DNA of 64,000 nt from Candidatus Poribacteria bacterium. GTDB lineage: Bacteria > Poribacteria > WGA-4E > WGA-3G. The notes under the pieces are model-generated. The model was not told the origin of the DNA and searched no databases. It saw nothing but the letters and a program-made list of their open reading frames with translations. How positions within the stretch are numbered: position 1 is the stretch's first letter; every line of letters begins with the position of its first letter. Location of the stretch: positions 4,544,001 to 4,608,000 of the forward strand of contig OZ244048.1 in NCBI GenBank assembly GCA_965215265.1, given 5' to 3'. This document shows positions 1-64,000 of the stretch, piece by piece. The position numbers and the translations under genes are program-made.

Positions 1-2
1 TT

Positions 3-1049
3 ACTGACCTCGCAACAATGGGAGACAAAGTCCATGCCCGTGAAAAAGTCGCCAAAGCAGGACTGAAATTGGTCGCGGGCAGCCGGGACAACAAACGGAG
101 AAACGCAAATAAATCAAACGCGACTCTTACCGTCGAAAAGGCAATTCAGCTTGCTGAGAAAATAGGTTACCCAGTCGGTATCAAAGCGACTGCCGGCGGT
201 GGCGGGCGCGGCATCCGTATTGCACACAATCGTCCGAGCCTTTACAATCTATTTCACACCGCAAAGTCAGAAGCTGACGCAGCCTTTGGTAATGCCGAAG
301 TTTACCTTGAAAAATGGATCGAAGAGGCACGCCACATTGAAGTACAAATCCTCGCCGATACCCATGGAAACGCAGTTCATTTCGGTGAACGTGAATGCTC
401 TATCCAACGGAAGCAGCAAAAACTCCTCGAAGAAGCCCCTGCTGCATCTATTTCCCCAAAACTTCGCGCCGAAATTTGCAAAGCCGCCGTAAAAGCCGTC
501 AAATCAATCGGATATACGAACGCCGGAACCATCGAATTTGTTGTGGATACCAACGATAATTTCTATTTCTTAGAAATGAATACGCGCATCCAGGTAGAGC
601 ACACCGTAACGGAAAATACCACTAACACCGATCTGATTAAAGAGCAAATTCGGCTCGCAAGCGGCGAAGAGCTCGGATATAGCCAATCTGATATTCAACT
701 GCAAGGGCATGCAATTGAATGCCGAATTAATGCCGAAGATCCGGACAATGAGTTCATGCCCTCACCAGGGCTGATTAAAAACTACCATCCGCCCGGCGGG
801 ATTGGCATTCGCGTTGACAGTTATCTCTATACCGGCTACACTGTTCCACCGCACTATGACTCGCTCATTGCTAAACTCATTGCTACCGGACGGGATCGGA
901 ACGAAGCAATCGCACGACTCAAGCGGGCACTCTCTGAATTTAGAATTGACGGTATCAAAACCACAATCCCGTTGCATCAAAAAATACTGAACGACGAACG
1001 TTTTCTCAACCGAAACATCTTCACAAATTTTTTAGACAAAGGTTTTTAG
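3..1049 (+). CDS. accC: Acetyl-CoA carboxylase biotin carboxylase subunit (5' end outside window)
   Basis: ATP-grasp motifs KATAGGGGRG, RHIEVQ, ERECSIQR, EMNTRIQVEH, HAIECRINAED and YDSLIAKLI. The frame is open from the window edge. Confidence 0.95.
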   Translation, partial: TDLATMGDKVHAREKVAKAGLKLVAGSRDNKRRNANKSNATLTVEKAIQLAEKIGYPVGIKATAGGGGRGIRIAHNRPSLYNLFHTAKSEADAAFGNAEVYLEKWIEEARHIEVQILADTHGNAVHFGERECSIQRKQQKLLEEAPAASISPKLRAEICKAAVKAVKSIGYTNAGTIEFVVDTNDNFYFLEMNTRIQVEHTVTENTTNTDLIKEQIRLASGEELGYSQSDIQLQGHAIECRINAEDPDNEFMPSPGLIKNYHPPGGIGIRVDSYLYTGYTVPPHYDSLIAKLIATGRDRNEAIARLKRALSEFRIDGIKTTIPLHQKILNDERFLNRNIFTNFLDKGF

Positions 1050-1286
1050 TATACGGTAGCACAATAAAGGTTTTTAGTATATTTTAGCCCCATCAACGCT
1101 TAGGTATTGACAGCCCGTGTGTAAATCTCGTCGGAGCCATTTTATGCTATGCCTAAACAGAGAGAGTCTCCGGCGAGGTTTACACAGGCATTGACACAAC
1201 ATCAGCCGTTGACGTGCTGAAATATACGAAAACATACATCGGATTGATAAAAATAGGAACATTGACGGTGCGGAGATATACAAAAA
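1040..1286. repeat. Modular inverted-repeat element, cluster 1
   Basis: TTTTAGTATATTTTAGCCCCATCAACG...GTAAATCTCGTCGGAG, core CTAAACAG, then CTCCGGCGAGGTTTAC...CGTTGACGTGCTGAAATATACGAAAA, plus extra partial arms. Confidence 0.9.
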
Positions 1287-3014
1287 ATGAAGGTAAAGAA
1301 CATCCACGTAACTGTCGGACTCATAGTTACACTAATTTCAATCAAGGCAGTGGCGGTTGCGTCCACTTTTGTTGATGTAACGCGCGAAGCTGGCATCGAT
1401 TTTCATCATAGCGGTGGTTCTCCTCGCTCCAGCCTACTTCCAGAGGATATGGGGTCCGGCGCAGCCTTCGTCGATATTGATAACGACACGCATATTGATC
1501 TTTACATCGTTAACAGCCCTGGCCCTTTCAGGGAGCACGGACAGCAAACTCAGGCTAACGTCCTCTACCGAAACAATGGCGACGGCACGTTTACAGATAT
1601 AACAACCAGTGCCTTCCAAAATAGTAACGATGCACTTAATAAGCCTGCACCATACGGCATGGGATGTGTCTACGCAGATTATGATGGCGACGGAGATGTT
1701 GATCTCTACCTTACCAATTACGGGAACAACACCCTCTATCGAAATAATGGAAATAGAACGTTTACAAATGTAACAGACACCGCCGGAGTTGGCGGAGAAT
1801 CGTGGAGTACAGGTGCTGCCTTTGCTGATACCGATGCCGACGGCGACTTAGATCTTTACGTTTGCAACTACGTTACTTATGATTTAGAAAAATTACAGGA
1901 CATGCAGGCAGAATCCCTTCAATCTGGGAAACCTGTACCCAGTGCCTTGAATCCACACGTCTTTGAACCACAAGATAACGTCTTCTATCGCAACAATGGC
2001 GACGGCACCTTCACTGATGTAACGACCGAGGTTGGAGTTGCCGCATCAGGGGGCAGAAGCATGCAGGCAATCTTTAGCGACTTTGATCTGGATAACGATA
2101 TGGACCTGTACGTTGCAAACGATACTACTGTCAACCACACTTATCGCAACAATGGCGACGGCACCTTCACTGATGTCAGCGATGATTCCTGGGCAGCAGA
2201 TTTCCGCGGCTCCATGGGACTCGCTACCGGAGACTACGACAACGACGGCGACATAGACCTCTTTATGAGCCATTGGGTTGATGAAGAAAATGTCCTCTAT
2301 AGAAACCTCCTCATCGAAACGTCAACACCTAACGCAAAAAAAATTCGGTTTGCCGATGAATCATATTCCTCAATGTTAGCAGAAGTCAGTATCAAAGAGA
2401 TTGGATGGGGAACCTCACTCTTTGACTACGACAATGATGGCGACCTGGATATCTTTGTCACAAATGGAAGCACCTTCCAAGAACTGGACCGCCCGGAAAA
2501 CCTGATTCCGCAAAAAGACGCGTTGTTTCGCAACAATGGCGAATCGACGTTTACCGATGTCAGCGAGCTCGTAGGCATCACAACACTGCCGGCGCGAGTA
2601 GGGCGAGGCGCAACCTTTGGCGATTACGACAACGACGGAGACATCGACATCTTTATCGTGAACAACCATGCACAGCCCACGCTGCTGCGCAATGATACAA
2701 TCCGTGTAAGGACAGCTAGCACTAACAACTGGCTACACGTCAACTTGCATGGAACTGATGCAAACCGAAATGCTATCGGCGCGAAAATTCAGATTAAAAC
2801 AGAAAATGGCAGTCAAATCCGAGAAATTTACGCCGGAGAAAGCTACATGTCTTGTAATAGTTATACTGCCGAATTTGGCGTAGGCACAGCAACAGCCGTC
2901 GAATCCCTGCAGGTTACGTGGCCCAATGGAATAACACAAACACTCCATGACGTTCCGGTGAATCAACGGATAGATATTTCCTATATCTCCGTACCATCAA
3001 CGCCTATGCCTTGA
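1287..3014 (+). CDS. CRTAC1/ASPIC-UnbV family protein with FG-GAP (VCBS-like) repeats, secreted
   Basis: Signal peptide, repeated DxDxDGDxDL and LYRNNGDGTFTDV motifs, and a C-terminal ASPIC/UnbV-like NRNAIGAKI...FGVG...V.WP.G region. Confidence 0.9.
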   Translation: MKVKNIHVTVGLIVTLISIKAVAVASTFVDVTREAGIDFHHSGGSPRSSLLPEDMGSGAAFVDIDNDTHIDLYIVNSPGPFREHGQQTQANVLYRNNGDGTFTDITTSAFQNSNDALNKPAPYGMGCVYADYDGDGDVDLYLTNYGNNTLYRNNGNRTFTNVTDTAGVGGESWSTGAAFADTDADGDLDLYVCNYVTYDLEKLQDMQAESLQSGKPVPSALNPHVFEPQDNVFYRNNGDGTFTDVTTEVGVAASGGRSMQAIFSDFDLDNDMDLYVANDTTVNHTYRNNGDGTFTDVSDDSWAADFRGSMGLATGDYDNDGDIDLFMSHWVDEENVLYRNLLIETSTPNAKKIRFADESYSSMLAEVSIKEIGWGTSLFDYDNDGDLDIFVTNGSTFQELDRPENLIPQKDALFRNNGESTFTDVSELVGITTLPARVGRGATFGDYDNDGDIDIFIVNNHAQPTLLRNDTIRVRTASTNNWLHVNLHGTDANRNAIGAKIQIKTENGSQIREIYAGESYMSCNSYTAEFGVGTATAVESLQVTWPNGITQTLHDVPVNQRIDISYISVPSTPMP

Positions 3015-3487
3015 TAGCTCATGTGTAAATCTCGTTTTTTTGTATATTTCAGCCCCATCAAGGGTTATGTATTGTTAAATCCGATGTAAATCTCGGCGGA
3101 GGTTAACTAGGTATAGTCTTTAAAATCTAAACATAAACGGCCCAGGCGAGATTTGTAAAGTTATTAACACAGCAGCAGCCTTGTATCGGGCTCCTGTAGA
3201 CGAAAGAACGAGATTTGACAAGGGGTTATCAAAACACAGATTAGTATTGTGCCCAATGGGTGGCAGGTGGTAGGGTTCGGTTGAGCCATCTATAGATAAA
3301 AGGTTATCTTTTCACTTCTAGAAGGAGTGAAAAAGAATACCTATCCTGCCACTGAAATATAGGAAAAAAAATAAATCTCATCGGAGCCCTTTTATGTTTT
3401 GTTTGAATCATAACCTCGAAAACCTCAAACGAGATTTGTGCGAGGTTGTATATTACATCATCGGTGCCGTGTTGCAGTATACAAAAG
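2976..3487. repeat. Modular inverted-repeat element, cluster 2, with nested hairpin element at 3253-3352
   Basis: Two reverse arms ending AAATCTCG, core AATCTAAACA, and three forward arms starting CGAGATTTG. Confidence 0.9.
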
Positions 3488-4848
3488 TGCATATTATTAC
3501 TTTACTCATCCTCTTTCATACAATCGGATGTGGAGAAGATCCTGCGATTAAGCGCGGTAAACAACTCGCCGTCAGTGGTGATACTGCAGCAGCAATACAT
3601 GAATTTGAGGAAGCCCTTAAACGAGATCCGGCTAATGCAGAAACCTATTATCAACTTGGCGTAGTTCATGAACAGACCGCGCAGGCGGGACAAGCTGTGA
3701 TAGCGTTTCAGAAAGCACTACGGCTCGCACCGAAAAGAGACGACATACGCTTTGCCCTCGGACGCGTCTATTGGTTTGGAGACAAGCCAGATTTGGCACT
3801 TGAACAATTCCAAAAGCTCCTGATTACGAAGCACGATATCCTTCTAAAGATAGCAGGACTCACCGGGGATGCTTACCACGTCAAACGACTCCGAACTGAA
3901 GGGAGTAACGACTACGAGCAAACCTTTACAGAGAAGGGAAATATCATGACATTTACTGCAAAGTATGCAGATGATTATAGTCCCGCTATCTCACCTGACG
4001 GAAAATGGATAACCTTCACGTCCTACCGATTGCAAAACGGTGAGATTTACCTGATGAACATCTCGGTACCGGATGGAGAACCCCGGCAACTCACGCATAC
4101 GGATGAGCTTGACGAATATATGCCGACCTTCTCGGCTGATGGAAAGACACTCGCCTTCGTTACGGAACGCACAAAGGGCATGATGATGCTCCCGCCGATT
4201 CAGGCAAGCGGTTCTGTCCCGAGCACTGCAAAAATCTATCTGATGGACATTGACGGTCGAAATCAACGGCCCTTAGCGGAGATGCCAGGCATGCAAAGCG
4301 CACCAGCATTCTCACCTAATGGACAGAAAATCGCCTTTGAATCAAATTTTTCCGAGACTCCTGAAACGGACAATGACATGGAAATTTTTGTCATCAATAT
4401 AGATGGCACCGGCCAAATACAGCTAACCGACAATGATGTGGACGATGGAAACCCTACTTGGACACCGGATGGAAAACAGATAGCTTTCGTATCAAATATC
4501 AGAGAAACCTACCAGATCTGTGTCATGAATGCAAAAGGCGGAGACATCAAACAGCGGACAGCATCTACTGACAGTCACTACCAACCGCTCTTTACACCAG
4601 ATGGAAAACGAATTATTTACGTTTCAGACGCTCATAATCACTACACCCTCTGGATGATGAACGCAGACGGTACAAACAAAAACCAACTCACGAATCACAT
4701 CGGGGCCCATTTTGAACCCAGTTTGTCCCACGATGGGAAAAAACTCGTTTTCAGCGCAGATCGTTCCGATCATATGCGAATTTACCTTCTCGATTTCACA
4801 CAACCTATCAAAAAAGAGGAACTGCAAGCACGTTTTCGTCTACAGTAG
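3469..4848 (+). CDS. Lipoprotein with TPR repeats and TolB-like PD40 beta-propeller
   Basis: Lipobox-like TIG-C, N-terminal TPRs and repeated P.FSPDGK.IAF.S motifs. Start placed at GTG 3469; the ORF track starts at 3394, inside repeat DNA. Confidence 0.85.
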   Translation: MLQYTKVHIITLLILFHTIGCGEDPAIKRGKQLAVSGDTAAAIHEFEEALKRDPANAETYYQLGVVHEQTAQAGQAVIAFQKALRLAPKRDDIRFALGRVYWFGDKPDLALEQFQKLLITKHDILLKIAGLTGDAYHVKRLRTEGSNDYEQTFTEKGNIMTFTAKYADDYSPAISPDGKWITFTSYRLQNGEIYLMNISVPDGEPRQLTHTDELDEYMPTFSADGKTLAFVTERTKGMMMLPPIQASGSVPSTAKIYLMDIDGRNQRPLAEMPGMQSAPAFSPNGQKIAFESNFSETPETDNDMEIFVINIDGTGQIQLTDNDVDDGNPTWTPDGKQIAFVSNIRETYQICVMNAKGGDIKQRTASTDSHYQPLFTPDGKRIIYVSDAHNHYTLWMMNADGTNKNQLTNHIGAHFEPSLSHDGKKLVFSADRSDHMRIYLLDFTQPIKKEELQARFRLQ

Positions 4849-5443
4849 CACGTCAAAGATGTCTGTAATATGCACCTTAGCACAAATCTCGCCTTTTCGT
4901 ATATCTCCGTACCGTCAACGCTTATGTAATAATAACTCGTGTGTAAATCTCGTCGGAGATGACTTAGGTTATGTCTTTAAAAATCTAAACATCAGAACCC
5001 TCCCAGTGGGTGGCAGGTAAAAGGTAATCTTCTCTCATGGACAGACAAAGAATACCTATCCTGCCACTGGCGAGATTTGTAAAGGATTTAACATAGCAGC
5101 AGCCTTTATTGGGCTCCTGTATACAAAAAAACGAGATTTGTAAAGGATTTAGTAAGACAGCAACTTGTGCCGTGCTGCAGTATACAAAAGCCTAAAAGAT
5201 ACATACGAAAAATCTAAACAGAGAAAACTTCAGACGAGATTTGTCAAGGGTATCCATTCCATCAGGTGTTGATGTGCTAAAAGATACGAAAAATCTAAAC
5301 AGAGAGAGGCTCCGACGATCTATAGATGACGAGAAAAAGGTAATCTTTTCTGTCCTCGAGGAGAGAAAAAGAATACCTATCTCGTCAGATTTGTGCGAGA
5401 TTGTATATTATATCATAGGTGCCGTGCTAAAATATACGAAAAC
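4832..5443. repeat. Modular inverted-repeat element, cluster 3, with nested hairpins at 5003-5067 and 5318-5386
   Basis: Two reverse arms, four forward arms (CGAGATTTG...TATAC(G/A)AAA) and three AATCTAAACA cores. Confidence 0.9.
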
Positions 5444-7757
5444 CTGCTTCCTCGTTCTTCTAATGGTTATCGGTTGCCAAACTGATACTCCTAAACAAGA
5501 ACCTCCTTCTCAATTCTCCATTCAGTACAAACGCGGTATAGAGGCGTTAGACATGGACAAGTTGACAGAAGCAGAAAAGGCGTTTCAGACGTGTTTACAA
5601 ATCAATGCCAACGCGCTCAATGCTCGCATGCAGTTAGCACGCATCTATATTAGACAGCAAAAATTTAACCGTGCAGAAGCGACATTAGGGGCATTAGAAA
5701 CACTACACGGAGAACACCAAAATCTCCAAGAATTGGCACAAGCCTACCTCATGCTCTCACAAATTTTTAGTTACCAGCAGCGATTTGCGGATGCCACTGC
5801 CGCGTTGACAACCGCGTTGGAATTCAATCCAATGGATACAAGCGCTCGCATGAGATTGGGATATTTCTTAGGTGCACCCCAGCAGATGCTCGTCCCTGAT
5901 CTGGCGGCATCAAAACGGCAGTTTGAAAAAGTCTTGGAACTTGAACCGAATCATCCAGAAGCGATGCTCCAACTCGGATTGGCGGAATTCAGATTAGGAG
6001 AACCGGATAAAGCCGCGAAACGTTTTACGCATCTGATCGAAAACTACGGCCGGCACGCGGGAGCTTACTACTACTTAGGTGTCTATCATCTGCGGCACGG
6101 TAACCTTGAAGCAGCCATAGATAACTTCAAAGAATCCCTCCATCTCAGACCTCGGGACCCTGAAACCCTCTGGAATCTTTGGACAGCTGCTTCCAAATTC
6201 GGCGGTTATCCAGACAACTTACCAGAGGCATTTAAAATTCGACCAAAATCAGCCGAACCGCGAATCGGTAGCACAAATCTTGATACACTGTCCCTCCCTA
6301 AATTTACCAACCTCGCTTCCGCTTTAGGCATGGACAAAGTTGATGGAGGTCGAGGTAGCGCCTGGGGTGACTACGATAAAGACGGCGATTTGGACATCGT
6401 CGCGGTCGGCACCTATCAGCCTCATGCACTTTATAGGAATAACGGTGACGGAACATTTACCGACGTTGCGGAAGACGCAGGCATAGCGGATCCGCGCGGC
6501 GGCTGGGGCTCCCTATTTGCTGATTACAATAACGACGGATACATAGATCTCTATATCACACGCGGCGGCTGGTCGGGTGCAGCGGAGAATACCCTCTACC
6601 ACAACAACGGTGACGGGACATTCACAGATGTCACCGAAATCGCAGGTGTCGCAGATCCGCAGAGCAGCTTCTGTGCCGCATGGGCAGATTACAATAATGA
6701 CGGACATATAGATCTCTATATTGCAGACGGAGTCATCGGCGACGGGGCCCCCAACGTCCTCTACCACAATAACGGCGACGGCACTTTTATAAACACCGCA
6801 GAGGCAGCCGGGGTAGCGAACCGAGGAAACTCCCTCGGCACCGCATGGGGCGATTACAATAAAGACGGACACATCGATCTGCATGTTGTCAACTTTGGAC
6901 AACAGAATGTTCTCTATCGTAATAACGGCGACGGCACCTTCACCGACGTAACACCTACCACAGGCATGGAGTTATCTATCACCGACCCTTTCGTCACCTT
7001 TTTTTTAGATGTGGATAATGATGCAGATTTGGATATTTTCATTTCAAACTCAGGTTCTTTTCAAGCATTTATCGCATGTCAACTCACAGGCACGGCTACA
7101 CACGATAGCGACCGGCAAGTGCTTTACCGCAACAACGGAGACGGCACTTTTACTGACGTAACGCGCGAATCGGGACTCTATAAAGCTTTTGGGGCAATGG
7201 GTGCCAACTTCGAAGATATTAATGGTGATGGCTATCTCGATATCTACCTCGCCACCGGCGCGCCACAAATGGGACGTTTGGAGAGAGACGCGCTCTTCCT
7301 AAACAACGGTGACGGCACCTTTACCGATGAGACCATCACTTCAGGCTTAGGCAATATCGGAAAGGGGCACGGGGTTACCTTTGGCGATGCAGATGCGGAT
7401 GGAGACGTGGATATTTACGTTTCTGTTGGCGGTGCCTTTATTGGAGATCAGTGGCACAATCTTTTTTACCATAACCCGGGTACACAAAACAATTGGATCA
7501 CGCTCAAAACAGTTGGAGTCAAAAGCAACCGGGATGGCATCGGGGCAAAAGTGACACTCACCCTTGGGAATACCAAAATTTATAGAGAAGTCAGTGGCGG
7601 GTGTGGATTTGGCTCAACCAACAGCATTCCACTTGAAATCGGGTTAGGAAAAGCGAAACAGGTAGACAGACTTGAAATCGTTTGGCCCTCCGGGCAGATC
7701 GATATATACACCCATCTCGCTCCCAATCAGCCCTACGTCCTCACTGAAGGTTTTTAG
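5424..7757 (+). CDS. Lipoprotein with TPR repeats fused to a CRTAC1/FG-GAP + ASPIC-UnbV region
   Basis: Signal MLKYTKTCFLVLLMVIG-C, TPRs, WGDYDxDGxxD and YRNNGDGTFTDV repeats, and SNRDGIGAKV. Start placed at GTG 5424; the ORF track starts at 5241, inside repeat DNA. Confidence 0.85.
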   Translation: MLKYTKTCFLVLLMVIGCQTDTPKQEPPSQFSIQYKRGIEALDMDKLTEAEKAFQTCLQINANALNARMQLARIYIRQQKFNRAEATLGALETLHGEHQNLQELAQAYLMLSQIFSYQQRFADATAALTTALEFNPMDTSARMRLGYFLGAPQQMLVPDLAASKRQFEKVLELEPNHPEAMLQLGLAEFRLGEPDKAAKRFTHLIENYGRHAGAYYYLGVYHLRHGNLEAAIDNFKESLHLRPRDPETLWNLWTAASKFGGYPDNLPEAFKIRPKSAEPRIGSTNLDTLSLPKFTNLASALGMDKVDGGRGSAWGDYDKDGDLDIVAVGTYQPHALYRNNGDGTFTDVAEDAGIADPRGGWGSLFADYNNDGYIDLYITRGGWSGAAENTLYHNNGDGTFTDVTEIAGVADPQSSFCAAWADYNNDGHIDLYIADGVIGDGAPNVLYHNNGDGTFINTAEAAGVANRGNSLGTAWGDYNKDGHIDLHVVNFGQQNVLYRNNGDGTFTDVTPTTGMELSITDPFVTFFLDVDNDADLDIFISNSGSFQAFIACQLTGTATHDSDRQVLYRNNGDGTFTDVTRESGLYKAFGAMGANFEDINGDGYLDIYLATGAPQMGRLERDALFLNNGDGTFTDETITSGLGNIGKGHGVTFGDADADGDVDIYVSVGGAFIGDQWHNLFYHNPGTQNNWITLKTVGVKSNRDGIGAKVTLTLGNTKIYREVSGGCGFGSTNSIPLEIGLGKAKQVDRLEIVWPSGQIDIYTHLAPNQPYVLTEGF

Positions 7758-8124
7758 TATACTGCAGCACAACACAAGCAGTTGTAATGTTTAATCCTTT
7801 ACAAATCTCGTTTTTTCGTCTACAGGAGCCCATTAAAGGCTGCTGCTATATTAAAACCTTTGCAAATCTCGTCGGAGTCTTTCGATGTTATGAATCTAAA
7901 CAGAAAGAGGCTCCGACGAGATTTATGCGAGGATATTCATTCTATCAGGTGTTGATGTGCTAAAAGATACGAAAAATCTAAACAGAGAGAGGCTCCGACG
8001 ATCTATAGATGACGAGAAAAAGGTAATCTTTTCTCATGGACAGAAAAAGAATACCTATCTCGTCAGATTTGTGCGAGGTTGTATACTACATCCATCAGTG
8101 ACGTGCTAAAAGATACGAAAAACC
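7749..8124. repeat. Modular inverted-repeat element, cluster 4, with nested hairpin at 8001-8064
   Basis: Two reverse arms and two forward arms. Positions 7944-8034 are identical to 5261-5351. Confidence 0.9.
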
Positions 8125-8127
8125 ACC

Positions 8128-8715
8128 TTACGTATCGCTCTCGTTGTCCGCTTCCAACAACCGACGCATCAGTTCCGAACGCACCTCCGATGGCAACGCC
8201 CGAAGCTCCGACTGCGATAACTCTTGAAGCGCCTTGACACGCTCATCGGCGCTCAGCCTTTTCACCAGTTCATCGGCACTGAGTCCTTTCACACGCTCAT
8301 CAACACTGAGTCTTTTCACTAACTCCGAAGGCGGAATTCTCTCCAAGATATCCGAACCAAATTTCTCTATTAGCTCCCTCAACTCCGCTTGCGACAAACT
8401 TTGAAGCACCTTGATATGCTCATCAGCACTGAGTCCTTTCACACGCTCATCAACACTGAGCCTTTTCACTAACTCCGAAGGCGGAATTCTCTCCAAGATA
8501 TCCGAACCAAATTTCTCTATTAGCTCCCTCAACTCCGCTTGCGACAAACTTTGAAGCACCTTGATATGCTCATCAGCACTGAGTCCTTTCGCACGCTCAT
8601 CAACACTGAGCCTTTTCACTAACTCCGAAGGCGGAATTCTCTCCAAGATATCCGAACCAAATTTCTCTATTAGCTCCCTCAACTCCGCATCGTAAAATCC
8701 TTGATGCCCCATCAT
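8128..8715 (-). CDS. Predicted nested in-frame small protein (195 aa), RpnS-like antitoxin candidate
   Basis: Internal GGAGGT (8728-8723), 7 nt, then ATG ATG in frame at codon 212 of the host gene. Confidence 0.6.
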   Translation of the reverse strand: MMGHQGFYDAELRELIEKFGSDILERIPPSELVKRLSVDERAKGLSADEHIKVLQSLSQAELRELIEKFGSDILERIPPSELVKRLSVDERVKGLSADEHIKVLQSLSQAELRELIEKFGSDILERIPPSELVKRLSVDERVKGLSADELVKRLSADERVKALQELSQSELRALPSEVRSELMRRLLEADNESDT

Positions 8716-9348
8716 ACGTAACACCTCCAGTGCACGCAGTGGACGAATCCACAACGCATAGTTAAAATACACACGCTGTTCTTCTGAAACAACCTGCTCA
8801 ACAAACGAATCAAAGCCTGAAAACGACACCGTAAAAGGCAGAAGTAAATAGTTCTCACGCGCAATCTCTAGCTCATTGCACACTAATAGATGCACAGCAA
8901 ACCTCTCTGTCCACTGGTAGTGTCCAGGCTTCACCAACTCCCATTCCCCACTGGTACCCGAGAGAAACCCCCGAGGCGAACTCGCCGTCACTATCGTCAA
9001 AGTGAGCTCATCCTTTGGAACCCGCTTATCCGACAGATAAATACTGGCCCGCGCATGGATACGGGAATAGTCCCACTCATCTAACCGATCCGCTTGACTC
9101 TTGAACTCAATCAGGTTATGCGAACGGAAATACTGGCATATCGGCTCTACCGCCAGCAAGTTCGCACGCTCTGCTGCATCTTTCAACAGCACGACCACGT
9201 CTATCGTGAGCGGCAGATGGCTGACTTCCACCTCTGATTGGACAGTCAGCCCGATTTTCTCGCCGAGATGCTCGTGCATTGTCTGTTTGAAGCGTGCGTC
9301 ATAGGTAGCACGGGCATCGCGCTGTTTTTCCGCATCGGCTATCCGCAT
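8128..9348 (-). CDS. PD-(D/E)xK nuclease-fold protein (Rpn-like) with repetitive helical C-terminus
   Basis: SEVEV...TIDVVV...NLIEFKS catalytic pattern, C-terminal LSxDERVKG repeats, and SD GGAGG before the ATG. Paralogous to 48375..49298. Confidence 0.75.
   Translation of the reverse strand: MRIADAEKQRDARATYDARFKQTMHEHLGEKIGLTVQSEVEVSHLPLTIDVVVLLKDAAERANLLAVEPICQYFRSHNLIEFKSQADRLDEWDYSRIHARASIYLSDKRVPKDELTLTIVTASSPRGFLSGTSGEWELVKPGHYQWTERFAVHLLVCNELEIARENYLLLPFTVSFSGFDSFVEQVVSEEQRVYFNYALWIRPLRALEVLRMMGHQGFYDAELRELIEKFGSDILERIPPSELVKRLSVDERAKGLSADEHIKVLQSLSQAELRELIEKFGSDILERIPPSELVKRLSVDERVKGLSADEHIKVLQSLSQAELRELIEKFGSDILERIPPSELVKRLSVDERVKGLSADELVKRLSADERVKALQELSQSELRALPSEVRSELMRRLLEADNESDT
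8270..8688. repeat. Near-perfect coding tandem repeat, 150-bp (50-aa) unit, about 2.8 copies
   Basis: CTCCAAGATATCCGAACCAA recurs at 8341, 8491 and 8641. Confidence 0.97.
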
Positions 9349-9365
9349 AAACCCTCCATATTCTT

Positions 9366-9395
9366 AGTATACCATTAACTGTGTAAAGTTGTCAA
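9366..9395 (-). promoter_or_regulatory. Sigma70-type promoter of the Rpn-like gene
   Basis: TTGACA-N18-TATACT with an extended -10 TG, 17 nt upstream of the ATG. Confidence 0.8.
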
Positions 9396-9471
9396 GCACA
9401 AATTCACGCGGCCCATCTCAGGCAACGTGTGTAACCGCCTATAACCGCGCGCTAGAGGCCCAACACCCATC

Positions 9472-9518
9472 AAAAAACCCAGGGGCAGCCGCTTGTGAGG
9501 TAGCTGCCCCTAGTTTTT
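9472..9518. terminator. Intrinsic terminator (bidirectional shape)
   Basis: A-tract, stem AGGGGCAGC/GCTGCCCCT, T-tract. Homologous to 49414-49458. Confidence 0.8.
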
Positions 9519-9581
9519 GTGATGTGTGGGGTTGTTACTACGGGCTCATCAATTCCTATATGCTGAAAAAAAACGCCGCAT

Positions 9582-10334
9582 CTAACGAATTGCGGTACCC
9601 AATATGAGATCGTAGCCAATGGCATCCATCAAGGAAATGAGCACATTCCCATCAATCCTATCGACGAGATGATCGAGTCTACCGCGATCGAAAAGCGTGC
9701 CGGCAACTGGTTCTTTTTCCGTAATTAAGATGATAAGTTGCATCGCTGCACCTGAAATCAAGGGAACTGTGAGATTATCATCAACGCGAAGCGGAAGAAG
9801 TTCAACGATAGTTGCAACGGATGCTCCAACCAGTGCAACAACGAGACTTGAGAATTCAGGCTGCAACTGCACACCGCTGTCGAAAAGGAACGAGAAAAAA
9901 AAGATCGCCGTCGCAGTGCAAACGATAAAACAGGCAGCACTCCCTTCTAAACTCTTCTGACCGGTGAGTTTCATCCTGCCCCACATTTTACCTACCAACG
10001 CCGCCGAAGTATCCCCCAAAACCATGAAGAAAATGCAGACAATTGCAGGCTGCTTATAAAAAAAGAAAATGCACAACAGCGTGCTGATGAGATAGTAAGT
10101 TGCACCGGTAATAGCACCTTGGCGTTCATGTGTCCGAAGGAGCGGCATCAGTGCAGTAAAAAAAAACGCCCTGAAATGCGGCGATAGCCATTTCGCGAGT
10201 TCAACGGCTATCGCCACACCTGTCAAAATACACACAAAAAACAGTATCGTCGGTTTATCCATAAAGAGATAAACAACCGGGACGATTAAACCTGCCAGAT
10301 GAATGCTTTTCCGACGTAACTCTTCCTTCATCAA
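9582..10334 (-). CDS. CTP-dependent polyprenol/diacylglycerol kinase (dolichol/phytol kinase family) membrane protein
   Basis: EELRRKSIH, GDTSAALVGK.WG, KSLEGS and DDNLTVPL motifs. Confidence 0.85.
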   Translation of the reverse strand: MMKEELRRKSIHLAGLIVPVVYLFMDKPTILFFVCILTGVAIAVELAKWLSPHFRAFFFTALMPLLRTHERQGAITGATYYLISTLLCIFFFYKQPAIVCIFFMVLGDTSAALVGKMWGRMKLTGQKSLEGSAACFIVCTATAIFFFSFLFDSGVQLQPEFSSLVVALVGASVATIVELLPLRVDDNLTVPLISGAAMQLIILITEKEPVAGTLFDRGRLDHLVDRIDGNVLISLMDAIGYDLILGTAIR

Positions 10335-10553
10335 TGCTACCTCCGTCCAGAATTCAAGGTTGAACCCTCCTCTTCAGGATACCCACTACTGTACAGTTGA
10401 TGCCTCTGTTGCAAACTGAATCCATCGCTTCCTTAATTGTGCCAGATGTCCCGATTAAAGACAAGCCAAAATGAGCGGTAGCCACGCTTTGCAATCCGAT
10501 TTCGTAACGGACACACTGCGCAATTTTAATCTGACCTTCCAAAATTCTTGTTT

Positions 10554-10598
10554 TTGTCAAAAAAACAACACATTTTTGTTACATTTGACCAGTATAAT
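10554..10598 (+). promoter_or_regulatory. Candidate Pho-box-like promoter of the TonB-dependent receptor
   Basis: TTGTCAA (10554) and TTGTTAC (10576) lie 22 bp apart, and the latter ends 10 nt before TATAAT (10593). Confidence 0.35.
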
Positions 10599-10752
10599 TT
10601 TTTTACCATTGGAATAGAGTTGAGAACAAACGGATTCGCCTCAATCAAAATTATCTAACAGTAGGAGTTTGCAGTGCCGCAGGAGACAATACATTCATCA
10701 AAAATCCAAAGAATATTGAAACCTGCCTAAGCGTAAAAAGAAGAGAGGAAAA

Positions 10753-13599
10753 ATGGAACGGTTTTGCATCATGCTGTTGCTGCTCATACTTGGTACAGGG
10801 CCTGCTTTCGGCGAAAATGAAGCACAACAGCGAGTAAAAATTACCGGCGTGGTTATAGATAGCAACACCGAGGTACCCCTATCTAATGCCACTATCCGGG
10901 TAGTGGACACGTCTTCGCGTGATAGACAATCCCAAGTCAGTAGTGATGACACAGGGAATTTTTCTCTGGAACTACCGAGCGGTACCTATACAATCCAAGT
11001 CACTGCTTCGTTTTACAATGCCTATGTCATTTCAGATTTTCAGGTTGATGTAGAGAAAGCGGTTGAACCCATTCGTGTCTTGATGACTGCTCAGGTTGTA
11101 AAACTCGACGCGATTAAACTCCCAGTGCGGTTGAGCCAATCCAGCGAACGTGGGCTCCTTGAAAAACGGATGCGCAGCTCCCGAATTGAAGATAGCATCA
11201 GCACCGAAGAGATTAGCCGCCTCCCAGCCTCTTCTGCAGGGGATGCTATTAAGAGGGTGACAGGCGTTAGCATCGTTGGCGGACGGTACGTGTTTGTCCG
11301 AGGGCTCGGTGAACGTTACAGTAATACTCTCCTCAATAATGTTGAGATTCCGAGTCCGGAGCCCAATCGACGGGTTGTCCCGATGGATATATTTCCGGCG
11401 AGTCTCCTGGCGAGTTTGCAAACAGTCAAAACGTTTTCACCGGATCAACCGGGGGGGTTCGCTGGCGGCTCTGTACAGGTGTTTACGAAAGACTTTCCTG
11501 AAGAATTAACAATGTCACTTTCCATATCGAGCGGTTTCAACACACAGACAACCGGTGAAGAAGGGCTCACCTATGAAGGCGGTACGCTGGATTTCTTAGG
11601 TTTTGATGATACATCGCGTGAACTTCCAACGATTGTGAGAGAACAGGCGGCGGAACTGCCTATCCGCGAACGGGGACGTTTTACACCGGCCGGTTTCACA
11701 CCGGAAGAGATCCAAAAATTCGGGCAAGCTTTCTCCAACGTCTGGTCACCAAGACGGCAGGAGATTCCTATCAATCAAAGCTATAAATTCAACCTCGGCA
11801 ACAGTCACCCACTTTTCGGAAAAGACTTCGGCTACCTTGCCGTGCTCTCTTATGGCAACAGCCATAGTTCCAGTACCCAAGTGCGCAATGCCTTCCGCAT
11901 CGGATTAAACGAAATCCTTTCGCCGGTAACCTCCTACGACGTTGAACGCAACGCAAATGAAGTAGACTGGGGGAGTGTTCTAAACGCAAGCCTCCGGTTC
12001 TCACCACAGCATCAACTGAGTCTACGTTCTCTCTTCACGCATACGGCTGAAGATGAGACCCGGATATGGGAAGGCTTTAATGCCGATAGAAACACAGATA
12101 TGCGGAGCTCTCGACTCCGATATGTTGAACGCCAGCTCTTCTCTGGACAATTAGCCGGCATGCACGACTTTAATTTCGGTGCCCCAGAACTGGAACGTTC
12201 CAGCGCGGATAGTGGGACAGAAGCGATAACAACCCAGCCCGAGCTCGCAATGGAATGGCGACTCACTTATTCACGTGCATCACGGGACGAACCAGATACA
12301 CGCGAGACTATCTATGAAGATAGGGCTGGCACTTTCACTTTTCGAGATGTTACACACAGTGGCAGCCGCTTCTTTTTTGACCTGGAAGATAATGAGTATA
12401 ACGTGCGCGTGGATTGGAGGATTCCGGTTCGCAAGGCCGGATTCTTCAAATTCGGCGGACTCTTGCGAGATCGAGCGCGCACCTTTGATGCCCGCAGATT
12501 TAGATTTTTGCCTGCAGACAAAGTGGATGCCACCGTTAATTTATCAGACCCGCCCGAAACACTTTTCAAACAGGAACATATTGCACCACGCGTATTTGAA
12601 CTACGCGAATCCACTCGGGCAACCGATAACTACCTAGCAGACCACAATATCTACTCCGGCTACCTTATGCTGGATATCCCTGTCACGCAAAAATGGCAAT
12701 TCATGTCGGGGGTCCGGCTTGAATCTTCAACGCAAAAGGTAACTACCTATGATCCGTTTTCAGCATCCGTGCGGCCAATTGTGGCAGATTTAGAAACCGT
12801 AGATTTGCTGCCCGGTGCTAACTTGACGTACCGGCTAGCGGAACGGATGAACCTACGAGTCGCTGCATCACGAACGATTACACGCCCAGATTTTAGAGAA
12901 CTTGCTCCATTTGAGTTCACAGATTTCGTTGGCGGACGAACCATCCTTGGAAACCCGGAACTTGAGCGGACACAGATTGACAATTATGACTTCCGCTGGG
13001 AAGTGTTTCCACAAATTGGTGGGGTCGTCGCCGCCAGTCTCTTTTATAAACGATTTCAGAAACCGATTGAGCAAATCGTTCAGCCGCAAGCAGAAGTCCG
13101 CATTACCTATGAAAACGCCGACGCTGCGAATAACTACGGCCTTGAACTAGAAGCACGCCAGAACCTCGGAATACTCACAGATAAACTCAACGAATTCTCG
13201 ATTAACACCAATGTGGCGCTAATCTCTTCGCGGGTGGTACTACCTGATGTTGGGATCCAGACATCGTCTGAACGGCCCCTACAAGGGCAGTGCCCGTATA
13301 TAGTCAATCTCTCTATCGGTTACGAAAACCCCAACTGGGGCATCTCGAGCGCAGTCGCTTATAACATTTTTGGCAAAAGGCTCTCTGAAGTTGGAAACCA
13401 TGGTGTACCTGATGTTTATGAACAGCCCCGCGGCCAGTTGGATGCCAATTTTAGCCGCACCGTTGCAAATTACTTCCGAATCAATTTTTCGGCGAAAAAT
13501 TTACTCGACCCTTATGTGCATTTCAAACAAGGCGAAGAGGTATACGTTCAGTACAAACTCGGACGTGCCTTTTCATGCGGACTCAGCTATAACCTCTAA
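10753..13599 (+). CDS. TonB-dependent outer-membrane receptor with N-terminal carboxypeptidase-regulatory-like domain
   Basis: Signal peptide, plug motif KRVTGVSIV..RYVFVRGLGERYS, RPDFRELAPF, GNPEL, NLLD, and C-terminal LSYNL. Confidence 0.93.
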   Translation: MERFCIMLLLLILGTGPAFGENEAQQRVKITGVVIDSNTEVPLSNATIRVVDTSSRDRQSQVSSDDTGNFSLELPSGTYTIQVTASFYNAYVISDFQVDVEKAVEPIRVLMTAQVVKLDAIKLPVRLSQSSERGLLEKRMRSSRIEDSISTEEISRLPASSAGDAIKRVTGVSIVGGRYVFVRGLGERYSNTLLNNVEIPSPEPNRRVVPMDIFPASLLASLQTVKTFSPDQPGGFAGGSVQVFTKDFPEELTMSLSISSGFNTQTTGEEGLTYEGGTLDFLGFDDTSRELPTIVREQAAELPIRERGRFTPAGFTPEEIQKFGQAFSNVWSPRRQEIPINQSYKFNLGNSHPLFGKDFGYLAVLSYGNSHSSSTQVRNAFRIGLNEILSPVTSYDVERNANEVDWGSVLNASLRFSPQHQLSLRSLFTHTAEDETRIWEGFNADRNTDMRSSRLRYVERQLFSGQLAGMHDFNFGAPELERSSADSGTEAITTQPELAMEWRLTYSRASRDEPDTRETIYEDRAGTFTFRDVTHSGSRFFFDLEDNEYNVRVDWRIPVRKAGFFKFGGLLRDRARTFDARRFRFLPADKVDATVNLSDPPETLFKQEHIAPRVFELRESTRATDNYLADHNIYSGYLMLDIPVTQKWQFMSGVRLESSTQKVTTYDPFSASVRPIVADLETVDLLPGANLTYRLAERMNLRVAASRTITRPDFRELAPFEFTDFVGGRTILGNPELERTQIDNYDFRWEVFPQIGGVVAASLFYKRFQKPIEQIVQPQAEVRITYENADAANNYGLELEARQNLGILTDKLNEFSINTNVALISSRVVLPDVGIQTSSERPLQGQCPYIVNLSIGYENPNWGISSAVAYNIFGKRLSEVGNHGVPDVYEQPRGQLDANFSRTVANYFRINFSAKNLLDPYVHFKQGEEVYVQYKLGRAFSCGLSYNL

Positions 13600-13644
13600 A
13601 TGAGAGGCATCAGCATCGCGGAACGTCAAAAAGAATTAATAGTA

Positions 13645-13678
13645 TTGCAACTATTCTGTAACAATTTAAGGCTATCAT
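13645..13678 (+). promoter_or_regulatory. Candidate Pho-box promoter of the lipoprotein gene
   Basis: TTGCAAC-TATT-CTGTAAC (11-bp period) ends 10 nt before TATCAT. Confidence 0.4.
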
Positions 13679-13840
13679 TTTTCGTATATTTCAGCCCCAT
13701 CAAGGGTTATGTATTGTTAAATCCGATGTACATCTCGTCAGAGCCTTTCGATGTTATGAATCTAAACATAAACGGCTCTAGTGAGATTTGTGCTAAGGTG
13801 TTCATTATATCAATCATTGTTGTGCTCTTGTAGACAAAAA
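13677..13840. repeat. Modular inverted-repeat element, cluster 5 (single ~165-bp arm-core-arm unit)
   Basis: The left arm shares 47 identical nt with the arm at 3042. Core AATCTAAACA; right arm GAGATTTGTGC...TAGACAAAAA. Confidence 0.9.
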
Positions 13841-13954
13841 ATTGAATTGGCAACCCTTTTGCCGATGAGCGGGAAAAGGGTGCCTTATACCCAAAAAAGC
13901 GGGGTTTTTGTGCTCCGCTTGTTCTAAAATAAAAAAAGGAGCTTAGTTAAGCTA

Positions 13955-15331
13955 ATGTCAAATATTACGTCGACCCCACAGTCCAAATCTATAGAGACCA
14001 GGGTTCTGTTTAAAAATTGGTTATTTCAATTCATGCTTGTTTTCACGGTCGGGCTCACCTTAGCTTTTGTCGGTTGTGGTGCAGATGAAGATGGTGAAGA
14101 AGAAGGAGAAGCAACTTCCGAAGTGACGGAGGAAATTATTAATGTTGATGGACGGGAGGTAGTTGTCCTTGAAGGAAGGCTCACTGAAGATAGAACTCTC
14201 ACCGCGGCATACGATTATCTGTTACGTGGCGCTGTGTTTGTTGAATCCGGTGCCACGTTAACGATTGAAGCGGGTGTCCAAATTTTTGGTGAAGGCGCAA
14301 GCCAGGGGACCTTGATTGTCGCACAAGGCGGTAAGATTATGGCGCAAGGCACTGCCTCGGCTCCTATCGTCATGTCTAGTGATGCGGCTATCGGCAGCAG
14401 AGCCCGCGGACAGTGGGGGGGCTTGATCATCAACGGAAACGCCCCCACGAACCAGGGTGTTACGTTCGGTGAAGGGGATACAGGGGCCTTTGGCGGAAAC
14501 AACCCAGCCGATAGCAGCGGTGTCATACGGTATGTCCGTGTTGAATACGCCGGTATCGAATTTAGCCCTGACAATGAACTGAACGGCATCGCCTTCCAGG
14601 GTGTCGGGTCAGGTACCGTCGTTGAACATGTGCAAGTACACATGAACCAAGATGATGGTATAGAGTTCTTCGGTGGCACCGTCAACCTCAAATACGCCTT
14701 GGTGACCGGTGCACGTGATGATTCATTTGATTGGACTGATGGCTGGACCGGGAAGGGCCAATTCTGGGTTGCGCAGCAGTACGGTGACGATGCGGATAAC
14801 GGTTTCGAAGTTGATAACAACAGTAAAGATAATGAAGCAACCCCACGTTCTAATGCTACTATCTATAACGTTACGCTCGTCGGCGACCCGAGTGGCCCCG
14901 AAAGCGACAACGGTATGCTAATTCGCGAAGGTGCCGCTGGCACATATGGGAATTTCATTGTCACCGGTTTTAACAAAGTCGGGCTTGACATCAACAATGA
15001 ATCAACCCACGCACAAGCCAATAACGGGGCTTTGACGGTAAAAAACAGCATCTTCTTTGAAAACGGTAAAGGAAATTTCGGTGATGAAAAAGATGACGAC
15101 GGCTTTGATGAAGCGGCATGGGCAGCCACAAACGATAATCATGAGACAGACCCGCAATTGGCAGCCCCTTTCAATAAAACCACGCCCAACTTTACGCCGG
15201 GTGCTGGTGCCACTTCAATACCAGCCGCTACACCCCCCGCTGACGGTTTCTTTGATGCTGTTAACTTCATTGGGGGCGTGAGCCCTTCCGACAATTGGAC
15301 AAGCGGATGGACAACGAGTGCGCAAAACTAA
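13955..15331 (+). CDS. Acidic beta-helix-type lipoprotein typical of TonB-receptor partner genes
   Basis: Lipobox FVG-C, GQWGGLII.G.AP, SSGVIRYVRVEYAG, DDGIEFFGG, DDSFDW, and C-terminal NWTSGWT. SD AAGGAG. Confidence 0.8.
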   Translation: MSNITSTPQSKSIETRVLFKNWLFQFMLVFTVGLTLAFVGCGADEDGEEEGEATSEVTEEIINVDGREVVVLEGRLTEDRTLTAAYDYLLRGAVFVESGATLTIEAGVQIFGEGASQGTLIVAQGGKIMAQGTASAPIVMSSDAAIGSRARGQWGGLIINGNAPTNQGVTFGEGDTGAFGGNNPADSSGVIRYVRVEYAGIEFSPDNELNGIAFQGVGSGTVVEHVQVHMNQDDGIEFFGGTVNLKYALVTGARDDSFDWTDGWTGKGQFWVAQQYGDDADNGFEVDNNSKDNEATPRSNATIYNVTLVGDPSGPESDNGMLIREGAAGTYGNFIVTGFNKVGLDINNESTHAQANNGALTVKNSIFFENGKGNFGDEKDDDGFDEAAWAATNDNHETDPQLAAPFNKTTPNFTPGAGATSIPAATPPADGFFDAVNFIGGVSPSDNWTSGWTTSAQN

Positions 15332-15878
15332 TAGCACTGGCCCCATAAGCGTAGTTTGGTTTTCCGATAAGACCGGGCTCGCACGGCAAACCCCTTGGAC
15401 GTTCATAGCCAGTCTCCTTATTTGCAGTAGTTTGGCAGGATGTGAACAATCCAAGTGGCAGAATAGTCTCGACTCGCCAGGCCGACTCGGTCTGGCAGTC
15501 GTTGACGCTCTGAATCGGAAAGACCTTCAAAAAATGAACCGGCTCCGCGTGCAGCGCACAGAATATCTCACTTGGATATGGCCAGCTTTTCCAGCCAGCC
15601 GTCCGCCAAGCAACTTCCCCGGTGATTTTGCCTGGGCCAATCTCAATAAAAAATGTAGCATCGGGATGAAAAGAGCCATAGAACGTTACGGAGGACAGAA
15701 CTTTACCTTTGTAGGGATTCGCTTTACAAAACCTTCAGAAGACTATGACGGGTTTCAACTTTTGCGTGGAACCGTTTTGACATTAAGAAATCAGACAGGC
15801 AAAACGTTGGAAGCCAAGATTCTCGGTTCTGTAATTGTTAAGGATAATCGTTACAAGTTCCTAAGTTACGACGACTAA
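15318..15878 (+). CDS. Hypothetical lipoprotein
   Basis: Lipobox LAG-C; overlaps the preceding stop codon. Confidence 0.65.
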   Translation: MRKTNSTGPISVVWFSDKTGLARQTPWTFIASLLICSSLAGCEQSKWQNSLDSPGRLGLAVVDALNRKDLQKMNRLRVQRTEYLTWIWPAFPASRPPSNFPGDFAWANLNKKCSIGMKRAIERYGGQNFTFVGIRFTKPSEDYDGFQLLRGTVLTLRNQTGKTLEAKILGSVIVKDNRYKFLSYDD

Positions 15879-15922
15879 TTCTCTTTTATGTCTCGTGCAC
15901 AGAATGTGGAGGATCGAAATTT

Positions 15923-16933
15923 ATGAGTTATGCAATCTCTAATTACGCACTTGGCAAACAGAAAAGGAAGCATCGGCGGCAAAAAATGAAGGGCAGCGCA
16001 AAACTACAATCCACACCTATTAAAAAAAAGGTGACGATGTCGGCGAAAACCGCTCAGGTCTCAATGACAGTTGTCGATGCGCAGCGACAAAATAGAGAAG
16101 CCGCCAAAAAATGGAAAACTTCTGTTAGAAAATTCGCAATCGGACTCTCTATCGGTTTGCATGCCGTCGCCATTGTGATTGCCGCTGTCTATATCGTTCG
16201 GAAAACAGTTTTACATATGAATGAAGACAAGGTCCAAAGTGTTGTTGTGAACCAGGCCAAACCACAACCGAAACGGCGAACGCCGCCGCGTGCGACCAGA
16301 CGAACCGAGAAACCTAAAACTTTTAAGATTCGCGCACCGAAAGGGAAGCCAGTAACAACGCACGCTAAGATTCCGATGGGTAACGCACGTTTCACATTGC
16401 CCACCGGCGATATTTCTACGCGCCCCACAACGGTACCCAGTACGACTGGGATTGGCAAAAACCTCCTGACTATCGCAAGACAGACTCACATCGTTAATAC
16501 CATGCCCAAGTTTGAAGTCCCGAAATTTCAAACGGCCAGTTTTGTAGAAAGAATGGATGTCGGAACGAGTCTTGCGCAATCGGAATTCAACGACCCAGGC
16601 AATATTGAACTCGCTTCTATCAATTTAGGCGATGCCAAACAGTCATTTAACGAATTCTTGAAATTAGTCCGGGAACGTATTAAGCGCGCACAACGGTTCC
16701 CTCCCAGCGTACGGAATTTAGAAGAAGGGAGCACCACAACGGTCCGCTTCACGCTTTTTAAGGACGGCACTGTAGGCAATCCGAAGGTTGCCAATTCTTC
16801 CGGATCACGTGCACTGGACAGTGCTGCAATCGCTGCGGTTCAAAATGCAGTGCCGTATCCGCCGTTCCCCGATGGGCAGTATGGGAGCAGCTTGCGGCTT
16901 GAACTCCCCATTGTTTTTGAGTTAGTGAATTAA
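15923..16933 (+). CDS. tonB: TonB family energy transducer
   Basis: TM anchor SIGLH, Pro/Lys-rich linker, and C-terminal FP....GxxxVRFTL..DG.V...SSG...LD.AA domain. Confidence 0.8.
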   Translation: MSYAISNYALGKQKRKHRRQKMKGSAKLQSTPIKKKVTMSAKTAQVSMTVVDAQRQNREAAKKWKTSVRKFAIGLSIGLHAVAIVIAAVYIVRKTVLHMNEDKVQSVVVNQAKPQPKRRTPPRATRRTEKPKTFKIRAPKGKPVTTHAKIPMGNARFTLPTGDISTRPTTVPSTTGIGKNLLTIARQTHIVNTMPKFEVPKFQTASFVERMDVGTSLAQSEFNDPGNIELASINLGDAKQSFNEFLKLVRERIKRAQRFPPSVRNLEEGSTTTVRFTLFKDGTVGNPKVANSSGSRALDSAAIAAVQNAVPYPPFPDGQYGSSLRLELPIVFELVN

Positions 16934-17023
16934 CGATCGAACGTCGGGACGGCTGCTGCTGTCCTCGACACTCCAAAGCAAGATTTTGTCTATCCGCAAA
17001 TACGACTTGCTATGATGCGTCTC

Positions 17024-18349
17024 CTACTGATTTTCCCACTCAAACCGCTGTTTATCTATCTTCGCTTTCTCTTCATCTACAAAACGCAACAACACCAACC
17101 CGACAATAAAGAAAACGATAAGCGAGATGATAGCTTGGCGTGCGTCGCCTGTGATGTGACGAATAAAGCCAAACACAAACGGTCCCCAAATCGCCGAGAA
17201 CTTATTAAAAACTGAATAGAAACCATAAAACTCAGCACTCGCCTGTTCTGGAACTATTCGCCCGTAGAAGGAACGGCTCAGCGCTTGTGTTCCGCCAAGC
17301 ACAATGCCAACAACCACGCCTAACAAAAAGTATTGCATTGCACCATCAATGAAATACCCGTAGGTGACAACAGCACTCCAGAGAAGCAAGGCAAAGATAA
17401 TAGCACGTTTTGTGCCGATGCGTTCCGCTAACCGACTGAATAGCAGCGCACCGCCTATTGCAATGATTTGGATAACGAGCAACGTCACTAGGAGTACCGT
17501 TGTTGAAAGCTCTAACGTTTCCTTACCGTAAATTGTCGCCATGCTGGTAACCGTATGGATACCGTCATTATAAATCATATAGGCGATCAGAAAGAGCGTG
17601 AGATGTTTAAAGCGGCCTACCTTTTTCGCAGTCGCCAGGGTGCGGCGAATGCCGAGCGCCAGATAACCTTTTACTTTTAAGGAATCAGGCCCATTTTCAG
17701 GTAACGCGTGAGGTGTTTTCTCTTCCTTAAGGTACTTAGCCGTCAAAAGTGTCCAGCCTGCCCACCAGAGTCCCGCCATTGCCATCCCGATACGTGCTGC
17801 CATGGCTTGACTCATTCCCAACGTTTCATGCATCGCAACGAGTGCCAGAGAAATAGCAAACTGAGTCCCACCGCCGATGTACCCAAATGCATAACCGTTA
17901 GCGGAGACAGCATCCAGTTTATCTTCAGAGGCAATGTGTGGTAAAAAAGCGTCATAGAAGACATTCGCCCCCACAAAACAGACCTGGGAGCCGATAAAGA
18001 GGCACACCGTCAACACGACATCTCCTGTCTTACAAAAATAGAGCAAGGTTGCGAAAAAGCTGCCCATGTAAGCGAAACCGAGCAGAAACCGCTTTTTCGC
18101 CGAAGAGAAATCGGCGATAGCCCCCAGGACAGGCGCGAAGAGGAAGACTAAAAATGCGGACGCTGCCAACATCCATGCCCATAACGTCTCACTACTTACG
18201 TTATGCCCGGCAATGTTAACACCATCTTCGCCTACGATCGCTCCTGCAAAATAGACAGGCAACAAGGCAACCACCGTCGTCGTAATATAGGCCGAATTCG
18301 CCCAATCATATAGACACCAGCCCAAAATTGTTTTCTTATCGTTTTTCAT
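17024..18349 (-). CDS. MFS transporter, UMF1/Atg22-like family
   Basis: GWCLYDWANSAY, NVFYDAFLP, GYAFGYIGG, QALSRS and AEFYGFY motifs. Confidence 0.9.
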   Translation of the reverse strand: MKNDKKTILGWCLYDWANSAYITTTVVALLPVYFAGAIVGEDGVNIAGHNVSSETLWAWMLAASAFLVFLFAPVLGAIADFSSAKKRFLLGFAYMGSFFATLLYFCKTGDVVLTVCLFIGSQVCFVGANVFYDAFLPHIASEDKLDAVSANGYAFGYIGGGTQFAISLALVAMHETLGMSQAMAARIGMAMAGLWWAGWTLLTAKYLKEEKTPHALPENGPDSLKVKGYLALGIRRTLATAKKVGRFKHLTLFLIAYMIYNDGIHTVTSMATIYGKETLELSTTVLLVTLLVIQIIAIGGALLFSRLAERIGTKRAIIFALLLWSAVVTYGYFIDGAMQYFLLGVVVGIVLGGTQALSRSFYGRIVPEQASAEFYGFYSVFNKFSAIWGPFVFGFIRHITGDARQAIISLIVFFIVGLVLLRFVDEEKAKIDKQRFEWENQ

Positions 18350-18427
18350 GATAATTTCGTCCTATTTTCTCATATTTCGCATCGCAAATCAAGCCGGTTT
18401 TCCTAAAACGCCAAAAACTAATAGACG

Positions 18428-18456
18428 TTGATATTTTTCCTATTTGAGAGTATACT
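18428..18456 (+). promoter_or_regulatory. Sigma70-type promoter of the cupin operon
   Basis: TTGATA-N17-TATACT. Confidence 0.55.
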
Positions 18457-18505
18457 CGAGTAAAATAATTCCTGCCGCTCAACGGCAGTCTTTTTATGGT
18501 ATCAC

Positions 18506-18919
18506 ATGAATATGAAAGCACACGTTATCAATTTTCAAGAACGGAAACCTATTGACCGGGGAACAGGCGTGAAGACGGTCCCTTTAACTGGAAAATGGCT
18601 TGATTCAACCTCACTAACCAATGGCGTAACGATGTTCGAACCCGGTGCAGCGATTGCTCGCCACTATCACAATTGTGATGAATCTGTTACAATTCTAGAA
18701 GGCGAGGCCGCCTGCGAAGTTGATGGTGACATCTTCTCAATGACGGCTTTTGACACCACTTTTGTGCCTGCCGGTATTCCACACCGGTTTTGGAACGAAA
18801 GCAACGCACCGATGAAAATCCTATGGACTTACGCCTCGGTGAACGTCACGCGAACGTTTACAGATACCGGTGAAACGGTAGAACACTTATCCACGGATGA
18901 TAAAGCCGTAGCAAACTAA
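18506..18919 (+). CDS. Cupin domain protein
   Basis: HYHNCDESVTILEG and VPAGIPHRFWN motifs. Confidence 0.9.
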   Translation: MNMKAHVINFQERKPIDRGTGVKTVPLTGKWLDSTSLTNGVTMFEPGAAIARHYHNCDESVTILEGEAACEVDGDIFSMTAFDTTFVPAGIPHRFWNESNAPMKILWTYASVNVTRTFTDTGETVEHLSTDDKAVAN

Positions 18920-20172
18920 TGACTCAAGGATGCCAGATGTCCGTACAAACTTATATTAAGAACAACCAAACCGCACTTTGTGCCTTACTACAAGAACTCG
19001 TCAGAATTCCGACTGTCAACCCACCCGGTAATGATTATGACAAGTTTGTTGCCGTGCTTGAGGAAAAATGCCGCGAACTCCGCATGCAAACGCAAATCGT
19101 TCCGGTGCCTCTTGACTATGCAAACCAATTCACCCCCAATGCCAAAAGTCACCCGCGTCTCAACCTAATCGCGCATTGGGATGTCGGGGCAGAAAAAACG
19201 GTGCATTTCAACGCACACTACGACATCGTCCCGGTCTCCGGAGACTGGCAGTTTGACCCTTTCGGCGGCGATATTGCTGACGAGTGGCTTTACGGCCGCG
19301 GGGCTGATGATATGAAGGATGCCATCGCTGCATTACTCTTCGCGATTAAAGCCATTCAAGAGACTGGCGGGAAACCGCGCTTCAACATTGAATGTTCTTT
19401 TACATGCGACGAAGAAACCGGCGGAGACCTTGGTGCGGGCTATATCACAAAACAAGGTTTGGTGAAAGCCGATTACATTGTTAATTGCGAAGGCGGCGGC
19501 GGTATGACCATCGGGAACGGACATAACGGTGTGCTCTGGATGGACATCACTGTCAATGGGAAGGCAGCACACGGCTCGCAACCGCACAAAGGTATAAACG
19601 CCTTTGAGAAAACAGCAGAACTCATAACAGCACTCCAACGGCTCAAACGTGGATTGAAATCACCGACGCGCGCTTTCACCCTCACTGACGGCACTGAACG
19701 GTACCCGACGCTGAATATTGGCGGCACGTTTCGCGGTACTGACGGAGACAAAATCAATACAGTTCCAGCACAAGTTATATTCTCAATTGACCGGCGGGTT
19801 ACTCCTAATGAAACACTCCAGAACGCGGAATTGGAATTGCGAGAAGCTATCTCAGGTGCGTGTGAATACTATTCAGAACTACAAGCGGATGTGGAAGCTA
19901 TCTTGCAGATTGAACCCTGCTTAACAGACGCAACATCCGCGCTCGCACAAACGTTCGCGCGAGCCGTACGCATTGTCCGATTCAATCAACCACAATTTAA
20001 ACCCACAACCGGTTTCACCGATCTGCATTTTTTTGTCAATACAGGTCTTCCCGGAATTGGCTACGGACCACGCGGCGAAGGAGGACACGCCATAGACGAA
20101 CGCGTGCACATTCCCGACTTAGTCAAGACCGCTGCTATTTACGCAACCTTTATGATACGCGACGGTCTTTAG
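18919..20172 (+). CDS. M20 family metallopeptidase/deacylase (ArgE/DapE-like)
   Basis: NAHYDIVP, GRGADDMK, DEETGG, GKAAHGS and HAIDE motifs. Confidence 0.9.
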   Translation: MTQGCQMSVQTYIKNNQTALCALLQELVRIPTVNPPGNDYDKFVAVLEEKCRELRMQTQIVPVPLDYANQFTPNAKSHPRLNLIAHWDVGAEKTVHFNAHYDIVPVSGDWQFDPFGGDIADEWLYGRGADDMKDAIAALLFAIKAIQETGGKPRFNIECSFTCDEETGGDLGAGYITKQGLVKADYIVNCEGGGGMTIGNGHNGVLWMDITVNGKAAHGSQPHKGINAFEKTAELITALQRLKRGLKSPTRAFTLTDGTERYPTLNIGGTFRGTDGDKINTVPAQVIFSIDRRVTPNETLQNAELELREAISGACEYYSELQADVEAILQIEPCLTDATSALAQTFARAVRIVRFNQPQFKPTTGFTDLHFFVNTGLPGIGYGPRGEGGHAIDERVHIPDLVKTAAIYATFMIRDGL

Positions 20173-20206
20173 AAAACGCATGACAACACTGGGACTGAAA
20201 TAGAAC

Positions 20207-20518
20207 ATGGAAAAGAAATTCCAGAGACAGATCGAAAATTTCAGTTGCGGAAATTGCGGCACGTTCGTCACCGGCGACGGATACACAAACCATTGCCCAG
20301 AATGCCTCTGGAGCCGACACGTCGATGTCAATCCCGGAGATAGGGCTGAAAATTGTGGAGGTTTAATGGAGCCCGTGGCGGTTATCCAAAAACAGCAGAA
20401 TTACATACTCATCCACCGCTGCACGAAGTGTGGCATAAAAAAAAGAAACAGAACGTCAAAAACGGACAACTTTGACGCAGTTATTTCCATTCTAAAAGGA
20501 GAATATTGGCGGTTGTAA
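20207..20518 (+). CDS. RNHCP-domain zinc-binding protein
   Basis: F.C.NCG, TNHCPECLWSRHVD..PGDRA.NCGGLM.P and HRC.KCG motifs. Confidence 0.9.
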   Translation: MEKKFQRQIENFSCGNCGTFVTGDGYTNHCPECLWSRHVDVNPGDRAENCGGLMEPVAVIQKQQNYILIHRCTKCGIKKRNRTSKTDNFDAVISILKGEYWRL

Positions 20519-20586
20519 AGCACCCTGGCGCGTCGATTTAACCCAAAAACCGAGTGCCTCGCTAACTTCATCCAATATGACCAACT

Positions 20587-21486
20587 ATGAATAAATTTTA
20601 TATAACTGCTTTCGTTGTTAGCGCGCTCGCGATAATTACACTCTCCCTTTTTCTTTACGCAACTTCCAACACCTTGAAAGCGGTCCGCGGGGAATTGGCA
20701 GCATCGCAAACAGCACGACAGAAAACAGAAACAGAAAAGAAGAACTTAGAGAATGAATTAGAAGATATCCAAAGTACCCTAGGAGCAACACGCTTAGAAC
20801 TCAGCCAAACGCAAGAGATATTGCAAAACGCAAGCGAAGCCGCCCGAAATATCGCTACCGAACGGAACGCACTCCGCGAAGAGAAAAGCACCCTTGAACA
20901 AGAAAAACAGCAGCTCCGCACAAAATTGAACGAAATTGAAGCCGAATTGAAGCGGATCCGGATTCAATCCCAACGCTCAATTGTAGCCATTCAAGAAAAA
21001 TTTAAAGACACGGTCGGGGCAGTATTAGATGATGCCGGACGGTTAAAACTTGACGTGAAAGGGAAAATCCTGTTTGAAACCGGTAAAGCCACTTTAAGTG
21101 CAGAAGGCAAGCAGCTCCTGGATGCAATTGCACAAGAAGTTTTGCTAAACCCCAACTATGCAGATTATATTATCCGGATTGAAGGGCATACGGACAATAC
21201 GCCTATCGGCGGTGACGCATTGCGAAACTGGGAACTTTCAACCGATCGAGCCGTCGCCGCAGTAAAATACCTCCAAGTGCACGCGAACGTGGATGCCCAT
21301 CGCCTTACAGCAACAGGACACGCTTTCTACCAGCCGATCTATACAGCCAACACCTCAGAAGCGAAGGCAAAAAACCGGAGAATCGAAATTATCCTCGTAC
21401 CACCACAAGATTTCTTATTAGAGCTGCTTACATCTGTCCAAAATGTCATGAAATCCCTTCAGAAAACAGAAAGTCAACAAGAATAA
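20587..21486 (+). CDS. OmpA/MotB-like peptidoglycan-binding protein with coiled coil
   Basis: N-terminal TM, coiled coil, then IEGHTDN, NWELSTDRA and NRRIEI. Confidence 0.88.
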   Translation: MNKFYITAFVVSALAIITLSLFLYATSNTLKAVRGELAASQTARQKTETEKKNLENELEDIQSTLGATRLELSQTQEILQNASEAARNIATERNALREEKSTLEQEKQQLRTKLNEIEAELKRIRIQSQRSIVAIQEKFKDTVGAVLDDAGRLKLDVKGKILFETGKATLSAEGKQLLDAIAQEVLLNPNYADYIIRIEGHTDNTPIGGDALRNWELSTDRAVAAVKYLQVHANVDAHRLTATGHAFYQPIYTANTSEAKAKNRRIEIILVPPQDFLLELLTSVQNVMKSLQKTESQQE

Positions 21487-21498
21487 TCACAGCCATGC

Positions 21499-22371
21499 CT
21501 ATTTTTCGGTGTGCTGCCCCTTAGCCCCTTGCATCACCAGCCGCTTTGTCTCCGCAATCTGTTCTATGATACGCTCGTTCGTCCATGAAACCGATACAAA
21601 ATAGCGGAGTTCTTCAGGATTACTCAAACTTTCAACACCAAATGTTGTTTGAAGCCCGCTTGCGGCAATATGCCGCATCGCAGCGTTAACGCTAATGCCA
21701 TCAAATTCTACGCTTAGCGTGATATCTCCCTTCGCAAATACAGGGTGGAATTCAGTACTCATCCCTGCAAACAACCCGACTGGGAAATCACCGGGGGCAA
21801 AACGTGCTGTGCCAAGCCCTATATGCCCCGAAATAAGGTGGATCCGAGGAAGATTAAACGTTTTACTCACAACAAGAAAGGCAGCACGCTCGCGCGAAAC
21901 TGGATTTTCTAATAGAGCAGACGGACCTGCCTTTGCTAACTTCAAGTTCTCAACCCCGATTGCTACACCCGGAATCATCCCAGGTTCCTTTTCCTTTACT
22001 AGTTGTACCTTCAGGGCTGCTAATTGTAAGGTAGCATCTCCGTTATCCAATTGCACGTCAGGCACAAAAGACTGATACCAGAGGTAGGATAACCCAATCT
22101 CACCTCTATCAAACATGCCGAAGTTAAGACGAAGAGCTGTCTCATCCCGTAGAAGTCGTGATGAATTTTGGAAGGCGATGTGCGTTCCGACTCCGAATGT
22201 CCCGTGTCTTAGCACATCACCCGTCGGGATATTCATCAAACCGCTCTCCGTAAACTTGTCTGCCATAACCACCCCGTTCGGGGCGATGACACATACCAAG
22301 CACAGAAGACAGGCGTTTATAAGGTAGTAAAGAGGAAAACTGCCCTGCGAGCGCCGCTGGTAAACAGCCAT
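21499..22371 (-). CDS. Exported YjbH-like putative beta-barrel protein
   Basis: Signal peptide, SGLMNIPTGDVL motif and alternating beta-strand pattern. Confidence 0.55.
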   Translation of the reverse strand: MAVYQRRSQGSFPLYYLINACLLCLVCVIAPNGVVMADKFTESGLMNIPTGDVLRHGTFGVGTHIAFQNSSRLLRDETALRLNFGMFDRGEIGLSYLWYQSFVPDVQLDNGDATLQLAALKVQLVKEKEPGMIPGVAIGVENLKLAKAGPSALLENPVSRERAAFLVVSKTFNLPRIHLISGHIGLGTARFAPGDFPVGLFAGMSTEFHPVFAKGDITLSVEFDGISVNAAMRHIAASGLQTTFGVESLSNPEELRYFVSVSWTNERIIEQIAETKRLVMQGAKGQHTEK

Positions 22372-23090
22372 TAATGTTTCTCCATATACCGAATCCCCGT
22401 AGATGTCCCGATAATAATTTTGTCTGCGCGATTTACGAAAATCCCATTTTCTACCACACCCGGTATATTGTTCAGTTGCGATTCGATCCGCGCAGGCTCT
22501 GCAATTCCATCAAAATGGCAATCAAGGATATAATTTCCATTATCGGTAATAAGTGGACGTTCGTTTTTCTTGCGCAATGTTGACTTTTCACAGAGCTGAT
22601 TGACAACCTCCTGTGTAACTTGCCAGCCGAATCTTACAATCTCTACGGGAAGTGCGAAGGTTGTACCCAGCACCTTAGAGCACTTGCTCTGATCGACCAC
22701 AATTAATATTCGTTTAGAGACGTTGGCGATAATCTTTTCTCGGACTAACGCCGCCCCACCGCCTTTAATCAGATTGAGGTGAGCGTCAACTTCATCGGCA
22801 CCGTCGATGGTCAGATCTATTGCAGGATGCCTTGCGAACGTTGAAAGCGGGATCCCTTGCACTGTAGCAATTTCTTCGGTACCGCCGGAGGTAGGAACCC
22901 CAACAATGTCTAAGCCTGCCTCAACCATCATGCCAAGCTTTAAGAGCGCGTAATAGACAGTTGACCCGGTGCCTAATCCGACAACCATTCCGGATCGGAT
23001 TTCCTCAGCAGCTCTTTCTGCAGCAATTTTTTTCTGGTGTTCGATGTTCATAACGGGTATAAGTCTATCAGAAACGTGTTTTGGAATCAA
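22371..23090 (-). CDS. rpiA: Ribose-5-phosphate isomerase A
   Basis: GLGTGST, DGADEV, KGGGAAL.REKI and TDNGNYILD motifs. Confidence 0.97.
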   Translation of the reverse strand: MIPKHVSDRLIPVMNIEHQKKIAAERAAEEIRSGMVVGLGTGSTVYYALLKLGMMVEAGLDIVGVPTSGGTEEIATVQGIPLSTFARHPAIDLTIDGADEVDAHLNLIKGGGAALVREKIIANVSKRILIVVDQSKCSKVLGTTFALPVEIVRFGWQVTQEVVNQLCEKSTLRKKNERPLITDNGNYILDCHFDGIAEPARIESQLNNIPGVVENGIFVNRADKIIIGTSTGIRYMEKH

Positions 23091-23365
23091 GGCACAAATT
23101 CCTGCTTTCTCGGGTTATTTCGTTTCCAACATGTTCTCAAATTTGCGAAGATGTCAGACACAGGATAGCCTTTCTATAGTGCGATTTTTCGATTTAGCCT
23201 TCGTTCTTAGCGGCGAACTAAATCGCCCTACCTGCCCTCAATTTTAATTTGACTTTTTTTCTGTTTTATAATACGATAAAATTACATTCCATAATTTTCT
23301 CAATTTCTAAATATGAAAACGCTACGTGGAGAGAGAACACGTACTAATTCAACAGGAGAAAAGCA

Positions 23366-24667
23366 TTGCACAAGCATAATCGCCAAACGTTTATTGAGAA
23401 GATGGGGCCCCGCGGCGTTGCTATCTTCGCGAGTACAGCCCCAGCTATGCAAAATCACGATACCGAATATGTGTATCGTCCGGACCCGAATTTTTATTAC
23501 CTCACAGGTTTTGAAGAACCTGAGGCGATTTGCGTCATCGCTCCTGAACATCCGAATCATCAATATATCCTGTTTGTTCGTCCTAAAGACAAGCAGGCCG
23601 AAATCTGGACCGGAAAACGGGTCGGTGTCGTAAACGCTCGTACGCAATATGGTGCAGATAAAGTATATCCGATAGAGGACTTTGGTGAGGCAATTGAGAG
23701 ATACTTACGAAATGCGGAAAGGCTTTACTATACACTCGGTTCCAATGAAGAGGTTGACACGAAAATCTTCGAGTTATTCAGGCAATCCGTTAGGCGAAAA
23801 ATCCGCACTGGAAAAGGTATCTCTACGTTAGTCGACCCGTACCCAATTCTCAGTGAACTGCGCTTAGTAAAAAATAATGAGGAAATCCAGCGCATCCGCA
23901 AGGCAACAGAGGTTACAGCAGCAGGACACTTGGCAGCAATGCAGGCAGTACACCCGGGCATATATGAATACGAGTTAGAGGCAATAGTTGATGCTACATT
24001 CCGAAAGAAAGGAGCTAACGGCACAGCCTTTCCAACCATTGTCGCCAGCGGCGCGAACGCAACAACGCTCCACTACACAACCAATGCCTGCCAGATCGAG
24101 GACGGCAGCCTTGTTCTCATAGACGCAGGTGCAGAATACAACCGGTACTGTGGAGATGTTACTCGCACTTTTCCTGCCAGCGGCACCTTCACTGATGCCC
24201 AACGGCACATCTACCAACTTGTGCTTGATGCCCAATACGCAATTATTGACACTATAAGCCCCGGGGTCTCAATTGACGAACCGCACCAAAAATCTATTGA
24301 CTTTTTGACAGAGGGGATGCTCAGCCTCGGGCTCTTAACCGGGGAAAAACAAAAATTAGTGAAGACAGGGGCATACGAAGAGTTTTATATGTACCGGGTT
24401 GGGCATATGCTCGGTCTGGATGTGCATGATGTTAACTGTGTACACGAACCCAACGGTGAGTTTAAAACCTTCCAACCGGGAATGATTATGACAATAGAAC
24501 CAGGCCTTTACGTCGCCGCCGATACAAAAGGAGTGCCTCCTGAATATCTCGGAATCGGCGTGCGAATTGAAGACGATATCCTCGTTACCGAATCCGGTTG
24601 TGAAGTGCTAACTGACACTGTCCCAAAAGAAATCGAGGCTGTTGAGCAGTTTGTACAAGATCGCTAG
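23366..24667 (+). CDS. pepP: Xaa-Pro aminopeptidase (M24B)
   Basis: FYYLTGF.EP, LHY, DAGAEY..YCGDVTRTFP, GH.LGLDVHD, TIEPGLY and GVRIEDD motifs. TTG start after AGGAG. Confidence 0.93.
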   Translation: MHKHNRQTFIEKMGPRGVAIFASTAPAMQNHDTEYVYRPDPNFYYLTGFEEPEAICVIAPEHPNHQYILFVRPKDKQAEIWTGKRVGVVNARTQYGADKVYPIEDFGEAIERYLRNAERLYYTLGSNEEVDTKIFELFRQSVRRKIRTGKGISTLVDPYPILSELRLVKNNEEIQRIRKATEVTAAGHLAAMQAVHPGIYEYELEAIVDATFRKKGANGTAFPTIVASGANATTLHYTTNACQIEDGSLVLIDAGAEYNRYCGDVTRTFPASGTFTDAQRHIYQLVLDAQYAIIDTISPGVSIDEPHQKSIDFLTEGMLSLGLLTGEKQKLVKTGAYEEFYMYRVGHMLGLDVHDVNCVHEPNGEFKTFQPGMIMTIEPGLYVAADTKGVPPEYLGIGVRIEDDILVTESGCEVLTDTVPKEIEAVEQFVQDR

Positions 24668-24758
24668 TAAAACTTAGAAAGCGGTCTTCCGATCTCTTAT
24701 TTTACAACATAGCCCAAGAAGTCAGCCGTAAGCTCATACTTCTTATAGGAGGGAACTG

Positions 24759-25298
24759 ATGAAAAAGAAATTGTCCGGTATGAACAAATATCAGAAGAGA
24801 TCGCATCGCCGACGGGAAGACCGGTTGCGCGGCAATGAAGTGGAATACTATCTCGCCCTTGCCTATTCCGAGAATCCTGACGAACGCGTCCGCGCCATGG
24901 AAAACCTCTGTCCCTGTCACGTGCGAAAACGGATTAACAAAGTCTGGGTAGCATTATACAAGGGTATGGTAGATCCGGACCTACGGGTCCGCCGAGCCGC
25001 GTGGCACACACTCGAGGATGGAGGGAATCCAAACGACCCACGGCTCCAGCCACTCCTTGAAAAAATCGTAAAGGAAGAAACCGACAAAAAACTCCGTAAA
25101 CTCGCGCTCGACCTAATCGCATCCACTCGAAAATTGGAAGACCAAAAAGCTTCGCTCCTCGAGCAGAGAGCGCACTATTTTTTCGCGAAATGCGACTGGT
25201 GTGGTGAGAAAAACATACCAGTCACTCATGATTACGAAACTGAACTTGACGTGAATGGAACGAAACGGTTCGCGCTAACTTGTGAAAATTGTCTATAG
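24759..25298 (+). CDS. HEAT-repeat protein with CPCH motif and C-terminal CxxC...CxxC zinc ribbon
   Basis: D...VRRAA HEAT-like repeats, LCPCHVRK, and CDWC...CENC. SD AGGAGG. Confidence 0.75.
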   Translation: MKKKLSGMNKYQKRSHRRREDRLRGNEVEYYLALAYSENPDERVRAMENLCPCHVRKRINKVWVALYKGMVDPDLRVRRAAWHTLEDGGNPNDPRLQPLLEKIVKEETDKKLRKLALDLIASTRKLEDQKASLLEQRAHYFFAKCDWCGEKNIPVTHDYETELDVNGTKRFALTCENCL

Positions 25299-25469
25299 AC
25301 AACCTCAAATGCTGTCTGACTCTAGTGACACCGATGACAGATGACAGAGATAAAGAGGGTTGAAAGGCATATCGACTTGTGGGTAAGAGTAAGCCGCCTA
25401 CGGTGGGCTAGGGGTGCTCATCCTAAGAACACCTTATCGCTTGAATCTCTAAAAAAATAGGATTTTTTC

Positions 25470-25499
25470 GTGACATTTTTTTTCAACTTATGTTATACT
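25470..25499 (+). promoter_or_regulatory. Sigma70-type promoter upstream of the metalloprotease leader
   Basis: GTGACA-N18-TATACT with extended -10 TG. Confidence 0.5.
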
Positions 25500-25542
25500 T
25501 TCGGCAAAAGGGCTCGAATGCAATATGCCAAGGGTTAGGAGG

Positions 25543-25640
25543 GACGCCATCGCTCCAATATTTAACCAAAAACGTAATATTAATATAAGTGTTGAGCCTG
25601 TCTTAACATGATGCCATCGCTCCAATATTTAACCAAAAAC
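25543..25640. repeat. Direct repeat pair (28 bp perfect, 31 bp with one mismatch) separated by 36 bp
   Basis: GCCATCGCTCCAATATTTAACCAAAAAC at 25546-25573 and 25613-25640. Confidence 0.9.
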
Positions 25641-25754
25641 CCTCAGGAATATCAAATTAAGGTAAAACAGAGAGAAGTTGATGATTGACTTGATAAGGTA
25701 ATAAAAGAGGATAAAACTGTTCGATAATCAATCTACAGAGGAAGGATAATAAGC

Positions 25755-26861
25755 ATGAAAAAGTTTTTTGTTCTATTAATCTCGCTGATGTTAACGATGT
25801 TTTGCATGGATTCCTATGCGTTCGTCGTAGAAACAATTTTCTTCAAGCCTACCGATGCAGACGTTGTTTCAGACGCTAAAATATCAGGCTTGGTGAAAGA
25901 TGCGCAAGAGTTATATGCCAGCGAGATGGATTTGCAAGGTTTCGGGAGAAAGACTTTCAATGTTGAAAAAGACTTAAACGGGGATGTGAAAGTACATAGG
26001 GTCAACGGTAGGCATGAATCGCGACATTACTCTAATAATGCCTGGCAAAAAATTTTACCAGAGCTACCTAATAGGTTTAATCCTACTACTGCTCCCTGGG
26101 ACAAGCAGGACAATATACGTCTAATCATAGTAGGCGGTGTAGTCGTTTTTGACGGCAGGGCTTGGGGCTATGGGTGGCCGCGCCATAGCACCAGATATGG
26201 CGGCAGCCTGCTAGTAGCGGCAAATAGTGGTCATCTGAATGTGAGCGTTATAGCCCACGAGATAGGACACTGTTTCGGTTTATATCATAAGCCTGAAGGG
26301 AGCGATCCAGACCCCCCTTCTCTTGAACATTACGAGGCACGATGGCTGGATAAGCATTACCATTTCAATAATAGAGCCAATAACTTTACTTTTCCAAAAA
26401 TTGACACAGGCCGCCCAAAAATGACCGCGCTACAGGAAAATAAAGTGAAGTTTGAGTTAGGTGTCTCTAGCAATCATGGTCTGCATCAAGCGATGATATT
26501 CAGAAAGTCTGATATTAGGGTTATAGATTGGGATTATCTGAACGGTGAGAATAGGGACACAATCACACTTCATGCAGATCGGCACGAATGGGCAAATGAA
26601 ATGGTATTAGAGGTAATGGACGAACTTGGGAACTATACAATGAAAGACGTTTTCGTGTCTCTACCAGAATCCGAGAAGGTAGAGCGTGAAAATAAGAATC
26701 CTGATTTGAATTTCGACAAAGAAGTCGAAGAGAACCCCGATAAAGAAGTCGAAGAGAATCCCGACAAAGAAGTCGAAGAAAAAATCGTTGACAGTGAGCC
26801 CCGGACTACCAGTCCAAGAGGCAAAATAGCAACAACTTGGGCAAGTCTGAAAATGAGGTAA
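25755..26861 (+). CDS. Secreted zinc metalloprotease (metzincin-like) with acidic repeats and C-terminal TWxxLK motif
   Basis: Signal peptide, HEIGHCFGLYH (HExxHxxGxxH), 24-bp DKEVEENP repeats at about 26714-26780, and C-terminus PRGKIATTWASLKMR. Confidence 0.85.
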   Translation: MKKFFVLLISLMLTMFCMDSYAFVVETIFFKPTDADVVSDAKISGLVKDAQELYASEMDLQGFGRKTFNVEKDLNGDVKVHRVNGRHESRHYSNNAWQKILPELPNRFNPTTAPWDKQDNIRLIIVGGVVVFDGRAWGYGWPRHSTRYGGSLLVAANSGHLNVSVIAHEIGHCFGLYHKPEGSDPDPPSLEHYEARWLDKHYHFNNRANNFTFPKIDTGRPKMTALQENKVKFELGVSSNHGLHQAMIFRKSDIRVIDWDYLNGENRDTITLHADRHEWANEMVLEVMDELGNYTMKDVFVSLPESEKVERENKNPDLNFDKEVEENPDKEVEENPDKEVEEKIVDSEPRTTSPRGKIATTWASLKMR

Positions 26862-27503
26862 TTTTTCAAAACCGGACACTTATAAGAGGATTTACACAAG
26901 CATCTGATAGGCTTCTTATATAGTCACGCCGAGGCCCGCCGATTCATAGAAAATTGAATCGCCTATTTTGAGAACGTTGCCACCGCCCAAACGCTTGAGG
27001 AGATTCAATGGGACGACTACCCTCACGCGGGATAACATTGAGAAAAGGGAAGAGTTAGCTTAGACAATGGCAAAATATCTCTTCCAACAAGGGGAGGTCC
27101 ACGGGGAAGCACGTCAGGAAAACACCCTCAAAAAGGCTGTCACAGTGTCTCTGGCAAGATGGCACTTTTACCTTCGCTTGTCGCTGATTCTTACCTAAAT
27201 AACTCGTCCCCGAACACAGGCAACTGCCTGCACTGCACGCAACATGCACCACTAGCTGCCCATTGGTAGGGATTTAGGGCAAACCCGGAATCTCTACTCC
27301 TATGTCCTCAACAGAAGGTCCTGCTCGTAAGGGCGCTTTTCTTCCGCCTCACAAGGTGATATGTTCATAGGCAGATTACACCGACGAAGCAGATAGATGA
27401 AAACATGCAAGTTCAACACGAGATGCCCTATTAAATCTGAAAAAAACGTGTTTCTAAAAAAAATGAAGAACATGTCCAATTCACACAACTAATATATTAT
27501 CAG

Positions 27504-28091
27504 TTGAATAAACGTAAGGATGCAGACTTAACAATGATACCCGATGATGTTTACGTGCATAAAACAGTAGAGGGTGATGCTGAAGCCTTTAACGAACTGG
27601 TCAATCGTCATCATACAAAGATTTATGGACTCGCGTATCGGATACTCGGCAACACCGAAGATGCCGCCGATGCAACCCAGGAAACCTTTTTAGAGGCGTA
27701 CAAATCGATTAAATCGTTTCAATTTCAATCGCAGTTCGGAACATGGCTCTATAGAATTGGGATTAACACTTGTCAACAGTATATCCGGAAGGCGCAATCC
27801 CGTGAACGGACGCTTACTGCTTACACAGATGAAGTTGAGATCCGCGGCATAGCCTCTGAAGAATACTCACCTGAGCGAATGATGCTTAAAAAAGAGCAAA
27901 ATCAGATCGTTCAGGATGCCATTAATCGGTTACCACCCAAGCAAAGAGAGGTAGTTACGTTATTCTATATGCAACACCTCAAGTACCGAGAAATCGCGGA
28001 GGTTTTAAACTGTTCAGAAGGAACCGTTGCCTCGCGTTTGAATCAGGCTTTGAAAAATCTCAAGGTGAAATTGAGTAAATACTACCTCTGA
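27504..28091 (+). CDS. ECF RNA polymerase sigma factor
   Basis: DAADATQETFL, FGTWLYRIG.N, LPPKQREV and YREIAEVL.CSEGTVASRL motifs. Confidence 0.93.
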   Translation: MNKRKDADLTMIPDDVYVHKTVEGDAEAFNELVNRHHTKIYGLAYRILGNTEDAADATQETFLEAYKSIKSFQFQSQFGTWLYRIGINTCQQYIRKAQSRERTLTAYTDEVEIRGIASEEYSPERMMLKKEQNQIVQDAINRLPPKQREVVTLFYMQHLKYREIAEVLNCSEGTVASRLNQALKNLKVKLSKYYL

Positions 28092-28160
28092 GGGATTTCA
28101 ATATGAACGTGTAGGAGTGAATTCCAGAGCTCCAAACCTTAAGTATTTCAAATTAGAAAC

Positions 28161-28853
28161 ATGAAAATGAATTGTGAACAGACTCGTACCAACTTAGTCT
28201 TACACCATCAAGATTCTACGTTGACAAATCGCTCTTTGCAACATTTGCGTATGTGTCCGGCGTGTCAGATGGATTATGAGGCGTTGTGGCATACAGCAAC
28301 AGTACTGGAAAATGTGGAGGAACCGGTGCCGCCGCCAGAGCTCGTCGCTAAGATTCAAGCCAGCGTTCGAAGTCTTCATAAACGGCGGCATATTGCGTTC
28401 TTTGCTAATCCGTTAGCGTGGTGCCTAGACCGTTTGAAGCTGGAGTTGTCCCCTAAATTTGTCAACTCTATGGCGTTGCTTTTCTATCTGATTGCTTCCG
28501 GTTTTATAGTAAAATTGGCATTCTTTACGAGCCCACCAGCACGAGAGCTCGGCTTAACTGCAATGGAAGAAGCACGTCTGCGGAACGTGCGGGTCTCTCC
28601 GGCTTCTTGGGCACTGATTAAAGGCAAAACAGCAGATCCGGCAGATACAATCCCAGCGAAACCCTACCGCGACGACAATATTTCTCATGCCGATAATATG
28701 TGGAATCTGCGTAGTACGAATACTGAAAAACTAACGTGGCACCAAGGCCACAGCCTGCAGTTCCTTCATATTGAAAATGTGCCCTCTCTTAGCACAATCG
28801 ATGTCAGCCAAAAGTTGACGGTATTTTGGAACCACATTAAAACAGAGCTGTAA
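28161..28853 (+). CDS. Zinc-binding anti-sigma factor (ZAS), membrane-anchored
   Basis: HLRMCPAC (HxxxCxxC) and a TM segment; directly follows the ECF sigma gene. Confidence 0.8.
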   Translation: MKMNCEQTRTNLVLHHQDSTLTNRSLQHLRMCPACQMDYEALWHTATVLENVEEPVPPPELVAKIQASVRSLHKRRHIAFFANPLAWCLDRLKLELSPKFVNSMALLFYLIASGFIVKLAFFTSPPARELGLTAMEEARLRNVRVSPASWALIKGKTADPADTIPAKPYRDDNISHADNMWNLRSTNTEKLTWHQGHSLQFLHIENVPSLSTIDVSQKLTVFWNHIKTEL

Positions 28854-29142
28854 TTTCGAATGTATCGTCAACTCCGAAAACATATTGACATTTAATGAAC
28901 AACAGCTCTACTTCGTTCACAAGGATTGTCCAGCGCGCCATGATGTCAGTGTATAAATAATTATAGATTTTACTATAAAATTTGTTACAGTTCGCCGTTC
29001 AAAAGCCTGCCCTCTGCGTGCATCTCCTCTTATCCTGCAAATCGTAAAATCCTGTCCATCCTGATTCAACGAGAATTTCTGATTACAAGCTACCTAAAGC
29101 AGTTGGGTGCTTCGGAACGTTTGGCAACACAACATCTGATAC

Positions 29143-29668
29143 CTCATTTACCCCCGTTTTTTTTGAAGGTTTGTGGTGAAAGGTTTTTGTTTAGAAACAT
29201 GTGAGAAAAGCAGTGGGTTAGAGATACCCGAACCGGGTAAATCCCACATCTCTGATAACCCGTTTTCAAAACATCTTCAAGTCTATTGCTCTAAAAAAGC
29301 CTGCGTTGCGTCACTTGCTCTTTGTGCTGATAGCGGTGAGTGTGTCGCAAACGTTTGGGGTCAATGCGCTCGCGTTGCGTTTGCCGCTTTCGGTAAAATG
29401 AGAGAAGTTGAAACAGAAAAGGTTGCTCCGCCCAGTGGGTGGCAGGTAAAAGGTAGCAAAGCGTGTCCTTCAGGACACGACTTTCTACCTATCTCGCAAC
29501 TTATCTCTCCTTGCAGGAGAGACAAAGAATACCTATCTCGCAACTTTCTACCTATCTCGCCACTGTCCTTCAGGACAGCCAAAGAATACCTATCCTGCCA
29601 CTTTTCTCACACACAAACCTAACAATATCACACACAGACGACTCTCAAAAAAAATGGGGGTAAATGAG
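29143..29668. mobile_element. MITE-like non-coding element with long terminal inverted repeats
   Basis: CTCATTTACCCCCGTTTTTTTTGA at the left end matches the reverse complement of TCAAAAAAAATGGGGGTAAATGAG at the right end (one mismatch). Inner IR GTGAGAAAAG/CTTTTCTCAC. No TSD seen. Confidence 0.65.
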
Positions 29669-29837
29669 AATTTGCGTGCTATAAAAATAGCGTCTCAATC
29701 GGTTTATCGAGATTCGGAGTGCGTGTGCAAAAGCGTCCTAAAGTTGGTTGTATTTCAGAGCAATAGAGAGAGATTGTTGTGCGATTAAGAGATGGGCGAT
29801 AAAACTAAAAAACCGCGTCTTTATTCCACTTTGTGCG

Positions 29838-31754
29838 TTAGTCTGGTAAGATGCGGTATCCTGTGCTAATCCCGGTAATCATTCCGATAATGGCCCAGAT
29901 GCCGGCGCAGGTCATCTCCCCGAGGACCAATCCGAGGAAAATTGGACGCGCTTGGCGGTATGCTTTTAGTCCGCCGTACTTTACAATGGTGAACTTTAAG
30001 CCCCATCCTAAAAAGATTGAGAACCACAACTTAAATGTTGCCCATGAGCTTAGCATCGTGTAGCCGAGGGGGTGGAGTGGCCACCAGACAAAAGTCTGTC
30101 GCATCCACATTAGCCATACCGTGAAGCTGCCGCCGAACAAGATAAATCCTGTGTTTGTCCAATTTGTGGTGGTTTTTGGGCTTGTGAGAATGCCTTCTAA
30201 TTGCCGCATGAACCAGCTGCCGCCGGTATACGGTGCGCCGTGTGCGTAACTAATTTTTATGGCTGAGTAATATGAGACGGCAAGTCCGATAACCATTGCG
30301 ACTGCCATGGCGATAAGAAGTTGTCGGCGTTTGATTCGTGCTTCATCTGCGGCTTTCAAGCCGTTCATGATGTTGGGCATCATGAATTCGCGCAGGTCTA
30401 GCGTGAGACAGACGGGATGCATTAATAAGGAGGTCGTCGTTGAAGGATGGATTCTGGCGGAACCGAGGGTTGTGAGGAAGAAACTTTGCGGTGAAAATGA
30501 TGGATTGATGAACGGGATCCCGCCGTTAATCACTTGCCAGGTCAGTACGATGTACATGGCCAGGAGGAAGAGGACAAAACCGAGGGCGAACGGGATGGAC
30601 ATGCCCATCAGATGATTGAAGAAGACGAGGACACCAATACCGATGAGGAGTCCAAAGAGCGTTAAGCTGTGCGGCAATGCCTCATCGGATGCCCGAACCT
30701 CCAGCATTTTTCTAATATGATGTCGTGCTTTCCACAATGCAATTGCGACAAATGCCAGGCATGCGCCAGCTTCCTGCGCCGCACTAAAGGATTTGCCTGT
30801 CCATTGGACACCGGGCCCCGAAGTGAGTTGGAAACCGAGTATTGCGCCGGTAAGGCATTGGAGTTTGTAAAAAACGAAGAAAAACCAGATACTAAAAGAG
30901 ACTTCCAAAGTTAGCAGGTAGCTAAACCCGACCATCGACCAGAAGATGACAATCTGAAATGGACGGAGTGCGTTCCAGGGTCTTTCGGTAAGGTAGGAGT
31001 TCAGCCAAAAGTCACGTGGTACGTGCGGCATAGAAGGGAAAAATGTGTGTAGTCCGTTCATCGTATGAAGGAAAACCGGAAAGGCGAATCCGAACCAGAG
31101 TGCGCTGTTCTTAAAAAGCGGGCCGAGACGGCCTGTGCCTTGTGCTGCCATTTCGACTGGAAGTTTTACAAGCGGAAAAGCACAACGTTCGTATTCCACC
31201 CACTGCTTTCGGAGGAGTACCGAAAGACAGATCATCACGAAGTAGATAACGATGACATAGGCGCTCCAGGTAAGGATGGGCGTGATCCAAGCATTCCAAG
31301 GGAGGGATTCCCCAGCGAATAAGCCTTCATAGAAAGAGCGGATGGCACTTTCATCCCGCACGACACGCCAATGTGGGATGTAGTGATGAAATAGAGACAT
31401 CCAATCATTTTCAGGGGTTGCGAAGTACTGGTAGGCTACCATGGGGCTGAGTGCGTAGCGCATCATGCCTGAAGACGGAATTCCTGCAGGTGCCAACATG
31501 ATACACCAGACCGTGACGAGTTCACCGGGCGAAAATGCAGCGTTGGGACGTATCTGTTTTAAGATAACGTTGAGCCCTAGCACGAGTGCAATTAGCACAA
31601 AGAATGGAGCGACTGGAAAATGCCCTCCTGCGAGGAAGATGTTGCGGATGACGTAATCGTTATAAGGGGCGAGTAAACATTCCGTGGTGGCACACACCAG
31701 ACCGGTAATCACGGCGCGCGCGGATAAGCTATTACGTGCTCGCTGTTCAATCAA
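29838..31754 (-). CDS. Polytopic membrane protein of DUF6785/DUF6784 type (putative transporter)
   Basis: FSPGEL, Y.ATPEN.W, LRKQWVEYER..FPLVKLP, WWPLHPLGY and YGG.K.Y..ARP.FLGL.LGE motifs. Confidence 0.8.
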   Translation of the reverse strand: MIEQRARNSLSARAVITGLVCATTECLLAPYNDYVIRNIFLAGGHFPVAPFFVLIALVLGLNVILKQIRPNAAFSPGELVTVWCIMLAPAGIPSSGMMRYALSPMVAYQYFATPENDWMSLFHHYIPHWRVVRDESAIRSFYEGLFAGESLPWNAWITPILTWSAYVIVIYFVMICLSVLLRKQWVEYERCAFPLVKLPVEMAAQGTGRLGPLFKNSALWFGFAFPVFLHTMNGLHTFFPSMPHVPRDFWLNSYLTERPWNALRPFQIVIFWSMVGFSYLLTLEVSFSIWFFFVFYKLQCLTGAILGFQLTSGPGVQWTGKSFSAAQEAGACLAFVAIALWKARHHIRKMLEVRASDEALPHSLTLFGLLIGIGVLVFFNHLMGMSIPFALGFVLFLLAMYIVLTWQVINGGIPFINPSFSPQSFFLTTLGSARIHPSTTTSLLMHPVCLTLDLREFMMPNIMNGLKAADEARIKRRQLLIAMAVAMVIGLAVSYYSAIKISYAHGAPYTGGSWFMRQLEGILTSPKTTTNWTNTGFILFGGSFTVWLMWMRQTFVWWPLHPLGYTMLSSWATFKLWFSIFLGWGLKFTIVKYGGLKAYRQARPIFLGLVLGEMTCAGIWAIIGMITGISTGYRILPD

Positions 31755-32237
31755 TGTAGGTTTTCCTTCTTATATTGCTACGCTCGCTACGTGATGCATT
31801 TGGTAATTCTCTATATTCGTCAATTTGTTTTGTTAACTCAGGTCTTAACGCGAATTCCTACAAATTTTATCACGAGGGTCGTTATTTCTCAATGATTTTT
31901 TTCGATGCAGTCTGCAGACATTATAAATGGGGGCATCGCGATGAGAAAATTGCTCCGCCAACATCACAGTCAAGATAGTGGATCTGACACGTGCTAGCAA
32001 CCTAGACATCCGGTGCAGCAAAATCTTCAAGGTTTATGAATCGCCATATTATGAACGTAGATGCTATAAAGAGGGCACGCCGTGGGGCAGTAAGAACAGC
32101 GCGGTTGCAAACCGCGTCTACAGCTTCTAGGGGATCCTCGCCTCTACCGTGCCATGATAGGACGTGCCGATAGCACAGAAACCGTGAGGGGCGATGATCA
32201 TCCGGACGATAAACCTAAAGTAGGGTAACAATGCTTT

Positions 32238-33047
32238 TTATTTTTCAGTCTGTGGGGCGTTTCCCAGAATCAATTCGGCCTGGTCTGCTGGGGAATAGAA
32301 ATAAGAGCCCGGTTTCCATTCTCCGATGTCGCCAATTAACCTGCGTTGGCGTGGCGTGCAGCGTTCCAAGAGTTCAGGGGATGCTTTCTCGTAATCAAAA
32401 GGACGGAAACAGTGATGGCTGTAGCAATAAATTAACGTTTTGCGAGGCTGTTCGGATTGGTTTCCGACGACACCGTGCCATAAAGCGTGTGGGAAAAAGG
32501 CGGCATCACCGGCTTTGACGTTCAGTTGCACTGCGTCAGGGATGTAAGGGCCATCCGGTATACCGCTCTCGGGAAAAGGGCGATTGTGGGTACCTGGGAC
32601 AACGGTAAAATTTCCACTCTGCGGATTATCCAAATCAGTTAGAAAATAGTGAATCTTAAGTTGGAGTGGCGAGCTGGTCTGACTGACGCGGATGCCGCGC
32701 ATCGCCTGGCCGCCATCGGTGTGCAAATAACCTTTGTCCTTGGGATTTGGTGGGCGTACTATAACCTCGGACATGCTTAGCTGGATGTAAGGCCCCAACA
32801 ATTCAAGGACTATCGGAAATGTAACCGGATGATCGATGAGGTCCACGAAGATATCGTTATCCTCCATGACATTTCGTCTGTCAAAGACAGTATCGGTATT
32901 GACACCCTCGGTTTGGCGAAATTCACTGTCCATTTCATCTACCACCGCGCTCAGTTTTTCAATTTCTTGGGCGGTGAGTACCTCTTTCATGAGGAGATAG
33001 CCGTGTTCTTGCCACTGTTGTTTCTGAGTATGCGTTAGGATTTCCAT
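32238..33047 (-). CDS. Phytanoyl-CoA dioxygenase (PhyH) family Fe(II)/2OG oxygenase
   Basis: W.EHGYL, LHTDG, GNFTVVPGTH, AGD...F...LWH and R motifs. Start set at the ATG after GGAG. Confidence 0.9.
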   Translation of the reverse strand: MEILTHTQKQQWQEHGYLLMKEVLTAQEIEKLSAVVDEMDSEFRQTEGVNTDTVFDRRNVMEDNDIFVDLIDHPVTFPIVLELLGPYIQLSMSEVIVRPPNPKDKGYLHTDGGQAMRGIRVSQTSSPLQLKIHYFLTDLDNPQSGNFTVVPGTHNRPFPESGIPDGPYIPDAVQLNVKAGDAAFFPHALWHGVVGNQSEQPRKTLIYCYSHHCFRPFDYEKASPELLERCTPRQRRLIGDIGEWKPGSYFYSPADQAELILGNAPQTEK

Positions 33048-33328
33048 GTTGATAGATTCTCCGCTATTAGCCGATATTGTGTTCATTTTTATATTGTTAA
33101 AAAAATACATGACAAATACGTTAAAGTCAAGTAAAATATGAGGAGGGGTTAGGAAAAGACGGCGAAAGGGTCGGAGATGCTTCCATTTAGGGGAAGTGTC
33201 CTAAAGTTGTTGGGTGGCTGAATGCTGATTTATCGTATTATAGGAGTCGTAGGATAGCCGCCCTTACAGCAATCTATCGTGCCGATAGGTCAAAAATGAC
33301 GAAAAGAGGCAGAAACGGAGGATGTCTC

Positions 33329-34834
33329 ATGCAAGCCAATTCACATCTTTTTACCGATGAACAGATGCGAGGTTTCATTATGCAGGGGTATGTCACAGTA
33401 AAGACAGACTTACCGCGTAGTTATCATGAAACTATCTATCGTAAGACGCAGGAACTGACTGCAAAAGAGGGTAATTTAGGGAATAATATCTTGCCGCGTG
33501 TGCCGGAATTACAAGCGGTTTTTGAGGAGCCGGTCGTGCGCGGTGCATTGACGAGTATTTTAGGGCAGAATTACGTCATGCATTCGCATCGGCATCCGCA
33601 CCAGAATCGTCCGCACAGTGATGGACAGGGGTTTCACAAGGATAGTTATTGGGGATATCAGAAGGTTCGGCACCACTGTCCGCGTTGGGCGATGGCTTTC
33701 TACTACCCACAAGATGTGCCAGAAGAGATTGGGCCCTCTGCGATTCTGCCGGGGACGCAGTACTACAGTACCCGGCTCCGTGAAGGCAACGCCGGGGAAT
33801 TGCCTCTAAGCGGTGAGGCTGGAACGGTAACGATTATCCACTTTGATTTGTGGCATAGAGCGATGGCGAATCGCACGTACAAAACGCGGTATATGATGAA
33901 GTTTCAGTTTATCCGCCTGGAGGAACCGGAGGAACCGGAATGGAACATGGAGAATCCGCAGTGGGACGATGAACAGTGCAAGGGGAACGGCAGCACAGCA
34001 CTGCCTCGCCATGAAGGGACCTGGCGGCATATTTGGAATTGGGTAGCGGGGCAGCAAAATTTGGAGTCTTCTGGCGCGACTAACGGTAACCTATCTGCTT
34101 GCGTAACGGCGCTACAGAACGGAGATCCGGAAACCCGTTCGCGTGCGGCAGACGAATTGGGGCTGTTAGGCCATTCTGCTGCAGAAGCGCTTCCGATGCT
34201 AATTGCTGCGTTACGTGATGATTATGAACCGGTGCGCTTGAATGCCGCTTATGCGCTCGGAACTATTGGTGGTGCAGCGGTACCGGCGTTGATAGAGACA
34301 CTGCGAGATGAAAACGGACCGGCGCGCCGGATGGCGGCATACGCATTGGCAGCCGTTGGTGAACCTGCCGTACCCGCGTTGAGTGAAGCATTAAATCATA
34401 CAGAAGAGGCTGTGCGGCTTGAAGCATCTTACGCTTTAGCACAACTAGGTAGTGCAGCGCGCGAAGCTATGCCGGCATTGATGGCGCGAATTACAGACGA
34501 CTGTGTTGAAGTCAGACGCTATATCGCCGAAGCGTTCGGCAGCATGGGCACCACTGCTGAAGCTGCGGTACCTGCCTTGGGTACTATGCTGGACGGAGAT
34601 GCCGACGATCAGGTCCGGTTTGAATCAGCTTTAGCGTTAGCACAGATTGGCCCGCCTGCAAACGATGCACTCGGTGTGCTTACCGGTGTGCTCTCTGATA
34701 AGAACCGGTACGTGCGTGACAACGCTGTTCTCGCTTTGAAACGGATTGGTACGCCGGATGCAGAAGAGGCATTGTTTGATTATCTGCTGATGTCCCGGTG
34801 GTGTGCGATTACAAACCGTGAAAGTACATTCTAA
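33329..34834 (+). CDS. PhyH-family dioxygenase fused to C-terminal HEAT repeats
   Basis: FHKD, ILPGTQ and HFDLWHR, followed by many VR..AA.ALG..G..A.P.L repeats. SD GGAGG. Confidence 0.9.
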   Translation: MQANSHLFTDEQMRGFIMQGYVTVKTDLPRSYHETIYRKTQELTAKEGNLGNNILPRVPELQAVFEEPVVRGALTSILGQNYVMHSHRHPHQNRPHSDGQGFHKDSYWGYQKVRHHCPRWAMAFYYPQDVPEEIGPSAILPGTQYYSTRLREGNAGELPLSGEAGTVTIIHFDLWHRAMANRTYKTRYMMKFQFIRLEEPEEPEWNMENPQWDDEQCKGNGSTALPRHEGTWRHIWNWVAGQQNLESSGATNGNLSACVTALQNGDPETRSRAADELGLLGHSAAEALPMLIAALRDDYEPVRLNAAYALGTIGGAAVPALIETLRDENGPARRMAAYALAAVGEPAVPALSEALNHTEEAVRLEASYALAQLGSAAREAMPALMARITDDCVEVRRYIAEAFGSMGTTAEAAVPALGTMLDGDADDQVRFESALALAQIGPPANDALGVLTGVLSDKNRYVRDNAVLALKRIGTPDAEEALFDYLLMSRWCAITNRESTF

Positions 34835-34861
34835 CATTCTAACAGACTAACAGATGGAACC

Positions 34862-36022
34862 GTGAAGATGCTCAACTACGATCTTTTGATTAAAAATGGC
34901 ACACTTATTGACCCAAGGGCGGGTATCCATGCCTGCAAGGATGTCGGATTTGTCAACGGCAGCGTATCAGCGGTTAGTGATGAGATTCCTGCATCTGAAG
35001 CAAGGGAAGTGCTTGATGCAAGTGGCTGTCTCGTTACCCCCGGCTTGATCGATTTGCACGTTCATGTGTTCTACGGTGTGAGTCACTTCGGGATTGAACC
35101 GGATGCGACCTGTTTGGCACGAGGGGCGACAACAGTCGTTGATGCGGGTTCGGCTGGGGCGGATCCCTTCCCCGGTTTCCGGAAATACGTTATTGATGTG
35201 AGCGAGACACGCATCCTCGCGCAGTTAAACATTTCTTCACAAGGCATGCTAACCCGAGAGATTGGCGAATTAGAAAATCCTGACTATGCAGATGTTGGGA
35301 AGGCATGCCGCATGATAGAATTACATCGGGACGTTATCTTAGGGGTCAAGGTGCGCTTGACGCGAGAATCTATCGTTGGTGCCCGGGCGGGTATGTTGCC
35401 GTTACAGAAAGCACGCGAGACTGCAGATGCTGCAGGTCTTCCGCTGATGGTGCATCCGCAAGATGCGTGGTGTGAGTCTATTGATGACATCTTAGCAGTT
35501 ATGGGCGAGCGCGATATTCTGACGCACTGCTTTCACGATATGGCGTGTGGTATCTTAGATGAGAACGGCAGGATCCGAGATGCTGTTCATGCCGCGATCG
35601 AGCGCGGGGTGATATTCGATGTCGGACATGGTGCGGGTTCTTTCAGTTGGGATGTCGTAGAAAACGCAATGGCGCAAGGTGTAGAGCCGGCAACGATTTC
35701 ATCGGATTTGCATACCTACAACGTGGGCGGTCCTGTTTATGACCTGGTGAACGTCGTTAACAAATTCCTGCATCTCGGGCTGTCACTTGATGCAGCATTG
35801 GCGAAGGTAACGAGCGTACCGGCGGAGACTATATTGATGCCGGGGCAGGTCGGCACCTTAGCCGTTGATGCCTGGGGTGATGCCGTTGTGTTCGAACTTC
35901 GCGAAGGCGAATTCCAATTAGTGGATGCACGCGGTAAGATCAGGATAGGCAAACAGAAGCTGGAACCGGTGATTGTTGTCAAAGGTGGCCGCGTCCATAG
36001 ACAGCGACGTTCAGGCGGCTAA
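34862..36022 (+). CDS. Amidohydrolase/deacetylase family metallohydrolase (dihydroorotase-like)
   Basis: PGLIDLHVH, VVDAGSAG, GVKVR, MVH, THCFH, DVGHGAGSF and ISSDLH motifs. Confidence 0.9.
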   Translation: MKMLNYDLLIKNGTLIDPRAGIHACKDVGFVNGSVSAVSDEIPASEAREVLDASGCLVTPGLIDLHVHVFYGVSHFGIEPDATCLARGATTVVDAGSAGADPFPGFRKYVIDVSETRILAQLNISSQGMLTREIGELENPDYADVGKACRMIELHRDVILGVKVRLTRESIVGARAGMLPLQKARETADAAGLPLMVHPQDAWCESIDDILAVMGERDILTHCFHDMACGILDENGRIRDAVHAAIERGVIFDVGHGAGSFSWDVVENAMAQGVEPATISSDLHTYNVGGPVYDLVNVVNKFLHLGLSLDAALAKVTSVPAETILMPGQVGTLAVDAWGDAVVFELREGEFQLVDARGKIRIGKQKLEPVIVVKGGRVHRQRRSGG

Positions 36023-37623
36023 GGGTGCGGTTGCCCTGCTGTGGGTTTCTCCTTCGGTGCGTTAGAATCTGCTCCGAATCGAATGTGTAGTGCTGCTCCG
36101 GGGGCGTGTTGCTTTCCATATAAGGCATGCTTGATACCCCAGAAAGCGACTGTTGTCCCCACCATCATCACAACACCCCACAATGCTGTTTTCCAGAGTA
36201 AGTCAGTGAAGGAGAGAGCGCCGGGGAGTTGTTTCGGCACGGTTTGTGCCCCGACAGCCATCAGCACAGTGCAGATAATGGCGTTGAGAGTAATTACACC
36301 CTCTGTTACCAAGCGGTGCGGACTGAAACCGACTAGGGCACGCTCAAAGTTGAAGATGACAACGCACCACAAAAAGACGAAGTAGAGAAGCTGCCCTTTC
36401 CCGAGCCAGTCAGCAGAAATAAACGGAATCGGCCGGTTGAGATTGACTAGGAGAATCGTACCCAATGCCACGCTGAGTGCGATATAGAAGAGCTCAAACC
36501 AGCCTATCCAGCCTTTGGAATGTCTAAACCAGCCGGCTAATGGCAGGCCAAAGAATCTCTCCGGTAACGGTGCTACTTGCTCAACCCACGTTGTCGTCGC
36601 CTTCCGGTAATTTAGGTAGGTTAGAGCGATGAGTATAAAGGAGACTGCGAACACCTCCATCCAACGTGGGAGCTCTGGATCTGCCTCTAACACGGGTGCC
36701 TGCTTAAACAGAAAGCCGAACGTTACAGCAAGCCCGAGCCCGAAAAAGAGCCCTTGTGTCTGTTCCATTACGCTATGCCAGTTAGTCTGGAGCCCTGTTC
36801 GGATGTAGAACAATTTCAGTAATTGCCCTAAAGAGAAGGCGAGGCCACCCGCAAAGCCGGTCATTAACGTTGCGAAAGCGACTCCACCGAGCTGGTAACG
36901 CCAACAGTATACTAAGACACCTATCACCAGGCCGACGCAGCCTGCCCAATTGTCACCCCGTGGCGGTGTCATTCGAAAACCGAACACGTTCACTAAAAGC
37001 AGGAACGCGGCAAACCAGCCGACCCCCATATACAGAATGAGAGCCGTACCCATGTCCAAACCTCCACGGAAAAGCACCACAATAAGCGCAGCAATAATAG
37101 CAACCAGCGCGGCCAACCAATCGGTATCGTACCAGTAGAGCGGGCTCTCGTGGCGTTGCATCCGTTTTGTTGAAAAAAAGTAATCGATTGCAACGGCCTG
37201 AAGTGCCCAGCCGATGAAGACAGCGCTCATCGGAATAAAGAAGAGGGGCAATTGTTCGTGGCTGAGAAACGCAGGGAGTGCCGTCCCGGCGCCGCCAAGG
37301 GCTGCCCATAAAAAACCGATAACAAACAGATTCGCGAAGCCGTATAGCACCGTGGACGTATGCGGTGAATGCGTATAGCCAATCACCTGCATATAGGACA
37401 TACTGCCCCCGAATGACCAGCCGAGTGCACCAAACATCGCGAAGTAGTGCACGTATCGCCACCAATCCTCACGCCCGGATAACAGGACGATTGCCATTGC
37501 AGCAAGTGCACCAGGCAAGGCTGCACCATATTCATGCCCGAAATTCCCTCGGATCCCCCAGCCAACACAGAGCGATAAACCGCATAGAATTAACATTTGC
37601 CACGGGAGAGTTATCATGTCCAT
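36019..37623 (-). CDS. Conserved-looking hypothetical polytopic membrane protein
   Basis: Many TM helices with Gly-rich motifs (GWGIRGNFGHEYGA, GGSMSY, NWHSVMEQ). SD AGGAGG. Confidence 0.75.
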   Translation of the reverse strand: MDMITLPWQMLILCGLSLCVGWGIRGNFGHEYGAALPGALAAMAIVLLSGREDWWRYVHYFAMFGALGWSFGGSMSYMQVIGYTHSPHTSTVLYGFANLFVIGFLWAALGGAGTALPAFLSHEQLPLFFIPMSAVFIGWALQAVAIDYFFSTKRMQRHESPLYWYDTDWLAALVAIIAALIVVLFRGGLDMGTALILYMGVGWFAAFLLLVNVFGFRMTPPRGDNWAGCVGLVIGVLVYCWRYQLGGVAFATLMTGFAGGLAFSLGQLLKLFYIRTGLQTNWHSVMEQTQGLFFGLGLAVTFGFLFKQAPVLEADPELPRWMEVFAVSFILIALTYLNYRKATTTWVEQVAPLPERFFGLPLAGWFRHSKGWIGWFELFYIALSVALGTILLVNLNRPIPFISADWLGKGQLLYFVFLWCVVIFNFERALVGFSPHRLVTEGVITLNAIICTVLMAVGAQTVPKQLPGALSFTDLLWKTALWGVVMMVGTTVAFWGIKHALYGKQHAPGAALHIRFGADSNAPKEKPTAGQPHP

Positions 37624-37886
37624 ATCTTTCGCCTCCTATTTCGCCTATGAGGTATAAGGACGAGTCATGCCAATAGAACTAACCGAAGAGCTCATGAAAA
37701 AAAAGAATTACTCCTAATTATGTCATATTAGGGTTTTATTGTCAATAGCAGAGCAAAACTGACCCAAAAATATAAGAAGCACTCAGGCGAAAAAGGTTTT
37801 ATCAGTCAATTTGCATTGCATCTATTTTGGTTCTATGATATGGTAAAAAATATAGAGAAAGTTAAAAGTTCTGCTGGAGAAAAAAT

Positions 37887-39014
37887 ATGAATAGTGTACG
37901 GATAGGTGTTATCGGGTGTGGCGCGATTGCACAAGTTCAGCATCTGCCAAACCTTGCCGAACTTTACAGAGAATTTGAGGTCTCCATTGTCTGCGATTTG
38001 TCGCTCAGGACTGCCAAAGCCGTTGCACAGCGGTTTCACATTCCCGCCTACGTGACAGATTACAACGAATTACTAAAAACAGATGTAGATGCGGTGCTGC
38101 TTTGTCACGGTGATCCGAAGACAGCTGTAGCCCTGGCTGCACTTGAAGCCGGTAAACATGTTTTTATTGAGAAACCGGTCTGCTTCTCAATTGAAGAGAT
38201 GGACGCGATGCTATCTGCGCAACAAAAGGTTGGCACAGTTGCACAAGCCGGCTACATGAAAGTGCATGACCCGGCTTTTCAGCTTGCTAAACGCGAAGTC
38301 GATACCATGGAGAGTTATCGATTCGTTCAGATTAACCATCTGCATCCGAACAATAACTTGCACTTAAGCCAGTTTGACGTGGAACGTTTTAGCGATATCC
38401 CATCCGATGCGTTTAAACCGGCTACCGTCGCGCGTGAGAAGGCGCTTTCGGAAGCAATAGGCGACCTGTTAGCGCAAAATGGACTCAGAAATCGTGTCCG
38501 AAACCGAGCAGAACGTGTTTTCTTTTTACTAGCGGGGAGTATGATACACGATATTTATAGTTTACGCGTTATGTTAGGGGCACCTAGTGAAGTCGTTAGT
38601 GCAGAAGTCTGGTCTGAAGGCCGGGGGGTGAGTATCGTGTTTGCTTATCCGAACGGTGCACGTTGTGTCGCAACATGGGTGGATCTGCCGGATGTGTGGG
38701 ATTTCAAGGAAACGTTAGAGATTTACGGAGATAACAGCCGTGTGCTGGTCTCTTATCCGACCGGGTTCTCGCGTGGAATTCTTTCAGAAGTAACGATACA
38801 CGGCATAGATGCAGCAGGCACATCCTATAGCAAGCACCCTGCAGTAGAGTGGGAAAGTGCATTCGTGCGAGAACTCCGACACTTTCATGCCTGCATCACG
38901 CAAAATGAAGGATGTTATACGTCCCTTTCAGCGGCTCGGCATGATATTTCGCTGATTATTGACATTGTGGAATGTTATGTTAAGCGGGAAGCAGTTACGT
39001 GTGGCAGGCGGTAG
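37887..39014 (+). CDS. Gfo/Idh/MocA family oxidoreductase
   Basis: GVIGCGAIA, AGKHVFIEKP and IHD motifs. Upstream TTGCAT-N17-TATGAT. Confidence 0.9.
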   Translation: MNSVRIGVIGCGAIAQVQHLPNLAELYREFEVSIVCDLSLRTAKAVAQRFHIPAYVTDYNELLKTDVDAVLLCHGDPKTAVALAALEAGKHVFIEKPVCFSIEEMDAMLSAQQKVGTVAQAGYMKVHDPAFQLAKREVDTMESYRFVQINHLHPNNNLHLSQFDVERFSDIPSDAFKPATVAREKALSEAIGDLLAQNGLRNRVRNRAERVFFLLAGSMIHDIYSLRVMLGAPSEVVSAEVWSEGRGVSIVFAYPNGARCVATWVDLPDVWDFKETLEIYGDNSRVLVSYPTGFSRGILSEVTIHGIDAAGTSYSKHPAVEWESAFVRELRHFHACITQNEGCYTSLSAARHDISLIIDIVECYVKREAVTCGRR

Positions 39015-39047
39015 GCGCGGGTCGGTAAAGTTTCAATTCCGAAATAA

Positions 39048-39076
39048 GCATGGCGAGGTACAAAGCCTCGCCATGC
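39048..39076. terminator. Perfect hairpin between convergent genes
   Basis: GCATGGCGAGG-TACAAAG-CCTCGCCATGC. Confidence 0.55.
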
Positions 39077-39153
39077 AGGAGCCGACTTGAAAACCAAACA
39101 AACATGCGGAAGATACGAGGTAGGAAAACAACCCCAATTAGATTAATTGGGTG

Positions 39154-41160
39154 TTATTCGTTTACCTTGTTTTCCTCGCCCTCTGCTTGAATCGGGCCAT
39201 TTTCCGCTGCTTCAGTTTTAATCATAATTTGCGCGTCTTTCGAGCCAGTCACGACAAAGCCGTCAATAAGGATTTCAACCTCGACACTCGGCGGAGGTCC
39301 ATCGTCCTCTGGAACCGGGAAATCGTCAGGGAGCGGGGGCAGGAATTCTTCCGGAAATTCCTGCGGTAGTTCTCCGTCAGGTGGCTGTTCTCCGGGCGGT
39401 AGCAATGCCTCAGGCGGTGGGGACTCTTCAAGGAATGGAAATGCACCGCCTGTTGGAGTCAAGGTTACCGTGATAAGCCCTGCATCCACCTGATTCTCTT
39501 CCAGTTGTTGAATCAGTTCATCCAGATTTTTAGGTGCACGTTTTTCCGCGTCTTCATCAAAATCTTCAAATTCAAAATGTACGATTGTGTCAAGTGGCGT
39601 ACCAAATTCACCGGGAGAGCCAACGAAACTTGCAGCCGCTCTCACACTTGCGTCGCCAGTTGGAAAATCCTCTGGAATCTCAAGTGTAACTTCTCTCTGA
39701 ATTGTACGTTCGGCACCGGCAGCACTCCAATGCGGAAGGAGTACGATGCCTACCGAAAGCGTTTCACCGGGCATCACTGCAGCGGGTAGGATAATTTCGT
39801 CTATTTCTGCTTTTGCAATCTGAGGGCTGTCCGTAACAGAGATTGACACCTGTTTCAATGTCGCTTTGCCAGCCGTGTTTATCAATGTATCGGTAAAGTT
39901 CTTAATAATTGAATCGGTGTTTCTTAACACATCCATAGACTTGGATGGAGATGCGCTCCGAAAGGATTCGGTATAAACTTTCTCTGTTTCTTGAAAGTGT
40001 AGTGTGACAGCACCTTCGACGGTGCCGGGACTGGTTTCCAGCCGAATGGCTTCCATAGTCGCTAAAGCAACAAGGGGAATGTACTCCTCTTCCCCATAAG
40101 CGACGACGTGATTTTTCTCTATCACAGGATTGTTTCCGGATTGGTAAGAGAACTTCACCGGAATCATTTCCGGGATTTCACCTAGCTCGCCGACAATCGC
40201 CGGGGATAAATCTTTCGTTATCGTGCCGATTGGAGATCCGTAGGCAGAAGCAGATTTATGGGATATGGACAAACGTGATACAATGCCGTGGGTTACGGCT
40301 CTGTAGACTGGTAGTGCAGACTTCCCTTTTCTTGACATAGCATGGCCGAATGCGACAAACTGGTTGTCATAGACCTGGGTTACTGTCCCGAAGCCGAGCA
40401 CGTTGACAATATCTCCGGTTGCTATTGCAGCACCAATCATATCACCAGCAGAGAGCTGGGTGGTAGCTCCGGGTAGCGGTGCAGCCGGAGCCCCGCCGGT
40501 ACCGGCAAGGAATTCAACGAAATCGAGCTTTGAATTGGAAAGCTGTGAAGAGAGTCCTTGGAGCCGATGGGGCTGTATCCCTGTAACGATTACTGGTATT
40601 TTGACCGGCGTGAAAGTCGCACGAAGCGGCGGTGCAGCGGCGGCTAGTTCTTGATCTAGCATTTCACCAAACGTTTGTTGGTGCAGTGCTGTCTCCATCC
40701 AATCGATCGGTGTCACCGAGAACCGATATGGCGGTTGCAGGTAATCCCGGCCGAAAGCGAGTGCACCCATAACCCGTCCAGGCGGACCGACTGGGCTTCC
40801 AGACATGCCTTGTGCAATGCCACCAAAAGCCTTGGCTGACTCATCAATCAACTCACACTCGTACACTGGAAATCCGTAGGGGCCCTGTTGGATGCTCCGA
40901 AACCGAGCTTGTAGAACGACTTTATTTGTCCCCTCAATTACTGTAATGAGTTCCAGAGGCGTTTTGCTCGCCAGCCTTTGTGCTTCATCTTCATACATAT
41001 TCTCAAGCACGACATTACCGACAATTGGCGGTGCACTTAATCCACTGACGGCCTCAACAGTTGTAGCATTGCTGAGTCGTACTGAGTCTTCATCAGATGA
41101 GCAACCCACTTGAGTTAAAATTGCAATAATAATACCCACGAAAACCCCAAAATTTTTCAC
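39154..41160 (-). CDS. SpoIVB-type peptidase S55 domain lipoprotein
   Basis: Lipobox QVG-C, GIAQGMSGSPV, GTVT and AFGH motifs, and a Pro/Glu-rich C-terminus. Confidence 0.85.
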   Translation of the reverse strand: MKNFGVFVGIIIAILTQVGCSSDEDSVRLSNATTVEAVSGLSAPPIVGNVVLENMYEDEAQRLASKTPLELITVIEGTNKVVLQARFRSIQQGPYGFPVYECELIDESAKAFGGIAQGMSGSPVGPPGRVMGALAFGRDYLQPPYRFSVTPIDWMETALHQQTFGEMLDQELAAAAPPLRATFTPVKIPVIVTGIQPHRLQGLSSQLSNSKLDFVEFLAGTGGAPAAPLPGATTQLSAGDMIGAAIATGDIVNVLGFGTVTQVYDNQFVAFGHAMSRKGKSALPVYRAVTHGIVSRLSISHKSASAYGSPIGTITKDLSPAIVGELGEIPEMIPVKFSYQSGNNPVIEKNHVVAYGEEEYIPLVALATMEAIRLETSPGTVEGAVTLHFQETEKVYTESFRSASPSKSMDVLRNTDSIIKNFTDTLINTAGKATLKQVSISVTDSPQIAKAEIDEIILPAAVMPGETLSVGIVLLPHWSAAGAERTIQREVTLEIPEDFPTGDASVRAAASFVGSPGEFGTPLDTIVHFEFEDFDEDAEKRAPKNLDELIQQLEENQVDAGLITVTLTPTGGAFPFLEESPPPEALLPPGEQPPDGELPQEFPEEFLPPLPDDFPVPEDDGPPPSVEVEILIDGFVVTGSKDAQIMIKTEAAENGPIQAEGEENKVNE

Positions 41161-41415
41161 TTTGTATTCCTCCCAAATAGAGCTCGGGCTAACTATTTTT
41201 ATCAGTTAGCGATTGTATTTTTCAATTAGATTGTGCAACAACATGTGATACACAGTGTCTTTCATGTTGATTTACCTGCGGGATAACTTCACTATTTTTG
41301 GTTGTTACAATGAATTGCCAGACGATAAGCTAAGCGTGTCCGGTCTATTCATTGCAAGTTGACAAGCCGGCTTAACCGGCAAATATCTTGTAACTATAAG
41401 AGAGTGTGTATAGAT

Positions 41416-42180
41416 TTACCACGCCACCCAGCCGCCATCAACTGCGATGGTCTGTCCGGTAACCCAATTCGCGGCATTCGATGCCAAGAACAAGACGGCA
41501 CCAACCACTTCGTCTACCTCGCCGACTCTTCCCATCGGAATGCGCCGGACCACATCCTCATAAAATTCCTTCCGCTGCAACAGCACATCCGCAAGGGGGG
41601 TGCGGGTAAAAGCAGGCGCGACGGCGTTTACAGTGACGTTGTGCGGTGCCCATTCAACGGCGAGCCCTTTCGTTAGCAGAACTACCCCGCCTTTGCTGCC
41701 TGAATACGCAGTGCGTAGCGGGCCGCCTACGAGCCCCATCGTCGAGGCGATGTTAATGATTTTTCCGTTCTTTCGGGAGATCATCGGTTTAACGAGCGTC
41801 TGTGTTAAAAAGAACAAGCCTTTGAGATTGAGATCATAGATGGCATCCCAATCTTCTTCACTGAGCTCAAGTGCAGGCTTAGGCCGGTTGGTGCCGGCAT
41901 TATTGACAAGGATATCAACGCGTCCCCATACGTCAATAGCTGCTTGCGCGCCGCGTGCAATATCGTTCAGGTCACTAACGTCAAACACCACGGGTTCCGC
42001 CTCTCCGCCCTGTGCCCGAATTTCATCGGCAACTTCTTCCAAGTCAGCGGCGGTTCGGCTGTTCAAAATGAGTTTTGCCCCCATCTGCGCGCCGGCGAGC
42101 GCGATGCCGCGCCCGATGCCCTTTCCGGAACCCGTCACTAACATGACCTTATCCTTCAACTCAAACCCTGGAAATGCCAT
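41416..42180 (-). CDS. Short-chain dehydrogenase/reductase (gluconate 5-dehydrogenase/KduD-like)
   Basis: TGSGKGIG, NNAG, YSGSK and VDGG motifs. Confidence 0.9.
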   Translation of the reverse strand: MAFPGFELKDKVMLVTGSGKGIGRGIALAGAQMGAKLILNSRTAADLEEVADEIRAQGGEAEPVVFDVSDLNDIARGAQAAIDVWGRVDILVNNAGTNRPKPALELSEEDWDAIYDLNLKGLFFLTQTLVKPMISRKNGKIINIASTMGLVGGPLRTAYSGSKGGVVLLTKGLAVEWAPHNVTVNAVAPAFTRTPLADVLLQRKEFYEDVVRRIPMGRVGEVDEVVGAVLFLASNAANWVTGQTIAVDGGWVAW

Positions 42181-42215
42181 TTTTCTTCTCCTATTACGTT
42201 CTGAAGAGCTTTAAA

Positions 42216-43073
42216 CTATCCGTCTCTGGAATGAAAGTCTTCTGTCGCTAATTTTAATGTATTTTCTAACAACATTGCACGTGTCATTGGGCCCACTCCA
42301 CCAGGCACGGGCGTGATAAACCGGGCGATATGTTTGACTTCGTCAAATTTTATGTCGCCGACAGCACGATTCTCAAAATGGTTAATTCCGACATCAATCA
42401 CCGTCGCCCCGGTTTTCACCATATCTGCAGTGATGAACATCGGTTTACCAACCGCGACGATAAGAATATCCGCTTTTTTCGTCTCTGCTGCGAGGTTGTT
42501 TGTCTTCGAATGGCAGTATGTGACGGTTGCATCCCGGTTGAGGAGCATCATGCCTACCGATTTACCGACGAGAGGACTGCGCCCGACACAGACCGCGTGC
42601 TTTCCAGCAATCGGCTGTTCTGTCGATTCAATAAGTCGGATAATTCCAGAGGGCGTGCACGGCGTGATGCATTCTCTATTGATGAGTAAATTCCCTAAAT
42701 TGACAGGGTTGAGCCCGTCTGCATCTTTATGAGGCGCGATGGCATCAATAACTGCATGGGCATCAATTTGACGTGGAAGCGGCATTTGCACCAGCAGGCC
42801 GTGTATATCTTGCCGGATATTGAGCGTTTCAATATGGTGAATGAGTCGCTGTTGGGTGATATCCGCCGGGAGACGATGAACTTCTGAATGGAAATGGACT
42901 TTTTCGCAATCCCGTTGCTTATGTTTTATATACAGGGTTGATGCTGCATCATCGCCGACTTGAACAACAGCAAGCCCTGGCGTGAACGTTAGTTTTTTGA
43001 CATCCCGCCGGATTTGACTCCGGATGCGCTGCGCAAGGCGACTCCCATTAAGGATTTCTACCGACAAATGCAT
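42216..43073 (-). CDS. folD: Methylenetetrahydrofolate dehydrogenase/cyclohydrolase
   Basis: PGLAVVQVG, KDADG, PCTP.G, GRS..VGK, IDVGIN and TPVPGGVGPMT motifs. Confidence 0.97.
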   Translation of the reverse strand: MHLSVEILNGSRLAQRIRSQIRRDVKKLTFTPGLAVVQVGDDAASTLYIKHKQRDCEKVHFHSEVHRLPADITQQRLIHHIETLNIRQDIHGLLVQMPLPRQIDAHAVIDAIAPHKDADGLNPVNLGNLLINRECITPCTPSGIIRLIESTEQPIAGKHAVCVGRSPLVGKSVGMMLLNRDATVTYCHSKTNNLAAETKKADILIVAVGKPMFITADMVKTGATVIDVGINHFENRAVGDIKFDEVKHIARFITPVPGGVGPMTRAMLLENTLKLATEDFHSRDG

Positions 43074-43429
43074 TTTCCTCCGATTCTAAGATAACTCAAA
43101 GGTCGCTCAGTATTCTGTGAATTGTTTTTATAAATACCGAAGAGCAATCCGAGCAGAATTAGCCTCCGCAATTATTATACAATATTTTTATCTTTCTGTC
43201 TACAATTTTTCTTGATACCGTCTGCTAATTCTGTTATCATGTCTATTATGCGAATGCGAAAACTGGGCTCATATCTCTAACAGAACAGTCCCGGGATTCT
43301 ATGCCACGCTGCAGCAATAGGATAGGCACGGCAGCCCCAGAACGGTATTAGCATTAATTCAGTCAATCTGGAGAAGTGAGACTTGTAGAGTGTTTAACAG
43401 ACGATGTTGAAGAAGAGAGGAGAATAAAA

Positions 43430-44602
43430 ATGATTCGAGCCGGTGTAGGGCATTCCCAAAGCCTTTCTACCACGGAAGCAGCCGAACGCGCAACTCTCAT
43501 GGCGATGGGGAATGCAGGTATTGCAAAGGCAGACCTGGCAATTGTGTTTGCAACCATCAATTACCAGACAGAATATCAAGAGTTGTTCAGCTCGGTTCAG
43601 GCGTGCTCTGGTTGTGAACGGCTGGTTGGGGGCAGTGGAATGAGTGTCCTGACTTCAGCCGGGGAATTTGAAGGACAACCGGCACTGGCTGTGATGGTTA
43701 TTCGCAGTGAACAAATGTCGGCCATTTCGTTTAGCATGCAAGGTACTGAATCCGAAATCGCTACCCAAATACGGCGTCGCGTTCACCCTGAGATGCAGGA
43801 GAATTCGCTGTTGATAGTTTTGCCGGATATCCGTTCTATGAATCCTACGGAATTAGTCAAACAGGTCGGGACGGATGGCGAGAAACTTCCTATCGTTGGT
43901 GCGGCGATATCCGGGGATGCGACCGGTGCTCAGATGTACCATTGGGCGGGTCATGAAGCAAGAGAAGGGGGTGTGGCAGGGGTTATGCTGACCGGAGAGT
44001 TTCATACTGAGGTAGGGGTTGCACAAGGCTGTCAACCTGTTGGCAAACCTTATGAAATTACGAAATCCCAAGGGCGCATTATCTTTGAATTAGACGGCAG
44101 TCCTGCTCTGGAACGTTTCAAACAGACATTGCAACTGCTTACGCGCGAGGATATTCGCCAATCGGGGGGCATGGTTTTTGCTGGCATTGCGATGGATGCC
44201 GCGAATCGTGAACCTGCACGCGGAGACTTCCTGATTCGCAATCTGGTTGGAGTGAATGAAGAACATGCTGCTATTGCACTATCAGAGAAAGTTGAGGATG
44301 GGCAATTAGTTCAATTTCATCTGCGTAACGCGCCGGCGGCAAAAGCTGAAATCCGCTCGATTATAGAGCAATTATCAGAAAAAACGTGGGAACACCCCCC
44401 TGCTTTTGGGCTCTATTTTAACTGCTTAGGCCGTGGCAAAGGGCTCTATGGCGAATTAAATCACGACATTACAGTTATCGAAGAGAAGTTTCCTGGGGTG
44501 CCGGTTATCGGATTTTTCGGGAATTCAGAGTTCGCACCGATTGGTAACGAGAACTTCGTGCATACGTATACCGGCGTGCTTGTCCTGTGTTCAGCTGCCT
44601 AA
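43430..44602 (+). CDS. FIST N/C domain sensory protein
   Basis: GVAQGCQPVG, FLIRNLVG, YFNCLGRG and GFFGNSE.AP motifs. Start at the ATG after AGGAG. Confidence 0.9.
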   Translation: MIRAGVGHSQSLSTTEAAERATLMAMGNAGIAKADLAIVFATINYQTEYQELFSSVQACSGCERLVGGSGMSVLTSAGEFEGQPALAVMVIRSEQMSAISFSMQGTESEIATQIRRRVHPEMQENSLLIVLPDIRSMNPTELVKQVGTDGEKLPIVGAAISGDATGAQMYHWAGHEAREGGVAGVMLTGEFHTEVGVAQGCQPVGKPYEITKSQGRIIFELDGSPALERFKQTLQLLTREDIRQSGGMVFAGIAMDAANREPARGDFLIRNLVGVNEEHAAIALSEKVEDGQLVQFHLRNAPAAKAEIRSIIEQLSEKTWEHPPAFGLYFNCLGRGKGLYGELNHDITVIEEKFPGVPVIGFFGNSEFAPIGNENFVHTYTGVLVLCSAA

Positions 44603-46647
44603 TTTCCTGAGGAGGTCAGACGTTTCTGCTGTTGTTGTAGATAGTGTTTGACTGCATTTGCATCAGTTGCTTGGATGCCTAGAGTCCCGGCTTCGTCAAT
44701 CAGGATTTCAATTTGCACTACCCGTTTCTCATCATCTGCCAAAAGCAGCTTTTCTGCGTTTTTATACGCCTCTGCGGCGCGGGCAGTTTCACCCAATTCT
44801 TGGTGTATCACTGCGATGTACACGTAGGCAGCAGCGAGCCTTGGGGAGTTTGGACGGAGCTGGATAAACTCCTCAAACGCAAATCGGGCTTCTGTGTAAC
44901 GCCTATCCTTGTAATGGACGCGCCCGATGCGAAATTGTGCCCTATCCGCAAAACTATCCTTATACCCGACGGCGAGGTACCGGTCGCGTTCCGGATAGCC
45001 AATCGTCGTCTGGTACGCTTCCAGTGCATCGTTGTAGCGGTTCAGTTTGCTGTAGAGCTCGCCCAGCTGGAAGTTTGCCATCATCGCCTGCAAAGCATCT
45101 GGGTGCTGTTCAATCACATTTTGGTATACACTGAGCGCCTTATGCAGATTAGAGAACTGTTCAGCGTAAATAATCCCTGTGCGATAGAGTGCCTCGGCAG
45201 CATAAACGGATTGTGATTTTCCTGCGAGGGTTTCAACAAATTCCACCACTTCTTGGTACGCTTGGATGGCTTGGGAATAGTCAGTTAATTGCCGTTCATA
45301 GATGGTGCCTATTTGCAACAGGGCTCTCGTCTTTTCAGTATCGTTTAACGTTTCCAACTGAATATGAGTGCGCAGGTTTTGTATGGTGGCATGGTGTGCC
45401 ATTGAAGGGAGCTGTGCCGCTGTCTGCTTCGCATAGACTGTGCCAGGTGCGGTCGAGATGAGGGCTTGGGCGATAATTAATGCCTCTGCAAAGTTGTTAT
45501 TTCCTATTGCTTCTTGCAGTCTCTCATATTCTACCTTCGACATCTCCTTCTGCAATTTTACAATCTTTGCCTGAATCAGCGACTTCACCTCGGAAACATC
45601 CTTGTCATACATTGAAATCTGCCCTAAGTAACCCGGTTGAAGATGAGGTAGGTAAACGTAAAGGAACGTTTCAAACGCCTCTACAGCCTTAGGATAGTTT
45701 CGGTTCTGTTCATGACAGATGCCTATCCAATAGTGAACTGCGTGCATATTCCAGAAGTTCGGATATTTCTGTTTGAGTTCTTCAAAAACGAGAAGCGCCT
45801 TTTGGATGCTTTGATTAGGAGGTGTCGTGTGAGTTTGCCCTGGCAATGCAGCTGCTGTTCGATAGAGATTTGCCAATTGGAAGAGCGCCTCTGCAGCGAA
45901 ATTGCTAGTCGGGTACGTATCGACGACCGTCTGGTATGCGTCAATTGCGTCAGACAATTGGTTGAGTACGGTATGCCTGAGATGTGCAATTCGCCATTGT
46001 GCCTCTGGTGCAACGGGTGCCTCCGGGTAGGCTTTCAGCAAGAGCTTGTAAGCTGCAATTGCCTCTTCTGGCCGATTGAGCTGGGCATGGTTACGGTAGA
46101 GCTCAGCTATCTGAAATTGGGCGATGGCCCCAAGTGGGGTACCTTGATATTGGCGAACATGTGCTTGCTGGACTTGTAGTGCCGCGAGCGCAGTCCGAAT
46201 ATCGCGAATTTTCTGTAAACCGGTCTTATGCACAAAGTGCGTGGCGGGTGCCAATTCAACGAGGAGATGGTAGGTTTGCATCGCCTCTTCGTATTTCCCC
46301 ATTCGGCAGTAGACATCGCCTTTCTTAATAGAGGCAAGGAAGAGCTCCTCACTCGGCAGTCCTTTTTTCTCTAGCTGCAGGATTTTGTCGTAAACCTGCA
46401 CCGCCTCTGCATACTGCTGTGTATAGTTAGAATGGATTTCTCCAATCTGGTAGTAGCACCAACTTTGCACTTCAACGTCTTTGGCAGATCCGGCAAGAAC
46501 CGCAAGTTTATCTACTGCTTCTGAGTAGCGGCCGCCTCGAATTAAGACGTTCACTTCCTCAAATTGTGCATGAGCGACAGAGAGTATCGTCATACTGAGG
46601 AGAAATATCAGCCCTGCCTGTATCAAACGTCTAATTGTCTGCTGCAT
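44599..46647 (-). CDS. Exported tetratricopeptide-repeat protein
   Basis: Signal peptide and many A.F.IA..Y...YP TPR repeats. Start after AGGAG. Confidence 0.88.
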   Translation of the reverse strand: MQQTIRRLIQAGLIFLLSMTILSVAHAQFEEVNVLIRGGRYSEAVDKLAVLAGSAKDVEVQSWCYYQIGEIHSNYTQQYAEAVQVYDKILQLEKKGLPSEELFLASIKKGDVYCRMGKYEEAMQTYHLLVELAPATHFVHKTGLQKIRDIRTALAALQVQQAHVRQYQGTPLGAIAQFQIAELYRNHAQLNRPEEAIAAYKLLLKAYPEAPVAPEAQWRIAHLRHTVLNQLSDAIDAYQTVVDTYPTSNFAAEALFQLANLYRTAAALPGQTHTTPPNQSIQKALLVFEELKQKYPNFWNMHAVHYWIGICHEQNRNYPKAVEAFETFLYVYLPHLQPGYLGQISMYDKDVSEVKSLIQAKIVKLQKEMSKVEYERLQEAIGNNNFAEALIIAQALISTAPGTVYAKQTAAQLPSMAHHATIQNLRTHIQLETLNDTEKTRALLQIGTIYERQLTDYSQAIQAYQEVVEFVETLAGKSQSVYAAEALYRTGIIYAEQFSNLHKALSVYQNVIEQHPDALQAMMANFQLGELYSKLNRYNDALEAYQTTIGYPERDRYLAVGYKDSFADRAQFRIGRVHYKDRRYTEARFAFEEFIQLRPNSPRLAAAYVYIAVIHQELGETARAAEAYKNAEKLLLADDEKRVVQIEILIDEAGTLGIQATDANAVKHYLQQQQKRLTSSGN

Positions 46648-46714
46648 TCCGACTCCTATACGGTTTGTACTCTTCTGGATGGTTAGATTTTGATAGTATT
46701 GTGCCATGCTTTGT

Positions 46715-47344
46715 CTACCTGAGGCGCTGCAGATGCGTATTCGCTACCTTTGCGAAATGCGTGCCTTGTGCCTGCTCCTTTACTCGCTGGAATCGACCGG
46801 CTGCCTCCCAGGCATCGTTTCGGAGATGCCCGGTAATCAGAGCGTCCTCTAGGCTTCGTTGAATGTACTCTTGTTCGTATTGTTTAATTCGGGCATCGGC
46901 GGATTCGACGCTGCTGACACGCAAGGCCGGCTGTTGTTCAAAAGGTTTGGTAAAGAAGACCGTTATTGCAATTAGCACAATAGCTACAGCACTGGCGGTG
47001 ACTGTTCGCTGCCAACGCGCTAAAGGACGCTGGGGCCATTCAAGTAATATCTGTGCCAGGTGCCGGAGGTGCGCCTGGAAAGTCCGCTTATCTGTCGAAG
47101 AACTAGCAGCGAGACGCTTGTAGACGTTCTTCTCAATATCTCGGAGGGCAAGCACCGGCACGTCTAATTCAAATTCCGTCTCCTCTGTCAGGTCAAGAAC
47201 CGCTTTAACAACTCGAACTGCTTCGGTGCAAGTCGCACAATGCTTGAGATGTTTTTCAAAGGTATCGACTTCCGGCTCAGATAAAAGATTATAAACGTAA
47301 TCAATAGCATGGTCTTCAAACTTTTCACAACTTTGCATAAACAT
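46715..47344 (-). CDS. Zinc-binding anti-sigma factor (zf-HC2), membrane-anchored
   Basis: FEKHLKHCATC and a TM segment; follows the ECF sigma gene. Confidence 0.85.
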   Translation of the reverse strand: MFMQSCEKFEDHAIDYVYNLLSEPEVDTFEKHLKHCATCTEAVRVVKAVLDLTEETEFELDVPVLALRDIEKNVYKRLAASSSTDKRTFQAHLRHLAQILLEWPQRPLARWQRTVTASAVAIVLIAITVFFTKPFEQQPALRVSSVESADARIKQYEQEYIQRSLEDALITGHLRNDAWEAAGRFQRVKEQAQGTHFAKVANTHLQRLR

Positions 47345-47356
47345 CCTCCTTTTTCG

Positions 47357-47938
47357 TCAAATTTCATGATTTTCCCAGAGCGGCCGCAGGAGAGTTTGTA
47401 AGCGTTTGACGGCCCGGTGCAGATGAATCTTTACCGTGCCCTCTGCCATACCGAGGGTTTCCGCTGCCTCTTTAATGGAAAACCCTTCGTAGCGGCATAG
47501 CATGAAAACGGATTTCTGCTTAGCGGACAGTTGCGCGACAGCTTCGCGGATAATCCGGCCCCGTTCTTTCTCCTCTAGCAGTTTAACGGGATCGCTCGCA
47601 AGATCGGTGGCTATCAGCCTGGATTCCGGGATTTCTTCATCCTCTAATAAATAGACAGGGTTACGTGCTTTCGCACGATGATGATCGACAGCAAGGTTAG
47701 AGGCAATTTTATAAAGCCATGTCGAAAATTTGGCCTTGGGCTGCCAATTATCGAGGGCACGATATACCTTGACAAACACTTCAATAGTGATATCCTCCGC
47801 ATCCTCATAATTCTTGACAGAACGGAACAGATAGGAGAAAATTCTGGATTTGTAGCGTTTCATCAATTCGTCAAAGGCACTCTGATGACCGGCTTGAAAC
47901 TGAGCAACTAACTTCTCATCGTCAATCCAATTATCCAT
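47357..47938 (-). CDS. ECF RNA polymerase sigma factor
   Basis: DAEDITIEVF, FSTWLYKIA.N and E.AETLGMAEGTVK.HLHRA motifs. Start at MDNWIDD; the ORF track extends to 48046. Confidence 0.93.
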   Translation of the reverse strand: MDNWIDDEKLVAQFQAGHQSAFDELMKRYKSRIFSYLFRSVKNYEDAEDITIEVFVKVYRALDNWQPKAKFSTWLYKIASNLAVDHHRAKARNPVYLLEDEEIPESRLIATDLASDPVKLLEEKERGRIIREAVAQLSAKQKSVFMLCRYEGFSIKEAAETLGMAEGTVKIHLHRAVKRLQTLLRPLWENHEI

Positions 47939-48064
47939 AATTCCTGCTACATAAAACGAAGCGAACAGAGAACACACTAGTGGGCGATGCGAGGGCTCGC
48001 TTGTTGCGGGATTTGCATAAACTCTTATTATTTCAAACGATGGCACTCAAAAAAAGTTTACACG

Positions 48065-48228
48065 TTTTTTGTATATTTCAGCACATCAACGCCTGATGTT
48101 TTTCTAAAATCTTTACAAATCTCGTATGAGCCTTTCGAGGTTATGAATTCTAAACATAAAATATCTCTGGCGAGATTTGTGCGAGGTTGTTCATTAAATC
48201 CATCGGTGACGGGCTGAAAGATTGGAAT
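48065..48228. repeat. Modular inverted-repeat element, cluster 6 (single arm-core-arm unit)
   Basis: TTTTTGTATATTTCAGCACATCAACG...ACAAATCTCG, core TCTAAACA, then CGAGATTTGTGCGAGGTTG... Confidence 0.9.
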
Positions 48229-48374
48229 CAATGAAAAAAGGCGGCATGCCGGAGCCACGTGCCCTAGTTAGGTGAATTTACATCTCACTGAGTTTACTCT
48301 TGTGCCTTAAGCGTCGCCCAGCATTCTGTGAGTTTACCGTCCGCACTCAGATGCCCTTTCAAGCGGGTTGTCTG

Positions 48375-48653
48375 CTACGTGTCGGTGTGGTTGTCAGCTG
48401 CCTCCAGCTGCCGCACGAGTTCTGCACGCAGCGCCGGAGATAAATGAAGTCCGGCTAACCGCTCATCGGGAGTGAGTCCTTTGACGCGCTCATCGGCACT
48501 TAGGCGTGCTAACATATCGGTGCGTTCTTGAGGGCTCAAGCGGGACAGCATGTCCGCACGCTCCTCCGATGTCAGTGCAGACAGCAGCTTCGGACCTAAA
48601 GTCGTCGCAACTTCGCGAAGACGACTCTGAAAGAAATCTTGACGGCCTTCCAT
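48375..48653 (-). CDS. Predicted nested in-frame small protein (92 aa), RpnS-like antitoxin candidate
   Basis: Internal GGAGGAGGT (48669-48661), 7 nt, then ATG in frame at codon 216. Confidence 0.6.
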   Translation of the reverse strand: MEGRQDFFQSRLREVATTLGPKLLSALTSEERADMLSRLSPQERTDMLARLSADERVKGLTPDERLAGLHLSPALRAELVRQLEAADNHTDT

Positions 48654-49298
48654 TTCACAAACCTCCTCCGTGACTTCCGGCTGCAAATACAACGCGGAGT
48701 CAAAATATAACGTATTCTCTTCCGTTATCACCCGCCGCAGGAACGCACGAAACTGTTTCTGCGACGACGCAAACAGCAGCAACCAATAATTCGGCTCAAC
48801 CACCTCCACTTCATTGCAAACCAACAGATGCACCGGCACGCCATCCATCAACCGATAATGCCCTGCCGCCAATGGCTCCCACGGCTCCCCAAAAGGCGGA
48901 CGGGAGAGCAGTGCCCGCGGCTTCCGAGACGACACTATCGTCAAGGTAACCTCCGTGTCTGGCACCTTATGCGCTGCGAGATAACCACGCGCACGCATAC
49001 AAATCCGGTGATACGCCGAGGCATTCAACGGATCGTTCTGCCCTTTGAATTCGAACAGATTATACGTCCGTAAGTAAGAGAGCAGCGGGTGCGCACGCAC
49101 TCTCGTGCGTGCCGCCGCGCTTTCGAGGAGAGCGAGTGCATCTATACGCTGCGGCAACCGGTTGACTTCTATCTCTGTCTGGATAGAGGCACCCAGCCCA
49201 GAGAACAGCAGGGCGAGGAACTCTTTGAAGAAAGGGTCCCAAAACTGCCGTTTGCTTTGTGTTTGTTTGGATGTCTCTGGTGCCGTAGTTTGCCTCAT
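48375..49298 (-). CDS. PD-(D/E)xK nuclease-fold protein (Rpn-like), paralog of 8128..9348
   Basis: TEIEV...RIDALAL...NLFEFKG, the shared VHLLVCNE motif, and C-terminal LSxxER repeats. Confidence 0.75.
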   Translation of the reverse strand: MRQTTAPETSKQTQSKRQFWDPFFKEFLALLFSGLGASIQTEIEVNRLPQRIDALALLESAAARTRVRAHPLLSYLRTYNLFEFKGQNDPLNASAYHRICMRARGYLAAHKVPDTEVTLTIVSSRKPRALLSRPPFGEPWEPLAAGHYRLMDGVPVHLLVCNEVEVVEPNYWLLLFASSQKQFRAFLRRVITEENTLYFDSALYLQPEVTEEVCEMEGRQDFFQSRLREVATTLGPKLLSALTSEERADMLSRLSPQERTDMLARLSADERVKGLTPDERLAGLHLSPALRAELVRQLEAADNHTDT

Positions 49299-49331
49299 CT
49301 ATCTGCTTAGGTGCTCCACTTCTCATAATAA

Positions 49332-49361
49332 AGTATAGCAGCTTCTCTGTTATTTTGTCAA
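49332..49361 (-). promoter_or_regulatory. Sigma70-type promoter of the second Rpn-like gene
   Basis: TTGACA-N18-TATACT with extended -10 TG. Confidence 0.8.
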
Positions 49362-49413
49362 GGCAGTCTCCAGATTTCGCTTCTCAAGGCGGCCTCGGTG
49401 CTTCTCTGAAAAC

Positions 49414-49458
49414 AAAAAAAACCAGGGGCAGCCATGTGAGGGTGGCTGCCCCTGGTTT
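49414..49458 (-). terminator. Intrinsic terminator of the Ig/LRR gene
   Basis: Stem CCAGGGGCAGCCA/TGGCTGCCCCTGG followed by a T8 tract on the minus strand. Confidence 0.85.
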
Positions 49459-49508
49459 AGGTTAGGTTAACTTAGATTTCACTGAGTTTATTCTTCCGAG
49501 TTAAGTTG

Positions 49509-51153
49509 TTAATTTGCCAGAGGCGAGATATCCGACACTTGCGTATCACTGAGATCCAGCACTCTCAAGTTCGTGAGGTTTGCCAGCGGCGTGACATCCG
49601 ACACTGGCGTACCCCCAAGATCCAACTCTTCCAAGTTGGTGGCGTATTCAAGTCCAGTCAGATTTCTAACGTCTGAGCCACTTAAATCTAGGCTTGTCAA
49701 GCCGAGCATATGTACCGAGGTCACAGCCGTCCCCGCGGAGATGTCGAGTGTCTCCTTGATTGCCGCAAGGAGCGTCTCATCCGGAATATTCACCTCGACG
49801 CTTGTATTTACAGGCACCGTCAGCGTATTCGAGGCACGGCTCAGGTTGCCCACTATGTCCATTGTGGCATCCGCTGGCACCGTTATTTCCACATCTCCGT
49901 CAAAAGCAGACGGCGGCGTGATAGTCGCTCTGTAGACTTTGAAGGCGGAACTATGTTTCACCAACCCCAGATCATCATTCGCCGGCGCAGAACCGGGATC
50001 CCGATGGTCTAAGCCGATTAACATCGGGGCTGAAACCTGCCAATCAGCCGTGGTGGTGCCTAGTGTCACCGCGGTGTCATCTACCTTGAGCGTGATGTCC
50101 GTCGCCTCGAAGCCTCGCGTGGTATCTGCAATCACACCATCAGCGTCATTTCCAATCCCATAATTGTAGAATAGGAATTCCACATCAAAGGACTCTGTCT
50201 GAGTGTCAGGTTCGGTAACAGGCGGATTGGGCTCTGCCGCTTCAAACGGTGCAAAATTCACATAGGCGGTGCGGTAACCCGTCTCAACATCATGAGTATC
50301 ATCCTTGATCAGGCCGTGGATCCTCACGCTCGCCCGGATAGTATCTATGAGATAGTTAAGACCGTCATGATCAGAAGGGGTCGGCAGCGGATGACTCCGG
50401 TCGTAAAAAATCTGCATCTTGTCATAGTAGATCCTCACATTACTCTGGTCAGTTTTCCACTTATCAGTATTGCCGGTGTTCTCGACGGGGTTCTCGACGG
50501 TAGCAGCTTTATCTATGATGAAATTATTTGCATCGTCAGAATAGGGATCCGGAGTGCGATCTATAACAACGCCATCGCCGAAAACGTCATCACCGTCTTG
50601 CACCTCGTATCTGAAATATACGACTTTATTATCGGTTCGCGCACCGGTCCTTACTGAATCATAGACGGCAGCTAGCTCAGTAGTGCCATCGGGGCGGGTG
50701 GTCTCACCGTCCATATCTAGCGCCAGGGCCGGCAGAGCGGACGTTCCATCGTGCTGGACTTTGACATCTATATCAAATGTCAACTTAAAAACGATTTCAT
50801 CTGTACTACCGAAAAATTTAACCGCTAGGCCCGTGGTGGGGTTGGAGTACCCCGGAGCAGTAAGAATGCCCGATGTATGGTTTGCTAGTAGATTCTTCCT
50901 AAAATTTCCACCCCGCTCCCAATCTGCAATTAACCGTGACCTGCTGTCCGCATAGAGCGAATCGCCTGTATGTGGACCTTCACTCTCTATCTCAACCGAC
51001 TCTAACATCGGTTTATCTGCCTGCACGGTAGCCATCGGTGCGGCTAACATCGCAATCCCGGCTATCGAAATTACAGATGAGATAAATCCGCCACTCAACA
51101 CGCAAATAAAACACTTAACATATAGAAGGGGGGGGGTGCATTCTTCTCTTCAT
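49509..51153 (-). CDS. Secreted protein with Ig-like region and C-terminal internalin-type LRRs; frameshifted at a C9 tract (candidate phase variation)
   Basis: AAGGAG then ATG at 51153, C9 at 51136-51128, and an open frame 51101..49509 with VNIPD..L.AAI...L and LTGLEYATNLEELDL..T.VSD.TPLANLTNL repeats. Confidence 0.75.
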
Positions 51154-51644
51154 CTTATCTAACTCCTTGTTATTCTTTATCCCGTGATGGAATAAACTTT
51201 ATAGTCTTCTGACTAAGTTATAGAACCCAAAAAAAAACACTTTAGCTATATTATACCATAAAACAAAACGCGAAAAAAAAGCCGACTTTTTTCTCTTATA
51301 TCTATCATGATACCCGCAATCTGAGAAAATTCAATTCTTTTTTTTCGAATTCCTGAAATTGAGCCTTGTATCTATTTGCAGACGAATTTAGACACAGGGC
51401 TCCAAACGACTTCGTCACACTTATAGAAACGTTATGGGTTGTAAAAGGGTTACAATACAAAAAATGTCAATCCATTTTACGGATGTTGCCTCAAACGGTT
51501 TCGGCAACTCACTTTGTAAAGTTAATTATACCTGCAATCTAAAAGAAATGTCCACTCTTTTGCTCTTATATACTTAAGTATACCACTACCTACACTTGTT
51601 GGGGGATGGAAATATCAACCCGCTTTCCGATCTTTGTTGTGCAC

Positions 51645-52754
51645 TCAGTATGCCGCTTCGTAAAGGCTTACAAAGTCTTGCGTCTCTAGCGGATGTGGGT
51701 TAAATTGTGCGGTCCACTGCGCCGCGGCTTCTGCCGCCAATGGCGGTATTTGGCACGCTGGGATGTTAAAATCTCGCAGTCTCGACGGCAATTCGGCACG
51801 CTGTTTGAATTTGACAATGCACGCTGCTAAATCTCCGTCTGGATATAATTGGCTATACAATTCTCCTACACTCTTGCTATTGTATAGAATAACATGTGGT
51901 AACATCAATCCGACAGCGAGTCCGTGTGTGATACCGTAGTTTGCTGTCAATGGGTTTGCGCAGGCGTGTGCGGCCCCCAGCATCGAATGTTCAATGGCAG
52001 CCCCTGCGAGATAGGCACCGAATAACATGTTGCCGCGTGCCAGGTGCGGTGTTGCTCTAAGGCTCTGCTCAAAATTTGCTGCTAATACCTGCCATGCACG
52101 TTCGCCGAACATCTGTGACATCGGATTGCGTTTTGTAGAAACGAAGCTTTCTATCGCATGCGCAATTGCATCAATCCCGGTAGCAGCTGCAACTGATTTT
52201 GGTAAACTTGCAGTGAGAGTCGGATCGAGAATTACGACGTTGAATATCGCCTTTTTGTCACCACACGCCATCTTGATGTGCGTTTCTGCTTGGGCTATCA
52301 GTGCGAAGGATTGCGCCTCGCTTCCTGTACCCGTCGTCGTCGGAATCCCAATAGACGGGAGCATCGGCTGAGTTGCTCTGTTTACACCCCAGTAGTCCTC
52401 CATCTTTCCCCCATTTGTGAGCAAAAAGTTGACTCCTTTCGCGCAATCCATCGCGCTGCCACCGCCGAGCCCAATAATGAGCTCTATCGGTGCGTTCGTT
52501 CTCGCAAATGCTACTGCAGCTTCAACATGCTGCGTTGTCGGATTCGGTGCAACCTGAGAAAAAACGGAGACACGAACGCTCGCTGTCTCCAACACATCTA
52601 TTGCCCGTGCCGCGATGCCTGCCTGAACGATGCCAGCGTCCGTTACGAGCAGCACCCGCTTGATCCCGAAGTCCTCTGTCAATTCTGGGAGTTTCTCTAA
52701 CGTATTTTCGCCAAAAATCACGCGCTGTGTGAACTCAGAATCAAACGCTTCCAT
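51645..52754 (-). CDS. Iron-containing alcohol dehydrogenase family protein
   Basis: GLGGGSAMDCAK, IPTTTGTGSE, DAIAHAIES, H and HGLA motifs. Confidence 0.93.
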   Translation of the reverse strand: MEAFDSEFTQRVIFGENTLEKLPELTEDFGIKRVLLVTDAGIVQAGIAARAIDVLETASVRVSVFSQVAPNPTTQHVEAAVAFARTNAPIELIIGLGGGSAMDCAKGVNFLLTNGGKMEDYWGVNRATQPMLPSIGIPTTTGTGSEAQSFALIAQAETHIKMACGDKKAIFNVVILDPTLTASLPKSVAAATGIDAIAHAIESFVSTKRNPMSQMFGERAWQVLAANFEQSLRATPHLARGNMLFGAYLAGAAIEHSMLGAAHACANPLTANYGITHGLAVGLMLPHVILYNSKSVGELYSQLYPDGDLAACIVKFKQRAELPSRLRDFNIPACQIPPLAAEAAAQWTAQFNPHPLETQDFVSLYEAAY

Positions 52755-52885
52755 CTTACGACCACCGTTTTACAAAACATTCTCCGATTGAGAGAGAGTT
52801 TTTGATTCTTTCATGCTTTTGAAAAAAATCACCGCGACCCCTTCAGAAATAGCCATCAGTTATACAAAAGTTGAGTGCGGTTAAA

Positions 52886-55828
52886 CTAATTACGTGCTTC
52901 AGGTATAACCGTGAACGTCACCCGGTTTCCATCCCGTAACACGATGACCTGAATCGGTTCTCCAATTTTCACTGCATCTAGGGCGTAGGTATAATCGTAG
53001 ATGTTGGCAATCTGTTGCCCACCAAATTCAACGATGATATCTCCGCCTTTTAAGCCTGCTTTATCAGCCGGCCCTCCTGCGCGGACACCTGAGAGTTTGA
53101 CACCTGCAATTTCAGTGGTATAGTCCGGAATCGTACCTAAATAGGCACGCAGCGTATCCCGAGAACCCCCACCACCTTGGCTCCGCTCGACTTCCTGATA
53201 GTCGAGACGTTCCGGTGCAGCCGCCACGTCTAAAATGAGGCCATGTCCCAACTGAACCAGGCGCGCCATGCCCTCATAATTGAGAGTTGCCGGGTCATCG
53301 GTTGGACGGTTGTAATCCTCATGGGCACCCGTGAAGAAATTCAGTACCGGTATCTTCTTTGGATAGAAGGCTGTCACATCCGTCGGTAGGTAAGGATCAG
53401 CTTGTAGCGTCAAGTTAAAACCGACTGGCACATTCCGTTTCTCAATCAGGGCAGGCCAACCCGACGAAGAACCGACACCTTGAAGTATCAACTTATTCTC
53501 GCGTAGTCTGCCTACCATATCAAAATTGATGTAGGCTCCAACTTTCTCTAATGGGATGCCCCCATGTTCAACGAAATAGGAGGAGCCGATCAGCCCCAAT
53601 TCTTCACCTGACCAGAGTGTGAACAGAACGCCTCTTTTAAGCTGATCACGTGATTCATTGAGCAGGGCAGCCAGCTCCAAAACAACAGCAGTACCGGAGG
53701 CGTTATCATCTGCACCGTTGTGAATCTGTCCCTCCTCGCCTTTCCGGGCTAGCGAACCGGTTTCACCGTAGCCGATGTGGTCGTAGTGTGCACCCACAAT
53801 GACGTACTCTGTTTCATCGTTAGCTTCCACTGCCGGAAGCAAGGCGACCACGTTCCTATCCTTTTTCTTTACCTTCTCAATAGAAACCGTGATTTTGACC
53901 TTCACATCTGGAAGCGCAAATTGTCCGACAAAGTGTGGATTTTCCTGATCGAGCTCGGATTGGATCGCTTTTAATTCTTTCCCCGAAGGTGCGAAGAGCT
54001 CTTTTGCTACAGTATTAGTAATCGATGCAGCGACAATCCCTGAATCGGCCAGGCTGCTATCAAACTTCAGGGGAATGAGTTCACCGGCGTTAGGAGAATT
54101 CGGACCAGCAACCACCAGAAACGCCTTTGCGCCATGTTCGCGTGCCTGCATCGCCTTATAACGTAAACCTGCATAACGATTCAGTTGCTGCCGGCGCTCA
54201 GATGAGACATCTTCTGGGACATAACGCAGGGCAACAACTATTTTGTCTTTCACGTCTATGCCAGCATACGCGTCGTATCCTTCGCCTATTTTTCCAGGAA
54301 CCGAGAACCCGTATCCGACAAACACAACCTCACCCTCAACCACACCGTTGCGTGAGAAGGAGAGCGGCACAAAATGTGTTTCTACATCGAATTCTGTCAC
54401 GGTTTCGGCATCTCCGCCACGTTTTGTTATCAAAAACCGGTTTTCATTCGGAATAATCTTCCTGCCGGCAGTGTATTCAAATGTCTGAAAGTAGCTTCCT
54501 GCATCACCGTAAGGTTTCAGGTTAAGCTGCTTGAACTGTGCAGCGATATAATCTGCTGCTTGTTTGGCCCCCTCGGAGCCGGTCATCCTGCCTTCAAGTG
54601 CATCGGAAGCGAGAAATTCGACGTGCTTTTGAATGTTAAGCTTCGCATCTCGTGCGGGCCCTGGTTTACTTAGATCTGCTTTTGGCTTTTGAGTTTCGGG
54701 TGCTGCTGCAAGTGCTGCTAAGGCTGCTTCGTGATTCCACTCAGCGAGATAGAGTTGTGAGATGCCTTGGCTGTTCCGATTGGATGTCCAGCACAACTTG
54801 TTCCCATCAGGCGAGAAAACCGGGAGCCCATCAAAGCCATCTTTATATGTCACGCGAATCGGTTCGTGTCGGCCTGCAGCATCAACGAGGTACAACTCAA
54901 AGTTGGAAAAACCTAATTTATTTGAGGCAAAAATTACGTAATTTCCAGAGGGGTGGAAATAGGGTGCCCAAGACATGCTGTCAAAGTCAGTGAGCCGTCG
55001 CACGCCGGTACCGTCCAGCCGCATCGTGTAGATATCCGCCTCGCTGCCATCCGCTGTGAAATGCCGCCACACGATGTGCTGACCGTCCGGGGTAAAGAAC
55101 GGACCGCCGTCGTAACCCGGCCAATCCGTCAGACGTTGCTGATCCGAACCGTCTGCGTTCATTAGGTAAATCTCCCCGAAATACGCTGGATCTATTTCTA
55201 ACTGTTTCAATTCCTTCGGTGTCAGCTGGCTTTTCGGATAGGCATGACGCAGTGAGCAGAAAACGATACGTTTGCCATCCGGAGAATAGGATGCCTCTGC
55301 ATCGTAGCCTGGTGCAGTTGTCAGCTGCTTGAGGTCGCTGCCATTACGATTTGCAGAGAAGATATCCATCGCTTCATCGTAATCCCAACTGTAACGCCGC
55401 GTTTTCCCAGAGCTCCGGAACGCCAATTCCTCTTCCTGCTTCGCCGTTGCAAATCTATCGTGATGCGTTGAGGCGTAAAGCACCTCCTCACTGCCGGGGC
55501 GAAAGAATGCGCACGTTGTTTTTCCGTATCCAGGTGAGACGCGATGCGTAGCACCGCTCAACAAATCTAACAGATAAATTTGATAGAACGGATTATCCGG
55601 TTCGCGTTCGCTCTGGAAAATCAGCGAATTGCCGTCTTGTGAAAAATAACCCTCGCCGGCACGTTTGCCTGCATAAGTCAACTGCCGGATGTTGCTGAGC
55701 AAGTTTGACTCTTCGGCATGCACGTTCGCATCTTTACTTAGAAATGCTGCAGCACACATCGCACACAAAAAAAATATCCACGTATTTGGGCCGGTCGTCC
55801 GGCCCGTCATTCCGCTCACGAATCGCAT
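52886..55828 (-). CDS. M28 family aminopeptidase with PD40 propeller, PA and PDZ domains
   Basis: PD40 repeats, LASDALEGR, GAHYDH, NGADDNASG, SGEELGL, NFDMVGR, HEDY, and a C-terminal PDZ (GPA.KAGL..GD.I). Confidence 0.93.
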   Translation of the reverse strand: MRFVSGMTGRTTGPNTWIFFLCAMCAAAFLSKDANVHAEESNLLSNIRQLTYAGKRAGEGYFSQDGNSLIFQSEREPDNPFYQIYLLDLLSGATHRVSPGYGKTTCAFFRPGSEEVLYASTHHDRFATAKQEEELAFRSSGKTRRYSWDYDEAMDIFSANRNGSDLKQLTTAPGYDAEASYSPDGKRIVFCSLRHAYPKSQLTPKELKQLEIDPAYFGEIYLMNADGSDQQRLTDWPGYDGGPFFTPDGQHIVWRHFTADGSEADIYTMRLDGTGVRRLTDFDSMSWAPYFHPSGNYVIFASNKLGFSNFELYLVDAAGRHEPIRVTYKDGFDGLPVFSPDGNKLCWTSNRNSQGISQLYLAEWNHEAALAALAAAPETQKPKADLSKPGPARDAKLNIQKHVEFLASDALEGRMTGSEGAKQAADYIAAQFKQLNLKPYGDAGSYFQTFEYTAGRKIIPNENRFLITKRGGDAETVTEFDVETHFVPLSFSRNGVVEGEVVFVGYGFSVPGKIGEGYDAYAGIDVKDKIVVALRYVPEDVSSERRQQLNRYAGLRYKAMQAREHGAKAFLVVAGPNSPNAGELIPLKFDSSLADSGIVAASITNTVAKELFAPSGKELKAIQSELDQENPHFVGQFALPDVKVKITVSIEKVKKKDRNVVALLPAVEANDETEYVIVGAHYDHIGYGETGSLARKGEEGQIHNGADDNASGTAVVLELAALLNESRDQLKRGVLFTLWSGEELGLIGSSYFVEHGGIPLEKVGAYINFDMVGRLRENKLILQGVGSSSGWPALIEKRNVPVGFNLTLQADPYLPTDVTAFYPKKIPVLNFFTGAHEDYNRPTDDPATLNYEGMARLVQLGHGLILDVAAAPERLDYQEVERSQGGGGSRDTLRAYLGTIPDYTTEIAGVKLSGVRAGGPADKAGLKGGDIIVEFGGQQIANIYDYTYALDAVKIGEPIQVIVLRDGNRVTFTVIPEARN

Positions 55829-55856
55829 GTTCTAGCTCCTCTTGTAGTTCTTCATG

Positions 55857-56708
55857 CTACAGGTACTCCGCTGCCATCTCTTTGAGGAACGCCAGCCCGT
55901 CTGTTGCGAGGCTCTCCGCACTGGGGGCGATGTCGCGCCAAATGCATGTGGCGGCGGCAATCTCTTTGACAGCCGGGGTAAACGACTCAATGACTAACCA
56001 CCTATCATAATTAAGGCTGCCAAGTGCACCAAAAACCTCTGGCCAATTCACCAGCCCTGTGCCGGGGGTGCCCCGGTCGTTTTCACAGCAATGGACGTGA
56101 TGCAGAAAATCGCCTGTTTCTTGTATCGCCTTCCCTTGATTCTTTTCCTCAATGTTCATGTGGAACGTATCGAGATGTACTTTAAAGTACGGGCTTTTAA
56201 CCGCCTCTGCGAGTTTGACTGCATCTTCGGCAATATTGACAAAGTAAGTTTCAAACCGGTTGAGCGGTTCACTGGCAAGCGTTACGCCATGTTTGCCTGC
56301 AAATTCAGAGACTTCTTGCAGACCTGCAACGCACCAATCCCACTCCTGCTGGTTTCTTGCGCGTCCGACCAGTTTTCCGACTGCACTATACATAGGTCCA
56401 ACGTATGTATCGCCGCCTAACTCTGCAATAATTTCAATTGCACGTTTTAGGTAAACTTTCGCATTTTCGCGAATCGCCGGGTCTTCGTCTATTGGGTTTC
56501 TATCGGGGCTCATGATATTGCAGCCGATCGCTTGCAGTCCTGTCTGTTTGAGAACTGCTTGCGTATACGGAATATCGACGGTTTCCGGGTCAAAAATTGG
56601 AATTTCAACGCCATCAAACCCCATTTCGGCGACTTTCGGAATCAGTTCCACCGTTTCCCGGTCAAACTTATCCGCCCAGAGTAGTAAATTAACACCAAAT
56701 TTTGGCAT
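55857..56708 (-). CDS. Sugar epimerase, D-psicose/D-tagatose 3-epimerase family
   Basis: GFDGVEIP, EPLNRFE, LDTFHMNIEE, ENDRG.PG.G and IESF motifs. Confidence 0.88.
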   Translation of the reverse strand: MPKFGVNLLLWADKFDRETVELIPKVAEMGFDGVEIPIFDPETVDIPYTQAVLKQTGLQAIGCNIMSPDRNPIDEDPAIRENAKVYLKRAIEIIAELGGDTYVGPMYSAVGKLVGRARNQQEWDWCVAGLQEVSEFAGKHGVTLASEPLNRFETYFVNIAEDAVKLAEAVKSPYFKVHLDTFHMNIEEKNQGKAIQETGDFLHHVHCCENDRGTPGTGLVNWPEVFGALGSLNYDRWLVIESFTPAVKEIAAATCIWRDIAPSAESLATDGLAFLKEMAAEYL

Positions 56709-56878
56709 TCTTTTTCGTGCTCCTTATTGAGTCTTTTACTTCACTTAATGTAATATAGCATAAATCGCGAAGGATTTCAAGGGTATTTGGCCCTCTTTTT
56801 CTGTTCCGAGATTTTAAAGGGCATACTCTCAAAAGATAAGGAAGGTACTGTTCGTGTGCTTGTGTTGTATCTGTATCG

Positions 56879-58195
56879 CTATTTGTTAGTCGAGGCAAAT
56901 AGGTATTTCCGTGACAATACTGTCAGGGATACGCCGCGTGCGATGAGGAGCACGGTCAGCGCTCCCCACAGCCCATGATTCCCGAACGGGCTCAACAGAT
57001 AAACAGCACCTAAGAAGAGCAGCGTTGAGAGGATAACTGAATTTCGTAAAGCTTTAGACGCAGTGGCCCCGAGGAAAATGCCATCCCAAATGTAGGCGGC
57101 GACGTTGATGACCGGTGCAACAACAATCCAAAACAGATAAGGTTTCGCTCGCGTCACCAACTCGGTTTGCGTCGTGAAAGACCTGAGTAAAGGTTCCGCA
57201 AACAGACCAAAAAGCAACATTAAGCACAACCCGAATAGAAATGCCCAGGAGAAGACCGTGCGTGTTGTCCGTTTCAAGTTCTGCATATCGCGCGCCCCTT
57301 TGTACTTGCCGACGAGGCTCTCCGCAGCGAAAGCGAAACCGTCAATTGCATAGGACATAAGATTAATAAATTGAAGCAGGATCGTGTTAATTGCTAACAC
57401 AGTATCACTCAAGCCAGCAGATTTGGCGGTGAAAAAAGCGTGACTAAAAACGAGACAACTCGTGCGGATGAAGATGTCGCTGCTAATGTATACGAATCTC
57501 TTAAGTTTAGACGGTGCGAGAACAGCGCGCAGGTCTGCCCCGCTAACGAGGCTCCAATAACGCGTAAAAAATAGAATAACTGCCAAGAGTAGGCCGATAT
57601 ACTGTGCGATGACGGTTGCCAAAGCGATGCCATCTATGTCCATACCGAAGAATTTAATAAACAGTAGATTCAGTCCTATGTTCACGCAGTTAACGAGAAT
57701 CGTTAATAGCATCGGATAGTGTGCATTCTGTAAACCCAAAAAAACGCCGTGGAACGCGTGTAGGCAAAGTGTCGCAGGGGCGGCAGCGATGCGGATGTGA
57801 AAATAGACACGAGCCAGCCGTTCAACTTCCGTGCTGGCATCAATCAAGGCGAAACTGATATCCGCAAATAAGCGTTGAAGAACGAGCAGCAGAATGCTGC
57901 CTGTTAGTGCGATGAGAAGCCCTCGCATCAGTAAATGTCCGCACTCCGGTTTATCTTTTTTCCCGAATGCTTGGGCAACGAGTCCTGTCATCGCCATTCT
58001 CAGGAACCCAAAGCCCCAATAGATAAAACTGAAGATAACGCCCCCGATGCCGACAGCACCGAGGTAGTATTCGGAACCCAACCGCCCCATCAGTGCTGTG
58101 TCAACAGCACCCAAGAGAGGTATAGAGAAATTGCTAAGGATATTTGGAATCGCGAGACGGACAATCTGCTTATTGAGACTTTCAGGTTTGTGCAT
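56879..58195 (-). CDS. MATE family efflux transporter (DinF-like)
   Basis: LAIPNILSN.S.PLLGAVDTA, GFLRM..TG..AQA.G and DGFA.AAE.LVG motifs. Confidence 0.9.
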   Translation of the reverse strand: MHKPESLNKQIVRLAIPNILSNFSIPLLGAVDTALMGRLGSEYYLGAVGIGGVIFSFIYWGFGFLRMAMTGLVAQAFGKKDKPECGHLLMRGLLIALTGSILLLVLQRLFADISFALIDASTEVERLARVYFHIRIAAAPATLCLHAFHGVFLGLQNAHYPMLLTILVNCVNIGLNLLFIKFFGMDIDGIALATVIAQYIGLLLAVILFFTRYWSLVSGADLRAVLAPSKLKRFVYISSDIFIRTSCLVFSHAFFTAKSAGLSDTVLAINTILLQFINLMSYAIDGFAFAAESLVGKYKGARDMQNLKRTTRTVFSWAFLFGLCLMLLFGLFAEPLLRSFTTQTELVTRAKPYLFWIVVAPVINVAAYIWDGIFLGATASKALRNSVILSTLLFLGAVYLLSPFGNHGLWGALTVLLIARGVSLTVLSRKYLFASTNK

Positions 58196-58385
58196 CGGTT
58201 TTTCCGTTCGGTTGTGTTCTATTTCTGTTACGCACAATTTACCTGAAATGCCGATGAAACGCAAGCAGGGCTATTTAGTTTTCGGTTTCTCGAAACAGCC
58301 CGGGAAAATACCAATGCTAAAAAACTACAAACGAAGCTGTGCTGAAGAAAATTCTTAGATTCTGAAACCAACTATAAAAATTCTT

Positions 58386-58414
58386 TTGCAATTTCGGGTA
58401 AAATTCGCTATACT
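58386..58414 (+). promoter_or_regulatory. Sigma70-type promoter of the lipid A acyltransferase/lpt cluster
   Basis: TTGCAA-N17-TATACT, 9 nt before the ATG. Confidence 0.6.
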
Positions 58415-58423
58415 ATTATAACA

Positions 58424-59320
58424 ATGAAAGATTGGTGTTATGAATTTGCCACCAAAATGATCGGAGCATTCGTCCGTTGTTTGCCGCATTCGGTTGCATT
58501 AGTTGTCGGCGGTTTCTTAGGACGGCTAGGCTTCTGGTTGGCAGCTCGGGAACGCACGGTTGCATGTACACAACTGGAACGGAGCCTGAACTTATCGGAT
58601 GGCCAGCACGTCCGTTTTCTGGTGAAGAGATGCTTTGAAAACCTTGGGAAGACAGCGATTGAATTCCTACGGTTTCCGCGGATGAGTGCTAGAGATTTTC
58701 AGGAATATGTCAGGTTTGAAGGTGTGTCGCATGTGAAAGATGCGCTCGCGCGTGGGAAGGGTGCTATTATCCTGAGCGCGCACTTCGGGAATTGGGAGCT
58801 GCTTGCAGCAAGCTTCTCGGCACATGTCGCCCCACTGACACCGATTGTCCGCGAATTGCGTTCAGTGCGTTTAAACGCGTTGGTGCAAGCCTATCGTGCA
58901 GAGGCGGGGTATGTAACGATTGACAGAACCCGCGGCTTGCGACACGCACTTCGATGCCTTAAACGCAATGAATTGATTGGAATTGTCGCAGATGTCGATA
59001 CTCGCGTTAACGGTGTGTTCGTTGACTTTTTCGGGCGGCTCGCCTATACCCCATACAGTCCCGTGGCAATCGCACTCAAAACCGGCGCGGCGATACTACC
59101 GGCTTTTATTGTCCGTCAATCCGACGGAAGTCACCGGGCAATTATTGAACCACCCCTGGCGCTGCAACGCACCGACGGGAGAGAACTAGAACTTGTTATT
59201 AATACGCAAAAATTTACCAAAATTATTGAAGCATACATCCTTCAATATCCAGAACAGTGGATTTGGATGCATGAACGGTGGAAAACCCGTCCTAACGCCG
59301 AACGGAAGCAGGCATGCTAA
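58424..59320 (+). CDS. Lipid A biosynthesis acyltransferase (LpxL/HtrB family)
   Basis: AHFGNWEL, VDFFGR.A and PEQWIWMHERWK motifs. Confidence 0.92.
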   Translation: MKDWCYEFATKMIGAFVRCLPHSVALVVGGFLGRLGFWLAARERTVACTQLERSLNLSDGQHVRFLVKRCFENLGKTAIEFLRFPRMSARDFQEYVRFEGVSHVKDALARGKGAIILSAHFGNWELLAASFSAHVAPLTPIVRELRSVRLNALVQAYRAEAGYVTIDRTRGLRHALRCLKRNELIGIVADVDTRVNGVFVDFFGRLAYTPYSPVAIALKTGAAILPAFIVRQSDGSHRAIIEPPLALQRTDGRELELVINTQKFTKIIEAYILQYPEQWIWMHERWKTRPNAERKQAC

Positions 59321-59321
59321 G

Positions 59322-59873
59322 ATGCACTTATCTGTACTCTGGTTAAGCATCTGCCTTGTTTCCTTGCTATCCATAAGCTGCAGGGATACGGAAAAACCGG
59401 TCGCTGAACCGGTTGCGGGTACACCCGGGCAAAAACTCGACAGGTTTTCTACGCAACACACCGAAGCCGGTACACTCAAATGGACGTTAGTGGGTGAGGC
59501 TGCGGCTTCTTTTCAGCAGGATTTTGTTGAAGTGGACAATCCGACGGTCGAAATTTTTGAGGACGGTAACGTTTCTATAAAACTAACGAGTAAAAAGGGG
59601 ATCCATTTTCTGAGAGGTACTGAGAAAGACAACTTGCATCTATCCGGGAATGTCGTCGGAATGAGTAATGATGGCGAATTATATACGGAAGAACTACATT
59701 GGCTCAACCGCACAGGCTTATTATACGCACCCAATCAGGCAACAGTTGTGCGGGGCGATTCCACTTGGACCGGGGTTAAAATGCAAGCAAATCCGACACT
59801 TGAAACAGTCAAAATGGAAAAAAATCAATTCAAAATTTATACAAAAGATGAGAAAATAGATGAATTACAGTAG
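59322..59873 (+). CDS. lptC: LPS export ABC transporter periplasmic protein LptC
   Basis: N-terminal anchor/lipobox, L.GNV, LYTEEL.W, and position upstream of lptA/lptB. Confidence 0.75.
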   Translation: MHLSVLWLSICLVSLLSISCRDTEKPVAEPVAGTPGQKLDRFSTQHTEAGTLKWTLVGEAAASFQQDFVEVDNPTVEIFEDGNVSIKLTSKKGIHFLRGTEKDNLHLSGNVVGMSNDGELYTEELHWLNRTGLLYAPNQATVVRGDSTWTGVKMQANPTLETVKMEKNQFKIYTKDEKIDELQ

Positions 59874-60900
59874 CATTCAGAAGGCTTGCGAATTACGGTA
59901 CATTAAAAAAGGCAATACCCGGCATTTCTCTTATTACCTATGTCTCTTATGTCTCTTTGTGGGTTCTGTGGTCCTCACAGCGCTGGCAGAAGATACAGCA
60001 GCGCCCGAAAATAGCGACGAAGTTATTCAAATTGAAACCGAAACCCCGTCTGAAGAGACAGAAGAGAAAGCTGATGTTCCAGAGAATGATGGTAAAGCTG
60101 ATGAAAAAAATAGTGATGGCAGTCCGCCACCACAAAAAACAGACAGGCAAACGGGGACACCTGAAACTGGAACGGACGAGGCAGATGAAGAAGGTGAAGA
60201 AATTAACGGCAGTGCAGACAATCTGGAAAGATATGAAAAAGACGGCATAACAATTCTTACGGGAAACGTCAAAATCTTACGCACCAACGGCTACTTGCAC
60301 GCGGATAAGGTGACTTTTTATACTGAACCAGAAACAGACACAACGGTCCGGACAGTTGCAGAAAGCAACGTCGAAATTCGAGATGCAGAGCTCTTTGCAA
60401 CATGTGAACATGCTACCATGGACCATCTCACAAACACAATTATCCTCAAAGAGGACGTGGTGGTGATTCAAAATAAAGATAGACTGGAAACGACGCTTTT
60501 CACCTATAATAGAACGACCGGAAAACAGTTTGCCGAAGGGAATGTTAAGTTTAAGGTTCGAGTTACAGAAGCGGAACCGGTGCCTGCAGAAGAGACACAG
60601 ACAGAGACAGGCGAAGAGAGCGACGGTGCTAGTGGAGACACACCGCTATCAGTAACAGATGAAGAAGACAAAGAACGCACAGAAGATGAGAAAGGGCAAA
60701 GTGACGAAACAGCGACAGAAAAAAAAGTGGAAACTCCTGAAAATGCTAATGAGCAGGACGGACAAGAAAACGGAGATGGCAACGCCGGGAAAGAAGACGG
60801 TGAAAACCCGCCAGAAGCAGACGAAGATTCGGAAACTTCTGGAGAAGAGAGCGAAGCTCAAGATGAAAAGCCTGAAGAGGAGGCAACGGAGCAAGATTAG
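59860..60900 (+). CDS. lptA: LptA/OstA-like periplasmic protein with acidic disordered extensions
   Basis: Signal peptide, beta-jellyroll motifs LTGNVKI, L.ADKV and AEGNVK, and gene order. Confidence 0.75.
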   Translation: MNYSSIQKACELRYIKKGNTRHFSYYLCLLCLFVGSVVLTALAEDTAAPENSDEVIQIETETPSEETEEKADVPENDGKADEKNSDGSPPPQKTDRQTGTPETGTDEADEEGEEINGSADNLERYEKDGITILTGNVKILRTNGYLHADKVTFYTEPETDTTVRTVAESNVEIRDAELFATCEHATMDHLTNTIILKEDVVVIQNKDRLETTLFTYNRTTGKQFAEGNVKFKVRVTEAEPVPAEETQTETGEESDGASGDTPLSVTDEEDKERTEDEKGQSDETATEKKVETPENANEQDGQENGDGNAGKEDGENPPEADEDSETSGEESEAQDEKPEEEATEQD

Positions 60901-61724
60901 TGACTATAGAACTTCAAACACACAGTCTTGTAAAACGGTATACGCGCCGGGGCGTACTTGTTGTTAACGAAGTGAGTTTATCCGTTAGACAAGGTGAAAT
61001 TGTAGGGTTGCTCGGGCCGAATGGGGCTGGCAAATCAACTACGTTCTATATGGTAGTCGGGTTAATACAACCGAATTCGGGACGGATTACCTACGGTGGT
61101 AGGGATATCACCTTTATGCCGATGTACCAACGTGCCCGGCTCGGCATCGGTTACCTCGCGCAAGAGACCTCCATTTTCCGGAAACTGACAGTTAGAAAAA
61201 ACCTTGAGGCAATTCTGGAAGTGCAGCGTACCCCGAAGGAGGAGCGAGAATCGCGTATTCAGGAATTGACAACAGAATTGGGTATCTCAGAGCTCTTAGA
61301 GCGGAAAGCGTATACGCTCTCCGGTGGTGAAAGGCGGCGGGCTGAAATAGCACGAGCACTGGCTGCCGATCCTGCGTTCATTTTACTTGATGAACCGCTC
61401 TCTGGTATAGATCCTATCGCGATCGCGGATATTAAGCTGCTCATCGCACATTTACGCGAACGAGACCTCGGGATTCTCATCACAGACCACAATGCCTCTG
61501 AGACGCTCGACATTGTTGACCGGGCATACCTTATCGCCGACGGAAAGATTACGGTATCAGGAACCCCAGAGGAACTCGTCAACAACCAGCTGGCGAGGGA
61601 ACTCTATTTTGGGCACCACTTCCACTACCGACTCGTAAACTCTGGAAGAAGCGAGGCACCGAACCCCCTAAATACTGCCACTGCTTTAGATACTGAACGC
61701 AGAACACCTCAAGGCGGTACTTAA
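60900..61724 (+). CDS. lptB: LPS export ABC transporter ATP-binding protein
   Basis: GPNGAGKSTTFYM, RARLGIGYLAQE, LSGGERRR.EIARAL and GILITDHN motifs. Confidence 0.96.
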   Translation: MTIELQTHSLVKRYTRRGVLVVNEVSLSVRQGEIVGLLGPNGAGKSTTFYMVVGLIQPNSGRITYGGRDITFMPMYQRARLGIGYLAQETSIFRKLTVRKNLEAILEVQRTPKEERESRIQELTTELGISELLERKAYTLSGGERRRAEIARALAADPAFILLDEPLSGIDPIAIADIKLLIAHLRERDLGILITDHNASETLDIVDRAYLIADGKITVSGTPEELVNNQLARELYFGHHFHYRLVNSGRSEAPNPLNTATALDTERRTPQGGT

Positions 61725-61769
61725 TTCGAGACATGCACGACATATCTGCTTGATGAAGGGGTATATAAA

Positions 61770-63545
61770 ATGATCAAGCCTAAGATGAACCCTACACCTC
61801 AACTGAAACATAAAGTTGTCATAACGCCTCAGTTGCAGCAAGCAATTAACGTACTTGGTATGCCTCAGGGGGAACTCAAGCAATTTATCGCACTAGAATT
61901 GGAGGAGAACCCACTTCTGGAAATTAAAGAGGAATACGAAACGGTGCTGCTTGAAGAAGCAGAGGCAAATGAATATGTCGTGGATGTACATACGAAGGAG
62001 GAGGCTGTTGATGTCGACTGGGAATTAGTGCTGAATGACCGAATTTCAACGAGTGAGTGGACAAATACACGTTATGCAGAAACAGATGAACCGTCTATAG
62101 ACATCGCGGCACCTTTGTCACTGCACGATTACCTGATGGAGCAACTGCAGCATGGCGAATTCGACGAAATCGAATCTCTTATTGCAGAGCACATCCTCGG
62201 GAATTTAAATGACGATGGACAACTCCAACTGAAACTGTTTGAAATTCCACGCAAATTTGAAAGAGAATTGGATAAGAGAAATATATCCAGGAAATTGCAC
62301 ACTGTTATTGAGAAGAACCTGCAAAACGTAACCGGCGACAGTACGAAGTGGTTATCATCATCAGCAACTGTTCAGTTAAAAACCCCGGATGCTGTTGGCG
62401 ATGGAGGCCGTTGGAAAATCATTGACTGTGAGAACCGTAATACCTATACTATCGTAACGAATGGAACGGCTCCGCTCGATTTTTATCAACTCACTTTGGA
62501 GGATATCGCCGAGGAAGTTGGCTGTGACGTAGCCATGGTCGAACAGGTCCTTCGTAAAATTCAGAACACTTTTGAACCCGTCGGCATTGCTTATAGAGAT
62601 GTAAGGGAGGCACTGCTGATTCAGATTCGCAATTATGATGCTACTAACAGTGATGAGCCACATCCGCTCGCGGAAGCGATCTTGGAAAATCATTTTACCG
62701 GTTTGTTGCATCAGCAGTTAGATGAGATAGCAGAGGCATTAGGGGTAGATATCTCGGAGGTTCAAGACGCAAAACGGTGGATTGGGACGTTGTCTCCGTA
62801 TCCGGGCCGCGGTTTTTCACATCCGAATACAAGCATGGCGAGAAATGTCGGGGCAACTGGCGCTATTGATTACGCGGTGCCTATCCTCCCTGATGTTGAA
62901 ATTCGGCGCGTGGATTTCGGTGCTGCTACTGCAGATGAGCCATTTCATGTTATCATTGCCGACGACGACATACCGCGATTGAAGTTAAATTCTTACTACG
63001 TCAACCTCCTGCAAACCTCCAGCCCGAAACTTGATTCGGAAGCAAAAGCCTGGATAGAAGAACGGTATCGCGATGCCTCTTATTTAATGAACAGTATAGC
63101 ACACCGCGAACGGACAATTGTCCGAGTTACAAAAGCAATTTTCGAGGAACAATCAAAGTTCTTAACCGAAGGTATAAGTGGGATCGGACCCTTAACGCTC
63201 AGTACAATTGCTGAACGGATCGGTGTCCACGAGTCAACAGTGAGTCGCGTCACAAGCAATAAATATGTTGAAACGCCTTACGGTTTATATCCGTTAAGGT
63301 TTTTCTTTAGCAATGAAGTAACCACTGCGCACGGGGAGGGCGTTTCCGCCCGCCAGGTTAAAGTGCACATTAAGAAACTAATCCAGGGAGAAGTTCCAGA
63401 GACACCACTCAGTGACCAGGCTGTCAGTGATGCCTTGAAATCAAAAGGGATTCACATTGCCCGGCGGACTGTACAGAAATATCGTGAAGAATTAGGTATT
63501 CCATCATCTCGGCAAAGACGGCAAAGACGCAGTGCTAAAGTTTAG
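61770..63545 (+). CDS. rpoN: RNA polymerase sigma-54 factor
   Basis: TPQLQQAI, ELEENP.LE, HESTVSR.TSNKY, PLSDQ and RpoN box ARRTVQKYRE. Confidence 0.96.
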   Translation: MIKPKMNPTPQLKHKVVITPQLQQAINVLGMPQGELKQFIALELEENPLLEIKEEYETVLLEEAEANEYVVDVHTKEEAVDVDWELVLNDRISTSEWTNTRYAETDEPSIDIAAPLSLHDYLMEQLQHGEFDEIESLIAEHILGNLNDDGQLQLKLFEIPRKFERELDKRNISRKLHTVIEKNLQNVTGDSTKWLSSSATVQLKTPDAVGDGGRWKIIDCENRNTYTIVTNGTAPLDFYQLTLEDIAEEVGCDVAMVEQVLRKIQNTFEPVGIAYRDVREALLIQIRNYDATNSDEPHPLAEAILENHFTGLLHQQLDEIAEALGVDISEVQDAKRWIGTLSPYPGRGFSHPNTSMARNVGATGAIDYAVPILPDVEIRRVDFGAATADEPFHVIIADDDIPRLKLNSYYVNLLQTSSPKLDSEAKAWIEERYRDASYLMNSIAHRERTIVRVTKAIFEEQSKFLTEGISGIGPLTLSTIAERIGVHESTVSRVTSNKYVETPYGLYPLRFFFSNEVTTAHGEGVSARQVKVHIKKLIQGEVPETPLSDQAVSDALKSKGIHIARRTVQKYREELGIPSSRQRRQRRSAKV

Positions 63546-63666
63546 TTCACGTAATATGAGTTCAGCTGGCCCGTCTAAAAAAACATGCTGGCTAAACTCG
63601 CAACACGCGGAGCAGAAGGTTGATATCAACTTAGCCTTATGGGTTCCGGAAAAAAGAAGGATGGTT

Positions 63667-64000
63667 ATGAAAATTAACATTAGCGGACGCCAATTAAAAA
63701 TCACGGATGACATCCGGGATTACATCCTCAAACGTAGCGATAAAATTGAAACCCGTTTCGGAGAAATACAAGAATTAAACGTCGTGCTCAAATCAGAAAA
63801 ACATAGGTTTGAGGCAGAGATGATCGTAACAGCGCCACGAGCGTCTTTTCATGCAGAGAGCCACACGCATGAAATTTTCTCCGCGCTAGACATTGTGACG
63901 GACAAAATTATGAACCAGATCCGCCGTTATAAGGAGCGTGTTGTTAAAGATCGGCGGCATCGCCTACCGCATCGTGAAGTCGTCGCACAGTTGAATCCTG
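63667..64000 (+). CDS. hpf: Ribosome hibernation promoting factor (3' end outside window)
   Basis: Manual translation MKINISGRQLKITDDIRDYILKRSDKI...FSALDIVTDKIMNQIRRYKER; canonical position after rpoN. Not in the ORF track. Confidence 0.9.
   Translation, partial: MKINISGRQLKITDDIRDYILKRSDKIETRFGEIQELNVVLKSEKHRFEAEMIVTAPRASFHAESHTHEIFSALDIVTDKIMNQIRRYKERVVKDRRHRLPHREVVAQLNP

Follow-up and report, generated by a model that had tools for sequence, protein, structure and literature searches.

A gene in the analysed window, i.e., the whole 64,000-nucleotide stretch of a Candidatus Poribacteria genome, belongs together with its relatives to an unannotated family of predicted PD-(D/E)xK nuclease-like proteins, which, by analogy, is rather likely to be built in the manner of RpnL/RpnS, as an intragenic toxin-antitoxin system. 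A ribosome-binding site and a start codon are kept inside each gene; therefore, two products per gene are probably made, a full-length DNA-cutting enzyme (L) and a short tail protein (S) that restrains it. As judged from the alignment of homologous genes, the start signals are present and under selection at the nucleotide level. The precedent is the Rpn family (YhgA-like, PF04754/COG5464), an intragenic RpnL-RpnS toxin-antitoxin with anti-phage activity (Zhong et al., 2023, PMC10400941). The first-pass annotation had described Rpn proteins as toxic nucleases with an internally started C-terminal inhibitor, and this description agrees with that paper.

The gene features of copy 1 and of its paralog in the window are listed in Table 1. 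On the minus strand, the sequence around the internal start of copy 1 reads CTG GAG GTG TTA CGT ATG ATG, and direct reading bore out the earlier claim of a GGAGGT placed 7 nt ahead of an in-frame ATG at 8715 (codon 212). The start had also been claimed to coincide with the border between the nuclease domain and the tail. Indeed, the mean pLDDT per 10-residue block of the AlphaFold model drops across residues 201–240 (90, 77, 69, 55), and the tandem repeat, seen in the protein as 50-aa units with first residues 221, 271 and 321, starts from residue 221. The paralog at 48 kb (copy 2), said to have a matching signal at codon 216 despite its divergence, does have it with the same 7-nt spacing, its protein being 39% identical to that of copy 1 (114/292).

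Table 1. Features of copy 1 and copy 2 (positions are those of the window).
Feature	Position	Strand	Details
Full-length ORF L, copy 1	8128..9348	-	406 aa, 46.6 kDa; N-terminal nuclease-like domain and helical repeat tail
Predicted N-terminal PD-(D/E)xK-type domain	8716..9348	-	residues 1-211
Family-invariant residues, copy 1	D17, K21, D50 (codon 9201-9199), E81 (9108-9106), K83 (9102-9100), R100	-	
Internal Shine-Dalgarno GGAGGT	8723..8728	-	codons L207-E208-V209
Internal in-frame ATG (M212, codon 212)	8713..8715	-	7-nt spacer 8722-8716 after GGAGGT
Putative nested ORF S	8128..8715	-	195 aa, 22.2 kDa; predicted all-helical tail; stop TAA 8130-8128
Tandem repeat, 150 bp	8270..8688	-	2.8 copies, 98% identical
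Candidate promoter TTGACA-18-TATACT	9366..9395	-	upstream of L start; 11/12 matches, TG before -10 box; consensus match only
GGAGGG ahead of L start ATG 9348	9357-9352	-	
1980-bp segment with copy 1 gene	7751..9730	.	53 nt at the equivalent place in same-genus genome G001
Paralog copy 2 (group C)	48375..49298	-	307 aa; putative nested product 92 aa
Copy 2 internal GGAGGAGGT	48669-48661	-	followed by TTGTGAA and ATG 48653-48651 (codon 216); 7-nt spacing as in copy 1

The organism does use GGAG-type Shine-Dalgarno (SD) sites: its 16S rRNA has the 3' end ...GGATCACCTCCTTTCT and GGAG is enriched 4–10 nt ahead of the first start codon (612/2759 long frames versus 45/2758 at an internal control position). 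A single internal GGAG plus ATG is, however, unremarkable in this genome: within its long frames, the family's own copies counted, GGAG stands 5–10 nt ahead of 284/14240 internal in-frame ATGs (2.0%) and GGAGG ahead of 76/14240. The internal signal goes beyond chance because it is conserved across homologous genes. Conservation was followed in 64 distinct full-length genes, which fall into 20 clusters when grouped at 70% N-domain identity. This genome contributes 25 of the genes, and the remaining 39 come from further Poribacteria, from Chloroflexota/Anaerolineae and from a single Armatimonadota record. The ATG is found at the aligned column in all of them (64/64), with an upstream GGAG in 62/64 (the gap being 9 nt in 59 genes and 6 nt in 3); the remaining two carry GAGG or AGGA in its place. 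No other Met column is occupied in 64/64 genes, and an SD-like 4-mer precedes this ATG alone: the other partly conserved Met columns had such a 4-mer in 0/24, 0/35 and 0/21 cases. Among distant representatives, compared as protein sequences only, Met occupied the column in 65/101 and lay within 3 residues of it in 87/101.

The SD and ATG might in principle co-occur by chance or as a by-product of E-V...M amino-acid conservation, given that E208 and M212 are conserved residues and that a suitably spaced GGAG precedes about one in fifty internal ATGs of this genome. Such an explanation is vanishingly improbable, being contradicted by the synonymous-conservation tests. The Glu codon of the signal was GAG in 190/190 compared pairs, as opposed to 583/1392 Glu codons (42%) elsewhere in the same genes. 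The codon preceding it stands for any of seven amino acids (K, R, Q, S, M, L, E), and still it ended in G (AAG, AGG, CAG, TCG, ATG, CTG/TTG, GAG) in 60/61 genes with the 9-nt register; elsewhere in the same genes, Lys was AAG in only 215/649 cases. Among 292 five-codon windows, the top five in synonymous identity all spanned the two GGAG codons, with values of 0.73–0.78 against 0.57 in the next-best window and a median of 0.38. The check at synonymous positions, proposed along with the original claim, has therefore turned out positive, with the signal forming the unique top synonymous peak of the gene.

As read from the sequences, the tail also exists as an independent gene starting at the same ATG. 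Tail-only ORFs were found directly 3' of a full-length gene at the loci L038 (also L038/L069) and L039 and as an orphan at L061; in these three, the homologous ATG is the sole possible start codon, and each is preceded by its own GAGGAG or AAGGAGG. Separate downstream tail copies were also present at L074 and L087, and a decayed one at L031/L086. Among the 38 genomes that had a match of any kind, 13 yielded tail pieces alone and none yielded N-domain pieces alone (0/38). The tails are hypervariable: all 26 full-length paralogs of this genome, copy 1 included, have distinct tails (26/26) with varying repeat number, and those of the 17 group-C copies range from 92 to 238 aa, differing in the count of 12-aa and 9-aa units. 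Contigs obtained from four DNA read runs ended within the tandem repeat and carry no information on repeat-number polymorphism or expression. The MgtE N-terminal domain (PF03448) resembles the tail only as a helical repeat, and the family occurs here outside any transporter context.

The AlphaFold model gives the N-terminal domain the fold of a PD-(D/E)xK nuclease, complete with the D..ExK residues expected of such an enzyme. The model of this domain is confident, with an alpha-beta-beta-beta-alpha-beta order, and puts D50 on the second strand and the pair E81/K83 on the third, matching the positions of the acidic residue and the (D/E)xK motif in the PD-(D/E)xK core; all three residues are invariant in the family. 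The domain signal was obtained by VIA-align, and the solved PD-(D/E)xK nucleases listed as close include McrC, NucS/EndoMS, AF1548, the small subunit of R.BspD6I and the Avs3 nuclease domain. A Foldseek search of the PDB with the whole model gave nothing at E up to 0.001, its top rows being helical-repeat noise from the tail, and searching the PDB sequences with a profile yielded no significant match either (best E 0.28).

The label of an Rpn-like nuclease given in the first-pass annotation thus stood in part: the PD-(D/E)xK domain is supported by the model and by the invariant residues, but the family is not a sequence member of Rpn. The proposed HMM and structure searches came out equally mixed, with the PD-(D/E)xK assignment obtained by model but without a PF04754, Pfam or NCBIfam match. 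No family model matched in the Pfam and NCBIfam scan of copies 1 and 2, and PF04754 matched neither of them, nor residues 1–211 scanned alone at E up to 10. In hhalign, the profile of 60 family sequences had a probability of 0.1% against 24 true Rpn proteins and of 0.2–0.3% against 53; the Rpn profile was thin (Neff 3.6), so that a very distant kinship may yet exist. Rpn membership through the catalytic D..E-x-Q core was rejected as well: the family has D50..E81-F-K83 with an invariant K, unlike RpnA with its catalytic D63, E82 and Q84, of which Q84K is inactive according to Kingston et al. (2017, PMC5350276).

Other resources gave no name to the family. PADLOC assigned no family to its proteins, PHROGs returned short tail-repeat matches only, none with a passing stretch, and viral contigs yielded no relative. 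An exhaustive homologue search collected 289 representative clusters at E up to 0.001, with a word-index search giving only 4 proteins, and the members are annotated in their sources solely as 'hypothetical protein'. The 30 nearest clusters in the ESM Atlas are unnamed; the nearest named ones, taken as leads only, are PF04754 (16% of members, score 0.91) and DUF4351 (66%, score 0.90). DUF4351 (PF14261) had no match in the tails of copies 1 and 2 in the Pfam scan and matched 1 of the 91 relatives scanned (P0012, 25.1 bits with a cut-off of 25); its rarity in these tails is a difference from Rpn. The literature search turned up no paper on a further family of nucleases with an antitoxin nested inside the gene.

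A direct comparison with Rpn is possible within the same genome, which harbors 24 true Rpn genes (PF04754, 80–100 bits). All 24 have atGGAGGTa-6 nt-ATG (M-E-V-x-x-M) ahead of tails with variable 4-aa repeats; the known gene-within-gene family of the organism therefore shares this start grammar. Like Rpn, the family combines an N-terminal PD-(D/E)xK domain (by model) with a variable helical tail, has a conserved internal SD and ATG at the border of the two, varies the shared tail through repeat number, and is accompanied at some copies by small stand-alone tail genes further 3' (cf. rpnE-ypaA and the RpnSs). The pattern at the border, K/x-E-V-x-x-M, can be compared with K240, E241 and M244, the residues mutated in E. 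coli RpnA to abolish the nested protein (PMC10400941). Both families are present in many copies per genome with a patchy distribution, inverted repeats and target duplications being absent. The behaviour of the family in populations is Rpn-like also in that it was met in 38 of 176 genomes of the phylum and not in the same-genus genome, relative to which copy 1 is an indel. Apart from the lack of sequence or profile similarity to PF04754, the family differs from Rpn in its repeat units (9–12 aa, and 50 aa in copy 1, versus 4 aa) and in the length of S (59–238 aa versus 85–99 aa in the Rpn of this genome and 5.4 kDa for RpnA-S).

Alternatively, the internal start might yield no second product, the Met being structural and the GGAG serving as an anti-SD pause site at the domain border or as another RNA-level signal. 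The position of the site exactly at the border and within a predicted helix (203–213 in the AlphaFold model of copy 1) fits this explanation. Moreover, the RNA at the copy 1 site is not open, the 50 nt around the internal start having a more stable fold than the gene has on average (-13.3 versus -10.9 kcal/mol), albeit in 20 representatives the internal start was slightly more open (-6.8 versus -8.7 kcal/mol, median rank 0.30, a weak trend). We nevertheless regard a purely structural or RNA-level role as very unlikely, since the stand-alone tail genes have the homologous ATG as their sole start, the ATG is invariant with its SD at a fixed distance of 9 or 6 nt, the true Rpn genes of the genome share the grammar, and the published RpnA mutations against the nested protein hit the residues named above.

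Another explanation accepts two products but not defence: the family would consist of nuclease genes that are selfish or promote recombination and that spread by duplication, with S as a dominant-negative brake or a needed partner subunit. There are precedents for both roles. Inh of Tn5, made from inside the transposase gene, is a dominant-negative brake on the Tn5 transposase. Cas11d, made from inside cas10d, is a needed partner subunit (PMC10400941). As with these two, the proposed shorter product would arise from an internal in-frame start and modulate or complete the longer one; the enzyme families are, however, unrelated, and Cas11d is a partner rather than an inhibitor. The 26 copies of this genome fit a selfish element as well, all the more as the same-genus genome has none and 23 of them form a clade seen in this genome alone (quick tree). 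When compared with the same-genus genome, copy 1 amounts to an indel of one gene, and 13 of the 17 group-C copies lie directly behind variable LRR genes. The apparent lack of a defence island points in the same direction. PADLOC had no matches among the neighbours of copies 1 and 2, and the surroundings of copy 1 do not look like a defence island. For all copies together, 119 of 125 neighbouring ORFs were scanned (three very large and three spurious ORFs were left out), with 9/119 partial and generic matches, which do not make up a clear defence island.

On the other hand, the two junctions of the 1980-bp indel of copy 1 showed no inverted repeat or target duplication, and an insertion sequence or transposon was rejected there, as defined ends, inverted repeats and target-site duplication are lacking. 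With other copies, copy 1 has nothing but its ORF in common. The homology ends among group-C copies vary, and variable ends between copies are also reported for Rpn, a proved defence toxin-antitoxin (PMC10400941). The survival of tails without N-domains, and never the reverse, suits an antidote better than an obligatory partner, and two group-D copies, duplicates of each other, adjoin Type ISP restriction-modification genes. On balance, we consider this explanation unlikely.

Under the favored RpnL/RpnS-like design, a single mRNA from the promoter-like site at 9395-9366 would be read from two in-frame starts. The ATG at 9348 would give L of 406 aa, the nuclease domain plus the helical repeat tail, and the ATG at 8715 with its internal GGAGGT would give S, the bare tail of 195 aa. 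As RpnS does, S might bind L via the common tail, thereby holding the nuclease inactive, and differences in repeat number and type might fit the S of each paralog to its own L only. A trigger, plausibly phage infection, would then free L to cut DNA. In this inferred scheme, the organism would make S alongside a toxic L, S would bind L and inhibit it, and the pair would serve in phage defence. A consensus scan of the coding strand found no sigma-70-like promoter inside the copy 1 gene, whereas Rpn genes possess internal promoters (PMC10400941). Counted against this proposal were this lack of an internal promoter, the stable RNA fold at the copy 1 start, the absence of sequence relatedness to Rpn, the Met not being universal in distant representatives, and the lack of a defence-island context.

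In a commentary on Rpn, Koonin raised the question of whether antitoxins encoded within their toxin genes might be just the tip of an iceberg (PMC10400984). The family described here, unnamed and different from Rpn, shows an Rpn-like gene-within-gene design. The comparative evidence is of unusual clarity, as the ATG is invariant, the SD is fixed where synonymous change was open to it, and the tail occurs in naturally split forms. The same approach offers a recipe for finding further cases: one looks for a conserved internal Met at which the gene has its only peak of synonymous conservation, and for homologues of the tail that stand alone. As a more daring and rather doubtful extension, the family might represent a second class of intragenic toxin-antitoxin nucleases, independent of Rpn in sequence, which would make the nested antitoxin a general solution rather than a peculiarity of Rpn and give this organism about 50 self-locking nucleases (26 plus the 24 true Rpn) with private, repeat-coded tails, whereby the group-C members may drive the recombination and diversification of the LRR surface-protein genes. 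Fifty Rpn-type genes are, in any case, a notable investment for one 4.8-Mb symbiont-type genome. If the proposed design is true, several hundred hypothetical proteins would gain a function, single-ORF annotation would overlook one product in each member of the family, and the gene-within-gene antidote would be a recurrent principle among nuclease toxins.

Copy 1, the nuclease-like gene of the window, carries the internal translation signal which the first-pass annotation had read in it. The junction between its N-terminal domain (N-domain, residues 1–211) and its tail reads ...GCA CTG GAG GTG TTA CGT ATG ATG GGG..., and the sequence bore out a GGAGGT 7 nt before an in-frame ATG at codon 212. 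The predicted product from this ATG has 195 residues (22.2 kDa), while the whole frame corresponds to 46.6 kDa. The paralog at 48 kb (copy 2), to which a like signal had been ascribed, indeed reads GGAGGAGGT TTGTGAA ATG, the ATG being codon 216 and the spacing identical to that of copy 1. The placing of the start at the domain/tail border agrees with the structural model of copy 1, in which the pLDDT drops from 90 to 55 across residues 201–240, around the internal start, and with the tandem repeat of the tail (150 bp, 2.8 copies, 98%), whose first residue is 221.

Coordinates of the features discussed (window positions, except where the source genome G000 or its loci, L-numbers, are named)
Feature	Position	Strand	Remark
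Copy 1 ORF, 406 codons	8128..9348	-	open frame
Internal SD GGAGGT of copy 1	8728-8723	-	followed by 7-nt spacer
Internal ATG of copy 1, codon 212	8715-8713	-	in frame
Copy 2 ORF, 307 codons	48375..49298	-	39% identical to copy 1 (114/292)
LRR gene upstream of copy 2	49509-51101	-	equivalents upstream of 12 other group-C copies
Segment holding copy 1, 1980 bp	7751-9730		same-genus genome has 53 nt in its place
Type ISP genes, near-identical, 1611-1612 aa	G000:C1, about 1456990-1461825 and 3426981-3431814 (L160:7090-11925, L162:7582-12414)		

The source organism uses Shine-Dalgarno (SD) sites: its 16S rRNA ends with ...GGATCACCTCCTTTCT at the 3' side, and GGAG was found 4–10 nt before the first start codon in 612 of 2759 long frames; with an internal position as control, the count was 45 of 2758. 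Among the internal in-frame ATGs of long frames in the whole genome, 284 of 14240 (2%) had GGAG 5–10 nt upstream and 76 of 14240 were preceded by GGAGG, both counts taking in this family's own copies. One internal SD with its ATG is by itself no more than chance, and for this reason the argument for the internal start rests on conservation.

For the family, i.e., the unnamed PD-(D/E)xK nuclease-like genes of which copy 1 is a member, 78 full-length genes were gathered; 64 were distinct once repeats had been removed (25 from the source genome and 39 from others), which grouped into 20 clusters when the N-domain identity threshold was 70% and into 7 when it was 50%. The aligned junction column was ATG in all 64. 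GGAG preceded it in 62 (gap of 9 nt in 59 and 6 nt in 3), the other two reading AAAGAGGT and AAGGATGT, and was present in at least one member of all 20 clusters and in every member of 18. The conserved junction Glu was always encoded by GAG, a codon common to 190 of 190 representative pairs, against a background of 583 GAG among 1392 Glu codons (42%) elsewhere in the same genes (first 50 genes). The preceding codon specifies K, R, Q, S, M, L or E depending on the lineage (AAG, AGG, CAG, TCG, ATG, CTG/TTG, GAG), whereby its third-position G was kept in 60 of 61 genes with the 9-nt register, the exception being one AAA; outside this position, 215 of 649 Lys codons are AAG (first 50 genes). When codon identity was scanned among pairs with identical residues (20 representatives, 292 five-codon windows), the top five windows all spanned the two SD codons, with values of 0.73–0.78; the next-best window reached 0.57, and the median was 0.38. 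Conservation of SD and ATG at synonymous positions, to which the first-pass annotation had tied its reading, is thus evident in the DNA alignment. A second conserved Met column was not found in the family alignment, and an SD-like 4-mer stood upstream in 0/24, 0/35 and 0/21 cases at three partly conserved Met columns vs. 64/64 at the junction. Among distant relatives, compared as protein sequences only, Met occupied the junction column in 65 of 101 and lay within three residues in 87 of 101, the 101 being those of 152 representative proteins that span the junction and extend 30 residues or more past it. Judged from these proteins, the junction Met is widespread, not universal, among distant representatives.

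In other genomes, the tail also occurs on its own. At L038 (same place as L069) and L039, the full-length gene is followed, directly after its stop codon, by a second tail ORF; the only possible start of this ORF is the homologous ATG, preceded by GATGAGGAG or GAGGAGGAGGT. Similar downstream tail copies were seen at L074 (Chloroflexota) and L087, and a decayed one in L031/L086. Orphan tails without a nuclease domain were present at L061–L065. In L061, the junction ATG is the sole start in frame and AAGGAGGT is retained; in L065 (G009:C45), a single case, an in-frame fusion places the original start of the gene 11 codons upstream, with the SD decayed to AAGGAAAT. L065 and L062 (G087:C68) are both tail-only, a deletion of the entire nuclease domain joining the original start to the junction region. 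Among the 38 genomes that had at least one match, tail pieces alone (profile positions from 180 on) were detected in 13 and N-domain pieces alone in none, and the listed N-only fragments all adjoin the remainder of a frameshifted gene. Such an asymmetry is expected if the tail is an antidote able to outlive its toxin, and it is compatible with plain decay too. Overall, the internal start is very probably functional.

The AlphaFold model of copy 1 (19-sequence alignment; mean pLDDT 79.4; 164 residues at or above 90) resolves the N-domain confidently, in the order helix 2–31, strands 35–41, 48–54 and 77–83, helix 91–107 and strand 115–121, the predicted alpha-beta-beta-beta-alpha-beta core of PD-(D/E)xK nucleases. 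Invariant residues in 18 divergent N-domains include D17 and K21 (helix 1), D50 (strand 2), E81 and K83 (strand 3) and R100 (helix 2). A Foldseek search with the whole model returned NucS/EndoMS with a probability of 1.00 (109 columns, rmsd 3.4), being otherwise swamped by the helical tail.

In the account of Zhong et al. 2023 (PMC10400941), an Rpn gene specifies two proteins: RpnL, a PD-(D/E)xK nuclease, and RpnS, a small tail protein that is translated from an internal start and binds and blocks RpnL; the same account gives tails varying by 4-aa repeats, a second free-standing small gene at some loci, up to 26 copies per genome and an absence of terminal repeats. Compared with that paper, the Koonin commentary (PMC10400984) and Kingston et al. 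2017 (PMC5350276), the family is alike in every listed architectural trait (nested start, variable tail, free-standing small genes, many copies, no terminal repeats). By sequence, however, it is not Rpn: the family proteins had no PF04754 match, hhalign gave a probability of 0.1–0.3% against true Rpn, and the family's motif ends in K, whereas RpnA has Q84. Its earlier description as divergent Rpn-like stands for the architecture and the PD-(D/E)xK model but not for a PF04754 match or hhalign similarity. True Rpn genes are present in the source genome as well, 24 in number (PF04754, 80–100 bits; e.g., G000:C1:1264782-1265867; loci L101–L110), with varying numbers of GIEQ/GIER/GREE 4-aa repeats in their tails and a junction of atGGAGGTa + 6 nt + ATG, i.e., M-E-V-x-x-M, a grammar matching the family's CTGGAGGTGTTACGTATG. 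If the 26 genes of the new family are counted in, Rpn-type genes number about 50 in 4.8 Mb. True Rpn was present in 131 of 176 phylum genomes; in the same-genus genome G001, neither true Rpn nor the new family was found.

The family proteins were matched by no Pfam, NCBIfam or PADLOC model and are named in the sources, where at all, only as "hypothetical protein". An exhaustive phmmer search with residues 1–211 against 1.84 billion representatives yielded 289 proteins at E<=0.001 and 44 at E<=1e-10. No Pfam model fell on the N-domain in the 91 scanned of 150 listed matches; in the tails of these 91, DUF4351 matched relative P0012 (25.1 bits, cut-off 25) and MgtE_N two others. The source genome, one contig of 4.83 Mb, contains 26 full-length paralogs and 2 fragments, in groups A (copy 1 only), B (5), C (17, including the 48-kb copy) and D (3 and a fragment). 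The distribution is patchy: the profile matched 38 of 176 phylum genomes, some with 13–14 matches, and had zero matches in the same-genus genome, while 35 further loci, titled Candidatus Poribacteria, Anaerolineae/Chloroflexota and one Armatimonadota, came from a pattern scan of species genomes. In the Armatimonadota record (L100, ORF 1173-2130), the junction-plus-tail segment was matched twice in one ORF (profile positions 13–235, then 203–262 again at residues 247–302), which looks like an in-frame duplication including the junction.

The tails of all 26 paralogs in the source genome are distinct. Among the 17 group-C copies, the heads are nearly identical, but the tails range over 92–238 residues and differ in how many 12-aa (ADMLASLPAAER-like) and how many 9-aa units they contain; copy 1 has a 50-aa unit in triplicate instead. 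Homology of copy 1 to other copies is confined to the ORF, and no repeats were visible at the junctions of the 1980-bp segment. In a quick tree, groups A, B and C (23 rows) formed a clade found in the source genome alone and group D fell among relatives' genes, the placement of copy 1 being unsure because of its long branch. The same-genus match to a 250-aa membrane-protein ORF (9582-10334, minus strand) begins only at 9731; its last ~49 codons fall within the insertion, which may thus have replaced the C-terminus of this ORF. A mosaic intergenic repeat of ~200 nt, in two copies 88–97% identical (5203-5414 and 7885-8122), brackets the FG-GAP/TPR gene and abuts the 3' end of the nuclease gene. 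A ~25-fold contig depth spike at 8008-8061 marks part of this repeat as a high-copy element. The repeat contains the listed TTG start (5241) of an 838-aa ORF, and that start is probably not the true one.

On one side of copy 1 is a TPR/FG-GAP/ASPIC gene and on the other a gene for a membrane protein without a Pfam match, with no PADLOC matches nearby; within 4 kb of all copies, 9 of 119 neighbours matched PADLOC models, all partial and generic (119 of 125 neighbours covered). Thirteen of the 17 group-C copies lie 195–360 bp downstream, on the same strand, of a gene for a variable secreted LRR protein (387–1412 aa; LRR_4 in 7/7 tested, LTD also in 3; some with Big_12). This flank is 77–86% conserved vs. 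~90% for the nuclease gene, with flank homology at shifting offsets. Directly upstream of two group-D copies, at a distance of ~135 nt (from coordinates), are the Type ISP restriction-modification genes, with the domains Mrr_cat_2, ResIII, ISP_coupler, Eco57I and Type_ISP_C.

By analogy with Rpn, the nested product would most plausibly be an inhibitor of the full-length nuclease, the tail protein holding it in check as RpnS does RpnL. The whole mechanism, an Rpn-like nested inhibitor with a defence role, is somewhat favoured, the defence role being its weakest link. The main rival reading keeps the two products but takes the full-length protein for a selfish or recombination-promoting nuclease, with the tail as a self-limiting brake or partner subunit; we consider it rather improbable. 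Under the favoured nested-inhibitor reading, the Rpn design would recur in a separate, unannotated nuclease family.
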